This document shows, piece by piece, positions 1 through 64,000 of a stretch of DNA of 64,000 bases (the first letter of the stretch is position 1; each line of letters starts with the position of its first letter). The notes below the pieces were generated by a model. The model worked only from the letters and a program-made list of their open reading frames with translations. It was not told where the DNA came from and searched no databases. The translations under genes and the position numbers were made by a program. The DNA is from an uncultured delta proteobacterium (GTDB lineage: Bacteria; Myxococcota; Myxococcia; Myxococcales; Anaeromyxobacteraceae): assembly GCA_963828255.1 (NCBI GenBank), contig CAWHDZ010000015.1, positions 160,001 through 224,000 on the forward strand, in the 5' to 3' direction.

Positions 1-557
1 CGGAGGTGGACGCTCTCCCCCTGCCGGATGTCCACGGTCACCGGCCGGTGGAGGACCGCCTCCTCGGAGAGCCCCATGAGCCTCGAGTAGGCCGGGTTCA
101 CGAGCACGTAGTTGCCGTGCTCGTCGGAGACCGCGATGGCCTCCTCCGAGCAGCGGATGATGGCCTCGGAGAGCTCCCGCAGGTCCTGGAGGGTGCGCAC
201 CTTGGCGGCCAGCTCCTGCACCTCGCCGACATCGCGGAAGATGGCGACCGCGCCCTCGACGGCGCCCGAGGCGTCGCGAACCACCATGCGGCTCGTGATG
301 ATGGTGGTGGCGCCCACCTCCTGCCGCTGGTTCAGCTCGTCCTGGCCGGAGGCGAGCACGTGGGGGAGGCGGGTATTGGGCACCACATCCCGCACCGGCC
401 GGCCGAGCGCCTCCTTCACCGGGCAGCCCACGATGGCCGCCGCCTGCTGGTTGAAGAGGACCACCTTGCCGGACGTGTCCACGGCGATGAGCCCCTCGAT
501 GATGGAGTCGAGGATGGCAGCCACCTGCCGCATCGACATCGACGTCGCGATCGACAT
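1..557 (-). CDS. PAS-domain transcriptional regulator, probably a sigma54 enhancer-binding protein (N-terminal part; runs off window)
   Basis: Own translation of minus strand from ATG 557: MSIATSMSMRQVAAILDSIIEGLIAVDTSGKVVLFNQQAAAIVG...AIIRCSEEAIAVSDEHGNYVLVNPAYSRLMG, two tandem PAS repeats; AGGAG RBS; divergent from a -24/-12 promoter. AAA+ domain not visible in window. Confidence 0.75.
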   Translation of the reverse strand, partial: MSIATSMSMRQVAAILDSIIEGLIAVDTSGKVVLFNQQAAAIVGCPVKEALGRPVRDVVPNTRLPHVLASGQDELNQRQEVGATTIITSRMVVRDASGAVEGAVAIFRDVGEVQELAAKVRTLQDLRELSEAIIRCSEEAIAVSDEHGNYVLVNPAYSRLMGLSEEAVLHRPVTVDIRQGESVHL

Positions 558-579
558 GGAATCTCCTGACCAGAGACGA

Positions 580-607
580 TGAAATAATTAGCATGAAATG
601 AATGACA
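580..607. promoter_or_regulatory. Two tandem 14-mers, candidate upstream activator sites
   Basis: TGAAATAATTAGCA (580-593) immediately followed by TGAAATGAATGACA (594-607), an AT-rich patch 65-90 bp upstream of the sigma54 motif. Confidence 0.45.
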
Positions 608-670
608 GTGAAGGTAGGATTGCTTCAAGCTAATCCATCCGTCTCTTGATCCACCGCAACGCCACGGACA

Positions 671-686
671 TGGTCCGGAGGTTGCT
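671..686 (+). promoter_or_regulatory. Sigma54 (-24/-12) promoter
   Basis: TGGTCC-GGAGG-TTGCT: GG at 672-673, GC at 684-685, exactly 10 nt apart; resembles TGGCAC-N5-TTGCW. Confidence 0.7.
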
Positions 687-745
687 GAGGAAAGTCCTCG
701 GGTGGCTCGTCGCTGGGCTACCGTGGACGTCGAACGGAGGAGCCG

Positions 746-2968
746 GTGGGCGAGGCCGAGTCCAGTCGCGGGTCGTTGCCGGCCGGGATCCCCCTGCCGC
801 TCGAGGTGCGCGTCCACGGGCGCGGCGGCCAGGGCGGGGTCACCTGCGCGAAGCTCATCGCCACCGTCTACGCGGAGCAGGGGCTCCACGTGCAGACCTT
901 CGGGGACTACGGCTCGGAGCGCACCGGCGCGCCCGTCCGCGCCTTCGCGCGGGTGGACACGGTTCCCATCCGCAACCACAACAAGGTCTACCGGCCGCAT
1001 CACCTCCTGGTCCTCGACGCGGCGCTCCTCGGCGACGACGTGCTCGAGGGGGCCGGACCGGGCGCGGTGGTCCTGCTCAACACCGCCCGCGGCCTCGAGC
1101 CGTTCGCCGACAAGCACGGCCACTTCCGCTTCGCCGCGGTGGACGCCACCGCCATCGCGCGCCGCCACGGCATCGGCACGAGCGCCGTGGTCATCATCAA
1201 CACGACGCTGGCCGGCGCCTACGCGCGGGCCATGGGCCTCTCCTGGGAAGCGGTGGAGAGGGCCTTCTCGGTCCAGGGGCTCGAGCGGGACCTGCCCGCC
1301 GCCCGGGAAGCCTGGGAGGCCGTGCAGGTGCGCGAGGCCGACGATGGCGACGGGGCGCCGCCAAGGAGCGCCCCGGTCCCGGCCAGCGTGATCGGGATCG
1401 CCGAGCACGTCCGCGACATCCCCACCCCGCTCCGGACCGGCTCCTGGCGAACCCAGATGCCGGTCTACCGCTCCCACGCCGCGCCGTGCAACGGCGGGTG
1501 CCCGGCGGGCAACGACGTGGTGGGGTTCGTGCAGGCCCTCGACAAGGGGGGCGTCGCGGCGGCCGCCGAGGTGCTCTTCCGCACGCAGCCCTTGCCGTCG
1601 GTGTGCGGGAGGGTCTGCCCGGCGCCCTGCATGTCGGCGTGCAACCGCGGCGCCTACGACGGTGCGGTCAACATCCGCGGTCTCGAGCGCTGGATCGGCG
1701 ACCACGTCCTCTCCCGCCCCGAACGTCCCGTACCCGCCACGCCACGCAGGAGGATCGCCGTGGTGGGGAGCGGCCCTGCGGGCCTCGGCGCGGCCTTCGC
1801 GCTCGCCACCGCTGGCCACGAGGTGACCCTCCTCGAGGGGGAGAGCTGCCTGGGCGGGGTGCTTCGCACCGGCATCCCGGCCTACCGCCTTCCCGAGGAG
1901 ATCCTCGACCGCGACATCTCCCGCATCCTCGCACTCGGGGTGTCGGCCCGCACCGGGACCTTCCTCGACGCCGGCGCGGTCGCCGATCTCGCCGCTTCCC
2001 ACGACGCCGTCATCGTCGCCGCGGGTCTCCCGCGCCTGACCGGGCTCGAGGCGCCGGGCGTGGGCCTCCCCGGGGTCCTCCAGGGGATCCGCTTCCTCGA
2101 CGACGTGAAGCGCGGGGCGGCGCCGCGCCTCTCCGGCGCGGTGGTGGTGGTGGGCGGCGGGAACACCGCCATCGACTGCGCCCGCACGGCGCTGCGGCTC
2201 GGGGCGGCCTCGGTCTCCATCGCCTACCGCCGGGGGCGCAAGGAGATGCCGGCCATCGGCCCGGAGATCGAGGAGGCCGTGGCCGAGGGGGTGAAGCTGC
2301 TCCTCCACCGCCAGCCGGTGCGCGCCTGTGGCCAGGGGAGGGTGGAGTCGCTCGAGCTCGCCGAGGTGGAGCTGGGGGAGCCCGACAGGAGCGGCCGCCG
2401 CCGCCCGGTGGTGACCGGCCGGACCTCCACCATCCCCTGCGACGCGCTCCTGCTCGCGCTCGGCCAGTCGGCGGACCTGTCGATCGTCCCCGGGCTCGGG
2501 AACGTATTCACCGCAGGTGACATGGCCACCGGCGACGGAACGGTGACCCACGCCCTGGGGAGCGGGCGTCGCGTGGCCGCGCGGGTGCTGGCCAGGCTGG
2601 CGGGGGAGCCCGAGCCGGTCGAGGAGCACCCCCCGGCCGAGGCCCTGGTCGCCGCGGCCCATGTCCGCTTCAGCCACTTCTCGGTCGCGCTGCCGCAGGT
2701 CGAGCGTCACCGCGCGGGTCCGGTCGGCGCGCTGGGGTTCGACGAGGTGAGCCTCGGGCTCGACGGGCCGTCGGAGGCCGCGCGCTGCTTCTCCTGCGGC
2801 GCATGCACCAGCTGCGACACCTGCCTGCTCTACTGCCCGGAGGGGGTCATCCACCGCATCGGGCACGGCTACCGGGTGGACGAGGGCTACTGCAAGGGGT
2901 GCGGCATGTGCGTCGCCGAGTGCCCCCGCCGCGCCATGGAGATGGTCATGGAGGCCTCGGCCCGATGA
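746..2968 (+). CDS. Fusion: 2-oxoacid oxidoreductase gamma subunit + GltD/NfnB-like FAD/NAD(P)H Fe-S flavoprotein + delta-like 2x[4Fe-4S] ferredoxin
   Basis: HGRGGQG and YGSERTGAPV (gamma); CNGGCP, CGRVCPAPCMSAC, GSGPAG, GGGNTAIDCA, YRR (GltD-like); RCFSCGACTSCDTC..CP and YCKGCGMCVAECP; GGAGG RBS before GTG. Confidence 0.85.
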   Translation: MGEAESSRGSLPAGIPLPLEVRVHGRGGQGGVTCAKLIATVYAEQGLHVQTFGDYGSERTGAPVRAFARVDTVPIRNHNKVYRPHHLLVLDAALLGDDVLEGAGPGAVVLLNTARGLEPFADKHGHFRFAAVDATAIARRHGIGTSAVVIINTTLAGAYARAMGLSWEAVERAFSVQGLERDLPAAREAWEAVQVREADDGDGAPPRSAPVPASVIGIAEHVRDIPTPLRTGSWRTQMPVYRSHAAPCNGGCPAGNDVVGFVQALDKGGVAAAAEVLFRTQPLPSVCGRVCPAPCMSACNRGAYDGAVNIRGLERWIGDHVLSRPERPVPATPRRRIAVVGSGPAGLGAAFALATAGHEVTLLEGESCLGGVLRTGIPAYRLPEEILDRDISRILALGVSARTGTFLDAGAVADLAASHDAVIVAAGLPRLTGLEAPGVGLPGVLQGIRFLDDVKRGAAPRLSGAVVVVGGGNTAIDCARTALRLGAASVSIAYRRGRKEMPAIGPEIEEAVAEGVKLLLHRQPVRACGQGRVESLELAEVELGEPDRSGRRRPVVTGRTSTIPCDALLLALGQSADLSIVPGLGNVFTAGDMATGDGTVTHALGSGRRVAARVLARLAGEPEPVEEHPPAEALVAAAHVRFSHFSVALPQVERHRAGPVGALGFDEVSLGLDGPSEAARCFSCGACTSCDTCLLYCPEGVIHRIGHGYRVDEGYCKGCGMCVAECPRRAMEMVMEASAR

Positions 2969-4137
2969 GCACCTCCTTCGGACAGCTCCTCAGCGCCAAC
3001 CACGCCGCCGCCCTGGGCGCCACCATGGCCGCGCGCGCCAACCGGACCGGCCGCGGCTTCGTCTCCGGCGTCTACCCCATCACCCCGTCCACCGAGTGCA
3101 TGGAGCTCCTCTGCAACCAGGAGATCGAGAAGGGGAGGGTGGTCCGGGTGGAGAGCGAGCACAGCGCCATGGGCGTGTGCATCGGCGGCGCCGCCAGCGG
3201 GGCGCGCACCTTCACCACCTCGTCCTCGAACGGCATCGCCTTCATGGCCGAGAACGTGGTGGCCGCGGCGCTGCTCCGCCTCCCGGTGGTCATGGTGGCG
3301 GCCAACCGGACGCTGGGCCCGCCCTGGAACATCTGGGCCGACCACGGCGACACCCTCATGCTCCGTGACTCGGGGTGGATCCAGATGTACTGCGCCGACA
3401 ACCAGGAGGTCCTCGACAGCGTGCTCTGCGCCTACCGGCTGGCCGAGGACCGGCGCATCCTCCTGCCGGCGCTGGTGTGCCAGGAGGCCTTCGTCCTCTC
3501 CCACACCATGGCCCGGACTCTGGTGCCCACCCAGGAGCAGGTGGACCGCTTCCTCCCGCCGCTCGACCTCCCCGGCCGCCTCGACGGCACGGCGCGGGTC
3601 GTGGGCGGGCTCACCGCCCCGCACGCCACCGAGGTGCACCGCGCCCAGCACCACGAGGCCATGGGGCGGGTCTTCGGGGTCTACCGGGAGGTCCAGGACC
3701 GGTTCGAGGAGGTCTTCGGCCGTCGCCCCGCCGACCCGGTGGTCCCGTACCGCGCCGACGACGCCGAGGTCCTGGTGGTCTCGATGGGCACCATCGGCTC
3801 CACGGTGGAGCGGGCCGTGGACGCCGCCCGGGAGAAGGGGATCCGGCTGGGGGGCCTGCGCGTCCGGACCTTCCGCCCCTTCCCGGCGGAGCTGCTCGCC
3901 GCCGCCTTCCGGGGGCGCAGGCGCATCGCGGTCGTGGACCGGAACGTCAGCCTGGGCTTCGGCGGCGTGCTCTGGGGCGAGGCGCGCGGTCTCGCCGACC
4001 CCGGAGCGGTGGTGCAGGGATACATGATCGGGATCGGCGGCGGCGACGTGCGTCCCGAGCACGTGATGGCCATCGCCGAGGACCTCTCGTTGCGGGAGGC
4101 CGCCGGTCCGCCGGTGCTCCTGGAGGCCGGGGCATGA
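2965..4137 (+). CDS. 2-oxoacid:acceptor oxidoreductase alpha subunit (PorA-like)
   Basis: YPITPST, VESEHSAM, RTFTTSSSNG, FRPFP motifs; ATGA overlap with upstream gene. Confidence 0.9.
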   Translation: MSTSFGQLLSANHAAALGATMAARANRTGRGFVSGVYPITPSTECMELLCNQEIEKGRVVRVESEHSAMGVCIGGAASGARTFTTSSSNGIAFMAENVVAAALLRLPVVMVAANRTLGPPWNIWADHGDTLMLRDSGWIQMYCADNQEVLDSVLCAYRLAEDRRILLPALVCQEAFVLSHTMARTLVPTQEQVDRFLPPLDLPGRLDGTARVVGGLTAPHATEVHRAQHHEAMGRVFGVYREVQDRFEEVFGRRPADPVVPYRADDAEVLVVSMGTIGSTVERAVDAAREKGIRLGGLRVRTFRPFPAELLAAAFRGRRRIAVVDRNVSLGFGGVLWGEARGLADPGAVVQGYMIGIGGGDVRPEHVMAIAEDLSLREAAGPPVLLEAGA

Positions 4138-5015
4138 GCGAGCCCCTCCTGCGCCCCGGCAACGGCAACTGCGGCGGCTGCGGCATGTCGTCCGCGTTCC
4201 AGTTCCTGGGGCGCGCCCGCGAGGAGCGTCCCATCCACGTGGTCATCCCGGCCAGCTGCGCGGCCGTGGCGGTGGGGCAGTTCCCGTACTCGGCCATGGG
4301 CGCCCCCACCATCCTCACCACCTTCGGGTCGGCCGCCGCGGTGGCCACCGGGATGAGCCACGCCGCACGCCTGAACGGCGAGGGCACCCGCGTCGTCTGC
4401 TGGGCCGGCGACGGCGGGACCTACGACATCGGCATGGCCAGCCTCTCCGGCGCCGCCGAGCGGAACGAGGACATCCTCTACGTCTGCTACGACAACGAGA
4501 TCTACGGGAACACCGGCGGCCAGCGCTCCTCGGCCACGCCCCACGGCGCGGCGACCTCCAACACGCTGCGTGGCAAGGCCGAGCAGAAGAAGGACATCCT
4601 CGGGATCATGGCGGCCCACCGCATCCCCTACGCCGCCTCGGTCTCGCTGGCCCACCCCGAGGACGCCATCCGCAAGATGCGCCGCGCCCTCGACCTGCAG
4701 GGCTTCCGCTTCCTCCACGTGCTCGCGCCGTGCCCGACCGGCTGGAAGTCGGAGCCGGCGCTGGGCATCGAGCTGGTGCGCCTCGCGGTCCGCTCCGGGC
4801 TCTTCCCGGTGGTGGAGGTGGTGGACGGGCGGAGGACCACCATCAACGTGGAGCCCGACTTCTCGGAGGAGGCGCTCGAGCTCTACCTCTCGCTGCAGCG
4901 CCGCTTCCAGAAGTCCGAGGTCGGCGCCGCCGATCTCCGTCCCGACATCGAGCGCCACTGGCGCGACCTGCGCGCCCGCACCGGCCGGATCGTCCCGGCC
5001 GACCGCGAGGGGTAG
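4134..5015 (+). CDS. 2-oxoacid:acceptor oxidoreductase beta subunit (TPP-binding, PorB-like)
   Basis: CGGCG, GDGGTYDIG...YDNEIYGNTGGQ TPP motif, APCPTGW; ATGA overlap. Confidence 0.9.
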   Translation: MSEPLLRPGNGNCGGCGMSSAFQFLGRAREERPIHVVIPASCAAVAVGQFPYSAMGAPTILTTFGSAAAVATGMSHAARLNGEGTRVVCWAGDGGTYDIGMASLSGAAERNEDILYVCYDNEIYGNTGGQRSSATPHGAATSNTLRGKAEQKKDILGIMAAHRIPYAASVSLAHPEDAIRKMRRALDLQGFRFLHVLAPCPTGWKSEPALGIELVRLAVRSGLFPVVEVVDGRRTTINVEPDFSEEALELYLSLQRRFQKSEVGAADLRPDIERHWRDLRARTGRIVPADREG

Positions 5016-5029
5016 CACCGGAGGACGCC

Positions 5030-5593
5030 ATGCAGACCGACATCGGAGTGCGGATCCGCAAGATGCGCGAGGCCCAGGACCTGAGCCCCGACGACGTCTG
5101 CCGCATGGCCGGCCTCTCCAAGGAGCGGCTGGCCGCATTCGAGGAGGGGAAGGAGGTCCCCTCCATCGGCGTGGTGATCAAGCTCTCCCGGGTGCTCGGC
5201 TCGAAGGTGGGCGGCCTCCTGCACGGCGGGGGCTTCGCCACCGAGGAGCTGACGGTGAGCCGCGCCAGCGAGGCGCGCCCCGGGATGGAGCAGGGGGAGA
5301 CCGAGCAGGGCTACACCTACCGGTGCCTGACCCGCCCCGGGACGCCCGGCCACGACATGGAGCCCTTCCTGCTCACCTTCGACCCGGGGGTGACCGACGC
5401 GCGCCCGCTGGCCCACGACGGCCAGGAGTTCGTCTTCGTCCTGGAGGGATCGATCGAGCTCAGCTACGAGGGGAGGCGCTGCGTGCTGCAGGCCGGAGAC
5501 TCGGCCTACCTCGACGCCAGCCGGCCTCATCTCTTCCGCGGCCTGGGCGACGGGCCTTCGCGGATGGTGGCGGTGGTCACGTCGGGCGCGTAG
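5030..5593 (+). CDS. XRE-family HTH + cupin transcriptional regulator
   Basis: MQTDIGVRIRKMRE HTH; HDGQEFVFVLEG...GDSAYLDASRPH cupin; GGAGG RBS. Confidence 0.85.
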   Translation: MQTDIGVRIRKMREAQDLSPDDVCRMAGLSKERLAAFEEGKEVPSIGVVIKLSRVLGSKVGGLLHGGGFATEELTVSRASEARPGMEQGETEQGYTYRCLTRPGTPGHDMEPFLLTFDPGVTDARPLAHDGQEFVFVLEGSIELSYEGRRCVLQAGDSAYLDASRPHLFRGLGDGPSRMVAVVTSGA

Positions 5594-5608
5594 GGCGGGG
5601 CGGCCCGC

Positions 5609-6790
5609 TCACGGCTCGAAGTAGGTGTAGTCCTTGCCCTGGAAGTTCCGGAAGACCCACTTCTTCCCCTCGTGGCGGATCACGTAGTCGGGGTTCACCG
5701 GGATCTTCCCGCCCCCGTCGGGCGCGTCCACGACGAAGTGGGGGACGGCCAGGCCGCTGGTGAAGCCGCGCAGCGAGCGGATGATCCTGCGCCCTGCCTC
5801 CACGGTGGTGCGGAAGTGGCTGATGCCCCTGGCCAGATCGCACTGGTAGATGTAGTAGGGGCGGATCCGCATGAGGAGGAGCTTGTGGTTCAGCTCCATC
5901 ACGACCTTCGGGTCGTCGTTCACGCCCTTCAGCAGCACCATCTGGTTTCCCAGGGAGCAGCCCGCGTCGGCCAGCCGGCGGGCCGCCTCGAAGGCCTCCG
6001 CGGTGCACTCCTTGGGATGATTGAAATGGGTGTTCACGTAGACGGGCTGGTGCCGGCGCAGCATGTGGACGAAGTCGTCGGTCACGCGCTGGGGCAGCGT
6101 GACCAGGTTGCGGGTGCCCAGCCGGAAGATCTCCACGTGGGGCATGGCGCGCAGGCGCCCCAGGATGTGGTCGAGCCGCTCGTCGGAGAGGGAGAGCGGG
6201 TCGCCGCCGGAGATGACCACGTCGCGGATCTCCGGGTGAAGCGCGATGTAGTCGAGCCCGTCCTCCACCTGCTTCCTGGCCGCGGCCGACGACGGGTCGG
6301 CCACCTTGCGCTTGCGCGTGCAGTGGCGGCAGTACACCGGGCAGTTGTGGGTGACGTAGAAGAGGACGCGGTCGGGGTAGCGGTGCGTGATGCCGGGCAC
6401 CGGCATGTCCCGGTCCTCGCCGAGGGGGTCCTCCAGGTCGGCGGCGGCGACGATGGTCTCGCCCATGGTCGGCACCGACTGGAGCCGCACCGGACAGCGC
6501 GGATCGTCGGGGTCCATCAGCGCCGCGTAGTAGGGCGTGATGCCCATGTGGAAGTCCTTGTCGGTCTCCACCGCGGCCTGGCGCTCGTCGTCCGTGAGCC
6601 GGATCACCTTCTCGAGCTGGTCCACGCGGGTGATGCGCTCCCGCTGCTGCCAGTGCCAGTCGTTCCACTGGGAGTCGGGCACGCCTGCCCAGACGGAGCG
6701 GGGCCCGGGCGGGAAGCGGCCGGTGATCCCGGAGGCGGGACGCGGGTCGGCGGCCGGGGTCTCGTCCTGCATCATGGGAAGGGTCGCCAT
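5609..6790 (-). CDS. kamA: KamA-family radical SAM/PLP aminomutase (lysine 2,3-aminomutase-like)
   Basis: THRYPDR, CPVYCRHCTRKR, SGGDPL, HFNHPKE, YQCD, VVDAPDGGGK. Confidence 0.85.
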   Translation of the reverse strand: MATLPMMQDETPAADPRPASGITGRFPPGPRSVWAGVPDSQWNDWHWQQRERITRVDQLEKVIRLTDDERQAAVETDKDFHMGITPYYAALMDPDDPRCPVRLQSVPTMGETIVAAADLEDPLGEDRDMPVPGITHRYPDRVLFYVTHNCPVYCRHCTRKRKVADPSSAAARKQVEDGLDYIALHPEIRDVVISGGDPLSLSDERLDHILGRLRAMPHVEIFRLGTRNLVTLPQRVTDDFVHMLRRHQPVYVNTHFNHPKECTAEAFEAARRLADAGCSLGNQMVLLKGVNDDPKVVMELNHKLLLMRIRPYYIYQCDLARGISHFRTTVEAGRRIIRSLRGFTSGLAVPHFVVDAPDGGGKIPVNPDYVIRHEGKKWVFRNFQGKDYTYFEP

Positions 6791-6896
6791 TCGTCGCTCC
6801 TCGGTCGATCATATGCCGGGATCGGCCGCTCCGCCGGTTTGACTTCGCTCCCGCGCGCCGGTTAGCTTCCGCCCGCCGCGAGAACGGCGCCCCCCC

Positions 6897-8135
6897 ATGG
6901 ACCACTCCCGCCGAGCATTTCCCGCCGTCTCCGAGGCGGACTGGGGTGACTGGCGCTGGCAGCAGCGGAACATGCTGCGCAGCGCGGCCGATCTGGAGGC
7001 CATCCTCGACCTCACCCCGGACGAGCGGCGCGGCCTCTCCGGCGCCGCCGGGCGCTTCCGGGTGGGAACGACTCCTTACTACGCGTCGCTCATGGACCCG
7101 CACCACCCCTCCTGCCCGGTGCGCATGCAGGTGGTGCCGGTGGCCGCCGAGACCGGGGAGACGGACGGGGACCTGCGCGACCCGCTGGGCGAGGACGGCC
7201 GGCGCCCGGTCCGCGCCATCGTCCACAAGTACCCGGACCGGGCCCTCTTCCTCGCCGCCGACCACTGCGCCGTCTACTGCCGTCACTGCACCCGCCGTCG
7301 CATCACCGGCGGGGAGGAGGGGGCCTTCGACCGGGAGTCGGCGGCCGAGGGGATCGCCTGGGTCCGCTCCCACCCCCAGGTGCGCGACGTGGTGGTGTCG
7401 GGGGGCGACCCGCTGGCCCTCTCCGACGATCGGCTCGGGTGGATCCTCGAGGGGCTGCGCGCCATCCCCCACGTCGAGCTGCTGCGGGTGGCCACCCGTG
7501 CACCGGTAGTGAACCCCATGCGGATCACCGGCGCGCTTTCGGCCCTCCTCCGCCGCCTGGCACCGCTCTTCGTGGTCACCCACTTCAACCACCCCAAGGA
7601 GTGCACCGCCGAGGCCCGGGAGGCCTGCGAGCGGCTGGTGGACCAGGGCGTGCCAGTGGAGAACCAGACCGTCCTCCTGCGCCGCGTGAACTCCACCGCC
7701 CGGATCATCGCCGACCTGAACCAGCGGCTCCTCTCCTTTCGGGTGCGCCCCTACTACCTGCACCAGGGCGACCTGGCCGAGGGCACCGGACACCTGAGAA
7801 CGCCGCTCTCCACCGGCCTGGGCATCCTGGAGGAGCTCCGGGGGCGCACCAGCGGGCTGGCCGTTCCCCACCTCGCCGTGGACCTCCCCGGGGGCGCCGG
7901 CAAGGTGACGCTGCAGCCCGGGTGGCTGCTCGGCCCCGGCGATCCCGGCGTGCCGCCCGCGCTGGCCACCGGCACCGCCGCGGCGCCCGGGACGGCGCGC
8001 GGCCACTGGCTGCGCAGCTGGAAGGGGAAGGCCGTCTTCTACCCGGAGCCAGGGGAGATAGATTGCGCCTGCCCGTACGACGAGGTCTTCTACGGGGAAC
8101 GCGCCGCGCTCCGGAAAGGAGGCCACGGGTGGTAG
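6897..8135 (+). CDS. Second KamA-family radical SAM aminomutase
   Basis: HKYPDR, CAVYCRHCTRRR, SGGDPL, HFNHPKE, AVDLPGGAGK; candidate promoter TTGACT-18-TAGCTT at 6839-6868. Confidence 0.85.
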   Translation: MDHSRRAFPAVSEADWGDWRWQQRNMLRSAADLEAILDLTPDERRGLSGAAGRFRVGTTPYYASLMDPHHPSCPVRMQVVPVAAETGETDGDLRDPLGEDGRRPVRAIVHKYPDRALFLAADHCAVYCRHCTRRRITGGEEGAFDRESAAEGIAWVRSHPQVRDVVVSGGDPLALSDDRLGWILEGLRAIPHVELLRVATRAPVVNPMRITGALSALLRRLAPLFVVTHFNHPKECTAEAREACERLVDQGVPVENQTVLLRRVNSTARIIADLNQRLLSFRVRPYYLHQGDLAEGTGHLRTPLSTGLGILEELRGRTSGLAVPHLAVDLPGGAGKVTLQPGWLLGPGDPGVPPALATGTAAAPGTARGHWLRSWKGKAVFYPEPGEIDCACPYDEVFYGERAALRKGGHGW

Positions 8136-8776
8136 CCAGGATCATCGAGGTTCTCGCCGTATTCACCACGGGTGTCATCTCCGCCATGGGCTACAGCGGC
8201 GTGGTGCTCCTCATGGCGATCGAGAGCGCCTGCATCCCGCTCCCCTCCGAGATCATCATGCCCTTCGCGGGATTCCTGGTGTTCAAGGGGCAGTTCACGC
8301 TCCTGGGGGCCGGGTTCTGGGGCGCGGTGGGCTGCGTGGTGGGCTCGATCCCCGCCTACTACCTGGGCATGTACGGCGGGCGCCCCCTCATCGAGAAGTA
8401 CGGGAAGTACCTGCTCATCTCCCACCACGAGCTCGACCTGGCCGACCGGCTCTTCCAGAAGCACGGATCGGCGGTGGTCTTCTGGGCCAGGCTCCTGCCG
8501 GTCATCCGCACCTTCATCGCCTTCCCGGCCGGCGTGGCCCGGATGAACATGACGAAGTTCATCGTCTACACCTTCGTGGGCTCCTTCCCCTGGTGCCTGG
8601 GGCTGGCCTGGGTGGGGCTCAAGCTCGGGGAGAAGTGGAACAGCGACCCGCGCTTCAAGACCTGGTTCCACAGCTTCGACCTGATCATCGGGGTCGCGCT
8701 GGTCCTGGCCGTCACCGCCTTCGTCTGGCACAAGATCCGCTCGGCGCGCCGTCCCGGCGCCGGCGCCGAATCCTAG
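8129..8776 (+). CDS. DedA family membrane protein
   Basis: AIESACIPLPSEIIMPFAG, RLLPVIRTFIAFPAG; AGGAGG RBS before GTG. Confidence 0.9.
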   Translation: MVARIIEVLAVFTTGVISAMGYSGVVLLMAIESACIPLPSEIIMPFAGFLVFKGQFTLLGAGFWGAVGCVVGSIPAYYLGMYGGRPLIEKYGKYLLISHHELDLADRLFQKHGSAVVFWARLLPVIRTFIAFPAGVARMNMTKFIVYTFVGSFPWCLGLAWVGLKLGEKWNSDPRFKTWFHSFDLIIGVALVLAVTAFVWHKIRSARRPGAGAES

Positions 8777-8784
8777 GACCACGC

Positions 8785-9894
8785 GTGAATCCGGGAAGCG
8801 GCGCTCCCCTGCTGCTCGCGGCGGCGCTCCTCCTCGCCTCCCCGGCCCGCGCCGTCGAGGTGGTGCGTATCTCGGTGGCCGCGGGCGCCGCCGAGGCGGA
8901 ACTCTCCGGACCCGGGCTCGCCGTCGAGCCCCTGCGGGAGGGGGCGGTCCGGCAGCCCGTCGCCGGGGGGAGGGCCCGCCTGCGCCTCGACGGGGATCGG
9001 CTGCTCCTCGACGGCAAGGCCGTGGACGGGGCGGGGCTCCTCTTCTCCTCCAGCGGATCGATCCGCTGCGCCGGCCGGGAACTCTCCGGGCAGGTGGAGG
9101 TCCGCCGGGCCCCGGGCGGGCTCTCGGTCATCGACGTGCTCCCCATGGAGGAGTACGTGGGTGCGGTCATCGGCGGGGAGATGCCACCGTCATTCCCGAC
9201 CGAGGCGCTCAAGGCCCAGGCGGTGGCGGCGCGGTCCTTCGCCGTGCGGAAGAAGATCGAGGCCCGCGAGCAGGCCCTGGACTTCGACCTCGGCTCGACC
9301 GTCCTCGACCAGGTCTACCCGGGCTCGGGGCGGGCCGACCCGCGCGCCCGGGCGGCGGCGCTGGCCACCGCCGGCGAGGTGCTGGTGAAGGACCACCTGA
9401 TCGTGGAGGCCTATTTCCACTCCGCGTGCGGTGGCCGCACGGAGCGCGGCGCCGACGCACTCGGCCGCGACCTGCCCTACCTGGCGTCTGTTCCCTGCGA
9501 GCGCTGCAAGGGTTCGCCGGCCCATCGCTGGTCGCTGCGCATTCCCGCCGCGGAGGTGGGGAAGGCGGCCGGTCTCCCCGGGGAGGCGAAGCGGCTCGAG
9601 GTGCTGCGGACCACCTCCACCGGGCGCGCCGCACGGGTCTCGGTGGAGGGAGGGGGGGCCAAGGTGATCCTCGACGGGGGGGAGTTCCGTCGCCGCCTGG
9701 GCTACGACCGGCTCCCGTCCCTGGCCTTCACCGTGACGCCGGTGAGCGGGGCGTTCCTGCTCTCGGGGAAGGGCCGGGGGCACGGCGCCGGGATGTGCCA
9801 GTGGGGCGCGGCCGGGTGGGCCAGGGCCGGTGCGGACCACCGGGCCATCCTGTCCCGGTACTACCCGGGCGCGGAGATCACCCGGATGTACTGA
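8785..9894 (+). CDS. SpoIID/LytB domain protein (peptidoglycan lytic transglycosylase-like)
   Basis: Signal peptide; EEYVGAVIGGEM, EALKAQAVAARS, FHSACGGRTE, GHGAGMCQWGA. Confidence 0.85.
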   Translation: MNPGSGAPLLLAAALLLASPARAVEVVRISVAAGAAEAELSGPGLAVEPLREGAVRQPVAGGRARLRLDGDRLLLDGKAVDGAGLLFSSSGSIRCAGRELSGQVEVRRAPGGLSVIDVLPMEEYVGAVIGGEMPPSFPTEALKAQAVAARSFAVRKKIEAREQALDFDLGSTVLDQVYPGSGRADPRARAAALATAGEVLVKDHLIVEAYFHSACGGRTERGADALGRDLPYLASVPCERCKGSPAHRWSLRIPAAEVGKAAGLPGEAKRLEVLRTTSTGRAARVSVEGGGAKVILDGGEFRRRLGYDRLPSLAFTVTPVSGAFLLSGKGRGHGAGMCQWGAAGWARAGADHRAILSRYYPGAEITRMY

Positions 9895-9907
9895 CGGGAT
9901 GGGGCCG

Positions 9908-10948
9908 ATGGAACTCTCCGAGCTCGACTTCGCGCTCCCCGATGAGCTCATCGCCCAGGCGCCGGTGGAGCCCCGGGGCGCCTCGCGCCTCCTCCTCCTC
10001 CCGCGCTCCGGCGGCGCGTCCCGGCACCTGCGCTTCGACGACCTGCCCGACCTGCTCGCGCCGGGCGATCTCCTGGTCCTGAACGACAGCCGCGTCATCC
10101 CGGCCCGCCTCATCGGACGCAAGTCGAGCGGGGGAAGGGTGGAGGTGCTCCTCGTCGAGCCGGCTGCCGCCGTCCCGCCGGGCGAGCCGTCCCGCTGGCT
10201 GGCGATGGCCCAGGCGTCGAAGCCCATCCGCGTCGGCACCTCCATCGACTTCGACGGGCTCGGTGCGGAGGTGGTGCGGGTCGAAGGGGAGGGGTTCTAC
10301 GAGGTCCGCTTCGACCGCGACGAGGCCGGGCTGGCCGGGGCGCTCGAGCGGGTCGGCCGGATCCCGCTCCCGCCCTACATCCGTCGCGCGCCGGACGCAG
10401 GCGACCGGGAGCGCTACCAGACGGTCGTCGCCCGCGAGCCGGGGAGCGTGGCAGCCCCCACCGCTGGTCTCCACTTCACGCCCGAACTCCTGGCCCGCCT
10501 CGCGTCGCGGGGAGTCGCGCGGGCCACCGTGACGCTGCACGTCGGTCCGGGGACCTTCCTGCCGGTGCGGACCTCCAGGCTGGAGGAGCACCGGATGCAC
10601 TCCGAGCGGTACGAGGTGCCGGAGGCGACCTGTCGCGCGTTTGACGCAGCGCGTAGGAGCGGCGGGCGCGTCGTCGCGGTCGGGACCACGGCGGTCCGGA
10701 CGCTCGAGAGCGCCATCACACCCGACGGGCTCACCGCCGGCCCGGGGCGAACCGGGATCTTCATCCTGCCCGGTCACGCGTTCCGGGCCGTGGACGGACT
10801 GTTAACGAATTTTCACCTGCCGCGATCGACCTTGCTGGCCCTGGTCTGCGCCTTCGGTGGAACGGAACGGGTGCTCCGGGCCTACCGCGAGGCGGTGTCG
10901 GCGAGGTATCGTTTCTTCAGCTACGGCGACGCGATGGCGGTCCTCTGA
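9908..10948 (+). CDS. queA: S-adenosylmethionine:tRNA ribosyltransferase-isomerase
   Basis: LPDELIAQ, PLPPYI, GSVAAPTAGLHFT, TNFHLPRSTL, YRFFSYGDAM. Confidence 0.95.
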   Translation: MELSELDFALPDELIAQAPVEPRGASRLLLLPRSGGASRHLRFDDLPDLLAPGDLLVLNDSRVIPARLIGRKSSGGRVEVLLVEPAAAVPPGEPSRWLAMAQASKPIRVGTSIDFDGLGAEVVRVEGEGFYEVRFDRDEAGLAGALERVGRIPLPPYIRRAPDAGDRERYQTVVAREPGSVAAPTAGLHFTPELLARLASRGVARATVTLHVGPGTFLPVRTSRLEEHRMHSERYEVPEATCRAFDAARRSGGRVVAVGTTAVRTLESAITPDGLTAGPGRTGIFILPGHAFRAVDGLLTNFHLPRSTLLALVCAFGGTERVLRAYREAVSARYRFFSYGDAMAVL

Positions 10949-10995
10949 GAAAAGTAGAAAGTCCGACGGGTCGTGCCACCCTTGTCTCGTTAGAT

Positions 10996-12844
<1,849 letters not shown>

Positions 12845-12948
12845 GGACGCCATGCCGGGCCGGCTTCCCCCAGGTGTCGTTTCGGGGGTTGCTTGCCGGC
12901 GCAAAGTGTGGCTAAAACACGACGCTTTTTCCAATGACCGGAGCATCC

Positions 12949-13296
12949 ATGCACTCGATCCTCACGGCCTTCCTCGCGCAGACCGCGCCGGACGCGCCGA
13001 ATCCCCTGATGCAGCTCGTCCCCTTCGTCCTCATCGCCGTGGTCTTCTACCTGGTGTTCTTCCGCCCCCAGCAGAAGCAGGTGAAGAAGCACCAGAAGTT
13101 CGTGTCCGAGCTGCAGAAGGGGCAGGACGTCGTCACCCAGGGCGGCATGATCGGCAAGATCTTCCAGGTCGAGGACAAGACCGTGACGCTCGACTTCGGG
13201 GGCGGCAACAAGATCCGCTTCGTGAAGGGTCAGATCGCGGGCTCATGGTCCGACGAGACCGGCTCCTCCGAGAAGGACGCCAAGGAGAAGAAGTAG
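12949..13296 (+). CDS. yajC: Preprotein translocase subunit YajC
   Basis: FYLVFFRPQQK, LQKGQDVVTQGGMIG; lies between tgt and secD. Confidence 0.9.
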   Translation: MHSILTAFLAQTAPDAPNPLMQLVPFVLIAVVFYLVFFRPQQKQVKKHQKFVSELQKGQDVVTQGGMIGKIFQVEDKTVTLDFGGGNKIRFVKGQIAGSWSDETGSSEKDAKEKK

Positions 13297-15126
13297 ATGG
13301 AGCGCAACTGGTACTGGCGGCTGGGGCTCGTCCTCGCCGTCCTCTTCTGGTCCATCTGGCAGCTCGTGCCCACCTGGGCCTACTTCCGCTTGCCCCCCGG
13401 CGAGCGAAACGGCCCGGAGTTCGAGCAGTCGGTCCCCGGCTGGGCGCCCGACGCGAAGAAGCACCTGAACCTCGGCCTCGACCTGCAGGGGGGCATCCTG
13501 CTGGCCATGGGCGTGGACGTCGATCGGGCCGTGAAGGCCAAGGTCGTCCGCCGCGCCGACGAGATCTTCGACTTCCTCAAGGGGAAGAACCTGCCTGTCA
13601 CCGCGGCGGGCCCGTCGGCCGACGGCAACCGCGTCGAGGTCAAGACCACCGACCCGAAGCAGGTCGAGCAGGTGGTCCAGGACTTCTACGGGGCCGAGAT
13701 GTCGTCCCCCGGCGGCGCGCCGGAAGGTTCGGTGTGGTTCGCCTTCCGGACCGACGTCATCAAGAACTTCAAGGAGAAGGCCGTCGAGCAGGCGGAGAAG
13801 ACCATCCGCAACCGCGTCGACAAGTGGGGCGTCTCCGAGCCGGACATCAAGCGCAAGCAGAACGCCCAGATCCAGATCCAGCTCCCCGGATTCAAGGACC
13901 CGGGCAAGGCCAAGGACCTGCTCGGCCGCACCGCGCAGCTCGAGTTCAAGATCGCCGACGACGAGTCGACTGCGCTCGACGCCATCCGCACGGAGATGCC
14001 ACCCTGCCCGCAGGGGCCGGACGGCGGCATCGCGCTGCCGCTCCCGGTCACCGGCTGCTACTACGTCGAGCAGGTGGACCTTCCCTCCGGCATCCGGCGC
14101 CAGTCCACCTACGTGGCCACCGGCAAGCGCACCGACCTCGACGTGATCATCGAGAAGTCGCTGAAGCCCCGCATCACGCGCGACCAGGAGATCGGGATCG
14201 GCGAGGTCGTGGTCGGCCAGGGGCTCGTGAAGGAGCGCTTCTACCGGACCTACCTGCTCCGCGCCAAGACCGAGCTGACCGGCGACTACATCTCCGACGC
14301 CCGCCCCTCGGTGGACAACTCCAAGGGGGCAGGCGACCCGGTGGTGGCCTTCGCGATGTCGGCGGAGGGGGCCCGGCTCATGGAGCGGCTCACCACCGAC
14401 AACCTGGGGCGCCGCATGGCCATCGTGCTCGACTCCAAGGTGGAGAGCGCGCCCTACATCCAGGGCAAGATCTCCAGCAACGGGCAGATCACGCTGGGCA
14501 CCGGCCGCAACTACCAGGAGAAGTTCCAGGAGGCGAACGACATCTCGATCGTCCTCAAGGCCGGTGCGCTCCCCGCCCCGGTGACCATCTTCGAGGAGCG
14601 CAGCGTGGGCGCCACCCTCGGGCCGGAACTGGTGCGCAAGGGCACCATCGCCGCGCTCGTGGGCCTGGGCGCGGTCATGCTCTTCATGCTGCTCTACTAC
14701 CGGGCGAGCGGCCTCATCGCCAACGTCGCGCTGGTGGAGAACGGCCTGCTCGTGCTCGCCATCATGTCGCTGCTCGGTTCCACGCTCACGCTGCCGGGCA
14801 TCGCCGGCTTCGTGCTCACCCTGGGCATGGCGGTGGACGCCAACGTCCTCATCAACGAGCGCATCCGCGAGGAACTGCGCGCCGGCAAGACGGTCCGGCA
14901 GGCGGTGGACCAGGGCTACGACAAGGTCTTCTGGACCATCGTGGACAGCCACGTCACCGCGCTGGTGGCGGCCGTGGTCCTGATGCAGTACGGCTCCGGC
15001 CCGGTACGCGGGTTCGCCGTCACCCTGATCATCGGCCTCCTCGCGTCGATGTTCACCTCCATCGTCGTCACCCGCGTGATCGTCGACTGGACCACGCGCC
15101 ACGACAACGCCCGGCTGAGCGTCTGA
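13297..15126 (+). CDS. secD: Protein translocase subunit SecD
   Basis: LGLDLQGG, RNRVDKWGVSEP, GMAVDANVLINERIREE. Confidence 0.95.
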   Translation: MERNWYWRLGLVLAVLFWSIWQLVPTWAYFRLPPGERNGPEFEQSVPGWAPDAKKHLNLGLDLQGGILLAMGVDVDRAVKAKVVRRADEIFDFLKGKNLPVTAAGPSADGNRVEVKTTDPKQVEQVVQDFYGAEMSSPGGAPEGSVWFAFRTDVIKNFKEKAVEQAEKTIRNRVDKWGVSEPDIKRKQNAQIQIQLPGFKDPGKAKDLLGRTAQLEFKIADDESTALDAIRTEMPPCPQGPDGGIALPLPVTGCYYVEQVDLPSGIRRQSTYVATGKRTDLDVIIEKSLKPRITRDQEIGIGEVVVGQGLVKERFYRTYLLRAKTELTGDYISDARPSVDNSKGAGDPVVAFAMSAEGARLMERLTTDNLGRRMAIVLDSKVESAPYIQGKISSNGQITLGTGRNYQEKFQEANDISIVLKAGALPAPVTIFEERSVGATLGPELVRKGTIAALVGLGAVMLFMLLYYRASGLIANVALVENGLLVLAIMSLLGSTLTLPGIAGFVLTLGMAVDANVLINERIREELRAGKTVRQAVDQGYDKVFWTIVDSHVTALVAAVVLMQYGSGPVRGFAVTLIIGLLASMFTSIVVTRVIVDWTTRHDNARLSV

Positions 15127-16304
15127 TGCAATTCAAGAGCTTCGACATCGTCCCCCACGGGACCAAGTTCGACTTCGTCGGGAAGCGCAAGATCGCGCTC
15201 ATCCTGTCCACCCTCTTCAACCTGTCGGTGATCCTCTGGGCGCTCCCCCAGGTCCACGGCCTCAACTACGGGGTGGACTTCGCGGGCGGCACCGAGATGC
15301 AGGTGAAGTTCGACAAGGCGGTGGATCCCGGCGAGGTCCGGAAGCACATCGAGGCCCTCGGCTTCACGGACGCCGTGGTCCAGACCTACGGCCCGGAGAG
15401 CGAGCACAGCTACCTCATCCGCGTCGGGCGCGTGGCGCTGCTCACGCCCGAGGACGCCGCCCGCATCGTGGCGGCCGTGAAGGCGAAGTTCCCGGTCATC
15501 GGCCAGCCGGCCTTCAGCCCCGAGGTGGGCGACAAGATCGACTTCGAGTTCCAGGTGCTCCCATCCCAGGCCGAGTTGCAGGCGGTCGTCGAGTCGACCG
15601 GGGTCAAGGTCAGGGAGATCCGGGAGGAGGCGGGGCTCACCGCCGGGACCCGGTCGCTGGCCGTCCTCACCCAGGGCATCCAGGACCGCGTCGAGAAGGA
15701 GCTCGCCGCCCGCTTCGCCGACGCCACGCCCCAGGTGCTCCGGGTCGAGTACGTCGGCCCGGCGGTGGGGCGCGAGCTCCGCAACCAGGGGTTCAAGGCC
15801 ATCATCTACGCCATCGCGCTCATCGTGGTCTACGTCGGTCTTCGCTTCGACTTCCGGTTCTCCCCCGGGGTGGTCATCGCCATCCTGCACGACGCCATCG
15901 TCACGCTCGGTTACTTCGCCTTCACCGGCCGGGAGTTCAACCTCACCTCGGTGGCGGTCATCCTCACGGTGGTCGGCTACTCGGTGAACGACACGGTCGT
16001 GGTCTACGACCGGATCCGCGAGAACCAGGGCAAGCTCAAGGGCAAGAAGCTCGCCGACATCGTCAACGTCTCCATCAACGAGACCCTGGGCCGGACCATC
16101 CTCACCTCGTTCGCGACGTCGCTTTCCCTGCTCGGGCTCCTCATCTTCGGCGTCGGAACCATCTTCGACTTCGCCATGGCCATGCTCATCGGCATCGTCT
16201 CCGGCACCTATTCCACCTGGTTCATCGCCGCTCCGATGACCATCTGGCTCGAGGAGAGGGCCGAGGCGGCGAAGCAGAGGAAGGGCGGCGCCCGCGCCGC
16301 GTGA
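15126..16304 (+). CDS. secF: Protein translocase subunit SecF
   Basis: GVDFAGG, VGPAVG, GYSVNDTVVVYDRIRE, RTILTS. Confidence 0.95.
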   Translation: MQFKSFDIVPHGTKFDFVGKRKIALILSTLFNLSVILWALPQVHGLNYGVDFAGGTEMQVKFDKAVDPGEVRKHIEALGFTDAVVQTYGPESEHSYLIRVGRVALLTPEDAARIVAAVKAKFPVIGQPAFSPEVGDKIDFEFQVLPSQAELQAVVESTGVKVREIREEAGLTAGTRSLAVLTQGIQDRVEKELAARFADATPQVLRVEYVGPAVGRELRNQGFKAIIYAIALIVVYVGLRFDFRFSPGVVIAILHDAIVTLGYFAFTGREFNLTSVAVILTVVGYSVNDTVVVYDRIRENQGKLKGKKLADIVNVSINETLGRTILTSFATSLSLLGLLIFGVGTIFDFAMAMLIGIVSGTYSTWFIAAPMTIWLEERAEAAKQRKGGARAA

Positions 16305-16336
16305 CGACCGGGTAGATTAGGAAAGATTCATGATCG

Positions 16337-16366
16337 CGAGGGGCCCGTCGAAAGCCGGGCCCCTCG
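16337..16366 (+). terminator. GC-rich hairpin with GAAA loop downstream of secF (terminator-like, no clear U-tract)
   Basis: CGAGGGGCCCGTC-GAAA-GCCGGGCCCCTCG, 12 of 13 bp paired. Confidence 0.4.
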
Positions 16367-16443
16367 TCCCATTTCCGGGGTACACGAGTGGGCCCCGAAC
16401 AGGTACCTTTCCGGGGCTCGCGGAACGGTGAGGAGATTCACGC

Positions 16444-18660
16444 GTGGACATGGTGTCGAGCGCCGTCGCAGCGGCCGCCGTGCTGCTGGCGATCGTCATG
16501 GCTGTCGGCCACGTGGTCAAGCGGCGCCGCAGGATGGCGCACGACGCCGTGGTGCTCAAGGACAAGCAGGAGAAGAACCTCCACATCCCGCGGTCGCTCC
16601 ACCCCGTCATCGACACGGACATCTGCATCGGATCCCTCTCCTGCCTGAAGGCCTGCCCGGAGGGGGACATCCTGGGCATCCAGAAAGGCACGGCGACCCT
16701 GGTCCACGCCGACCACTGCATCGGTCACGGCCGGTGCGCCGCGGAGTGCCCCGTCCAGGCCATCCGCCTCGTGATGGGAACCCACGAGCGAGGCGTGGAC
16801 CTCCCCGAGGTGGACGAGTACTTCGAGTCGAGCCGGCCCGGGGTCCACGTGGTGGGTGAACTGGGCGGGATGGGGCTCCTGCGCAACGCCGTCCGGCAGG
16901 GGCTGCACGCCGCCAAGCGGCTCGACGGAATCCTCCCCAAGGGGGGCGGCGGCAAGGCGGTGGACGTGGTCATCGTCGGCGCCGGCGCGGCCGGCCTCGC
17001 CACCGCGTGCGCGCTCCACGAGGCGGGGCGGAGCTACAGGCTCCTCGAGCAGGGGACCTGGGGCGGCACGATGTACCACTACCCGCGCCGGAAGATCGTC
17101 ATGACCGAGCCCGCCACCATCCCGGGCTTCGGCAAGATCGGAAAGTCCATCATCAGCAAGGAGGAGCTGCTCGAGACCTGGGGCAAGGCCATCGAGAAGA
17201 TCCAGGTGAAGGTCGACGAGGGGATCCAGGTCACCGGCATCGACGGCGAGGACGGCGCCTTCGCGGTCCACACCACGAAGGGGATCATCGACGCACGCAA
17301 GGTCGTGCTCGCCTGCGGCCGCCGCGGCACGCCGAGGAAGATGGGGGTCCCGGGCGAGGAGCTCCAGAAGGTCACCTACGGCTTCACCGACGCCGAGCAG
17401 TACGGCGGGCGGCGGGTCCTCGTGGTGGGCGGAGGCGACTCGGCCCTCGAGGCGGCCATCCAGATCGCCGAGCTGGGCACCTCCGAGGTGGCGCTCTCCT
17501 ACCGCGGCGCCGAGCTCGGACGGGCCCGGCAGGCCAACCGGGACAAGCTGACCGCCCTCTCCGAGGCCGGGCAGCTCACGCTGCTCCTGCCCTCGCAGAT
17601 CAAGTACGTCACCGAGACCGAGGTCCGACTCGAATGGGACGGGCGCGAGATGCGCCTGCCCAACGACGACATCATCGTCAACATCGGCGGCGACCCGCCC
17701 GACGGCTTCCTCAAGAAGGCCGGCGTGGAGATGCGCCGCTACAAGGGGGAGCAGCTCGGGGCCAAGACCGGCGAGGACTACGTCAGCGAGGAGGAGATGA
17801 AGATGCGCCGGAGGCTGCGGCGCACGCTGGCGCTCTACGCCTGCCTGGGAGCCACCATCGTGGCCTACCTGGCCTACAAGGGCTGGGGCTACTACCAGCT
17901 CACCACCATGGCCCGGCTTCGGTCGCCGATGCACGGCGCCTTCAAGTCGGCGGGGCCGTGGGGGCACGGGGTGGGGATCGTGGCCACGGTCTTCATGCTC
18001 TCGAACTTCCTCTACCCGGTGCGCAAGCGCACCCGGTCCCTGACCGGCCTGGGGGACATCCGCGACTGGCTCAACTTCCACGTCTTCGTGGGGTTCATGA
18101 GCCCGCTCGTCATCGCGTTCCACGCCGCGTTCCAGTCGAACAACGTGCTCGCCACCGCGACCGCCATCGCGCTCGGGATCGTGGTGGGCACCGGGCTCAT
18201 CGGCCGCTTCATCTACGGGCTCGTTCCCTCCGTGGACGGCCACGCCGAGGAGCTCGAGCTCATCTCCGGCCGGTTCGAGCGGCTCCGGTCCACCGTTGAG
18301 CCGATGCTCGCCGGGGCCCGGGAGAGGAACCGGCTCGACAAGCTGGTGGCCTCGGCGACGGCCCAGGTTCCGAAGAGCTCTCTCATCGTCGCCCTCCTGC
18401 GGGAGCCGCTGTCCGGGCTGCGCTTCCGGTTTCGCCTCCTGCGGGTGCGGTTCCTCTTCACCGGGACGTCGCAGTACACTCGATTTCGCATCTCGGTGCT
18501 GCGCCTGCGCCGGCTCCGTTTCCAGATCGCCTTTTACGGCGGCCTGCGAAACCTGCTACGAAACTGGCGTGTCATGCACGCCTCCCTGGCGGTCTTCCTC
18601 GTCTTCGTCATGACCGTGCACATCGGCGTCTCGCTCTACCTGGGCTACGGACTGAAATGA
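16444..18660 (+). CDS. Membrane-anchored ferredoxin / TrxB-like FAD-NAD(P)H oxidoreductase fused to a diheme cytochrome b (ferric-reductase-like) membrane domain
   Basis: N-terminal TM; CIGSLSCLKACP and CIGHGRCAAECP; VGAGAAG; GGGDSA..YRG; C-terminal TM helices with two His pairs each 14 residues apart; AGGAG RBS. Confidence 0.8.
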   Translation: MDMVSSAVAAAAVLLAIVMAVGHVVKRRRRMAHDAVVLKDKQEKNLHIPRSLHPVIDTDICIGSLSCLKACPEGDILGIQKGTATLVHADHCIGHGRCAAECPVQAIRLVMGTHERGVDLPEVDEYFESSRPGVHVVGELGGMGLLRNAVRQGLHAAKRLDGILPKGGGGKAVDVVIVGAGAAGLATACALHEAGRSYRLLEQGTWGGTMYHYPRRKIVMTEPATIPGFGKIGKSIISKEELLETWGKAIEKIQVKVDEGIQVTGIDGEDGAFAVHTTKGIIDARKVVLACGRRGTPRKMGVPGEELQKVTYGFTDAEQYGGRRVLVVGGGDSALEAAIQIAELGTSEVALSYRGAELGRARQANRDKLTALSEAGQLTLLLPSQIKYVTETEVRLEWDGREMRLPNDDIIVNIGGDPPDGFLKKAGVEMRRYKGEQLGAKTGEDYVSEEEMKMRRRLRRTLALYACLGATIVAYLAYKGWGYYQLTTMARLRSPMHGAFKSAGPWGHGVGIVATVFMLSNFLYPVRKRTRSLTGLGDIRDWLNFHVFVGFMSPLVIAFHAAFQSNNVLATATAIALGIVVGTGLIGRFIYGLVPSVDGHAEELELISGRFERLRSTVEPMLAGARERNRLDKLVASATAQVPKSSLIVALLREPLSGLRFRFRLLRVRFLFTGTSQYTRFRISVLRLRRLRFQIAFYGGLRNLLRNWRVMHASLAVFLVFVMTVHIGVSLYLGYGLK

Positions 18661-20477
18661 CCAATCGACGAACCTGCACGGGTACCCGCCAGATCCTCGC
18701 CCCGCTGGCCGTCGCCGTCGCGCTGCTCGCCCTCCCGGCGCGGGCCGACCTCATCTCCCCCGGCGAGCTCTCCCGCGCCCACGAGAAGCTGGAGGGGCTA
18801 CAGAACTGCACCAAGTGCCACCCGGCCGGGAAGCAGTTCTCCGCCGAGAAGTGCCTGGAGTGCCACAAGGAGCTTCGCCCCAGCCTCTCTTCGGGGAAGG
18901 GGCTCCACGGACGGGCCTCCGAGAAGAAGTGCGAAGCCTGCCACCACGAGCACCACGGCAAGGACTTCCCGCAGATCGACTGGGGCGAGGCCGGGCAGAA
19001 GGCCTTCGACCACGCCAGGACCGGGTACCCCCTGGTCGGCAAGCACGCCAAGGCGAAGTGCGAGACCTGCCACGACCCCCGCCGCGTCACCGATCCCGCC
19101 GTGAAGGAGGTCCTGGCGAAGGGGCGCAAGAGCCTCCTCGGCGCGCCGGCAACCTGCGCCGGGTGCCACTTCGACGAGCACCGGACCCAGCTCGGGAACG
19201 ACTGCCAGAAGTGCCACGACCCCAACGCCTGGAAGCCCGCCACCAAGGGGTTCGACCACGCGTTGACCAAGTACCCGCTCAACGGGCTGCACGCCAAGGT
19301 CCCCTGCGCCAAGTGCCACGTTCCCCTGGTCGATCCGGAGGGCAAGCACACCTTCCCCCAGGCCGTCTCGGTCACCTACGCGAAGTACAAGCCGCTGCCC
19401 TTCGCCGCCTGCACCGACTGCCACAAGGACCCGCACCAGAACCGCTTCGGCGCGCTCTGCATCACCTGCCACGTCGTGGAGGGCTGGAAGGTCATGAAGG
19501 TGGGGCAGGGCGACAAGATCGCCTTCCACGAGAAGGCCCGCTACCAGCTCCGCGGCGCCCACCAGCAGGTGGAGTGCAAGTTCTGCCACGGTCCCTTCGA
19601 GGGGCAGGCGAAGGCGAGGTACAAGGACCTGGCGTTCAAGGCCTGCACCGACTGCCACCAGGACGCCCACCTCGGCCAGCTGGGGAAGGCCGGGCAGCCC
19701 CCGGCGGCCTGCGATCGCTGCCACGTCGTGCAGGGCTGGGTGCCGGTGCGCTTCGAGCTGGCCGAGCACCAGAAGACCAAGTACCCGCTCGAGGGCGCCC
19801 ACGTGGCCGTGGCCTGCGATCGCTGCCACGTGAAGACCAACAAGCTCGCCGAAAAGGCCCCGGCCGCGATGCGCGCCGAGATGAAGCGGCAGCGACGCCC
19901 GGTGAAGGTGAGCGAGTTCACCATGGAGAAGAAGGTGGACGGGAAGAAGTGCACCTCCTGCCACCGCGACGTCCACCAGGCGCAGTTCGAGAAGCGCATG
20001 GCGGTGGAGGGGTGCACGGCCTGCCATGACCAGGCCAGCTTCACGAAGACCAGGTTCGACCACGCCCGGGACACCAAGTTCCGGCTCGACGGAAAGCACG
20101 GCAAGACGGCCTGCGCCTCCTGCCACGCCGCCGCGACCGGAAAGGACGGGAAGCCCTACGTGAAGTACGCCGGTGCGCCCACGGCCTGCGCGAAGTGCCA
20201 CGCCGACCGGCACGCCGCCCAGTTCGCGGTGAAGAAGGTGACCCAGTGCGCCTCCTGCCACGGCGTCGAGGATTGGAAGAAGCTCAAGTTCGTCCACGCC
20301 GAGCCGTTCACGACCTACACGCTGACAGGCAAGCACGCCAAGGTGACCTGCGAGAAGTGCCACCCGCCGGTCAAGATCGGCACCCTCGAGATCAAGCGGT
20401 ACAAGCCGGTGTCGCGCGACTGCCAGGGATGCCACGCCGACTTCCACAAGGGCGCCTTCCGGGGGTACGAGCCGTGA
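18657..20477 (+). CDS. Exported multiheme cytochrome c, 20 CxxCH motifs
   Basis: Signal peptide ending ARA-D; 20 CxxCH counted; repeating FDH-TxYPLxGxH-CxxCH-CxxCH-DxH-CxxCH units; ATGA overlap. Confidence 0.9.
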   Translation: MTNRRTCTGTRQILAPLAVAVALLALPARADLISPGELSRAHEKLEGLQNCTKCHPAGKQFSAEKCLECHKELRPSLSSGKGLHGRASEKKCEACHHEHHGKDFPQIDWGEAGQKAFDHARTGYPLVGKHAKAKCETCHDPRRVTDPAVKEVLAKGRKSLLGAPATCAGCHFDEHRTQLGNDCQKCHDPNAWKPATKGFDHALTKYPLNGLHAKVPCAKCHVPLVDPEGKHTFPQAVSVTYAKYKPLPFAACTDCHKDPHQNRFGALCITCHVVEGWKVMKVGQGDKIAFHEKARYQLRGAHQQVECKFCHGPFEGQAKARYKDLAFKACTDCHQDAHLGQLGKAGQPPAACDRCHVVQGWVPVRFELAEHQKTKYPLEGAHVAVACDRCHVKTNKLAEKAPAAMRAEMKRQRRPVKVSEFTMEKKVDGKKCTSCHRDVHQAQFEKRMAVEGCTACHDQASFTKTRFDHARDTKFRLDGKHGKTACASCHAAATGKDGKPYVKYAGAPTACAKCHADRHAAQFAVKKVTQCASCHGVEDWKKLKFVHAEPFTTYTLTGKHAKVTCEKCHPPVKIGTLEIKRYKPVSRDCQGCHADFHKGAFRGYEP

Positions 20478-21322
20478 TCCACCTCGCCGCAGCCGCCGCG
20501 CTGTTCCTGGCCGCCGCACCACAGGCTCCCCAGGCGCACGCCCCCGCCGACACCAAGTGCTCGGCCTGCCACACGCCCGAGGGGTGGGGGGACGTGAAGT
20601 TCGTCCACGAGCGGACCGGGTTCCCGCTCACCGGGCAGCACGCCCAGGTGGCCTGCCGCAAGTGCCACGTGGTGGACTTCAAGCAGCCGCTGCCCCGAAG
20701 CTGCTCGGCCTGCCACCGCGACGTCCACGGCGGCAACGCGGGCGTCCAGTGCGCCACCTGCCACGACACCGAGAGCTGGAAGTCCCGCTTCGACGCGGAC
20801 GCCCACCGGCGCACCAACTTTCCGCTGCAGGGGCGCCACGCGCTGCTCCCCTGCGAGCAGTGCCACGGCGACAGGCGCGATCGCTCCTTCGCACGTCCCA
20901 CCGTTCCGTGCGCGGATTGCCACCAGGCCGACCTCTCCAACGCGGCGGCGAAGGGGGTGGACCACTCGGGGTTCGGGAACACGTGCCTGGGCTGCCACGG
21001 CTTCTGGCGCTGGAGCCCGGCCACCTTCTCGGGGCACGGGGCCTGCTTCCCCATCGACTCGGGCAGGCACGCCGGAATTCCCTGCCTGAGCTGCCACGTC
21101 ACGCTGCCCGTGCCGCTCGTCATCGGGTCCTGCACCAGCCAGCCTTCCCCGTCCTGCATCCAGTGCCACCCCTGCGCGTCGCACCCCCAGGTCCAGAGCT
21201 TCGTCTGCACCGACCAGGCCTGCTACGGATGCCACTACAACGGGCAGGTCAACGAGGGCGGCGGGAACCTCCGGACCAGGCAGCTGCGGATCGGACCCAC
21301 GCGGAGGACGGTGAAGCCATGA
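20474..21322 (+). CDS. Exported decaheme cytochrome c
   Basis: GTG start overlapping upstream TGA; signal peptide; 10 CxxCH counted; same repeat family. Confidence 0.9.
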   Translation: MIHLAAAAALFLAAAPQAPQAHAPADTKCSACHTPEGWGDVKFVHERTGFPLTGQHAQVACRKCHVVDFKQPLPRSCSACHRDVHGGNAGVQCATCHDTESWKSRFDADAHRRTNFPLQGRHALLPCEQCHGDRRDRSFARPTVPCADCHQADLSNAAAKGVDHSGFGNTCLGCHGFWRWSPATFSGHGACFPIDSGRHAGIPCLSCHVTLPVPLVIGSCTSQPSPSCIQCHPCASHPQVQSFVCTDQACYGCHYNGQVNEGGGNLRTRQLRIGPTRRTVKP

Positions 21323-22995
21323 GCGCGCTCCCCCTCCTGGCGTTGCTCCTCGCGGCGGGTTCGCCTGAGCAGGCGCAAGCCCCCGTCCCTCCGGCGCCGG
21401 CTGCCGTCGCGGCCCCCGTCGGCGCCCCGACGGCGCCCGTCGCCCCGGTGGCCCGCCGTGTCGAGGGGAAGGTGACCTTCGCCACCGCCACCACCGTCTA
21501 CCTCGACGCCGGCGCCCTGGAAGGGCTGACCATCGGCCAGGTCATCCAGGTCACGCGCGCCGCCCAGCCCGTCGGTACATGTACGGTGCGTGAACTGGCC
21601 GACCACTCCTCCACCTGCACGGGGCAGGGGGTCCGCGTCGGGGATCGTTTCACGGCGGACACGACGGTGCCCGGCGCGCCCGTGGTGGCCAAGATGGCCC
21701 CCGTCCCCACCGAGGACGAGCTGGACAGCCGCAACGCCATCCTGGTCGGGACCCCGGTGGCGCTGGTCGAGTCGAAGGCGAAGGCCCGCGACGTCGTGAT
21801 CGGCCAGCTCCCCAGCATCCGGGGAGATCTGGGATACGCGGTCTGGCTCGCCAGCCCGTCGGGGCCGGGGGACTCGCAGCGAATGCAGCTCGACGTCCAG
21901 GTGAACGGACTCGACGCCTTCGCCGGGTTCAAGTTCTTCGCCGACGCGCGCCTTTTACAATGGACCCAGCGGGACGAGACGTACGTGCCGGGATCCGCGA
22001 CCCAGTTGCTGGTCTACGACCTGGAGCTCTCCCAGCGCGACCCGAAGAGGAGCTGGAGCGCCGCCTTCGGACGGGTCATGCCCTGGTTCGCCCCCGGCTC
22101 GACGGTCTTCGACGGCGCCCAGGGCGGGCTGCGGTTCGGCCGGACCGAGGTCGGCGTCTTCGGGGGCGTGGTCCCGGATCCCTACACCACCGAGCCGACC
22201 CTCAACCGGTACACCGGCGGCGTCTACGTCAACTTCGAGGCCCCCCTGGGATCCACGCTGCTCTCCGGCAGCGCGCGCGGCGCGGTGGTGCAGAACCCCG
22301 CCGTGCTCCGCCACTACGAGGGGGAGCTCCTGCTGAACTACTGGGCGGGCGGCGTCTTCAGCGCCTCCGGCAACCTGCGCATGGGGTTCGGCGACGTTCA
22401 CGCGCCGTCCTACATCGACGCGGCCCGCCTGGCGCTCAGCATCCGGCCCGTCCCCATCTTCTGGATCTCGGGCGGCTTCTCCTACTGGGGACTCGCGATG
22501 CCGAACGACGAGCCCATCGCCACCTACCCCGGTCCCTCCCGCCGGGCCGACGGCTCGATCGGCGTGGACGCGACCCCCTGGCTGCGCATCGCCGGCCTGG
22601 GAGGTTGGGTGGACGACCTGACGTCCGGCCTGTCCCACACCTACGTGGGGCCCGAGGTGACCTTCACGAAGGTGCTGGCCGGCCTCTCCTTCGGCTACCT
22701 GAAGGACCTGGGATGGGTGGAGGGGCAGAGCGCCTGGGGGCAGATCGGCTGGGCCCCCGCACCGGGAGCGCGACTCACCGGCCGGGCCTCCTGGTTCCAG
22801 ACCACCCAGACCGTCGGCGGGGTGTCGAACTCCGCGCCGGCGAACGACGCCGGCCTCACCCTGAACGGGACGGTCGGGCTGACCCGCTGGCTCTCGCTCC
22901 GGGCGTCGGTGATGGTGCGGGCCGGGATCGACAACTTCGAGGCGTCGGTGCCATTCGGGACGGCGGCGAACGTGTTCCTCGTCGGCACCTACTGA
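21319..22995 (+). CDS. Probable outer-membrane beta-barrel protein with N-terminal soluble beta domain
   Basis: Signal peptide, Pro/Ala linker, many amphipathic Gly/aromatic strands, C-terminus NVFLVGTY (terminal aromatic); ATGA overlap. Confidence 0.7.
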   Translation: MSALPLLALLLAAGSPEQAQAPVPPAPAAVAAPVGAPTAPVAPVARRVEGKVTFATATTVYLDAGALEGLTIGQVIQVTRAAQPVGTCTVRELADHSSTCTGQGVRVGDRFTADTTVPGAPVVAKMAPVPTEDELDSRNAILVGTPVALVESKAKARDVVIGQLPSIRGDLGYAVWLASPSGPGDSQRMQLDVQVNGLDAFAGFKFFADARLLQWTQRDETYVPGSATQLLVYDLELSQRDPKRSWSAAFGRVMPWFAPGSTVFDGAQGGLRFGRTEVGVFGGVVPDPYTTEPTLNRYTGGVYVNFEAPLGSTLLSGSARGAVVQNPAVLRHYEGELLLNYWAGGVFSASGNLRMGFGDVHAPSYIDAARLALSIRPVPIFWISGGFSYWGLAMPNDEPIATYPGPSRRADGSIGVDATPWLRIAGLGGWVDDLTSGLSHTYVGPEVTFTKVLAGLSFGYLKDLGWVEGQSAWGQIGWAPAPGARLTGRASWFQTTQTVGGVSNSAPANDAGLTLNGTVGLTRWLSLRASVMVRAGIDNFEASVPFGTAANVFLVGTY

Positions 22996-23063
22996 CCGCG
23001 GCTGGGGCGCGGTCGTGCGGGGGCGGGCGGGTGCTCCGCAGGCGGGCGGCGCTGCAGGCGGAT

Positions 23064-23431
23064 CGCCTTCGTTCCGGGAGGCCGGCTGGGGAAGCCCGGG
23101 CCGAAGGCGACGCGAACAGCGCGCCTCGTGGGGAGATCCGGGCGCCCACTCGCGGACGGCGTCCCGCGGGCGGTGAGGACGGGACCGCCGGGAACGCGTT
23201 CGCCTGGCCGTCATGGGAACTGCGACACACTCGCGGACCGAGTGAGCCCGGCCCGTGCCCGCGATCGCCACTCCGAGCGGCGCCTCCGCACCGGGCGCCG
23301 GGAACCGGCGATGCTCTGGCCCGGCGTGCCCCGGCGCCACCAGAGCCGCGAACGCCACCGCCGGGAGGACAAGCGCCGCGGAGAGTGGTGTCCCAGCGCC
23401 CGGCGGCAGCCGGCCTCCCGGAACGAAGGCG
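23064..23431. repeat. 368-bp intergenic element bounded by a perfect 25-bp inverted repeat (MITE-like or structured RNA)
   Basis: CGCCTTCGTTCCGGGAGGCCGGCTG (23064-23088) and exact reverse complement (23407-23431); several internal hairpins. Confidence 0.7.
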
Positions 23432-23448
23432 CCTCGCGCGACGCCGCC

Positions 23449-24573
23449 CTACTTCCCGCGGGAGAACTCCTCCATGAACGTCGCCAGCGCATCGACCCAC
23501 TCGAACGGCACGGCGTTGTACGTGGACACCCGGATCCCGCCCACCGAGCGGTGACCCTTCAGCCCGACCATGCCGCGCTTCTTCGCCTCGGCGACGAACT
23601 GCTCCTCGAGGGGCTCGGTGGGGAGCCGGAAGACCACGTTCATCACGGAACGGCTCTCCCGCTCCACCGGGGAACGGTAGAAGGCAGGGTTGGCGTCGAT
23701 GGCCCCGTAGAGCCGGGCCGCCTTCCGGCGGTTCGCCGCCTCCATGGCGGGCAGACCGCCCAGCCCCTTCAGCCAGGCGAGCACGTTCCGCACCATGTAG
23801 ACGCCGAACGTGGGCGGCGTGTTGTAGAGCGACCTGTTCTCGGCGTGGGTGCGGAACTGGAAGATCTTGGGGATGTCCTTCCGCCCCTTCTCGACGAGTT
23901 CCTTCGACACGATGGCGACCACGATGCCGGAGGGGCCGATGTTCTTCTGGGCGCCGGCGTAGACGATGCCGAACTGCGACACGTCGAAGGGGCGCCAGAG
24001 GAAGTCGCTCGACATGTCGGCGACGAGCGGTGTCGCCCCGGTGCCGGGGTAGGCGCGCGACGCATCCACGTTGAACTCGATGCCGTGGATGGTCTCGTTC
24101 GACGTGAGGTGCAGGTAGGAGGCGGCCGGATCGACCTTCACCTCGGCGGGGGAGGGGACGCGGACGTAGCTCTTCTCCTTGCCGTCGCCGGTGCCGGTGG
24201 TCTGGGTCGCGACCGAGCCGCCCAGCATGGCCGCCACCACCTTGGCCTCGCCGACCGCCTTCTCGCCCCAGGCGCCGGTGACCAGGTACTGGGCCGCCTT
24301 GCCCTTCTCCATGAGGTTCATGGGGATCTGGGCGAACAGGGCCGACGCCCCACCCTGGAGGAACAGGATCTCGTGGGTGGCGGGAACGGCGAGGAGTTCG
24401 CGGAGAAGGGACAGCGCCTCGTCGTGGACCGCCTCGTACTCCTTGCCTCGGTGGCTGTGCTCCATGACCGACATGCCGCTGCCGGCGAGGTCGAGGAGTT
24501 CCTCCCGGGCCCGCTCCAGCGCGGGGAGCGGCAAGGCTGCGGGACCGGCGTTGAAGTTCATCTTGCGGGCCAT
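23449..24573 (-). CDS. serC: Phosphoserine aminotransferase
   Basis: [49 protein letters not shown]. Confidence 0.95.
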
Positions 24574-24622
24574 GGCGTGCCTCCGTGCGGCGGGTGGGGT
24601 TCGGCTGCCGGGACGACGGCGG

Positions 24623-25291
24623 TCAGCGGGCCGGGGGGACCCCGGGGATTCCCGGGGGCGCGCCGCGCTGCCGCAGCTCGGCGATGGCGGCGCCGGCCTG
24701 GCCGGCGAAGCGCCCCGACTTGTCGGTGGCGATGACCTTGAGCCAGGCCTCCTCGGCGCGCTTCGTGTCCTTCAGGTCGTAGGCGAAGACGACGCCGATG
24801 TTCATGAGGCTCTGCATGTGGTTCGGATCGATCTGGTTCGCCTTCTGGAAGTTGGCGAGCGCCTTGTCGTACTGCCCGAGGTCCCGGTACATGACCCCCT
24901 GATCGGTGAGGACGTCGGGGTTCTTGGGGTTCAGCTCCAGCGCCTTGCCGTAGGCGTCGATGGCGGCCTGCTGCTGCTTGGTGTCGAAGTAGTCGTTGCC
25001 GAGCGAGATCCAGGCCTGGACGTCCTTGGGGTTCTGGGCCACGAGTTGCTTCGCGATGGCGATCCGCTGGTCGACTCCGGCCCCGCCGCCCGGGACGTTG
25101 GGGGCGCCGACCATCCCGCCGGGAGGCATCCCGCCACCCGGAGGCATCGCCCCCGGGGGCATCGCGCCTGGCGGCGGCATGGTGGGTACCCCGCCTGCCG
25201 GCGGGGCAATTGGAGCGGCCGTGACCGGCTCGTTCTTCTTGCATCCGACCACTGCGAGAGCGACGGCGAGGGCGACGAGCGTTCGGTTCAA
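24623..25291 (-). CDS. TPR-repeat lipoprotein with Pro/Gly/Met-rich linker
   Basis: Lipobox VVGC; MPPG repeats; TPR motifs [27 protein letters not shown] before TTG. Confidence 0.8.
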
Positions 25292-25405
25292 GGTGGTGTT
25301 TCCTCCAGGGGGCCAGGGCGGTCCTCGCCCTCGATCTCGCGGCGCAGTCTAGCCCGATGGCCGCCGGATTCAAGGACGGTCCCGGGAGTCGTATCATGGC
25401 CGGGA

Positions 25406-26662
25406 TTGACCCCACCGAGCCTCGTCCTCGCCGACCTGCGCCCCCGCACCGCGGCCCTCGCCGCGCTCTCCGGCGCCGTCGAGGCACGACCGGAGTCGGC
25501 GGGGGTCAGCGTCCGCTTCGCCGGCCCTGGCGAGGACCTGCGCACCGCCATCCGCGATGCCACCAGGGAGGGGCCGGTTGTCGTGGGCTGGTCGCTCACC
25601 TCTCCCGGCCGCCACGCAGCCGCGGCAGCGCTGCGCGAGGCGAGGGGCACCGCGGGTAGCGGCGACCGGGTCCTCCACCTGGCCGGGGGGCCGCACCCCA
25701 CGGCCGACCCGGAGGGCACCCTCGGCCTGGGCTTCGACCTGGCCGGGATCGGGGAGGGGGAGGAGACCCTGGTCGGGCTCCTGCGGCGGGTCGCCAGCGG
25801 GGAGGACCCACGGGGTCCCGGGCTCGCCTGGATGGAGGGCGGGCGTCTGCGCCGTGGGGCGCCTGCGCCGCCGGTGGACCTGGACGCGTGCCCGCCCTTC
25901 CCGGACCGGCTGCCGCGGCTCGGCCCGATCGAGATCACCCGGGGCTGCGTCCACGCCTGCCGCTTCTGCCAGACCACCCACCTCCACGGCGGCCGGGTCC
26001 GGCACCGGTCGGCCGGGAGGATCGCCGAGGCGGCGCGCCAGGTGGCGCTGCGGGGAGGGCGGGATGTCCGCTTCGTCACCCCGAGTGCGCTGGCCTGGGG
26101 CTCCGACGACGGCCGCCCCCGCCTCGAGGCCATCGAGGAACTCCTGTCGCGGGTTCGCGAGGCCGCCGGCGCCGGCGCGCGGATCTGGTTCGGCACCTTC
26201 CCCTCCGAGGTGCGCCCGGAGCACGTCACCCCCGAGGCGGTCCGGCTGCTGCGCCGCCACGTCGCCAACGACCACCTGGCCATCGGCGCGCAGTCGGGGT
26301 CGGACGCCGTGCTCGAGGCCTGCCACCGCGGTCACCGCGCCGAGGACGTCCGCCGCGCGGTGCGGCTCACGCTCGAGGCCGGGTTCCGCGCCAAGGTGGA
26401 CCTCATCTTCGGCCTCCCGGGCGAGACGCCGGACGATGCCGCGGAATCCCGCGCCATGGCGGTGGAGCTTGCGGAGGCCGGAGCCGAGATCCACGCGCAC
26501 GTTTTCCTGCCGCTCCCCGGAACGCCCTGGGCGGGAGCGGCTCCCGGGCGGATCGACGGCGCGACGCGGGAACTGCTGGCCCGCCTGGCCGGGAGGGGGC
26601 GCCTGTCCGGGGCATGGAGGCGCCAGGAGCGGATGGCGGCGACGGACGGCGGGCCCGGCTAG
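25406..26662 (+). CDS. B12-binding-domain radical SAM protein (start uncertain)
   Basis: AGGPHPT, GEGEE, IEITRGCVHACRFC, GAQSGS, DLIFGLPGE; promoter-like TTCAAG-17-TATCAT at 25369-25397. Confidence 0.8.
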   Translation: MTPPSLVLADLRPRTAALAALSGAVEARPESAGVSVRFAGPGEDLRTAIRDATREGPVVVGWSLTSPGRHAAAAALREARGTAGSGDRVLHLAGGPHPTADPEGTLGLGFDLAGIGEGEETLVGLLRRVASGEDPRGPGLAWMEGGRLRRGAPAPPVDLDACPPFPDRLPRLGPIEITRGCVHACRFCQTTHLHGGRVRHRSAGRIAEAARQVALRGGRDVRFVTPSALAWGSDDGRPRLEAIEELLSRVREAAGAGARIWFGTFPSEVRPEHVTPEAVRLLRRHVANDHLAIGAQSGSDAVLEACHRGHRAEDVRRAVRLTLEAGFRAKVDLIFGLPGETPDDAAESRAMAVELAEAGAEIHAHVFLPLPGTPWAGAAPGRIDGATRELLARLAGRGRLSGAWRRQERMAATDGGPG

Positions 26663-26683
26663 AACCCCGGGCGGAGGTCTCCC

Positions 26684-27097
26684 GTGGCCGAGCTGAAGAC
26701 GAAGAAGACCCGCGCCAGCGTGGCGGCGTTCCTCTCGGCAATCCCGGATCCCGATCGTCGCAAGGACGCACGGGCTGTGGCGGCGCTCCTCCGCCGCGTC
26801 ACCGGGGAGCGGCCCGCGCTGTGGGGCACGAACATCGTCGGGTTCGGGCAACGCAAGCTCCGGTACGCGTCGGGAAGGGAGCTCGACTGGCCGGTGGCCG
26901 CCTTCGCCTCGCGGGCCGACCGCATCACCCTCTATCTCGCCTGCGAGCTCTCGCGGCACCGCGCCCTCCTCGCCCGGCTGGGGAGGCACACGAAGGGGAA
27001 GGGCTGCCTGCACCTCCGGCGGCTCTCCGACGTCGACCCCGAGGTGCTCGAGGAGCTGGTGCGGAGCGCGGTCGCCGACGGGGGCTCCAGAGGTTGA
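26684..27097 (+). CDS. DUF1801-like protein
   Basis: MAELKTKKT, LWGTNIVGFG..YASGRE.DW, LGRHTKGKGCL; GGAGG RBS. Confidence 0.75.
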   Translation: MAELKTKKTRASVAAFLSAIPDPDRRKDARAVAALLRRVTGERPALWGTNIVGFGQRKLRYASGRELDWPVAAFASRADRITLYLACELSRHRALLARLGRHTKGKGCLHLRRLSDVDPEVLEELVRSAVADGGSRG

Positions 27098-27229
27098 AAC
27101 GAGAGGCGCGCGGGAACTGGGCCGGCTCGCACTGTCCGTTGAGTCGTGGCAGGGTTCGGCGGATGCCGTCCTTCAATGTCGCGCTGCCGTCGGGAGCCCC
27201 TGACGTTCGCCGCCGGGTCACACCCCTCG

Positions 27230-27688
27230 TCAAGTCCCCCGAGCGGTATCGCTCGCGCCCTCCTCCATGCGCTCCTTCAGGTTGCGGACGGTCAACTCCG
27301 CCTCGCGCTCGTTGAGCCGCCGGACGAACGGGGCGGCCAGCCGGCCCAGCAGCGCCCCGGGGATCTCGTACTCGACTTCCGAGCTGAAGTCGGTCCCCTG
27401 GCCGTGCGGCCGGAACTCCCAGCGGATCGAGTGGGGAATGCCTCCTCTCGCCTTCACGATGTGAAGCCGGTTGCGCTCCGCCTCGACCGTCCGGGTGTGG
27501 CCGTGGAATTTCACGCCGGCCATCTTGTAGGTCCAGTCGTACTCGCTCGATCCGTCCGGCTCCGTGTGCACGTTCGACACCTCGATGAGGCTCGGCCAGA
27601 TCTCGGGCAGGTGCGCCGGATCCAGCATGTACTCGAACACCTTCGACGTAGGTGCCTCGATGAAGATCTCCTTCCGGACTCTTTCCAT
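27230..27688 (-). CDS. SRPBCC (START-like) family protein
   Basis: KEIFIEAPTSKVFEYMLDP..LPEIWP, C-terminal helix LKERME; GAGGAG RBS. Confidence 0.75.
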   Translation of the reverse strand: MERVRKEIFIEAPTSKVFEYMLDPAHLPEIWPSLIEVSNVHTEPDGSSEYDWTYKMAGVKFHGHTRTVEAERNRLHIVKARGGIPHSIRWEFRPHGQGTDFSSEVEYEIPGALLGRLAAPFVRRLNEREAELTVRNLKERMEEGASDTARGT

Positions 27689-27841
27689 GGCGGACTCCTC
27701 CTGCGTTCCAGGCTCCGCCTCCATCGCGGAAGGGGCAACCCGGGGATCCGGGGCGCATGGGTTCACCTGCGAGGGTGAACCCGGGCGGGGGCCGCCCAGG
27801 GGTCGTGGTGAAGTCCTCGCTCCTCCACGACGGGGGGCGAG

Positions 27842-28591
27842 AGAGATGGAGTCCCCATCGATGCGATCTCCGACGAGCTCGTCCAGCGTCTCAAGGGCGA
27901 TCTCGTCGAGAACCAGCGGAACAGCAAGACCATCAACAACGTGCTCACCGCCCTCTCGGTCATGCTGAAGCGCGCGGCGGACTGGAAGGTCATCGATGCA
28001 ATGCCCTGCCGGATCAAGCTCCTCAAGTACGAGCGGACCGAGGTCTCGTTTTACGACTTCGCCGACTACGAGAAGCTCTTACAGGGCGCAGCGGCCCTCG
28101 ATGTCCGCATCGAGCTGCTCGTGCTCCTGGGCGGAGGCGCGGGCCTGCGCCGTGGAGAGGCCATCGCAGTGGAGTGGAGCGACGTCGACCAGAAGCGGAG
28201 CGTCCTGCACGTGCAGCGCAGCGAGTGGGACGGCCACGTGACCACGCCCAAGGGCGGCCGATCCCGGCGAGTGCCGATGACGGCTCGCCTGGCTGCCGCC
28301 CTCAAGGCCCATCGTCACCTCCGGGGCTCCCGAGTTCTCTGCCACGAGAATGGGGACGCCATCGGCAGGCAGGCCGTGCACGAGTGGATGGAGAAGGCCC
28401 AGCGACGGGCTGGCCTAAAGGTCACGGGCGCGTATCACATCCTCCGCCACACCTTCTGCTCGCACCTCGCGATGCAGGGCGCGACGGCGAAGGCCATCCG
28501 GCTGCTCGACCGGAGGCCGACCGGCGAATCCGTTGGAGACGGTTTGGAGACGGGCTCCGGGCCGGAGACGAAGTCGAGGGAAGTTCCGTAG
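27842..28591 (+). pseudogene. Tyrosine recombinase/integrase remnant
   Basis: KTINNVL, GLRRGE, TPKGG, YHILRHT present; in-frame TGA at 27809 with no start for the N-terminal part; GH...Tyr catalytic segment missing. Confidence 0.8.
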
Positions 28592-28596
28592 TTGAG

Positions 28597-28672
28597 TGGT
28601 GAGGCGCCCGGGAATCGAACCCGGAACCACCGGCTTAAAAGGCCGATGCTCTGCCAGTTGAGCTAGCGCCTC
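28597..28672 (-). tRNA. tRNA-Lys(UUU)
   Basis: GAGGCGCTAGCTCAACTGGCAGAGCATCGGCCTTTTAAGCCGGTGGTTCCGGGTTCGATTCCCGGGCGCCTCACCA; 76-nt cloverleaf, anticodon TTT, encoded CCA. Confidence 0.97.
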
Positions 28673-28847
28673 GTCCGAACTGTTCTACCAACTACCGGAC
28701 CTGTTTTCCCGTCCGCCGACCTGACCGCGTCGCGGACGCTCCGGACCGCCTGCCGGCCTGCCTTCTCGCCGCCGCCGAGGAGTGGCGCGCCGCCTCCGTG
28801 GCCCGTCCATCGCAAACGCCTCCCGGACCCCGTCCGAGGAGGCACAC

Positions 28848-30269
28848 ATGTTCCCGAATGTCCTTTCCGCAAGCATCCCTTCGAGCGTCGACTGGAATCC
28901 ACCCGGGCCCCTCGACACCGCGCCTCTCCAGGCAGTGGCGCCCCGGACCGGGGCAGATCCGATCTCGCTGGCCGGCCTCGCCGCCTGCGTCGAGGAGGCC
29001 CAGGTCACGGCCCTCTCGCCCCGGACCAGCCCCCCCGACCCGACGTTCTTCTCCTCCCTCCGCGCCCGGCTGTCGAAGGCCTGCGCGAGCCTCCCGGAGG
29101 CCTACCGATCGGCGGTCGGCGAGCCCCTCCTCCGCAGGCTCGACGACATGGGGCCGGGAGGGTTCGCCCGGCTCCTCTCGATGGACCCGGGGCGGACGGG
29201 GCCGGCCCGGCTCCTGCTCGACGTGGCGCAGGCGGTTCTCCAGAAGGGAGAGGGCTACCAGGAACGCGCCACGTCCGCATTCCAGGAGGTGGTGAGCGAC
29301 CTCTACGAGGGATTCCTCTCCGCCGAGGACCGGCGCGGCGTCCGGCCCCCGGATCACGGCGTCACCCCACCGCTCGTGCGCTGGGGGGAGGCCGAGAGCG
29401 GCCCCTACACCTGGCCCGCCTCCGCCGCCGAGACGTTCGGCGTGGAGGCCGCGGTCGTGAGCCTGCCCGCGGCCAACGCCACGGGCGGGCTCCTCGCCTG
29501 GCCGGCGCTGGCCCACGAGACCGCCGGGCACGACATCCTCGCGGCCGACGACGGACTCCGCGAGGAGCTTTCGCGCGCCGTGAAGAAGAAGGTCCTGGCG
29601 AAGGAGATCGACCCGGCCGTGGCGGCCTACTGGTCGGAGCGGGTGGACGAGGCTGCGGCGGACGTCCTCGGGGTCCTCAACATGGGGCCAGCCGCTGCGG
29701 TCGGGATGCTGGGCTACTTCCGCGCGCTCAACGGCGCCTGGCGCGGGGTTCCCGAACTGCGCAGCGCGGGGAGGGAGGAGGACCCGCACCCCGCGGACAT
29801 CGCGCGCGCCTACCTGGCGGCCGAGACGGTCCGGCTTCTCTCGTTCGAGGGGGCGGCCCGGTGGGCCGACCGGTTGGCGGCGGAGGCCGACCGCGACCTC
29901 GGGACGGTCCGCCTGGGCGACGTGACGGTCCCGGCCGGAGTCGCCCGGGCGTCGGCTGCCGCGGTCGCGCAGGCCATCGTGCGGACCCGGGTGCGGTCGC
30001 TGGAGGGTCACTCGCTCGGGGAGATCCAGGACTGGACCGACAGGGACGAGGCCATCGTCGCGACCCTGCGCGGGGAGATGGGTGGTCCCGGAGCGGGAGG
30101 GCGCGCGCCCGGGAAATACGTGAAGGGGGCCTACGCAGCCCACGCGGTGGCGGCGGCGGTGTACGAGGCTGCCGCCGGAGGTTCGAGCCCGGTCGAGGTG
30201 ATGGACAGGATGGTGGGAGTCCTGGCGGCGATGCACGACCGGAACCCCGACTGGAAGGCGGACGTCTAG
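28848..30269 (+). CDS. Hypothetical protein with zincin-like HExxxH...ExxAD motif
   Basis: GGAGG RBS; host-like codon usage; LAHETAGHD and VDEAAADVLG. Confidence 0.65.
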   Translation: MFPNVLSASIPSSVDWNPPGPLDTAPLQAVAPRTGADPISLAGLAACVEEAQVTALSPRTSPPDPTFFSSLRARLSKACASLPEAYRSAVGEPLLRRLDDMGPGGFARLLSMDPGRTGPARLLLDVAQAVLQKGEGYQERATSAFQEVVSDLYEGFLSAEDRRGVRPPDHGVTPPLVRWGEAESGPYTWPASAAETFGVEAAVVSLPAANATGGLLAWPALAHETAGHDILAADDGLREELSRAVKKKVLAKEIDPAVAAYWSERVDEAAADVLGVLNMGPAAAVGMLGYFRALNGAWRGVPELRSAGREEDPHPADIARAYLAAETVRLLSFEGAARWADRLAAEADRDLGTVRLGDVTVPAGVARASAAAVAQAIVRTRVRSLEGHSLGEIQDWTDRDEAIVATLRGEMGGPGAGGRAPGKYVKGAYAAHAVAAAVYEAAAGGSSPVEVMDRMVGVLAAMHDRNPDWKADV

Positions 30270-30610
30270 GCGCGAGCCCGGGCCACCGCAACCGCCGCCA
30301 GCGCAGGAACCGGCTCGTCCTCCGAGTGGCTCCGGCCGTCGGCCTCGACACGTGCGAACCAGCGCGCGGCGCGCCCCTTCAGCTCACGCCAGCGCTGGTC
30401 CTCCGGCGAGGCCCCGGGGATCGCGGCTCCGGAGGCGCGCGGCGACGCGGCCACCCTGCGGCCGAGCGCCCCGCGCTCGAAGACCTCGCCGTAGGCGGAG
30501 CAGAGGGTCCGCTTGCAGAACGGACACTGGTAGTAACGGGTGGGGGAGCCGGCGGCGCACCAGCTCGTCATCAGGACGCCGCACTGCGTGCACTCCACGA
30601 GCGATTCCAT
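30266..30610 (-). CDS. Small zinc-ribbon protein
   Basis: CTQC and CPFC; promoter-like TTGACG-17-TATCAA at 30649-30621. Confidence 0.65.
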   Translation of the reverse strand: MESLVECTQCGVLMTSWCAAGSPTRYYQCPFCKRTLCSAYGEVFERGALGRRVAASPRASGAAIPGASPEDQRWRELKGRAARWFARVEADGRSHSEDEPVPALAAVAVARARA

Positions 30611-30659
30611 TTGCCATCCGTTGATATCGGCCCATGATCCACCCGTCAAGAATCCAGCC

Positions 30660-31589
30660 ATGACCACTGCCGTGAGCATCGACGGAGTTCTCGTCCCGGC
30701 CGGGGAGGCCCGGGTCCCGGTCTTCGACCGCGGCTTCCTCTACGGCGACAGCGTCTACGAGGTGGTCCGCACCTACGACCTCGCGCCCTTCGAGCTCGCG
30801 GCCCACCTGGCGCGGCTGGCCGCCTCGGCGGAGCGGATCTTCCTGCCGCTCCCCTGGTCCGCACAGCGGCTCGAGCAGGAGATCCTGCGGGTCCTTCAGG
30901 CTTCCCGCGGCGACGACGAGGCCGATCCGGCCGCTGCGCCCTGGAACCGGGGTGAACGTTCCGTCCGGGTCGTCGTCACCCGCGGCAGCGGCGAGATGGG
31001 GCTCGATCCGGCCCTCGCCACACGGCCGCTGGTGGCCATCCTGGCGCTTCCCCTCCGCGGCCCGCCCCTCGCGGCGTACCGGGAGGGTGTATCGGCCTGG
31101 CCCTTCGGCGGTCCTGGCGCGCCCCTCCGGGGTGGCGACCCGGGCGCGAAGACCGGGGAGCACCTGTTCCATGTCCTCGCCATGCGGGAGGCCCGTGCCC
31201 ACGAGGGGCACGAGGCGCTCCTCGTCGATCGGGGCGGCTGCGTGACCGAGGGAGCCAGCTCCAACGTGTTCGCGGTCCGCGGAGGGATCCTGGAGACGCC
31301 TCCCATCCAGGCCGGCATCCTGGCCGGAGTCACCCGGGCCCGCGTCATCGCGCTCGCCCGCGAGCTCGGCGTCGCGGTCCGGGAAGCGCCCCTTCCGCTC
31401 GCGTCCCTGAACGCCGCCGACGAGGCCTTCCTCACCTCGACGGTGCGGGAGATCCTGCCGCTCGTCCGGGTGGGGGACCGGGCCGTCGGGACGGGCGCGC
31501 CAGGACCCGTGACGGCCCGGATCCACGCTTCCTTCCGGTATCGCGCCGGCGGTGGTCACGAATCTGGAAAGGTCGCCGGCGGGGAGTAG
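30660..31589 (+). CDS. Class IV PLP aminotransferase (IlvE/PabC/Dat family)
   Basis: DRGFLYGDSVYE, HLARL, AKT, TEGASSNVF, ILAGVTR, DEAFLTST. Confidence 0.9.
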   Translation: MTTAVSIDGVLVPAGEARVPVFDRGFLYGDSVYEVVRTYDLAPFELAAHLARLAASAERIFLPLPWSAQRLEQEILRVLQASRGDDEADPAAAPWNRGERSVRVVVTRGSGEMGLDPALATRPLVAILALPLRGPPLAAYREGVSAWPFGGPGAPLRGGDPGAKTGEHLFHVLAMREARAHEGHEALLVDRGGCVTEGASSNVFAVRGGILETPPIQAGILAGVTRARVIALARELGVAVREAPLPLASLNAADEAFLTSTVREILPLVRVGDRAVGTGAPGPVTARIHASFRYRAGGGHESGKVAGGE

Positions 31590-31609
31590 ATTCGCCATCG
31601 GAGGTCGAG

Positions 31610-32140
31610 ATGATCGGCGACGGCGACGATTCGGGCATGAGCAAGCGGAGGATGCGGAACTTCCTGGTGCACCCGGGAATCCAGCTCCGGCTCGTCAGCC
31701 ACATGCTGCTCGTGGCGACCGCCATCGGCAGCGGACTCTCGGTGATGGTCTGGACCGCCGGGCAGGACGCCGGGCCCGGTCTCGTCCTGGGCGCCGCGCT
31801 CGCGGGAGCGGTCCCCGGCCTGCTCGTCCTCGCCGTCGTCCTCACGCACCGCGTGGCCGGGCCCGCGGTGGCGCTGGCCCACACCTGCCGCCGCGTGGGC
31901 GGCGGCGATCTCTCGTTGCCCCGCCCTCTCCGCCGCCGCGACCTCCTCGGCGACCTCGCCGACGAGGTGGCGCTGATGGTCGAGGGGCTCCGCGAGCAGG
32001 AGGCGGAGGAGCGGGCGCTGCTCGCCGACGCCGCCAACCGGCTCCGCCGCGCCGGGGAGTTCGCCGGCGGGAGCGACATCGCGACCCGCCTCGAGGTCCT
32101 GGCCGTCCGCAAGAGCCAGCGCCTCGGCCTCTTCGCGTGA
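31610..32140 (+). CDS. Small two-TM HAMP-domain protein
   Basis: Two hydrophobic helices then THRVAGP...GDLS...LRRRD; GGAGG RBS. Confidence 0.6.
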   Translation: MIGDGDDSGMSKRRMRNFLVHPGIQLRLVSHMLLVATAIGSGLSVMVWTAGQDAGPGLVLGAALAGAVPGLLVLAVVLTHRVAGPAVALAHTCRRVGGGDLSLPRPLRRRDLLGDLADEVALMVEGLREQEAEERALLADAANRLRRAGEFAGGSDIATRLEVLAVRKSQRLGLFA

Positions 32141-33783
32141 GTTCCGGGCTCCTGGCCGCCCTGGCGGCCGCCGGTGCGCTGGCGGCCGCGGCGACGCCGG
32201 AGGACCTCCCGCCACCCCTCCCACCTCCGCTGCTGGCCGCCGACCCGCTTCCGGGCGCCGATCCCGCGCCCGGAGATCCGCTGGAACGGCTCTGGAGCCA
32301 CCGTCTCGACTTCGCGGGAGGGGAGCCGGTGATCGCCATCCGCATCCTGGAGCAGCGGGACGAGGTGGCGCTCTCGCCCCGCGGCGCCTCGGTGCTCGAG
32401 TTCCGCGGGGCGGCGCCGGTCCGGCTGCCCCCGGGGGCGAAGGTCCGCGCCCGCGTGCGGGGCGGCGTGCGCGCAGCGCTCTCCTGGAGCCCGCTGCTGG
32501 CCCAGTTCGAGTCGCGCGACCGGGCCGGGGTCCAGCGCGCCCGCGACCTCTGGGCCTCGCGCGGCGTCGCCACCCGCACCCGCGCCACCGGCGGCGTGTA
32601 CGGGATCGCCGGCCACGTGATCGACAACCGGAGGACCCTGGTCCTCGCCGACGGCCCGTTCACCGAGGCGAGCGCCACCGACTTCGCCGCCGACGCCTGG
32701 CGGCGATGGGGCGAGCGGCCCGAGCCCACACCGGAGGTCGAGACCCGTCCGTCCGGCGCCGTGGAGGTCCTGGGGAGCCGCGGCGAGGTGATCGGCAGCG
32801 GCGACCGGCTGGTGGTTCTCGACGGGCGAGGAGAGGCCGTCGCCGTGGACGGGCGCAGCTACCGGGGGACGCTCCAGCTCACGGTGGATGCGAACGGCCG
32901 GCTCGCCGTGGTCCTCCTGGTCGATCTCGAGCACCTCCTGCGCGGGCTCGTGCCGAGCGAGATGCCGGCCGGTTCGCCGGCCGAGGCGCTTCGGGCCCAG
33001 GCGGTCACGGCCCGATCCAACGTCCTCGCCCAGATCGGAACGCGCCACCTCGCCGACCCCTGGTCGATCTGCAGCGACGTCCACTGCCAGATGTACCGGG
33101 GCGAGGCGGCCCACGTGGCCAGCACGGACGCCGCCGTCCGGGCCACGCGGGGGGAGGCCCTCTTCGAGCTGCTCGGCGGGCGGCTCGTGGACGGGGTCTA
33201 CTCGGCCATGTGCGGCGGGCACGGCGAGGACAACGAGATGGTCTGGGGCGGCACCCCCAGCCCGAGCCTGCGGGGCCGCCCCGACCTCGGCGCTGCGGAT
33301 GCCGCGGAGTGGGCCGGGGGGCTGTCGTCGGAGGGGAGGGTGGCGGCCTTCATCGCAGCGGCCCCCCCCGCCTGGTGCGCGCGTGCGCCGGGTGCGCGCC
33401 CCGACCGCTTCCGATGGGAACGGCGGCTTCCGCAGGCCGAGGTGGACCGCCTTCTCGCCCCGCTCGGGCTGGGGGAGATCGACGCCCTCGCGGTGGTGCG
33501 CCGGGGGACGTCCGGGCGCGCCGTCTCCCTGCGCGTGGACGGGGAGCGGGGGAGCGCCACGGTCCACGGGGAGCTGCGCATCCGGCGGCTGCTCGGCGAC
33601 CTGCCCTCGGCCATGTTCGTGCTCGCGCCCCTCCCGGACGGGTGGTCGTTCCAGGGTGGCGGGTGGGGTCACGGCGTGGGCATGTGCCAGTGGGGCGCCA
33701 TCGGGCGCGCCGCCGCCGGCCAGGAGCACCGGCGCATCCTGGGCGCCTACTTCTCCGGCGCCGGCGTGGCCCGCATCTACTAG
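32137..33783 (+). CDS. SpoIID/LytB domain protein (second, longer paralog)
   Basis: Signal peptide; YRGTL, LRGLVPSEM, EALRAQAVTARS, YSAMCGG, GWGHGVGMCQWGA. Confidence 0.85.
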   Translation: MSSGLLAALAAAGALAAAATPEDLPPPLPPPLLAADPLPGADPAPGDPLERLWSHRLDFAGGEPVIAIRILEQRDEVALSPRGASVLEFRGAAPVRLPPGAKVRARVRGGVRAALSWSPLLAQFESRDRAGVQRARDLWASRGVATRTRATGGVYGIAGHVIDNRRTLVLADGPFTEASATDFAADAWRRWGERPEPTPEVETRPSGAVEVLGSRGEVIGSGDRLVVLDGRGEAVAVDGRSYRGTLQLTVDANGRLAVVLLVDLEHLLRGLVPSEMPAGSPAEALRAQAVTARSNVLAQIGTRHLADPWSICSDVHCQMYRGEAAHVASTDAAVRATRGEALFELLGGRLVDGVYSAMCGGHGEDNEMVWGGTPSPSLRGRPDLGAADAAEWAGGLSSEGRVAAFIAAAPPAWCARAPGARPDRFRWERRLPQAEVDRLLAPLGLGEIDALAVVRRGTSGRAVSLRVDGERGSATVHGELRIRRLLGDLPSAMFVLAPLPDGWSFQGGGWGHGVGMCQWGAIGRAAAGQEHRRILGAYFSGAGVARIY

Positions 33784-33820
33784 ACTGGCCCGACAAGCCG
33801 CTCCCCACCGGAGGCCCCAC

Positions 33821-35455
33821 ATGCGCGGACTGATGATGGACTACGAGCTGACGCTGCTGCCGATCTTCGACCGTGCCGGGAGGTACTTCCCCGACGTCGA
33901 GCTCGTCTCCCGCTGGCCGGACAAGTCGATCCAGCGTTCCACTTATGGTGAATTCCACAAGCGGGTGCAGAAGCTGGCCAACGCGCTGGTGCGCCTGGGG
34001 CTGAAGCCGGGCGACCGGGTCGCCACCCTGGGGTGGAACCACGCCCGCCACCTGGAGGCCTACTTCGCCATCCCGCTGGCCGGGGGCGTGCTGCACACCC
34101 TCAACCCGCGCCTCTCCGGCCAGGACCTGGCCTACATCATGAACCACGCCGAGGACCGATTCCTGCTCGTCGACGACGTGCTCCTGCCGGTGTACGAGCG
34201 CTTCCACAAGGACGTGAACCTGCGCGCGGTGGTGGTCTGGACCCACGGGCACGCGGCTCCGGACTTCGCCATCGACTACGAGCAGATGATCGAGCCCGAG
34301 ATGAACTCCTTCGCCTTCCCGAACCTCGAGGAGGGGCAGGCGGCGGGGCTCTGCTACACGTCGGGAACCACCGGGAGGCCCAAGGGCGTCGTCTACTCCC
34401 ACCGCGCCCTGGTCCTCCACTCCATGGTGTCGGCCCTGCCGGACGCGCTCGGCCTCTCCTGCGGCGACGCCATGCTGCCGGTGGTGCCCATGTTCCACGT
34501 CAACGCCTGGGGGCTTCCCTTCACTGCCACCATGGTGGGCACGAAGCAGGTCTTCCCGGGGCCCCACCTGGACGCCAGGAGCCTGCTCGAGCTGTTCCAG
34601 AAGGAGAAGGTGACGCTCACCGCCGGCGTTCCCACCGTCTGGCTGGGCATCCTCGACGAGCTGGATCGCAACCCCGGCGTCTGGGACACCTCGTCGATCA
34701 AGGCCATGATCGTCGGGGGCGCGGCCGCGCCGAGGGCGATGATCGAGGGGTTCGACAAGCGGCACGGGCTCCGCGTCATCCACGCCTGGGGCATGACCGA
34801 GACCACACCGCTCGGCACCGTGGCCCGGTTGAAGCCCCACCTCGAGAAGGCCACCGAGGAGGAGCGGCTGCGCATGCGGTCCGCGCAGGGGATCCCGGTC
34901 CCCTTCGTCGAGACCCGGGTCGTCGGGGAGGACGGCGCGGTGCCGCCGGACGGAAGGTCCATGGGAGAGCTTCAGGTGCGCGGGCCCTGGGTGGCGAAGA
35001 GCTACTTCCAGAACCCGGCCGAGGCCGACAAGTTCACCATGGACGGTTGGTTCCGGACGGGAGACATCGTCACCGTGGACGGGGAGGGGTACGTCCGCAT
35101 CACCGACCGCTCCAAGGACCTCATCAAGTCGGGCGGGGAGTGGATCAGCTCGGTGGACCTGGAGAACGCCCTCATGGGCCACCCTTCGGTGAAGGAGGCC
35201 GCGGTGGTGGCGGTGGCGCACCCGCGCTGGGGTGAGCGGCCGGTGGCCGCGGTCGTGCTGAAGGAAGGGGCGAAGGCCACGCCCCACGAGCTGACCGAGT
35301 ACCTCACGCCCCTCTTCGCCCGCTACTGGCTGCCCGACGCCTTCGTCTACATGGACGCCATCCCGCGCAACGCCACCGGCAAGTTCCTCAAGTCGGCGCT
35401 GCGGGAACAGCTCAAGGACCACCGCTGGGAGGAGTCCCCGGTCCCGGGCCGCTGA
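33821..35455 (+). CDS. Fatty-acid--CoA ligase (AMP-binding)
   Basis: [42 protein letters not shown]. Confidence 0.9.
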
Positions 35456-35723
35456 CGTCCCCGCCACCGGCGTCCGCGCCGCCCAGGTGCAGGCTGTGGC
35501 GCCGCTCCCGGCGCCGCGACTGCCAGGCCACCACGCCGGCCGTGAGCAGCGCGAGCAGCCCCACGAGCGCCATCACCAGCGCGAGCCGCTCGCCCAGCAC
35601 CCGATCGGCGCCGGCCTGCGTCAGGGCCGCGCTCCGGGTCTCGAGCGCGCGCCACACCATGAACCCGCCCCCGACCAGGAGGAGGGCCACCCGCAAGAGG
35701 AGACGCCCGCGCGAGATCCGCAC
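35412..35723 (-). CDS. Small two-TM membrane protein
   Basis: Two hydrophobic helices; follows sdhB on the same strand; 3' end overlaps the ligase. Confidence 0.5.
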   Translation of the reverse strand: MRISRGRLLLRVALLLVGGGFMVWRALETRSAALTQAGADRVLGERLALVMALVGLLALLTAGVVAWQSRRRERRHSLHLGGADAGGGDVSGPGPGTPPSGGP

Positions 35724-35755
35724 GGGCGTCCTCTACCGCAGCCTCACGCCGGGGT

Positions 35756-36522
35756 CTAGCCGCCGCCGCCGGCCGCTTCCTCGCGGAAGGTGAGGGTCCC
35801 GGCCAGGTAGTCCTTGTTCATGCGGGCGATGAAGTCGAGCTTCAGCCCCTTGGGGCAGGCCTCGGCGCAGGCGCCGATGACCGTGCAGCCGCCGAACCCC
35901 TCGTCGGAGTGGCGGGTCACCATGTTGAGGGCGCGCTGCTTCCGCTCCGGCTCGCCCTGGGGCAGGAGCCCGAGGTGCGAGATCTTCCCGCCCGTGAAGA
36001 GCGAGGCCGAGGCATTGGGGCAGGCCGCCACGCAGGCGCCGCATCCGATGCAGGATGCGGCGTCCATGGACAGGTCCGACTCCTTCTTGCCCACCAGGAT
36101 GCTGTTGGCGTCGCGGGGGCCGCCGGCGTTGATGGAGACGTACCCGCCCGCCATGACGATGCGGTCGAGCGCGCTGCGGTCGATGGCCAGGTCCTTGATG
36201 ATCGGGAAGGCCTTGGCCCGGAAGGGCTCGAGCCGCAGGGTCTCCCCGTCGTGGAAGTGGCGCATGTGCAGCTGGCACACCGTGGTGAGGGGCTGCGGCC
36301 CGTGCGGGTAACCGTTGACCACGAAGCCGCACATGCCGCAGATGCCCTCGCGGCAGTCGCTGTCGAAGGCCACGGGCTCCTCGCCCTTGCCGATGAGCTC
36401 CTGGTTGAGCACGTCGAGCATCTCCAGGAACGACATGTGCTCGCTGACCTCGGGGAGGTCGTAGCGGGCGAAGCGGCCGGCGTCCTGGGCGTCCTTCTGG
36501 CGCCAGATCTCGAGCGTCAGTC

Positions 36523-36526
<4 letters not shown>
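35756..36526 (-). CDS. sdhB: Succinate dehydrogenase/fumarate reductase Fe-S subunit
   Basis: [35 protein letters not shown]. Confidence 0.93.
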
Positions 36527-38439
<1,913 letters not shown>

Positions 38440-38450
38440 CCGTGTCACCT

Positions 38451-39158
38451 CTAGAGGCGGATCAGGCCGGTGACGACGCCGGCCGGAATGGTGAGATAGG
38501 CGATGGAGAGGAAGACGCCGACGAGAAGGGCGACCTTCATGATGGTCGGGGTCCAGAGCGGCTGCCGGAACCCGAGGGACTGCCACAGGGAGTAGAGCCC
38601 GTGGGACAGGTGGAACCCGAGGCCGACGATGGAGGCCGAGTAGAAGATCACCTTGCCCCAGTTCCGGAAGGTGCCGACCAGGTTCTGGTAGGCCTCGCCC
38701 TCCACGAACCCGGAGTGGACGAAGGCGGCGCCCAGGGTGAGGTCGAGCAGGTGGAAGACCAGGAAGCCCAGCGTGAGCAGGCCGGTCCAGATCATGGTCT
38801 TCGAGGACGGGGTGGCCGGGTTGGCCAGCGGCACGCGGTAGGGCTGCGGGCGGGCCTCGCGCGAGCGCAGCCAGAGCTGGATGCCGGCCGTGGCGTGGAG
38901 GATGAGGGCCGCCAGCATGATGATGCGCGTGGGCCAGACGATGGCCTTGGTGTTCTGCAGGAACTGGGCGTAGGCGTTGAACTTCGCCGCGCCCTGGAAC
39001 GCCTGCATGTTGCCGAGGAGGTGGCCGACGACGAAGGTGAACAGGAGGATGCCGGTCACGGCGGAGACGAACTTCTTTCCGACCTGGCTCTGCCAGAAGA
39101 CGGCGAGCCGGGAGACCTTGACCGGCGCTGCGGTGCTGGCGGTTGCGACGCTCATCAT
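38451..39158 (-). CDS. sdhC: Succinate dehydrogenase cytochrome b subunit (b558 type)
   Basis: [21 protein letters not shown] helices with His ligands, HLSHG..S.WQSLG. Confidence 0.9.
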
Positions 39159-39250
39159 CACCCCTCTGGGGCTGAAGGTGACACCGTCCTGGTCTCGATC
39201 CGCCGGGCGGCGGAGGTTCTCGGGCGCGAGCCGGGGCGATTGGGGCGGCG

Positions 39251-39279
39251 ATTCTACGCATCGGCACCATGCGAAGGAA
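39251..39279 (-). promoter_or_regulatory. Candidate sigma70 promoter of sdhCAB with palindromic spacer
   Basis: Minus strand TTCCTT-17-TAGAAT; spacer is CGCAT-N7-ATGCG. Confidence 0.45.
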
Positions 39280-39396
39280 GAAGAATTGCGCCCAAATAAA
39301 GGGGACGAAATCGGTCCGTTTTCTGTGAGTGAATGACGCAGCGAATCACCCGGAATGCGCTCCACCTCCGCGGCCAGGAACGCTAGATTCGACGCG

Positions 39397-39978
39397 GTGA
39401 AGGACATCTGCGTCTTCTGCGGCTCGGCGAACGGCCGGCGTCCCTCCTACGCCCGGGCGGCCCGCGCCTTCGGGGCGGCGCTGGCCGGAAAGGGGTACGG
39501 CCTCGTCTACGGGGGGGGCAGCATCGGTCTCATGGGCGTGGTGGCCGACGCCGCGATGGAGGGGGGCGCCTCGGCCGTCGGGGTGATCCCCCGCGCGCTC
39601 TTCCGGCGGGAGATCGCCCACCACGGTCTCACCCGGCTGGAGGTGGTCCCTTCCATGCACGCCCGGAAGGCCCGGATGGCCCGGCTCTCCGACGCATTCG
39701 TGGCCCTGCCGGGCGGCATCGGCACGCTGGAGGAGCTCTTCGAGGTCCTGACCTGGGGTTACCTGGGGATCCACGCCAAGCCCACCGGCCTCCTCGACGT
39801 GGGCGGGTACTGGCGGCCGCTCATCCGCCTCCTCGACCACGCGGTGGAGGAGGGATTCCTGCGCCCCGCCCACCGGAAGCTGGTGGTGGTGGATCGAAGC
39901 CCGGCCCGCCTCCTCGAGCGGCTGGCAAGGCACCGGATCCCCCCATCGACCCGCTGGATCGACGAGAAGGAGACCTAG
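39397..39978 (+). CDS. LOG family nucleotide phosphoribohydrolase
   Basis: [32 protein letters not shown]. Confidence 0.9.
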
Positions 39979-42494
39979 CGATCGAGGTCGAGCCCGCGCA
40001 GCCGCAGCGCGTTCAGGATGACGGTCACCGAGCTCACGCTCATGGCGGCGCTGGCGATCATGGGGGACAGAAGCAGGCCGGTGAACGGGTAGAGCACCCC
40101 GGCCGCCAGCGGTACACCCAGGGTGTTGTAGGCGAAGGCCCAGAAGAGGTTCTGGCGGATGTTGCGCATGGTCCCGCGGGAGAGGCGCCGGGCCCGCAAG
40201 AGCCCCGTCATCTCCCCCCTCACCAGCGTGATCCCGGCGGTCTCCATGGCCACGTCGGTCCCGGTCCCCATGGCCACGCCCACGCTGGCGGCCGCCAGCG
40301 CCGGGGCGTCGTTCACGCCGTCCCCGGCCATGGCGACGATGCGCCCCTCCGCGAGGTACCGGGCCACCACCTCGCCCTTGGCTGCGGGGAGCACCCCGGC
40401 CTCGACGCGCGAGATGCCGACCTCGCGGGCCACCGCCTCAGCGGTGGTGCGGGCGTCGCCGGTCAGCATCACCACCTCGACCCCGTCGGCGACGAGGGCG
40501 GCGATCGCGCCGGCGGCGCCCGGCTTCACCGGGTCGCGCACCTCGAGCAGGCCGGCCGCCCGCCCGTCCACGGCCACCAGCACCACGGTTCCGCCCTCGC
40601 GCCGCACCACCTCCGCGCGGGCCTCGAGGGTTCCGGCGTCGATGCCCAGGTCGCGGAGCAGGGCGGCGGTGCCGACGGCGACGCTCCTCCCCCCGACATC
40701 CCCCTCCACCCCGAGTCCGGGCCGGTATCCGAACCGGGCCGCCGCCTCCGGGTCGATCCCTCGCCCACGCGCCCCGGCCAGGATGGCCGCCGCGAGCGGG
40801 TGCTCGCTCCCCCGCTCGAGGCCGGCGGCGAGGCGCAGCAGCTCCTCCTCCGACGTGCCCGCACCGGACTCGATCCGCGCCAGCACGGGTTTCCCCACGG
40901 TGAGGGTCCCGGTCTTGTCGATGAGCAGCAGGTCCACCTTGCCGAAGGTCTCAAGGGCCTCGGCGCTCCGCACCAGGATTCCGGCGCCGGCCCCGCGCGC
41001 CGTGCCGACCATGATGGCCATGGGGGTGGCGAGTCCCAGAGCGCACGGGCAGGCGATGATGAGCACGGCCACGGCGTTCACGAGCGCGTAGGCGAGGCGG
41101 GGCTCCGGCCCCCAGAGCGCCCAGGCCGCGAACGCCGCCAGGGCCGACGCCACCACCGCCGGGACGAACCAGCCCGCCACCGCGTCGGCGAGCCGCTGCA
41201 CCGGGGCGCGGCTGCGCTGCGCCTCCCCGACCATGCGGACGATCTGGGCGAGCAGCGCGTCCTTGCCGACCCGCTCGGCCCGCATGACGAAGCTGCCGTT
41301 GCCGTTCACCGTGCCGCCGGTGACCCTCTCGCCCGCTCCCTTCTCCACCGGGATGGGCTCGCCGGTCACCATCGACTCGTCCACCGACGAGCGCCCCTCG
41401 ACGACCGAGCCGTCCACGGGGACCTTCTCGCCGGGGCGAACGCGAAGGAGCATGCCGGGCGCGACCTCGGCCACCGGCACCTCCTCGTCGCGTCCGTCGT
41501 CCTGCACGCGCAGCGCGCTCTTCGGGGAGAGGCCGAGCAGCGCCTTGATGGCCCCCGAGACCCGCCCGCGCGCCTGCAGCTCGAGGATCTGCCCGAGCAG
41601 CACCAGCGCGACGATGACCGCGGCCGACTCGAAGTAGACCGGGACGGCCCCTCCGTGGTCGCGGAAGGCCGGCGGGAACCAGGAGGCCGGCAGCACCGTG
41701 GCCACGGCGCTGAAGAGCCAGGCCGCCCCCGTGCCCAGGCCGATGAGGGTGAACATGTTGAGGTGGCCCGTGCGCAACGAGAGCCAGGCCCGCTCGAAGA
41801 AGGGCCAGCCACCCCAGAGCACCACCGGCGCGGATGCGACGAGCTGCAGCCAGGCGAGAGGCCGGGCGCCGAAGAGCCGGGTCACCGGGTGGCCGGGCAG
41901 CAGCATGTCGGCCATGGAGAGGTTGAAGACGAAGAGCACCGGCACGAAGGAGAGCCAGAAGCGCCGGGTCATGTTCTCGAGCTCGGGGTTGCGCTCGTCG
42001 GCGAGCGGCATCCCGCCCACCGCCAGGGGCTCGAGCGCCATTCCGCAGATGGGGCAGGGGACCGGGGATTTCTCCTTCACCTCCGGATCCATCGGGCAGA
42101 CCCAGATGATGTCGGCGCCTGGCACCGCCACCGGCGGCGCCTCCATGCCCTTCGGTCCACCCGAGAGGAAGCTCTCCGGGTCGGCGCTGAACCGCTCCCG
42201 GCACCGCATGCTGCAGAAGTGGTAGGCCTTCCCGGCGTGCTCGTGGGTTCCGCCCCGCGGCGCGAAGGGATTCGCATCCATCCCGCAGACGGGGTCCTTC
42301 GCCAGGAACGCGTCCGGGTCGGCGGCGAACCGCTCCCGGCAGGCGTCGGCGCAGAAGGCGTACTGGAACCGGCCGTGAAGGAAGGTCCCGCCGGGCGGGC
42401 GGGTGACGTCCACCCCGGCGCCGCAGACGGGATCGCGAGGCTGCGGCGGGGCCGGGGGCTTCGCCGCGGGCGGGGCGGGGGACGATTGGCGCAT
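39975..42494 (-). CDS. copA: Cu(+)/Ag(+)-type P1B ATPase with two N-terminal YHS-like domains
   Basis: DPVCG twice, CPMDPE, TGEP, CPC, DKTGT, SEHPL, GDGVND, YN and MxxSS. Confidence 0.88.
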
Positions 42495-42663
42495 CGGTGG
42501 TTCCTTACCGCGGGAAGGCGAGGGCCGCGCGGTCCGAGTGAGAGCCGGCCGGACCGGGTACGATTCCCAGGCGCGCGGCTGCATCACGCGCCACTTCGCT
42601 TGTGCCCGTCCCGGGACGACACATGATGAGGGCGGAAGAAGCACAGACGAGAAGGAGGTCGCC

Positions 42664-42816
42664 ATGTTGTGGACCATCGTGGTCATCTTGTTCGTCCTCT
42701 GGTTGCTCGGTCTCGCAACCTCCTACACCCTGGGCGGATTCATCCACCTCCTGCTGGTCCTGGCGGTCGTGGTCGTCCTGGTCCGGGTGCTGCAGGGGCG
42801 GCGCGCCCTGGGTTGA
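42664..42816 (+). CDS. Small membrane protein (lmo0937-like)
   Basis: [17 protein letters not shown]...[21 protein letters not shown]. Confidence 0.85.
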
Positions 42817-42900
42817 CCCGAGCGTCATCGATCGGGTCAACCCCGATAGCCCACCCGTTCCCGGGCGCGGAGGCGGACATTTGATGGCCTTCCGGCTCGC

Positions 42901-44016
42901 ATGAACGAACGCATCGACCTCCCCCGCGGGACGCGGTTCCTCGTCATCGCGGCCACGCTCGTGGTCATCGTCTCGGGCATCCACCAGGCACAGTCGGTCC
43001 TGGCGTCGCTCCTCGTCGCCGTCTTCCTCTCCATGCTCGGGACACCGCCCGTGCTCTGGCTCGAGCGCAAGCGCATCCCGACCCTCGTATCGGTCCTGCT
43101 GGTGGTGGCGGCCATGGTCGCCATCCTGCTCGCCGCCGGGGCGATCGTGGGCGCGTCGGTGAACAGCTTCTCCGCGGAAATGCCCGCGTACCAGTCTCGA
43201 ATGCAGGAGAAGGTTTCGGCGCTCCTGGCCTTCCTCGAGACCAAGGGCGTGCGGCGAATGGACAAGGTCCTGCTCGAGTACCTCAACCCGGGTGCGGTGA
43301 TGGAACTGACGTCCCGCCTGCTGGCCGGGCTTGGCCTGGCGCTCTCGAACATCGTCCTGATCCTGCTCACCACGACCTTCATCCTGCTGGAAGCCTCGAG
43401 CTTCCCCGCCAAGATCCGCAACGTGCTCGGCCATCCGCAGCAGGCATTCCCACAGGTCACCGTCTTCGTGGCCGACCTGGAGCGGTACATGGTCATCAAG
43501 ACCGGCATCAGCCTGGCCACGGGGATCCTCGTCGGGACGTGGCTGGCGATCCTCGGCGTGGACTTCCCGGTGCTCTGGGGGTTCCTGGCGTTCCTGCTCA
43601 ACTACGTGCCGAGCGTCGGCTCCACCATCGCCGCAATTCCCGCGGTCCTGCTCGCGTACGTGCAACTGGGATTCGGTCGCGCCCTGCTTGCGACCGCGGG
43701 GTACATGTCGATCAACTTCCTGCTCGACAACGTGGTCGAGATGAAGCTCATGGGACGAAGGCTTCACCTGTCGACGCTGGTGGTGTTTCTCTCCCTGATG
43801 TTCTGGGGAAGCCTGCTGGGCCTCGTCGGCATGATTCTCTGCATCCCGCTCACGATGACCGCGAAGTTCGCGTGCGAGAACAACCAGGGTACGCGATGGA
43901 TCGCCGTGCTCCTCGGACCGCAGGCCGGTCCGGAAGTCTCTCCCGCGGAGACGGCCGAATCTCCGGCTCCACGTCCGACGGACCCGACGGGCGAGAGCGA
44001 TGGCAGGACGACGTAG
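42901..44016 (+). CDS. AI-2E family transporter
   Basis: Multi-TM; LWGFLAFLLNYVPSVGS, FWGSLLG.VGMILCIPLT. Confidence 0.88.
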   Translation: MNERIDLPRGTRFLVIAATLVVIVSGIHQAQSVLASLLVAVFLSMLGTPPVLWLERKRIPTLVSVLLVVAAMVAILLAAGAIVGASVNSFSAEMPAYQSRMQEKVSALLAFLETKGVRRMDKVLLEYLNPGAVMELTSRLLAGLGLALSNIVLILLTTTFILLEASSFPAKIRNVLGHPQQAFPQVTVFVADLERYMVIKTGISLATGILVGTWLAILGVDFPVLWGFLAFLLNYVPSVGSTIAAIPAVLLAYVQLGFGRALLATAGYMSINFLLDNVVEMKLMGRRLHLSTLVVFLSLMFWGSLLGLVGMILCIPLTMTAKFACENNQGTRWIAVLLGPQAGPEVSPAETAESPAPRPTDPTGESDGRTT

Positions 44017-44040
44017 GGAAGCCCCGCACGACTCCTTCGC

Positions 44041-45063
44041 TCAACCGCCGGGAAAGAGGGCCAGTTGCCGCCTCGGGCGGAGGAACGTGGCAGGCGCGGC
44101 GTCGGTGCCGGTTGCGTAACCCAGCCGCGACGCCGAGGCCTCGAAGAGCGCCGCGATGGTGCGCGCGTACTCCCCCTCGCCGCGCCCCCGGACCCCGAAG
44201 CGGGCGTCGTAGAGCTTGCCGTCATGGGTCTCCCGGATCCGGTGCAGAACCCGCTCGGCCCGCTCGGGCAACGCGGCGCGGAGCCGCTCCTCGAAGACCT
44301 CCTTCACCGGGCCGGGCAGCCGGAGCAGGAGCCAGTGGGCCCGGGTGGCGCCGGCCTCGCGCGCCGCGGCGAGCACCCTGGGGATCTCCTCGTCATTCAG
44401 CCCCGGGATGACCGGCGCGACCATCACGCCCACCGGGACGCCGGCCGCCGCGAACCGCGCGATGGTCTCGAGCCGCCGCTGCGGGGAGGCGACCCAGGGC
44501 TCCAGGGCCCGGGCGCGCGCCGGGTCGAGGAAGGGGAGGGTGACGGAGGCGGTGGCCGCACCGTGGGAGGCGAGGTCGGCGAGGAGGTCCACGTCGCGCT
44601 CCACGAGGGGCGCCTTGGTCGTGACCATGATCGGATTCCGGTACTCCGCGCAGACCTCCAGGCAGCCGCGGGTCAGGCGGAGCGAGGCCTCGATCGGCTG
44701 CCAGGCGTCGGTGTTGCCCGAGAAGGCGATGGGCTCGCCGGTCCAGGAGGCGCGCTCGAAGGCGCGCCGCAGCAGCTCGGGCGCCCGCAGCTTGGCCACG
44801 ATGCGGGTGTCGAAGTCGGTGCCCGCGCCGAAGCCCAGGTACTCGTGGGTGGGGCGCGCGTAGCAGTAGGCGCAGGCGTGGGCGCAGCCGCGGTACGGGT
44901 TGACACTGTAGGTGAACGGGATGTCCGGGCTGTCGTTCCGCGAGAGGATCTCGCGGGTGGCGTCGGCGTAGACGCGGGGCAGGGCGGGGGGCGGCTCCCC
45001 CAGCCAGTCCACCGTGGTGGCGTCCCAGGGGTTCCTGGGGTTGGAGATCGGGCGCGGCTTCAC
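44041..45063 (-). CDS. PA0069/Rv2578c-type radical SAM protein
   Basis: NDSPDIPF..SVNPYRGCAHACAYCYARPTHEY, APVIPGLND. Confidence 0.88.
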   Translation of the reverse strand: MKPRPISNPRNPWDATTVDWLGEPPPALPRVYADATREILSRNDSPDIPFTYSVNPYRGCAHACAYCYARPTHEYLGFGAGTDFDTRIVAKLRAPELLRRAFERASWTGEPIAFSGNTDAWQPIEASLRLTRGCLEVCAEYRNPIMVTTKAPLVERDVDLLADLASHGAATASVTLPFLDPARARALEPWVASPQRRLETIARFAAAGVPVGVMVAPVIPGLNDEEIPRVLAAAREAGATRAHWLLLRLPGPVKEVFEERLRAALPERAERVLHRIRETHDGKLYDARFGVRGRGEGEYARTIAALFEASASRLGYATGTDAAPATFLRPRRQLALFPGG

Positions 45064-45122
45064 CCGGCCATGCTGGGCCTGAACGGATGTGCGGTCAAGT
45101 CGCGTGCTATAACCCGCGCCGA

Positions 45123-46268
45123 TTGCCTGACGAGATCCTCATCGTCGCCGCCGAGGCCAGCGCGGACCTGCACGCCGCGCGAGCCCTCGAGGAGCTCTCC
45201 CGGCTGCGCCCCGGCATCCGCGCCTTCGGGGTGGGTGGCCCCCGGCTGCGCGCCGCCGGTCTCGAGACGCTCTACCCCGCCGAGGAACTGAACGTGATGG
45301 GGTTCGCCGAGGTGCTGCCCAAGGTCCCCCGGATCCTGGCGGTGCTGCGCGGGATGCGCAGGGCCGCCGAGGAGCGCCGGCCCAAGGTGGCGCTCCTCGT
45401 GGACAGCCCGGACTTCAACCTCCGCCTGGCGAAGGTCCTCAAGCGACTGGGCGTCAAGGTCGTCTACTACGTGAGCCCCATGATCTGGGCCTGGCGCCGG
45501 GGGAGGGCCCGCAAGATCGCCAAGGTGGTGGACCGGATGCTCTGCATCCTGCCCTTCGAGGAGCGCTTCTACGACGGCACCGGGGTGTCGGCCCGCTTCG
45601 TGGGACACCCCTTCGCCGAGCGGGCCCTTCCCGGCGACGCCGCCTCCTACCGGGCGGCCCTCGGCCTGCCGCCCGGCCGCACCACCGTGGCCCTCCTCCC
45701 GGGCAGCCGGCGCAGCGAGATCGCACGGATCCTCCCGCCCATGCTCGAGGCGGCCGAGCGCATCCGCAAGCTTCACCCCGACGTCCAGTTCGTCATCCCG
45801 GTGGCCGCCACGCTCTCCGAGGAGGCCCTGCGCCCGGCGCTGGGGCTCCACCCCGGGCTCGACGTCCGGCTGGTGGCGGGCCGGGCCGACGAGTCGGTGG
45901 GGGCGAGCGACGTGGCGCTGGTGAAGAGCGGCACCTCCACGCTGGAGTCCGCGCTCATGAACCGCCCCATGGTCGTGGTCTACAAGATGGCCTGGTTCAC
46001 CTACTGGATCGCCCGCCTCCTCGTCCGCATGTCCCACTTCGCGCTGGTGAACATCCTGGCCGGCCGCACCGTGGTGCCGGAGCTCCTCCAGCAGGAGGCC
46101 AGCCCCGAGCGCATGGCCGCCGAGATCGAGATCCTCCTCTCCGACCCGGTGGCCCGCCAGGCCCAGCTCGACGGGCTCCTCGAGGTGCGCCGCTCGCTGG
46201 GGGAGCCGGGTGCGGCCCTGCGCGTCGCCGAGGAGATCGTTGGAGCCCTTCCAGGAGCAGTTCCATGA
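45123..46268 (+). CDS. lpxB: Lipid-A-disaccharide synthase
   Basis: AEASADLH, VMGFAEV, DSPDFN, YYVSP.IWAWR, LLPGSR, KSGT; TTG start inferred. Confidence 0.93.
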   Translation: MPDEILIVAAEASADLHAARALEELSRLRPGIRAFGVGGPRLRAAGLETLYPAEELNVMGFAEVLPKVPRILAVLRGMRRAAEERRPKVALLVDSPDFNLRLAKVLKRLGVKVVYYVSPMIWAWRRGRARKIAKVVDRMLCILPFEERFYDGTGVSARFVGHPFAERALPGDAASYRAALGLPPGRTTVALLPGSRRSEIARILPPMLEAAERIRKLHPDVQFVIPVAATLSEEALRPALGLHPGLDVRLVAGRADESVGASDVALVKSGTSTLESALMNRPMVVVYKMAWFTYWIARLLVRMSHFALVNILAGRTVVPELLQQEASPERMAAEIEILLSDPVARQAQLDGLLEVRRSLGEPGAALRVAEEIVGALPGAVP

Positions 46269-46998
46269 CCGAGAATCCCGCCGCACCCGCCCGCCGCCGC
46301 GCGCTGGTCTGCCTTCCGACGTACGACGAGAAGGAGAACGTCGGCCCGATGACCGACGCCATCCTGGCGGCCACGCCGGACGTGGACATCCTGGTCATCG
46401 ACGACAACTCCCCGGACGGCACCGGGAGGCTCGCCGACGCCATCGCCGCTCGTGAACCCAGGGTGAAGGTGCTGCACCGGGCCGGCAAGGAGGGGCTCGG
46501 AAAGGCCTACCTGGCAGGCTTCGACTGGGCGCTCTCCCACGGGTACGCGCTCGTCCTGGAGATGGACGCCGACTTCTCCCACGACCCGAAGTACCTGCCC
46601 GGGATGCTCGAGGCCTCGAAGGAGGCCGACCTGGTCCTCGGCTCGCGCAACATCGAGGGCGGGGGCACGGTCAACTGGGGCATCGTCCGCAAGATCATCT
46701 CCGGGGGGGCAGCCTCTACGCCCGGACCATCCTGGGCCTCCAGGTGCGCGACCTCACCGGCGGCTTCAAGTGCTTCCGCCGGGAGGTCCTCGAGTCCATC
46801 GACCTGGGGAGCGTGGAGTGCACCGGGTACGCCTTCCAGATCGAGCTCACCTACCGGACGGTCCGGCGCGGCTTCCGGGTGAAGGAGATCCCCATCGTCT
46901 TCGTGGACCGGCGGGTCGGGCACTCCAAGATGTCGAAGCGGATCGTTGTGGAAGCGCTGCGAAAAGTGTGGTCCATTCGACGCTCGAATTTCCGCTGA
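46265..46998 (+). pseudogene. Polyprenol-phosphate mannose synthase-like GT2 with a 1-nt frameshift at about 46703 (or sequencing error)
   Basis: PTYDEKEN, DDNSPDGT, MDADFSHDP in the first frame; SLYARTILG, DLTGGFKCFR, GYAFQIE, FVDRRVGHSKMS in the next frame; break at CCGGGGGGGC. Confidence 0.85.
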
Positions 46999-47022
46999 CG
47001 GGGGGCAGGATCCGGAAGACCG

Positions 47023-47678
47023 ATGCTCCGAGAGGTCCTGACCCAGAGCCTCGTCGCGCTCTCCGCCATCTTCGTGGTGGTCGATCCGTTCGCGGCGGTC
47101 CCGTTCTTCCTGGCCATGACGTCGGACCAGTCGGCGGCGCAGCGGCGGGAGACCGCGCGGCGCGCCGCCATCGGCGCCTGGCTCATCCTCACCGCCTTCG
47201 GCCTGCTGGGCGCGCTCCTCTTCCGCCTGCTGGGCATCTCCATCCCGGCCTTCAAGATGGCGGGAGGGATCCTCCTGCTGCTCATCGCCATCGACATGAT
47301 CCGCACCGCGCCCTCGCCGGCCCGCATCACCGCGCCCGAGGTCGAGGACGGGCAGGTGAAGGACGACGTGGCCATCGTGCCGCTGGCCATGCCGCTGCTG
47401 GCCGGGCCCGGCTCCATCGCCACCGTCATCGTGCTCATGGGACGGGTGCAGCCGAAGCAGTGGTGGAACGGCCTGCCGGTCCTGGTGGCCATCGCCGTGG
47501 TCTCGGTGGTCACCTTCCTGACGCTGGCCGCGGCCACCCGGGTCGAGCGGGTCCTCTCCCGCACCGGGATGAACATCCTCGAACGCGTGGCCGGCATGCT
47601 GCTCGCGGCCATCGCCCTGCAGTTCCTGATCGACGGGGCCGGGGAGGCGTTCCCCGGCCTGCTCCGCGGAGGAGCCCC

Positions 47679-47682
<4 letters not shown>
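47023..47682 (+). CDS. MarC family membrane protein
   Basis: VVDPF, AGGILL, AIVPLAMPLLAGPGSIA. Confidence 0.9.
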
Positions 47683-49370
<1,688 letters not shown>

Positions 49371-49464
49371 CACGCACGCGGCGGAGGCCCGATCAATCCG
49401 TGCTATGGATCGGCCCCTCGCCGTCCCCTCGAACCCCGCCCACGCGGGCGGACCCGGAGACGAA

Positions 49465-51549
49465 ATGGCTCCCCGCATCGCACGAACCTTCTCCATCCTC
49501 GGCGCCGACGGCGCCGGGAAGACCGCCCTCGTCGAGGCCTTTCTCCGCGCCGCCGACGCCCGGCGGGCCAGCCCGGAGGGTTCCACCTCGCGGCTCGACG
49601 CCGACCCCGAGGAGAAGAAGCGCAACTTCACGCTGACCATCCACCCCGAGACCTTCGAGGAGGGCGGCCGGACCTTCAACGCGCTCGACACCCCGGGCTT
49701 CGCCGCCTTCATCAACGAGGCCGAGTGGGCCCTTCAGGTGTCCGACGGCGCCGTGCTGGTGGTCTCGGCGGTGGACGGCGCGCACAACCGCGCCGAGCGC
49801 ATCTACGACGTGCTGGCCGAGTCGGGGCGCCCGGCCATCGCCATCCTCGGCCGCATCGACCACGACCAGGCCGACTTCCTCCGCGCGCTCGCCGACATCG
49901 AATCCTCCCTCAAGGTGAAGGCCGTCCCGGTGCAGATCCCCATCGGATCCGGGGCCGCCGGCGGGCTGAAGGGGATCGTCGACCTCTTCAGCATGAAGGC
50001 CCACCTCTACGACCGCACCTTCGGCAAGTTCGCCGAGGCGGAGATCCCGGCCGACATGAAGGCCGAGGCCGAGGCCGCCCGCACCGCGCTCGTCGAGGCG
50101 GCCGCCGAGTCGGACGACGAGCTGCTGGGCAAGTACCTGGAGGGCACGGCGCTCACCGCCGAGGAGATCGAGCGGGGGCTGGCCTCCGGCGCCGCCCAGC
50201 AGAAGCTCCTCCCGGTGGCGGTGGTCGCCGCCAAGCCCGGGGTGGGCGTCCGCGAGCTGCTCGACCTCGTGGTGCGGCTCTTGCCCGCGCCCGAGGCCCG
50301 ATCGGTGAAGGGCGTGGACCTTCACGGGGCGCCGGTGGAGCGTCGCGCCGACGCCGGGGCTCCGTTCTGCGCCCAGGTGTTCCGCACCACCATCGACCAC
50401 TTCGCCGGCCGGGTGGACTACCTGCGGGTCCTCTCCGGCACGCTCAAGGCCGAGGCCACGGTGATGAACCCGCGCACCCGCAGCGAGGAACGGGTCTCCC
50501 GCCTCCTCCGCACCGACGGGGCCCAGACGGTGGAGGTCCCGTCGGCCGGCCCCGGCGACGTGGTGGTGCTGCTCAAGCTCAAGGACGCCCGCACCGGCGA
50601 CACCCTCTGCGACCGGGAGGCGCCCATCCTGCTTCCCGACTTCCGGCAGCCCAACCGTCCGGTGGCCTACGCCATCCAGGCCAAGGGGGGCGCCGACGAC
50701 AAGGCGGCCGCCGCCATCCACAAGCTCATCGAGGAGGACCCCTCGCTCGACCTGCAACGCAATCCCGACACCGGCGAGTTCCTGCTCAAGGCGGTGGGCC
50801 AGGCCCACATCGAGGTCACCGTCGAGCGGCTGAAGCGCAAGCACTCGGTGGAGATCCAGCTGACCGTGCCCACGCCGGCCTACCTCGAGACCATCACCGC
50901 CTCGTCCAAGGCCCAGGGCAAGTTCAAGCGGCAGACCGGCGGCCACGGCCAGTACGGCGACTGCACCGTCGAGCTCCACCCGCTGGCCCGCGGCGCCGGG
51001 TTCGAGTTCGAGGACGCCATCGTGGGCGGCGTCATCCCGCGCCAGTTCATCCCGTCGGTGGAGAAGGGCATCCGCAACGCCCTCCACTCCGGCCCGCTGG
51101 CCGGCTACCCGGTGGTGGACTTCCAGGCCAAGCTGGTCTTCGGCAGCTACCACGACGTGGACAGCTCCGACATGGCCTTCCAGATCGCCGGGTCGATGGG
51201 GTTCAAGAAGGCCATGGAGGGGGCCCGCCCCATCCTCCTCGAGCCGGTCATGAAGCTCGACGTGCGTGTGCCCGAGGAGTACGTGGGCGCGGTCATGGGC
51301 GACCTGAACAGCCGCCGGGCCAAGGTGCAGGGCATGGAGCCGGCCGCCCGGGGGGTGGTCATCCGGGCCCTCTGCCCGCACGCCGAGGCCATGACCTACG
51401 ACGCCGACCTCCGCTCGCTCACCCAGGGCGTCGGCTACTTCACCATGGAGCCGTCGCACTTCGACCCGGTCCCTCCCTACGCCGCCCAGAAGATCATCGA
51501 GAAGCGGCGCGCCGAGGGGAAGGTGAAGGGGGCCGAGGAGGAGAAGTAG
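49465..51549 (+). CDS. Elongation factor G paralog (EF-G2-like)
   Basis: GADGAGKT, DTPGF, EEDPS, KRQTGGHGQYG, GSYHDVDSSDMAF, LLEPVM; outside the str operon. Confidence 0.9.
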   Translation: MAPRIARTFSILGADGAGKTALVEAFLRAADARRASPEGSTSRLDADPEEKKRNFTLTIHPETFEEGGRTFNALDTPGFAAFINEAEWALQVSDGAVLVVSAVDGAHNRAERIYDVLAESGRPAIAILGRIDHDQADFLRALADIESSLKVKAVPVQIPIGSGAAGGLKGIVDLFSMKAHLYDRTFGKFAEAEIPADMKAEAEAARTALVEAAAESDDELLGKYLEGTALTAEEIERGLASGAAQQKLLPVAVVAAKPGVGVRELLDLVVRLLPAPEARSVKGVDLHGAPVERRADAGAPFCAQVFRTTIDHFAGRVDYLRVLSGTLKAEATVMNPRTRSEERVSRLLRTDGAQTVEVPSAGPGDVVVLLKLKDARTGDTLCDREAPILLPDFRQPNRPVAYAIQAKGGADDKAAAAIHKLIEEDPSLDLQRNPDTGEFLLKAVGQAHIEVTVERLKRKHSVEIQLTVPTPAYLETITASSKAQGKFKRQTGGHGQYGDCTVELHPLARGAGFEFEDAIVGGVIPRQFIPSVEKGIRNALHSGPLAGYPVVDFQAKLVFGSYHDVDSSDMAFQIAGSMGFKKAMEGARPILLEPVMKLDVRVPEEYVGAVMGDLNSRRAKVQGMEPAARGVVIRALCPHAEAMTYDADLRSLTQGVGYFTMEPSHFDPVPPYAAQKIIEKRRAEGKVKGAEEEK

Positions 51550-51561
51550 CGGCCCCGGCGG

Positions 51562-52167
51562 TCAGCGGGCCTTCACGGGGAGTCGAAGGAGGGTCCGTCG
51601 CCTCTCCACCGGCGTCCGCGCCGGGTCGGAGAGCCACACCTGGTGAAGCCGTCCGCGCACCACCAGGTCCTGGTCGGCGGCGGCCCTCCGCATCCGGTCC
51701 ACCGTCCCGGTGATCCCGGCCGGAGGGCCCACGTGAAGGGCCTGGATGCAGCGCCCCTCGCGGAGTTCCTCGATGCGCGCCGCCGGCAGGGCGAGCCCGT
51801 TTCCGGCCCGCTGCCCGGACAGCGCGGCCAGGTCGCTCGTCCGGACGAAGGCCGGGATGCGCAGCAGGAGCTTCCAGGCAACCGGGGCTCCCGGCTCCAC
51901 CTCGACGCCCGAGGCGCGCGGTGCGCCCAGCAGGACCTCCAGCGGGGGGACGCGGAAGTCCTTGCCGGCCTCCCGCCTGGCCCGGGCCCGGAGGTCCCGC
52001 AGCAGGGCCGAGAGGGAGAGCGCCTGCTGGACGAACCCCTCGCCCTGGAACTCCCCGGCGCCGTCCAGGGAGAGGTAGCGCGCCGGCGTGGTGGGCACGA
52101 CGCGGGGGGCGCGAACGGCGGCGTACTCCTCGGCGTGAAGGGCCACCAGGTCGACCCGCGCGGACAT
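51562..52167 (-). CDS. GyrI-like small-molecule-binding protein
   Basis: YLSLDGAG, VPPLE, EGRCIQALHVGP, WLSDPART. Confidence 0.7.
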   Translation of the reverse strand: MSARVDLVALHAEEYAAVRAPRVVPTTPARYLSLDGAGEFQGEGFVQQALSLSALLRDLRARARREAGKDFRVPPLEVLLGAPRASGVEVEPGAPVAWKLLLRIPAFVRTSDLAALSGQRAGNGLALPAARIEELREGRCIQALHVGPPAGITGTVDRMRRAAADQDLVVRGRLHQVWLSDPARTPVERRRTLLRLPVKAR

Positions 52168-52263
52168 CCCGGGTACATAGCCTCCGGGCGCCGCCCCGCC
52201 ACTCGTGCTGGCGGTCCGCCCAATCCCCTGTGAGAATGCGGCACCGACCTCGCCGGCACCCCA

Positions 52264-54102
52264 TTGCGCACCTACCTCCGCCTCCTCGCCTACGCCGCAC
52301 CGTACCGCTGGCGCTTCCTCGCCGCCTTCGGGTGCATGGCGGTCCTCGCGCTCGCCACGGCCATGTACGTGAACCTGCTCGGGCCGGTGCTCGAGTTCCT
52401 CTTCACCGGGCAGGTCGGGGCCATGGGGGCCCTGGCCCGGCTGCTCCCCGGCGACTCCGCCCTGGCGGGGTGGGCCCAGGGGGTGGACCGCTCGCAGGCC
52501 CTGCGGGCGCTGCCCGGGGTGGTCATCACCGTGGCGCTGGTGAAGGGGGTGGCCTTCTTCGGCCAGGGCTACCTCATGGGCACCACCAGCCAGCGGATCA
52601 TCGCCGACCTGCGCCTGGCGCTCTTCGACCACCTGCTCCGGCTCTCCCCCTCCTTCTACGCCCGCCGCCACTCCGGTGACCTGCTCTCCCGCGTGGGCAA
52701 CGACGTGCAGGCCGTGGAGGCCGCGGTCTCCACCGCCATCGCCAGCTACCTGCGGGACGGGCTCACCGTGCTGGTGATGCTCGTGAACTGCTTCCTCATC
52801 GACTGGAAGCTCTCGCTCGTCACCTTCGTCGCCATCCCCATCACCATCCTCCCGGTGGTGCGCATCGCGAGGAGGCTGAAGAAGGTCACGGTCCAGTCCC
52901 AGTCCACGCTGGGCAAGATCTCCGAGCTGGTCCAGGAGAGCCTCTCCGGGATCCGGGTGGTCCAGGCCTACGGCATGGAGGGCTGGGAGTCGTCCCGCTT
53001 CCGGGAGGAGAACGAGCGCTGGCTCCGTTACATGCGGCGCAGCGTCGCCGTGCGCGCCTTCTCCTCGCCGCTCATGGAGGTGATGGCCGCGGTGGGCATC
53101 GGCATCGCCATCTGGTGGGTGGGGGAGGGCATCGTCTCGGGGGCGCTGCCGGCCGGGAAGTTCTTCTCCTTCGTGACCGCCATCCTCCTGCTCTACACGC
53201 CGGTGAAGTCGCTCGGCAAGGTGGGGCAGGTGGCCATGGTGGGAGCCGCGGCTGGCGAGCGGATCTTCGAGATCCTCGACGCCCGCACGGACGTCCCCGA
53301 CGACGGCAAGGTGGCGCTCCCGCCGCTGGGCGACGCCATCCGGTACGAGGACGTCACCTTCTCCTACGGCGACCGGCCGGTCCTCCACGGCGTCTCCATC
53401 ACCGTGCGGAAGGGGGAGGTGGTGGCGCTGGTGGGCAGCTCCGGCGGAGGAAAGACCACCGTGGCCAACCTCCTGCCCCGCTTCTGGGACGTCACCGGCG
53501 GTCGCATCACCATCGACGGCGTGGACGTCCGGCAGGGTACGCTGGCCAGCCTGCGCTCCGGCATCGCGCTGGTCACCCAGGAGACCGTGCTCTTCAACAC
53601 CTCGGTCCGCTCCAACATCGCCTACGGGCGCCCCGACATCCCGCTCGCCGAGGTGGAGCGCGCCGCGCGAATGGCCCACGCCGAGGAGTTCATCCTCGCG
53701 CTGCCCCAGGGCTACGACACCGTGGTGGGGGAGCGGGGCGTCATGCTCTCCGGCGGGCAGCGGCAGCGCATCGCCATCGCCCGGGCCTTCCTGAAGGACG
53801 CGCCCATCCTGCTCCTCGACGAGGCAACGAGCGCGCTCGATGCCGAGAGCGAGCGGGAGGTCCAGCGGGCGCTGGAGCGGCTCATGGGCATCGGCGAGGG
53901 AGGGCAGGGCGCCCACCGCACCACGCTCGTCATCGCCCACCGGCTCTCCACCATCCGCAACGCCGACCGGATCGTCGTCCTGTCGCAGGGGCGGGTGGCC
54001 GAGGAGGGGCGCCACGAGGAGCTCCTGGCGCGGAGCGGTGAGTACGCCCGTCTCTACCGGATCTACGAGGGCGGAGTGGCCGCCGAGGCGCCGGCCGGAT
54101 GA
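52264..54102 (+). CDS. msbA: Lipid A flippase-type ABC transporter (permease + ATPase)
   Basis: TM domain; GSSGGGKT, LSGGQRQR, LLDEATS; in LPS cluster. Confidence 0.85.
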   Translation: MRTYLRLLAYAAPYRWRFLAAFGCMAVLALATAMYVNLLGPVLEFLFTGQVGAMGALARLLPGDSALAGWAQGVDRSQALRALPGVVITVALVKGVAFFGQGYLMGTTSQRIIADLRLALFDHLLRLSPSFYARRHSGDLLSRVGNDVQAVEAAVSTAIASYLRDGLTVLVMLVNCFLIDWKLSLVTFVAIPITILPVVRIARRLKKVTVQSQSTLGKISELVQESLSGIRVVQAYGMEGWESSRFREENERWLRYMRRSVAVRAFSSPLMEVMAAVGIGIAIWWVGEGIVSGALPAGKFFSFVTAILLLYTPVKSLGKVGQVAMVGAAAGERIFEILDARTDVPDDGKVALPPLGDAIRYEDVTFSYGDRPVLHGVSITVRKGEVVALVGSSGGGKTTVANLLPRFWDVTGGRITIDGVDVRQGTLASLRSGIALVTQETVLFNTSVRSNIAYGRPDIPLAEVERAARMAHAEEFILALPQGYDTVVGERGVMLSGGQRQRIAIARAFLKDAPILLLDEATSALDAESEREVQRALERLMGIGEGGQGAHRTTLVIAHRLSTIRNADRIVVLSQGRVAEEGRHEELLARSGEYARLYRIYEGGVAAEAPAG

Positions 54103-55166
54103 CCTGGCGGCGGGCCGCCCTGGTGCTCGGTGCGCTGCTCGCCGCCTGGGTGGCCTTCGGGCTCTTCACCCGTTCGCGGCGCGCGCCCAGGCCCCCCCCG
54201 CCCGCCGGCGAGCTGCGGGGCGCCTGGCACGTCCACACCACCCGCAGCGACGGGAGGGGCAGCCTCGACGAGGTCGTGCGCGCGGCCCGGGAGGCGGGGC
54301 TGCAGTTCGTCGTGATCGCCGACCACAACGTCCTCGCGCCGGAGGAGGGCGGCTGGCGCGACGGGGTCCTGGTGGTCCCGGCCACCGAGATCTCGGCTCC
54401 GTACGGCCACGTCGTCGGGACGGCGCTCCCCCGCGCGCTGACGAAGGACGAGCGGCAGAGGGACGCCCTCGGAACCGTGGCGCGCCTGGGCGGCGACGCG
54501 GTGCTGGCCCACCCCTTCCACCCCGGGCGACCCTTCACCCGCTGGGCCCGCGACGACTGGGCCGGCATGGAGGTGGTCTCGAACGACACCTTCTGGGGGC
54601 TCGTGCAGCGGGACCACGCCTGGTGGCGGGCCGGGAAGGCGCTCCTCGTCCTCCCCTGGGATCCGGGGCGCTCGATGCTGGCGTTCTACCAGGACCCGGG
54701 CCGGGAGCTCGACCGCTACGACGCGGCCTCGGCCAGGCGCAAGGTGGCGCTCCTCTGCGCCTCCGACGCCCACGGCTGGCCGACCTACGGGGCCGCCTTC
54801 GAGGCCTTCAGCATGCACGTCCCGGTCGCCCCCACCGGCGACGGACCTGCCGACGTGGACGCCGTGCGGCACGCCCTCCTCGACGGGAACGCATGGTGCA
54901 CGCTCGACGCCGTCGCCCCGGCGAGCGGCGTCCGGCTCTCCGTCTCCCCGGCCGGCGACCGGATCGAGCTCCGCGCCACGGTACCCCCCAAGGCCAAGGT
55001 CGCCTGGCACCTCTTTCGCGACGGAGCCCCGATGGGGACCTTCTCGTCCGCGCCGCCGGGATGGGCGTGGAACTGCGGGGGGCCCTGCCCTCGCGGGGCC
55101 TGGCGGGTGGAGGGGCGCATCGCCGGGGCTCCCTGGATCTTCACCAACCCGGTGCGCGTGGAGTAG
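54099..55166 (+). CDS. Membrane-anchored PHP-domain phosphoesterase
   Basis: N-terminal TM; HVHTTRSDG, ADHN, E..APYGH, AHP, SDAH. Confidence 0.75.
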   Translation: MTWRRAALVLGALLAAWVAFGLFTRSRRAPRPPPPAGELRGAWHVHTTRSDGRGSLDEVVRAAREAGLQFVVIADHNVLAPEEGGWRDGVLVVPATEISAPYGHVVGTALPRALTKDERQRDALGTVARLGGDAVLAHPFHPGRPFTRWARDDWAGMEVVSNDTFWGLVQRDHAWWRAGKALLVLPWDPGRSMLAFYQDPGRELDRYDAASARRKVALLCASDAHGWPTYGAAFEAFSMHVPVAPTGDGPADVDAVRHALLDGNAWCTLDAVAPASGVRLSVSPAGDRIELRATVPPKAKVAWHLFRDGAPMGTFSSAPPGWAWNCGGPCPRGAWRVEGRIAGAPWIFTNPVRVE

Positions 55167-55178
55167 GACCGGACGACC

Positions 55179-56459
55179 GTGCACGCCCTCTACGCGATCG
55201 GGAGCTACCTGGCGGCCCTCCTGCTGCTGCCCATGCTGCTCTTCCACCCCAAGCTGCGCCACGGGATCCGGGAGCGGCTCGGTTTCTACCGGTCCCGGGA
55301 GGCCCCGGGGAGGGGATCGCCGCGCATCTGGCTCCACGGCGCCAGCGCCGGCGACCTGCTCTCGCTCCAGCCCATGATGCGCGAGCTGAAGGAACGCGTC
55401 CCGGGGTGCTGCCTGGTCGTCACCACCATCACCAACAGCGGCCTGGAGATGGCCCGGGCCAAGATCCGCGAGGCCGACGTCGTCGTCTACGCCCCGTACG
55501 ATCTCCCGGGAGCGACCCGCCGGGCCATGGCCACGCTGCGCCCCGACCTGCTCGTGCTCGAGTACACCGAGATCTGGCCCAACCTCATCCGGGCTGCGCG
55601 CAAGGCCGGGGTTCGCATCGCGCTCACCAACGGCCGGTTCGCGCCCGAGAAGCTCTCCCGGTACCGGACCTTCTTCCGCGTGGTCGGCAAGCCGCTGCGC
55701 TCCATCACGCTCTTCCTCATGCGCTCCGACGAGGAGGCCGAGCGGGCGCTGCAGCTCGGCGCCCCGCCCGACCGGGTCTGGGTCACCGGCAACACCAAGT
55801 TCGACGCGCTGGTGCTCGACCGCCCCCGCGGCGACGACGAGGCGCTCCGCGCCGCCCTCGCGCTCGATCCCGGCCGGCCGGTCTTCATCGCCGGGTCCAC
55901 GCACGACGGGGAGGAGGAGCTCCTCGTGGAGGTCTACCGGAAGCTCACGGCCGACTTTCCGGGGCTCCAGATGGTGGTGGCGCCGCGCTATGTGGAGCGG
56001 GCCGGGAAGATCGTCTCCATCGCCCAGGAGGCCGGGCTCACGGCCCGCCTGCGCAGCGCCGGGGCCCCGGGAGGACCGGCCCAGGTCGTCGTGCTGGACA
56101 CCATCGGCGAGCTGGCCGCCGCCTACCGGCTGGCGACGCTGGCCTTCGTGGGGGGCAGCTTCGTCCGCCGCGGGGGGCAGAACGTGCTGGAGCCGGCCGG
56201 GCAGGGGAAGCCGGTCCTCTTCGGGCCGCACATGCAGAGCTTCAAGGACAGCGTGCAGGTGCTGGTGGGGCGCGGCGGCCTCCAGGTGGCGACGCCCGAG
56301 CAACTCCTCAAGGTGGCCCGCGAGCTCCTCTCCCGCCCCGACGAGATCCTGCGGCTCGGCGCCATGGCGCGCGAGGCGGTGGGCGCGGTGCGGGGGGCCA
56401 GCGCGCGAAACGTGGACCACATGCTGCGGGCGATCCCCCGGCCGAAGGGGGCGCAGTGA
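55179..56459 (+). CDS. waaA: Kdo transferase
   Basis: IWLHGASAG, PYD, TEIWPN, TGNTKFD, AGSTH.GEE, DTIGEL, GGQNVLEPA. Confidence 0.92.
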   Translation: MHALYAIGSYLAALLLLPMLLFHPKLRHGIRERLGFYRSREAPGRGSPRIWLHGASAGDLLSLQPMMRELKERVPGCCLVVTTITNSGLEMARAKIREADVVVYAPYDLPGATRRAMATLRPDLLVLEYTEIWPNLIRAARKAGVRIALTNGRFAPEKLSRYRTFFRVVGKPLRSITLFLMRSDEEAERALQLGAPPDRVWVTGNTKFDALVLDRPRGDDEALRAALALDPGRPVFIAGSTHDGEEELLVEVYRKLTADFPGLQMVVAPRYVERAGKIVSIAQEAGLTARLRSAGAPGGPAQVVVLDTIGELAAAYRLATLAFVGGSFVRRGGQNVLEPAGQGKPVLFGPHMQSFKDSVQVLVGRGGLQVATPEQLLKVARELLSRPDEILRLGAMAREAVGAVRGASARNVDHMLRAIPRPKGAQ

Positions 56460-57571
56460 GCGCGGCGGGTGGAGCCGGCCTGCGGGAGCGGCTCTGGTGG
56501 AGCCGGCACCCGTCGGCGGGCGATCGGCTGCTCGGGGCGCCGCTCCTCCTCGCCGAGGGGCTCTTCCGGGCTGGAGCGGCTGCCCGGGGCGCGCTCCACG
56601 ACGCCGGGGTCCTGTCCTCCACGCAGGCCACGGTGCCGGTGATCTCGGTGGGCAACCTGGCCGTGGGCGGCGCCGGCAAGACCCCGGTGGCGCTGGCCAT
56701 CGCCGGGAGGCTCCTCGGGGCCGGGCGCAGGCCCGCGGTGCTCTCGCGCGGCTACGGTGCGACCCGTGGCGATGACCGGGTCGTGTCGGACGGGGAGCGG
56801 GTGCTGCTCGACGCCGCTGCCGGAGGGGACGAGCCGGTCCTGCTGGCGCGGAGGCTGCCGGGGCTCCGGGTGCTGTGCGGGCCGGATTGGGCGCGCCTCG
56901 CGCCGGTCGCCGTGGCGGCGGGCGCGGACGTGCTCCTGCTCGACGACGGATTCCAGCACAGGCGGCTGCGCCGCGACCTCGACGTGGTGGTCCTCGACGC
57001 CTCGAACCCCTGGGGGAACGGCCACTGCCTGCCGTTCGGACCGAACCGGGAGCCCCGGTCGGCGCTCTCCCGGGCGGGGCTCGTCTGGCTGACCCACACC
57101 GACCGGGCCGGGGCCGGGGAGGTCGATGCGCTCCGGGAGCTCGCCGGGCACTTCACCGGGAGTGATCCAGTCGAGTCGCGCCACGCCGCCAGGGACCTGG
57201 CGAATGGAAGGCTGGAGGGGAGCATCCCGGTCTCGGACCTCTCGGGGCGGCGGGTGGGCCTGCTCACGGGGGTCGCAAGGCCGGAGAGCGTGCGGAGGAC
57301 GGTGGAGGGGCTGGGAGCGAAGGTCGTGGGGTCGCATTCGTATCCGGACCATCATCGGTTCACGGAATGGGAAGTGGTTGCCGCGCTGGATGCGGTGCGG
57401 AGGGAAGGGGGGGAGTGGCTGGTGACGACCGAGAAGGATGCGGTGAGGCTGCCGGAGGCGGTGGCGGGGGACCCACGGATCTTCGCGGTGCGGATCGACG
57501 CGGAGGTGCTGCGGGGAGAGGAAGTGCTCGGTGCGGCGCTCCGCGCCGCACTTGAAGGGACCCTCCGATGA
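56456..57571 (+). CDS. lpxK: Tetraacyldisaccharide 4'-kinase
   Basis: ISVGNLAVGGAGKTP, SRGYG, GDEP, LDDGFQH, PDHH, TTEKDAV. Confidence 0.93.
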   Translation: MSAAGGAGLRERLWWSRHPSAGDRLLGAPLLLAEGLFRAGAAARGALHDAGVLSSTQATVPVISVGNLAVGGAGKTPVALAIAGRLLGAGRRPAVLSRGYGATRGDDRVVSDGERVLLDAAAGGDEPVLLARRLPGLRVLCGPDWARLAPVAVAAGADVLLLDDGFQHRRLRRDLDVVVLDASNPWGNGHCLPFGPNREPRSALSRAGLVWLTHTDRAGAGEVDALRELAGHFTGSDPVESRHAARDLANGRLEGSIPVSDLSGRRVGLLTGVARPESVRRTVEGLGAKVVGSHSYPDHHRFTEWEVVAALDAVRREGGEWLVTTEKDAVRLPEAVAGDPRIFAVRIDAEVLRGEEVLGAALRAALEGTLR

Positions 57572-58452
57572 GGCGCTTCCTGGTCGGGATGGGCCGTGGG
57601 CTGGGCTGGCTGCTCTGGACCCTCCACGTCCGCCGCGGCGTGATCATGGACAACCTGCGGCTCGCCTTCCCGGAGTGGACCGAGGCGAAGCGCCGTGAGG
57701 TGGGGAAGCGGACCTTCGTCAACATCGGGCAGATGGCCCTCGAGTTCCTGCTGGTCACGAAGATGACCCCGGCCGAGCTCGACCGGCTGTACGTCTACGA
57801 CCCGCACATGAAGGAGGTCGCGCTCGCTGCGCTCCGGTCCGGCCGGCCGGTGGTGGTCTGCACGGCGCACTTCGGCAATTTCGAGAATCTGGCTGCGGTG
57901 CACAACATGCAGGGTTACCGCATCGCCATGGTCGTGCGCCGGATGGGGGCGGGCTGGTTCGGCCGGTTCTGGAACCGGGGCCGCTCCAGGGCCGGTCTCG
58001 AAGTTCTCGAGGTCACCCGCGGCGAGACGCTCAAGGCCGCCCAGCGGGCCATGCGCCAGGGCAAGGTCCTCGGCTACGTGATCGACCAGAACATGCCCGG
58101 TCACCGGGCCATCTTCCCCACCTTCTTCGGGGTGCCCGCGGCGACAGCTCCGACGCCCGCGTACCTGGCCATGCGCAGCAACGCCATCGTCCTCTTCATG
58201 CTCGACGTTCCCCTCGCTGACGGGCGCCACCAGATCGTCATGGAGGGGCCGCTCGTGCCCCCCGACACCGGCGACCGCGAGGCCGACGTCCTCGCCTTCG
58301 CCCAGGACCTGAACGACCGGCTGGAGCGCTGGGTCCGGCTCTACCCCGACCGCTGGTACTGGCTCCACCGCAGGTGGAAGACGCGCCCTCCCGCGGACGG
58401 GGGCAGGAAGCGGAAGGCCCGGCGAATTGACCCCACCGAGGGCGCGGAGTAG
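57568..58452 (+). CDS. Lipid A late acyltransferase (LpxL/HtrB family)
   Basis: NLRLAFPE, TAHFGNFE, DQ, FFG, WYWLHRRWK. Confidence 0.88.
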   Translation: MRRFLVGMGRGLGWLLWTLHVRRGVIMDNLRLAFPEWTEAKRREVGKRTFVNIGQMALEFLLVTKMTPAELDRLYVYDPHMKEVALAALRSGRPVVVCTAHFGNFENLAAVHNMQGYRIAMVVRRMGAGWFGRFWNRGRSRAGLEVLEVTRGETLKAAQRAMRQGKVLGYVIDQNMPGHRAIFPTFFGVPAATAPTPAYLAMRSNAIVLFMLDVPLADGRHQIVMEGPLVPPDTGDREADVLAFAQDLNDRLERWVRLYPDRWYWLHRRWKTRPPADGGRKRKARRIDPTEGAE

Positions 58453-58460
58453 ACACGGCC

Positions 58461-59471
58461 ATGGTCCGGAGGAAGCCGCCCCACCTCGCGCCGCTCGCCC
58501 CGCTCCTCCAGAAGTTCTTGAAGAGCCGCGTGGTCGTGGTGGGGGATTTCGTCGCCGACGAGTACGTCTACGGCGAGACCGAGCGCATCAGCCGCGAGGC
58601 CCCGGTCCTCATCGTGCGCTTCGAGCGGAGCGAGCTCGCGCCCGGGGGGGCGGGCAACGCGGCCCAGAACCTGGCCTCGCTCGGCGTGGAGGTCAGGGCC
58701 GTGGGGCTGGTCGGCCACGACGCCCTCGGCTCGAGGCTCCTCGGGGTCCTGCGCGCCGGCTCGGTGGACGTGAAGGGAGTGCAGCGGGTGCGCGGGCGGG
58801 CCACCGAGGCCAAGACCCGCATCCTGGCGGGCGGGCGGTCCACGCGCCGCCAGCAGATGCTCCGGGTGGACCGCACCCCCGAGCCCGTCCCACCGGCCGT
58901 CGAGCGGCGGCTGATCGACGACCTGCTCCGCGCGGCCCGCGGCGCCACCGCGGTGCTGGCCAGCGACTACGGCTCCGGCGTCCTCTCCCCGCGGGTGATC
59001 GAGGCGCTCCGCACCCTCCGGCGCCGCGGCATCCCGGTCTGCGTCGACTCCCGCTACGCGCTCAACACGTTCTCCGGCCTCACCATGCTGAAGCCCAACG
59101 AGACGGAGCTGGAGGCGGCCACCGGCATCCGCGCCTCCACGCCGGCGGGGCTGGCCCGCGCCGCCCGATCGCTGCAGCGGCGCCTGGGCTGCCAGAGCCT
59201 CCTCGTGACCCGCGGCCGCAACGGGATGTCGCTCTTCGAGAGCGGGAGCCCGCCCCTTCACCTCGACGCCCACGGCGACAAGGACGCGGTGGACGTCACC
59301 GGTGCCGGCGACACCGTGGCGGCCACCTACGCTGCCGCCATCGCCTCCGGCGCGAGCGCCGCGGACGCCATGCGGCTCGCCAACGTGGCGGCGTCGATCG
59401 TCGTCCAGAAGGCCGGCACGGCCACGGTGGACCGGGGCGAGATCCTCCGCGAGCTCCTGGGAGCCCCATGA
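58461..59471 (+). CDS. rfaE1: Heptose-7-phosphate kinase (HldE domain I)
   Basis: GDFVADEY..G...RISREAPV, GGAGN, SDYG, KPNE.E, DVTGAGDTV. Confidence 0.85.
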   Translation: MVRRKPPHLAPLAPLLQKFLKSRVVVVGDFVADEYVYGETERISREAPVLIVRFERSELAPGGAGNAAQNLASLGVEVRAVGLVGHDALGSRLLGVLRAGSVDVKGVQRVRGRATEAKTRILAGGRSTRRQQMLRVDRTPEPVPPAVERRLIDDLLRAARGATAVLASDYGSGVLSPRVIEALRTLRRRGIPVCVDSRYALNTFSGLTMLKPNETELEAATGIRASTPAGLARAARSLQRRLGCQSLLVTRGRNGMSLFESGSPPLHLDAHGDKDAVDVTGAGDTVAATYAAAIASGASAADAMRLANVAASIVVQKAGTATVDRGEILRELLGAP

Positions 59472-59947
59472 GCAGCCGGCTCCGCATCTCCGACCTCCCC
59501 GCGCTGCGCGCACGGACCCGCCGGGCCGGGAAGTCCATCGCGCTCGCCAACGGCATCTTCGACCTCTTCCACGTGGGGCACCTCCGGTATCTCGAGGGGG
59601 CGAAGTCGCTGGCCGACGTGCTGGTGGTGGCCGTGAACAGCGACGCCTCCACCCGGCGCAACAAGGGGCCGGGTCGGCCGGTGGTGCCGGAGGCCGAGCG
59701 GGCAGAGATCGTGGCCGCGCTCTCCTGCGTGGACCACGTGGTCGTCTTCGGCTCGAAGACCGTGATCCCGCTCATCCGCAAGCTGAAGCCGGACTGGCAG
59801 GTGAAGGGCACCGACTACACCCCGGAGACCATCCCGGAGGCGGAGGAGGTCCGGAGGCACGGGGGCAGGGTGGCGGTGGCCGGCGACCCCAAGGACCACT
59901 CCACCACCGAGATGCTGAAGCGGTTCGCCCCGCGGAGCCGGCGTTGA
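59468..59947 (+). CDS. rfaE2: Heptose-1-phosphate adenylyltransferase (HldE domain II)
   Basis: NGIFDLFHVGH.RYL, VNSDAS, KGPGRP, KGTDY, HSTT. Confidence 0.88.
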   Translation: MSSRLRISDLPALRARTRRAGKSIALANGIFDLFHVGHLRYLEGAKSLADVLVVAVNSDASTRRNKGPGRPVVPEAERAEIVAALSCVDHVVVFGSKTVIPLIRKLKPDWQVKGTDYTPETIPEAEEVRRHGGRVAVAGDPKDHSTTEMLKRFAPRSRR

Positions 59948-60864
59948 AGGTCTCGGGCTTCACCTTCGCCCGCAACGCCGTCCGGCTCCGCTATCCACTC
60001 GCCGAGTCGATCCGGTCGGCCCTCCCGCTGGTGGACGAGATGGTGGTCAACGTCGGGCGCTCCGACGACGGCACGCTCGAGCTGGTGCGCGGGATCGACG
60101 ACCCGCGCATCGTGGTGGTCGAATCGGTCTGGGACGAGGAGAGCCTGGTGCGCGGCCGCGTGCTCGCCGAGCAGACCGACTTCGCGCTCGACGCCTGCAC
60201 CGGCGACTCGCTCCTGTACCTCCAGGCCGACGAGGTCCTTCACGAGGACGACCAACCCCGCATCCGGGAGGCACTGCGGCGCATGCACGAGGACCCGGCG
60301 GTGGAGGGGCTGGTCTTCGACTACGTCCACTTCTACGGCTCGTTCCACACCGTGGGGGTGGCCCGTCGCTGGTACCGGCAGGAGGTGCGCGCCTTCAAGG
60401 CCGGCATCGAGGTGCGCTCCTGGAAGGACGCGCAGGGGTTCCGCGTCTGGTCGCCGCCGCCCGGGTTCAAGGGCGAGCGGCCCCGGTCGCTCAAGCCCGG
60501 CGACCCGGCGCGCAAGCTACGGGTGGCGCCCTCGGGCGCACGGGTCTTCCACTACGGGTGGGTGCGCCCCCCCGGGCAGCAGACCGAGAAGCTGGCCGAG
60601 TTCGAGCGGCTCTACGAGGGGGACGAGGCGCGGCGGCGCAGGCTCAGCGAGGGATTCTCCTACGACGTGGAGGAGAAGGTCCGCCCGTTCGCCGGCACCC
60701 ACCCCGCCACCATGGCCGCGCGGGTCGCCTCCGAGGACTGGGTCTTCGAGCCCCGCAGCCGGCGGATCCGCCCCGGTCACCTCCGCGAGGACCTCCTCGA
60801 CCTCTTCGAGGCCGCCACCGGCGTCCGCATCGGCGAGTACCGGAACTTCGAGCTCGTCGGGTGA
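59944..60864 (+). CDS. Glycosyltransferase family 2-like protein
   Basis: TTG start overlapping TGA; VSGFTFARNA, SDDGT, YLQADE, HYGWV. Confidence 0.75.
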   Translation: MKVSGFTFARNAVRLRYPLAESIRSALPLVDEMVVNVGRSDDGTLELVRGIDDPRIVVVESVWDEESLVRGRVLAEQTDFALDACTGDSLLYLQADEVLHEDDQPRIREALRRMHEDPAVEGLVFDYVHFYGSFHTVGVARRWYRQEVRAFKAGIEVRSWKDAQGFRVWSPPPGFKGERPRSLKPGDPARKLRVAPSGARVFHYGWVRPPGQQTEKLAEFERLYEGDEARRRRLSEGFSYDVEEKVRPFAGTHPATMAARVASEDWVFEPRSRRIRPGHLREDLLDLFEAATGVRIGEYRNFELVG

Positions 60865-61976
60865 GGATCCTCGAGCTGCTCTCCTCGCCGGTCTGGACCG
60901 GCCCGGCCGAGCCCATGACCTCGGTGGCCCGCTGGCTCTCCGGTCGCGGGCACCACGTGGAGGTGGAGGTGGACGGCCGCCGGGACGGGGACCTCCGGGA
61001 GCGGCTCGCCGCCGAGGGCTTTCCGCCGCGGATCCTGCTCGCGCTCTCCACCAAGGCCGGCGCCGTGGAGTTCGTCCGGGACCTGGGACGGCTGCGGCGC
61101 GTGGCCCGCGGGTTCGACGTGATCCACGCCAACTTCTCCCACGACCACGTGCTGGCGGTCCTCTCCGTGGCCCGCAAGGCGACGCGGGTGGTGCGCACCG
61201 TCCACTCCTCCCGGTCCCTGGCGGACCGCGGGATGCAGGGGTGGGTCCACCGGCGCACCGACGGTCTCCTGGCCGTCTGCGAGGCCCACGCGGCCATCCT
61301 GCGCGAGCGCTTCCGGATCCCCGCCGAGCGGGTGGGCATCGCCCGCGGCGCCGTGGACACCGGGGCCTTCACCCCCGACGGGCCGGATTTCCGCGCCGAG
61401 CTCTCCATCCCGGCTGGCGCGCCGGTGGCCGGGATCGTCTCGCGGGTGAAGCCGGACCGGCGACACGCCGAGCTCCTCGTGGCCTTCGGGCGGGTCGTGG
61501 CCCGGCTTCCGGAGGCGCGGCTCGTCATCGTGGGTCGAGGGGAGGGGCTCCCCGACCTGCGCGCCCAGGTGGAGCGGAGCGGCCTCGCCGACCGGGTGAT
61601 CTTCGCCGGCTACCGGCGCGGACCGGAACTCGCCGCAGCCTACCGGACCCTCGACGTGAAGGTCCTGCTCGCGGAGGGGAACGACGGCACCTGCCGGGCG
61701 CTCCTCGAGGGGATGGCCAGCGGGCGGCCGGGCGTGGCCTGGGCCTTCGGCGCGCCGGCCGAGAGCATCGTGCACGGGGTGACCGGCCTGCTCGCCCCGC
61801 CGGACGACGTGGCGGCCCTCGGGGACGCCATCGGGGACGTCCTGGCGCGGCCGGACCGTGGTCGGGCCATGGGCGTGGCGGCGCGGGAGCGGATGCGCAC
61901 GGTCTTCACCGAGGAGGCGCGGGGCAGGGCGGTGGAGACCTTCCTGGAGCGCGTGCGCAGGCTGCCTCCGGCGTAG
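60861..61976 (+). CDS. Glycosyltransferase family 4
   Basis: VRTVH, IVGRGE, LLEGMASGRP, GVTGLL. Confidence 0.85.
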   Translation: MRILELLSSPVWTGPAEPMTSVARWLSGRGHHVEVEVDGRRDGDLRERLAAEGFPPRILLALSTKAGAVEFVRDLGRLRRVARGFDVIHANFSHDHVLAVLSVARKATRVVRTVHSSRSLADRGMQGWVHRRTDGLLAVCEAHAAILRERFRIPAERVGIARGAVDTGAFTPDGPDFRAELSIPAGAPVAGIVSRVKPDRRHAELLVAFGRVVARLPEARLVIVGRGEGLPDLRAQVERSGLADRVIFAGYRRGPELAAAYRTLDVKVLLAEGNDGTCRALLEGMASGRPGVAWAFGAPAESIVHGVTGLLAPPDDVAALGDAIGDVLARPDRGRAMGVAARERMRTVFTEEARGRAVETFLERVRRLPPA

Positions 61977-62036
61977 CGGCCCTCCTCGTTGCGGCCCCCC
62001 TCCACCCCGGGGTATGAGGTCCGGACGGAGGTGTCG

Positions 62037-62207
62037 ATGGCGCTCGCGTCCGAGTTGAAGGAGATCCTGGCCTGCCCGAAGTGCAAGGGGGATCTCGAGT
62101 TCCACGAGGACCGGGGCGAGATCCACTGCACCCGCTGCCGGCTCGTCTTCGACATCCGGGACGGGATCCCGGTCATGCTCGTCGAGGAGGCGAGGCCGCT
62201 CCCCTGA
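62037..62207 (+). CDS. Trm112/YcaR-like protein
   Basis: ILACPKCKG...[22 protein letters not shown]. Confidence 0.9.
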
Positions 62208-62213
62208 CCCCCC

Positions 62214-63230
62214 GTGCGCTTCCTCCTCGTCCACCCGGCCTTCCTCGGCGACACCGTCTTCCTCGGTCCCGCGGTGCGGGCGCTCAAGGCGCGCTGGCCG
62301 GGGAGCGAGGTCGGGCTCGTCGTCTCGCCGCGGGGCGAGCCCGTCGCGAAGGGCCTCCCGGGGGTGGACGAGGTCTTCGTCTTCGACAAGCGACGGGCCG
62401 ACGCCGGCCTGCGCGGGATCCTGCGTCTGGGAGCCCGGTTGCGCGCGTTCGCGCCCGACGTGGCGCTGGTGTCCCACCCCTCGGCGCGATCCGGATCGGT
62501 GGCCTGGCTCTCCCGGGCGCCGCGCCGCATCGGCTACGCGCCGCTCTGCAACGAGCGGGTCTTGCTCGACCGGGGACGCCCCTTCGTGGAGCGCTCGCTC
62601 GCGCTGGCCGGCCGCGCCGGCGCCCCCACCGACGACCGCCGCCTGGCCCTCGACCCTCCTCCGGAACTGGCGGGCTATGCAGCCGAGGTGCTCCGGGGGG
62701 CCCGCCGCCCGGTGATCGGCATCGTCCCGGGCGCCGAGTGGGCCACCAAGCGCTGGGGCGAGGAGCGCTTCGCCGCCCTGGCTCGCGGGCTCGCCGCGTC
62801 CGGCGCCACCATCCTCGTCCTGGGTGGTCCCTCGGAGCGGGAGATGGCCCGCGCCATCGCCGACGGCAGCGGGGTCGCGGTGGTCGACAGCACCGGGAAC
62901 TCCATCTCCGAGGCCATCGCGCTTCTCTCCCGCTGCGACCTCGTGATCGGGGGCGATACCGGCCTCGTGCACTGCGCCCGCGCCCTGGGGCGCCCCACGG
63001 TGCTCCTCTTCGGCCCCACCGACCCGACGCGCCACGTCCTCGGCCAGGGGGACCGCGTGGTCCGCGTCGCGCTCGACTGCTCCCCGTGCCACGATCACGG
63101 TCCGGAGCGCTGCCCGCTCGGACACCACCACTGCATGACCGAACTCCCGGCAACCGAGGTGGAGCGCCAGGCGCGCGCCCTGCTGGCGGCGGGGACGGAA
63201 CCGGGCGCCCAGGCGAGGAAGAACGAATGA
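62214..63230 (+). CDS. waaF: LPS heptosyltransferase (GT9)
   Basis: FLGDTV, PGAEWATKRW, DTGLVH.A.ALG.P.V.LFGPT, CSPC...C...HH.CM. Confidence 0.78.
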   Translation: MRFLLVHPAFLGDTVFLGPAVRALKARWPGSEVGLVVSPRGEPVAKGLPGVDEVFVFDKRRADAGLRGILRLGARLRAFAPDVALVSHPSARSGSVAWLSRAPRRIGYAPLCNERVLLDRGRPFVERSLALAGRAGAPTDDRRLALDPPPELAGYAAEVLRGARRPVIGIVPGAEWATKRWGEERFAALARGLAASGATILVLGGPSEREMARAIADGSGVAVVDSTGNSISEAIALLSRCDLVIGGDTGLVHCARALGRPTVLLFGPTDPTRHVLGQGDRVVRVALDCSPCHDHGPERCPLGHHHCMTELPATEVERQARALLAAGTEPGAQARKNE

Positions 63231-64000
63231 TCCGGAGCATGACCGGCTTTGGCGCCGGGCGGGGCGGCGCCGCGGACGAGACCATGGAGGTCGAGGTCCG
63301 CTCGGTGAACCACAAGTTCTGCGAGGTCAAGGCCCGCCTTCCCCGGGAGATGGCGGCGCTGGAGACCGACCTGGTCCGGCGGGTGAAGGACCGGCTGGCC
63401 CGGGGTGGGGTGGAGTTCTCCCTGCGCCGGTCGGCGGCGCGCGCAGCCCTCTCCCCGCGGGTGGACGTGGAGCTCGCCGCCGCTTACGCCCGGGCCTTCG
63501 AGGAGGTCCGGGAGCGGCTGGGGCTCTCCGGGCAGGTCTCGCTCTCCGAGGTGCTCGCCGCCGCCGGCGTGGTGACGCTGGAGGAGCGGGCGGTGGACCT
63601 CGAGTCGGCCCGGTCCGCCGCAGGGGAGGCCCTCACGGCCGCCCTCGACGCGCTCGTCTCCATGCGGGAGCAGGAGGGGGCGGCCCTGGCCCGGGACCTG
63701 GAAGGGAGGCTCTCGGTGGTGGAGGGCGTGGCGGCGCGGCTGGCCGGGCTCTCTCCACGCTCGGTGGAGGACTACCGCGCCCGGCTCCACGAGCGGGTGA
63801 CCGAGCTCTCCCGCGGGCTGGCGCCCGACCCGGTGCGCCTGGCCACCGAGGTGGCGCTCTTCGCCGACCGCACCGACGTGACCGAGGAGGTGACCCGCCT
63901 GGCGAGCCACGTGGCCCAGATGCGCGGGTTGCTCGCCTCGGGCGAGCCGGCCGGACGCAAGATGGACTTCCTCGTGCAGGAGATGCACCGGGAGGCGAAC
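63227..64000 (+). CDS. yicC: YicC/YloC family endoribonuclease (partial)
   Basis: Own translation: MIRSMTGFG, EVRSVNHKF, DVTEEVTRL.SH, GRKMDFLVQEMHREAN. Confidence 0.9.
   Translation, partial: MIRSMTGFGAGRGGAADETMEVEVRSVNHKFCEVKARLPREMAALETDLVRRVKDRLARGGVEFSLRRSAARAALSPRVDVELAAAYARAFEEVRERLGLSGQVSLSEVLAAAGVVTLEERAVDLESARSAAGEALTAALDALVSMREQEGAALARDLEGRLSVVEGVAARLAGLSPRSVEDYRARLHERVTELSRGLAPDPVRLATEVALFADRTDVTEEVTRLASHVAQMRGLLASGEPAGRKMDFLVQEMHREAN

What the first reader, a model, noticed from the sequence alone, without database searches (positions are those of the whole stretch)
16444..22995. Four-gene operon that could form a complete NAD(P)H-to-cell-surface electron wire, bypassing quinones
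Seen: four genes joined by 4-nt start/stop overlaps (18657, 20474, 21319). They encode (1) a cytoplasmic ferredoxin + FAD/NAD(P)H domain fused to a His-paired membrane domain, (2) an exported 20-heme cytochrome, (3) an exported 10-heme cytochrome, (4) a probable outer-membrane beta-barrel. Known: characterised porin-cytochrome conduits (MtrCAB, MtoAB, Geobacter Pcc/Ext) couple to the quinone pool through CymA, ImcH or CbcL. Inference: here the inner-membrane entry point is an NADPH-oxidase-like flavocytochrome b, so one operon may span both membranes and link NAD(P)H directly to extracellular metals, electrodes or partner cells, in either direction. I do not recognise this as a characterised system.
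Basis: partly seen in the sequence, partly recalled or inferred. Interest (0 to 1): 0.9.

Follow-up and report, generated by a model that had tools for sequence, protein, structure and literature searches.

The report
NADPH-fed porin-cytochrome wire, fused entry
Four overlapping genes, conserved together in many relatives, encode a flavin/iron-sulfur enzyme fused to a predicted two-heme membrane protein, a 20-heme and a 10-heme cytochrome and a predicted outer-membrane barrel, which likely carry electrons from NADPH inside the cell to its surface without the usual quinone step, though nobody has tested this.

Summary
Observation confirmed: four genes with 4-nt overlaps, 20 and 10 CxxCH motifs, and a predicted 22-strand outer-membrane barrel. 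Gene 1 fuses two atypical ferredoxin motifs, a circularly permuted thioredoxin-reductase-fold flavin domain with an NADPH-type motif, and a five-helix domain with two WxxxHx13H pairs. That domain matches 131 of 401 phylum genomes; 50 of 57 chosen loci hold cytochromes plus barrel; 11 fuse the two cytochromes. A split form puts the flavin gene right behind the membrane gene in 54 of 57 metagenome loci. 'NADPH-oxidase-like' holds for function only: the NOX domains were not found. The layout is in print, untested, as PCC3/PCC4 (He 2017, modelled on quinone) and Ptd (lists a FAD/NAD(P) enzyme); the one-chain NADPH entry was not found in ten paper searches. This scan noted the system before on other DNA (five notes). 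Best reading (0.55): outward NADPH-to-surface wire. Outward flow would spend, not make, proton-motive force, so it is more likely a redox valve or low-potential electron exit than respiration; inward flow is unlikely. Quinone independence, heme b binding and barrel threading are untested. New variant of a known kind; interest 0.68.

The parts
16444..18660 (+). Gene 1 (738 aa): fused membrane anchor - ferredoxin - flavin/NADPH domain - five-helix four-His membrane domain
16462..16518 (+). N-terminal membrane anchor (res 7-25) followed by KRRRR; no Tat motif, so what follows is predicted cytoplasmic
16600..16764 (+). Two-cluster ferredoxin domain with atypical motifs C61xxS64xxC67xxxC71P and C92xxH95xxC98xxxC102P
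16795..16938 (+). Res 118-165: the segment that closes the FAD domain at the C-terminal side of reductases (GD motif, here G138-E139), placed in front of the Rossmann motif: circular permutation
16957..17751 (+). Thioredoxin-reductase/Bdr-fold FAD and NAD(P)H domains; GGGDSA plus Y353-R354-x7-R362 (NADPH type); no CxxC
17818..18648 (+). Membrane domain: five predicted helices, W542xxxH546x13H560, T583GxxG587, W708xxxH712x13H726, near-invariant H508; about 105-residue helical insert (601-705) on the predicted cytoplasmic side
18657..20477 (+). Gene 2 (606 aa): 20-heme cytochrome c with signal-peptide-like start, 24 further His, 27 residues per heme, repeat-built
20474..21322 (+). Gene 3 (282 aa): 10-heme cytochrome c, same repeat type, 11 further His; fused to gene 2 in 11 related loci
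21319..22995 (+). Gene 4 (558 aa): N-terminal beta domain (res 44-117, invariant C88/C100), helix, then predicted 22-strand outer-membrane barrel ending in Tyr

Best explanation
The four genes likely build one wire across both membranes, in which gene 1 would oxidise cytoplasmic NADPH at its predicted FAD, pass single electrons through two predicted Fe-S clusters and two predicted b hemes to a 20-heme and then a 10-heme cytochrome, the last of which would sit in the predicted barrel and reach the surface, with no quinone needed. Shown by sequence: the domains, motifs, order, fusions and co-occurrence. Predicted: topology and barrel. Inferred: cofactors, path, NADPH preference, direction. From established bioenergetics, moving electrons outward while releasing the proton inside runs down the membrane potential (as NOX does), so the wire would spend proton-motive force; it is most likely a redox-balancing valve or a low-potential electron exit to metals, humics or partner cells, not an energy-conserving respiratory chain.
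For: Fusion of Fd, flavin and membrane domains in 54 of 57 chosen phylum loci. In the split form (Emticicia plasmid) the flavin gene follows the membrane gene in 54 of 57 metagenome loci with enough downstream DNA, and 13 of 15 long loci are complete with cytochromes and barrel. Four His kept in all 127 aligned fused and split membrane domains to two decimals, spaced and placed as in NOX TM3/TM5 (PMC3591440, passages). No CxxC, so not a disulfide reductase; R354 55 of 55, R/K362 55 of 55; closest solved relatives are Bdr and TrxR-type ferredoxin-NADP+ reductases. Cytochromes 2 and 3 are one ORF in 11 loci, with linkers as short as 14-15 residues. Barrel model pLDDT 90.4, Z about 19 to 22-strand barrels. 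In relatives a further cytochrome next to the barrel has a lipobox in 18 of 20 examined, as expected of a surface terminal. Precedent for a cytosolic NADH reductase feeding a membrane b heme: MsrQ (PMC12525009, abstract).
Against: No experiment on any member. The membrane domain has no detectable sequence homology to PF01794 or MsrQ-like proteins or to solved chains, so heme b rests on His spacing and a model. He et al. modelled the same motif family as quinone-active, and PCC3 clusters as described lack a flavin partner, so the domain can apparently work from another donor. MsrQ binds ubiquinone too. Four of 57 loci hold gene 1 without the adjacent wire, and two more lack a barrel in the fetched stretch. 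This window's operon has no surface lipoprotein cytochrome. The best barrel matches are transporters and porins, not MtrB. The loci are kin and were chosen by me for long contigs, so counts are not independent.
Confidence: 0.55

Rival explanations
1. Quinone-linked branch point: the membrane domain is a quinone-active cytochrome b, as He et al. proposed for PCC3/PCC4. The flavin module is a second input (or an NADPH:quinone route), so the wire does not bypass the quinone pool.
For: Same motifs as PCC3/PCC4 inner-membrane proteins, modelled on quinone and described for PCC3 without a flavin gene. H508 and the G504-G511 stretch on the outer half of helix 2 are near-invariant and have no role in the four-His scheme. 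MsrQ carries ubiquinone.
Against: Strict fusion or adjacency of the flavin module in two distant groups makes a quinone unnecessary; in MsrQ measured potentials contradict quinone as donor (abstract); the genome has NapC/NirT-family proteins for quinol oxidation elsewhere.
Confidence: 0.2
2. The wire ends in the periplasm or barrel lumen: the barrel is a substrate channel (for example for ferric chelates) and the cytochromes reduce imported substrate or store charge; an assimilatory reductase, not extracellular electron transfer.
For: Top structural matches of the barrel are 22-strand siderophore and cobalamin receptors; TrxR-fold relatives include IruO (its iron-release role is recalled); no lipoprotein cytochrome in this operon; the cluster also lies on a plasmid of Emticicia, recalled as an aerobe.
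Against: Identity to those barrels is 6-12% and only the barrel aligns, not a plug; 30 hemes in a chain is far more than a periplasmic reductase needs; relatives add lipoprotein cytochromes of 7-30 hemes; no Fur or TonB link was looked for or seen in the operon.
Confidence: 0.13
3. Inward wire: electrons from Fe(II), Fe(0), a cathode or a partner cell reduce NADP+ (or ferredoxin) in the cytoplasm.
For: PCC3 was found in iron oxidisers and its membrane gene rose in iron-oxidising Sideroxydans CL21 cells (passages); TrxR-type ferredoxin-NADP+ reductases are reversible (established knowledge).
Against: Inward transfer is against the membrane potential and needs a donor near -450 mV (established bioenergetics); no second flavin or high-potential branch for bifurcation is encoded in the operon.
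Confidence: 0.1

Closest known systems
PCC3 predicted porin-cytochrome cluster (He et al. 2017, PMC5566968; Gallionellaceae surveys PMC9900912, 10.1101/2025.02.27.639646)
   Same: Porin + periplasmic cytochrome of about 21 hemes at a low residue-to-heme ratio + inner-membrane protein of about 300 aa with five helices, SGXXG (here TGxxG) and two WX3HX13H motifs; repeat-built cytochromes; function untested.
   Different: Here the membrane protein is fused to a ferredoxin/NADPH-flavin module not mentioned for PCC3 in the passages read; the second cytochrome is a 10-heme protein without lipobox; PCC3 was reported from Proteobacteria and modelled as inward, to quinone. Sequence homology to PCC3 proteins could not be tested.
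PCC4 (He et al. 2017) / Ptd operon ptdABCDEFG (10.1101/2023.11.21.568154)
   Same: Porin, multiheme cytochromes, ferric-reductase-like membrane protein, FAD/NAD(P)-binding oxidoreductase and a 2x4Fe-4S protein in one cluster; function unknown.
   Different: Seven genes, cytochromes of 4, 5 and 10 hemes, a cyclic-nucleotide-binding domain, redox modules on separate chains; here four genes, 20+10 hemes, one-chain entry.
NOX/FRE flavocytochromes and MsrQ (FRD superfamily, PMC3591440; PMC12525009)
   Same: [quoted passage not shown]
   Different: No PF01794, PF08022 or PF08030 hit; flavin domain of TrxR fold, N-terminal, permuted, with Fe-S relay; acceptor is a cytochrome c chain.
MtrCAB/MtoAB and Geobacter/Anaeromyxobacter Pcc (PMC4245776)
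   Same: Barrel plus decaheme cytochrome; MtoAB-like lack of a surface cytochrome in the operon.
   Different: Only sub-cutoff DmsE-family similarity (43 and 37 bits against 192); barrel of another family; these conduits draw on the quinone pool; the Anaeromyxobacter Pcc of that paper is a two-gene cluster with 12-14 hemes.
Bdr (YpdA) and TrxR-type ferredoxin-NADP+ reductases
   Same: Closest solved fold of the flavin domain (Z 21.4, rmsd 4.5, 267 aligned to 7a76); no CxxC.
   Different: Circularly permuted, GD motif reads GE, fused to ferredoxin and membrane domains.

Membership tests
PCC3 | Outer-membrane beta-barrel gene in the cluster | tested here: met
   22-strand model, matches to barrels
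PCC3 | Periplasmic multiheme cytochrome of about 21 hemes, low residue-to-heme ratio | tested here: met
   20 CxxCH, 27 residues per heme; paper median 21
PCC3 | Inner-membrane protein with five helices, SGXXG and two WX3HX13H | tested here: met
   Motifs present as a fused domain, TGxxG variant
PCC3 | Extracellular multiheme cytochrome | tested here: inconclusive
   Gene 3 has no lipobox and its location is unknown; relatives add a lipoprotein cytochrome
PCC3 | Sequence homology to published PCC3 proteins | not testable with these tools
   No PCC3 sequence was in hand; the body of supplementary Table 4 came through without its rows
PCC4/Ptd | Three periplasmic cytochromes of 4, 5 and 10 hemes | tested here: not met
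   20 and 10 hemes against the paper's description
PCC4/Ptd | FAD/NAD(P) oxidoreductase, 2x4Fe-4S and ferric-reductase-like membrane protein in the cluster | tested here: met
   All three as domains of gene 1
NOX/FRE (FRD superfamily) | Four His on TM3 and TM5, 12-13 residues apart | tested here: met
   H546/H560, H712/H726
NOX/FRE (FRD superfamily) | PF01794 membrane domain by profile | tested here: not met
   No hit (control rang in 5 of 14 genomes and elsewhere in this genome); hhalign to 30 PF01794 proteins E 0.15
NOX/FRE (FRD superfamily) | C-terminal FNR-type FAD (PF08022) and NADPH (PF08030) domains | tested here: not met
   Flavin domain is N-terminal and of TrxR fold
NOX/FRE (FRD superfamily) | Two b hemes bound; same membrane fold | not testable with these tools
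MtrAB/MtoAB | DmsE-family decaheme above curated cutoff | tested here: not met
   TIGR03508 36.7 and 43.2 bits against 192.2
MtrAB/MtoAB | MtrB/PioB barrel (TIGR03509) | tested here: inconclusive
   No hit on gene 4 or in the genome, but the control rang nowhere
Thioredoxin reductase | Redox-active CxxC | tested here: not met
   The only Cys of the domain, C189 and C291, are not conserved

The most novel reading that the evidence does not exclude
A quinone-free, membrane-potential-assisted electron exit: one polypeptide takes electrons from NADPH and the membrane potential pushes them onto a 30-heme wire, so the cell can hand out electrons at a lower potential than any menaquinol-fed conduit, enough for crystalline iron oxides or direct transfer to methanogens and other partners. 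It would be a second design class of extracellular electron transfer, common in Anaeromyxobacter relatives and present in split form in Bacteroidota.
Probability: 0.3. Interest if true: 0.92.

Novelty: new variant of a known kind. Interest (0 to 1): 0.68.

Why it matters
Characterised Gram-negative conduits start from the quinone pool (PMC4245776, passages). A conduit wired to NADPH would change what extracellular electron transfer is for (disposal of reductant or delivery of low-potential electrons rather than energy conservation) and would supply a donor for the untested PCC3/PCC4 membrane protein. Because flavin, Fe-S and heme domains lie on one chain here, the quinone question can be tested with a single purified protein, which the split systems do not allow. 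The compact four-gene form is also a candidate part for linking NADPH to electrodes.

Tried and rejected
Complex prediction of the 10-heme cytochrome with the barrel was not available, so threading is open. Profile comparison of the membrane domain with PF01794 proteins: the first attempt picked wrong reading frames and is void; the corrected one gave no significant match. The membrane domain and the 20-heme protein found no solved relative by sequence. The homolog search with the membrane-domain profile returned mostly fragments of fused proteins among its best 120 of 5538 and named no PCC3 organism. RNA-library contigs of two runs cover pieces of the genes, in run X1 across the gene 1/2 and 2/3 junctions, but flanking genes are covered alike, they are contigs of relatives and may hold DNA: not counted as proof of expression or co-transcription. 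No sigma-70 promoter or terminator consensus on the + strand. An apparent cytochrome-barrel fusion in L048 keeps the barrel's signal peptide inside and is rejected as a probable assembly frameshift; frame breaks in gene 1 of L060, L063 and L096 are read the same way. TIGR03509 search of the genome is uninformative. The Atlas gave only unnamed clusters for gene 4 (Myxococcota, Planctomycetota) and no answer for the membrane domain. Papers read in passages without a description of this operon: PMC13608581, PMC9386147, PMC5492636, PMC2330069, PMC4245776.
Full report
OBSERVATION. The four ORFs lie at the stated coordinates and overlap by ATGA, GTGA and ATGA. Third-position GC is 0.93-0.96. The operon sits between secF (ends 16304) and serC on the other strand (23449-24573; both named from their translations, by recall). 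Gene 2 has 20 and gene 3 has 10 CxxCH motifs; shuffles give at most 3 and 2. Each has enough further His (24, 11) for bis-His ligation and 27 and 23 residues per heme. Named close relatives are Anaeromyxobacteraceae.

GENE 1. An N-terminal hydrophobic helix is followed by KRRRR and there is no Tat motif; basic residues flank the later helices on the same side, so the ferredoxin and flavin domains are predicted cytoplasmic, H546 and H712 near the cytoplasm, H560 and H726 near the periplasm. The model (pLDDT 81.3, pTM 0.63, 106 sequences) shows helices 449-484, 505-520, 539-561, 568-593 and 675-735 with a helical insert between the last two. Both ferredoxin motifs lack the second Cys: Ser in 52 and His in 54 of 54 fused orthologs; in 49 split-form proteins the His motif is in all, and the first motif has Thr 29, Ser 15, Gly 1 of 45 and never Cys. 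Ser/Thr- and His-ligated 4Fe-4S clusters, or 3Fe-4S clusters, are both possible; this is inference. The flavin domain is closest to Bdr and TrxR-type ferredoxin-NADP+ reductases. The match stops at residue 281 of 326 of Bdr, and the missing closing segment is found in front: a profile of residues 113-171 hits glutathione reductase 293-341 (E 0.002) and weaker lipoamide dehydrogenase 306-349, with GD read as GE. The domain is therefore circularly permuted. There is no CxxC. R354 and R/K362 are kept in 55 of 55 sequences, which by knowledge of the TrxR family points to NADPH. The membrane domain has no profile match to PF01794 nor to solved chains; its reading as a di-heme cytochrome b rests on four His kept across 127 fused and split sequences in the NOX arrangement (PMC3591440, passages).

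GENE 4. With 145 sequences the model reaches pLDDT 90.4: a small beta domain with invariant C88/C100, a helix, and 22 strands ending in Tyr. Foldseek and VIA rank outer-membrane barrels first (Z 19.3, rmsd 5.8, 339 aligned to PiuA; identity 6-12%; only residues 162-558 align). The family is large (1263 representatives at E up to 0.001) and unnamed.

CONSERVATION. The membrane domain matches 131 of 401 genomes of the phylum, 44 of 67 in the family and 8 of 8 in the genus; the tally includes the window's genome and one unpublished genome, G196, on which nothing else rests. I fetched 60 stretches around listed matches, chosen for long contigs and spread over families, and left out three weak, distant matches. 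Of 57: 54 have gene 1 fused (three have frame breaks), 52 have 20 or more heme motifs downstream, 50 also hold the barrel. The seven others are four stand-alone copies of gene 1, one contig end and two without a barrel in the stretch. In 11 loci genes 2 and 3 are one ORF, with linkers down to 14-15 residues: evidence that the two cytochromes work head to tail. Of 20 further cytochromes next to the barrel that I examined, 18 have a lipobox; this window has none in the operon, although the genome holds large cytochrome clusters elsewhere. A split form lies on a plasmid of Emticicia oligotrophica (Bacteroidota): ccsA, membrane protein, ferredoxin-flavin protein, 23-heme, 40-heme, barrel (barrel homology distant, E 1.9e-7 by profile, hhalign E 0.0026). 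Of the best 80 of 520 metagenome relatives of that membrane protein none is fused; 54 of 57 with downstream DNA have the flavin gene next; 13 of 15 long loci are complete. These loci are kin, include near-duplicates, and are not independent.

MECHANISM. Most likely path: NADPH, FAD, two Fe-S clusters, inner b heme, outer b heme, 20-heme, 10-heme in the barrel, outside. Fusion in one lineage and reversed-order adjacency in another tie the flavin module to the membrane domain. Direction follows from established bioenergetics, not from a test: outward flow is downhill in redox and helped by the inside-negative potential, and it dissipates proton-motive force; inward flow to NADP+ would need a donor near -450 mV. 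So the wire suits disposal of surplus reductant or delivery of low-potential electrons better than respiration; the genome has NapC/NirT-family proteins for the quinol route. Confidence 0.55. Rivals: a quinone-active branch point (0.2), a periplasmic or assimilatory reductase with the barrel as channel (0.13), an inward wire (0.1). The near-invariant H508 is unexplained and is the best candidate for a quinone or partner site. Threading of the cytochrome through the barrel could not be modelled.

WHAT IS KNOWN. He et al. 2017 (PMC5566968; abstract, passages, section 16, supplements Image1, Table 4 legend, Table 6) define PCC3 and PCC4 by the same layout and the same membrane motifs and model them on quinone; the word ferredoxin does not occur in the main text; supplementary tables 3-5 came through mostly without rows and Supplementary Figure 4 on PCC4 redox domains was not seen, so overlap there cannot be excluded. 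The Ptd preprint (passages) lists a porin, a FAD/NAD(P) oxidoreductase, a cNMP/2x4Fe-4S protein, a ferric-reductase-like protein and 5-, 4- and 10-heme cytochromes, function unknown; its supplements are closed. PCC3 remains functionally unverified (passages). MsrQ shows that a cytosolic NADH reductase can feed a membrane heme and that bound ubiquinone may be an acceptor (abstract). Ten searches of the open library returned no paper describing the fused protein or a Myxococcota member; one search listed 20 of 28 papers, seen as listings only, and subscription papers are not covered.

EARLIER NOTES OF THIS SCAN. Five notes describe the same design on other genomes. My reading was set down before I saw them; they are not independent support. 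Added here: the phylum-wide count, the natural 30-heme fusions, the circular permutation, the non-Cys Fe-S ligands, the failed PF01794 test and the argument on direction.

VERDICT. Real, conserved and uncharacterised; works like a NOX wired to a porin-cytochrome conduit; not a NOX family member; a PCC3-type cluster by layout with a fused NADPH module. New variant of a known kind; interest 0.68.

Noticed in passing
window 27941-28591 (-) and 28597-28672 (-): A 216-aa tyrosine-recombinase-like ORF (named by recall) directly beside a tRNA-Lys gene: likely remnant of an integrated element.
   Followed up: no
window 16336-16367: G+C-rich hairpin (-28 kcal/mol for 16330-16375) between secF and gene 1, without a U tract; possible terminator.
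   Followed up: partly
G000 C7:208488-244718 and C27:175739-188940: Clusters of giant cytochromes (stop-to-stop frames with 37, 49, 46, 25 and 42, 25, 16 CxxCH), several with lipoboxes; possible surface partners.
   Followed up: partly
L050, L052, L096, L099: Copies of gene 1 without the adjacent cytochromes and barrel; L050 is followed by an efflux-type pair (by recall) and a 14-heme gene.
   Followed up: partly
L094, L097, L099: Gene 1 orthologs of 960-980 aa frames with an insertion of about 160-230 residues near the end of the flavin domain; in L094 and L097 the barrel lies upstream.
   Followed up: no
L102-L104: Distant relatives of the membrane domain in 640-780 aa frames, two with a weak ferredoxin match, none with the flavin domain or multiheme neighbours.
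   Followed up: no
L105 8860-20658 (NC_018749.1): The split operon is plasmid-borne and carries its own ccsA gene, so the wire can move between hosts.
   Followed up: yes
L107 9620-14795 (NZ_CP020539.1): Sphingobium plasmid: cNMP-domain flavin/Fe-S protein, related membrane protein with both WxxxHx13H motifs, 10-heme cytochrome, no barrel in the operon.
   Followed up: partly
L065, L066, L068, L069, L072-L074, L076, L077, L079, L082-L084, L087: A cytochrome of 27-57 hemes often lies next to the operon, on either strand.
   Followed up: partly
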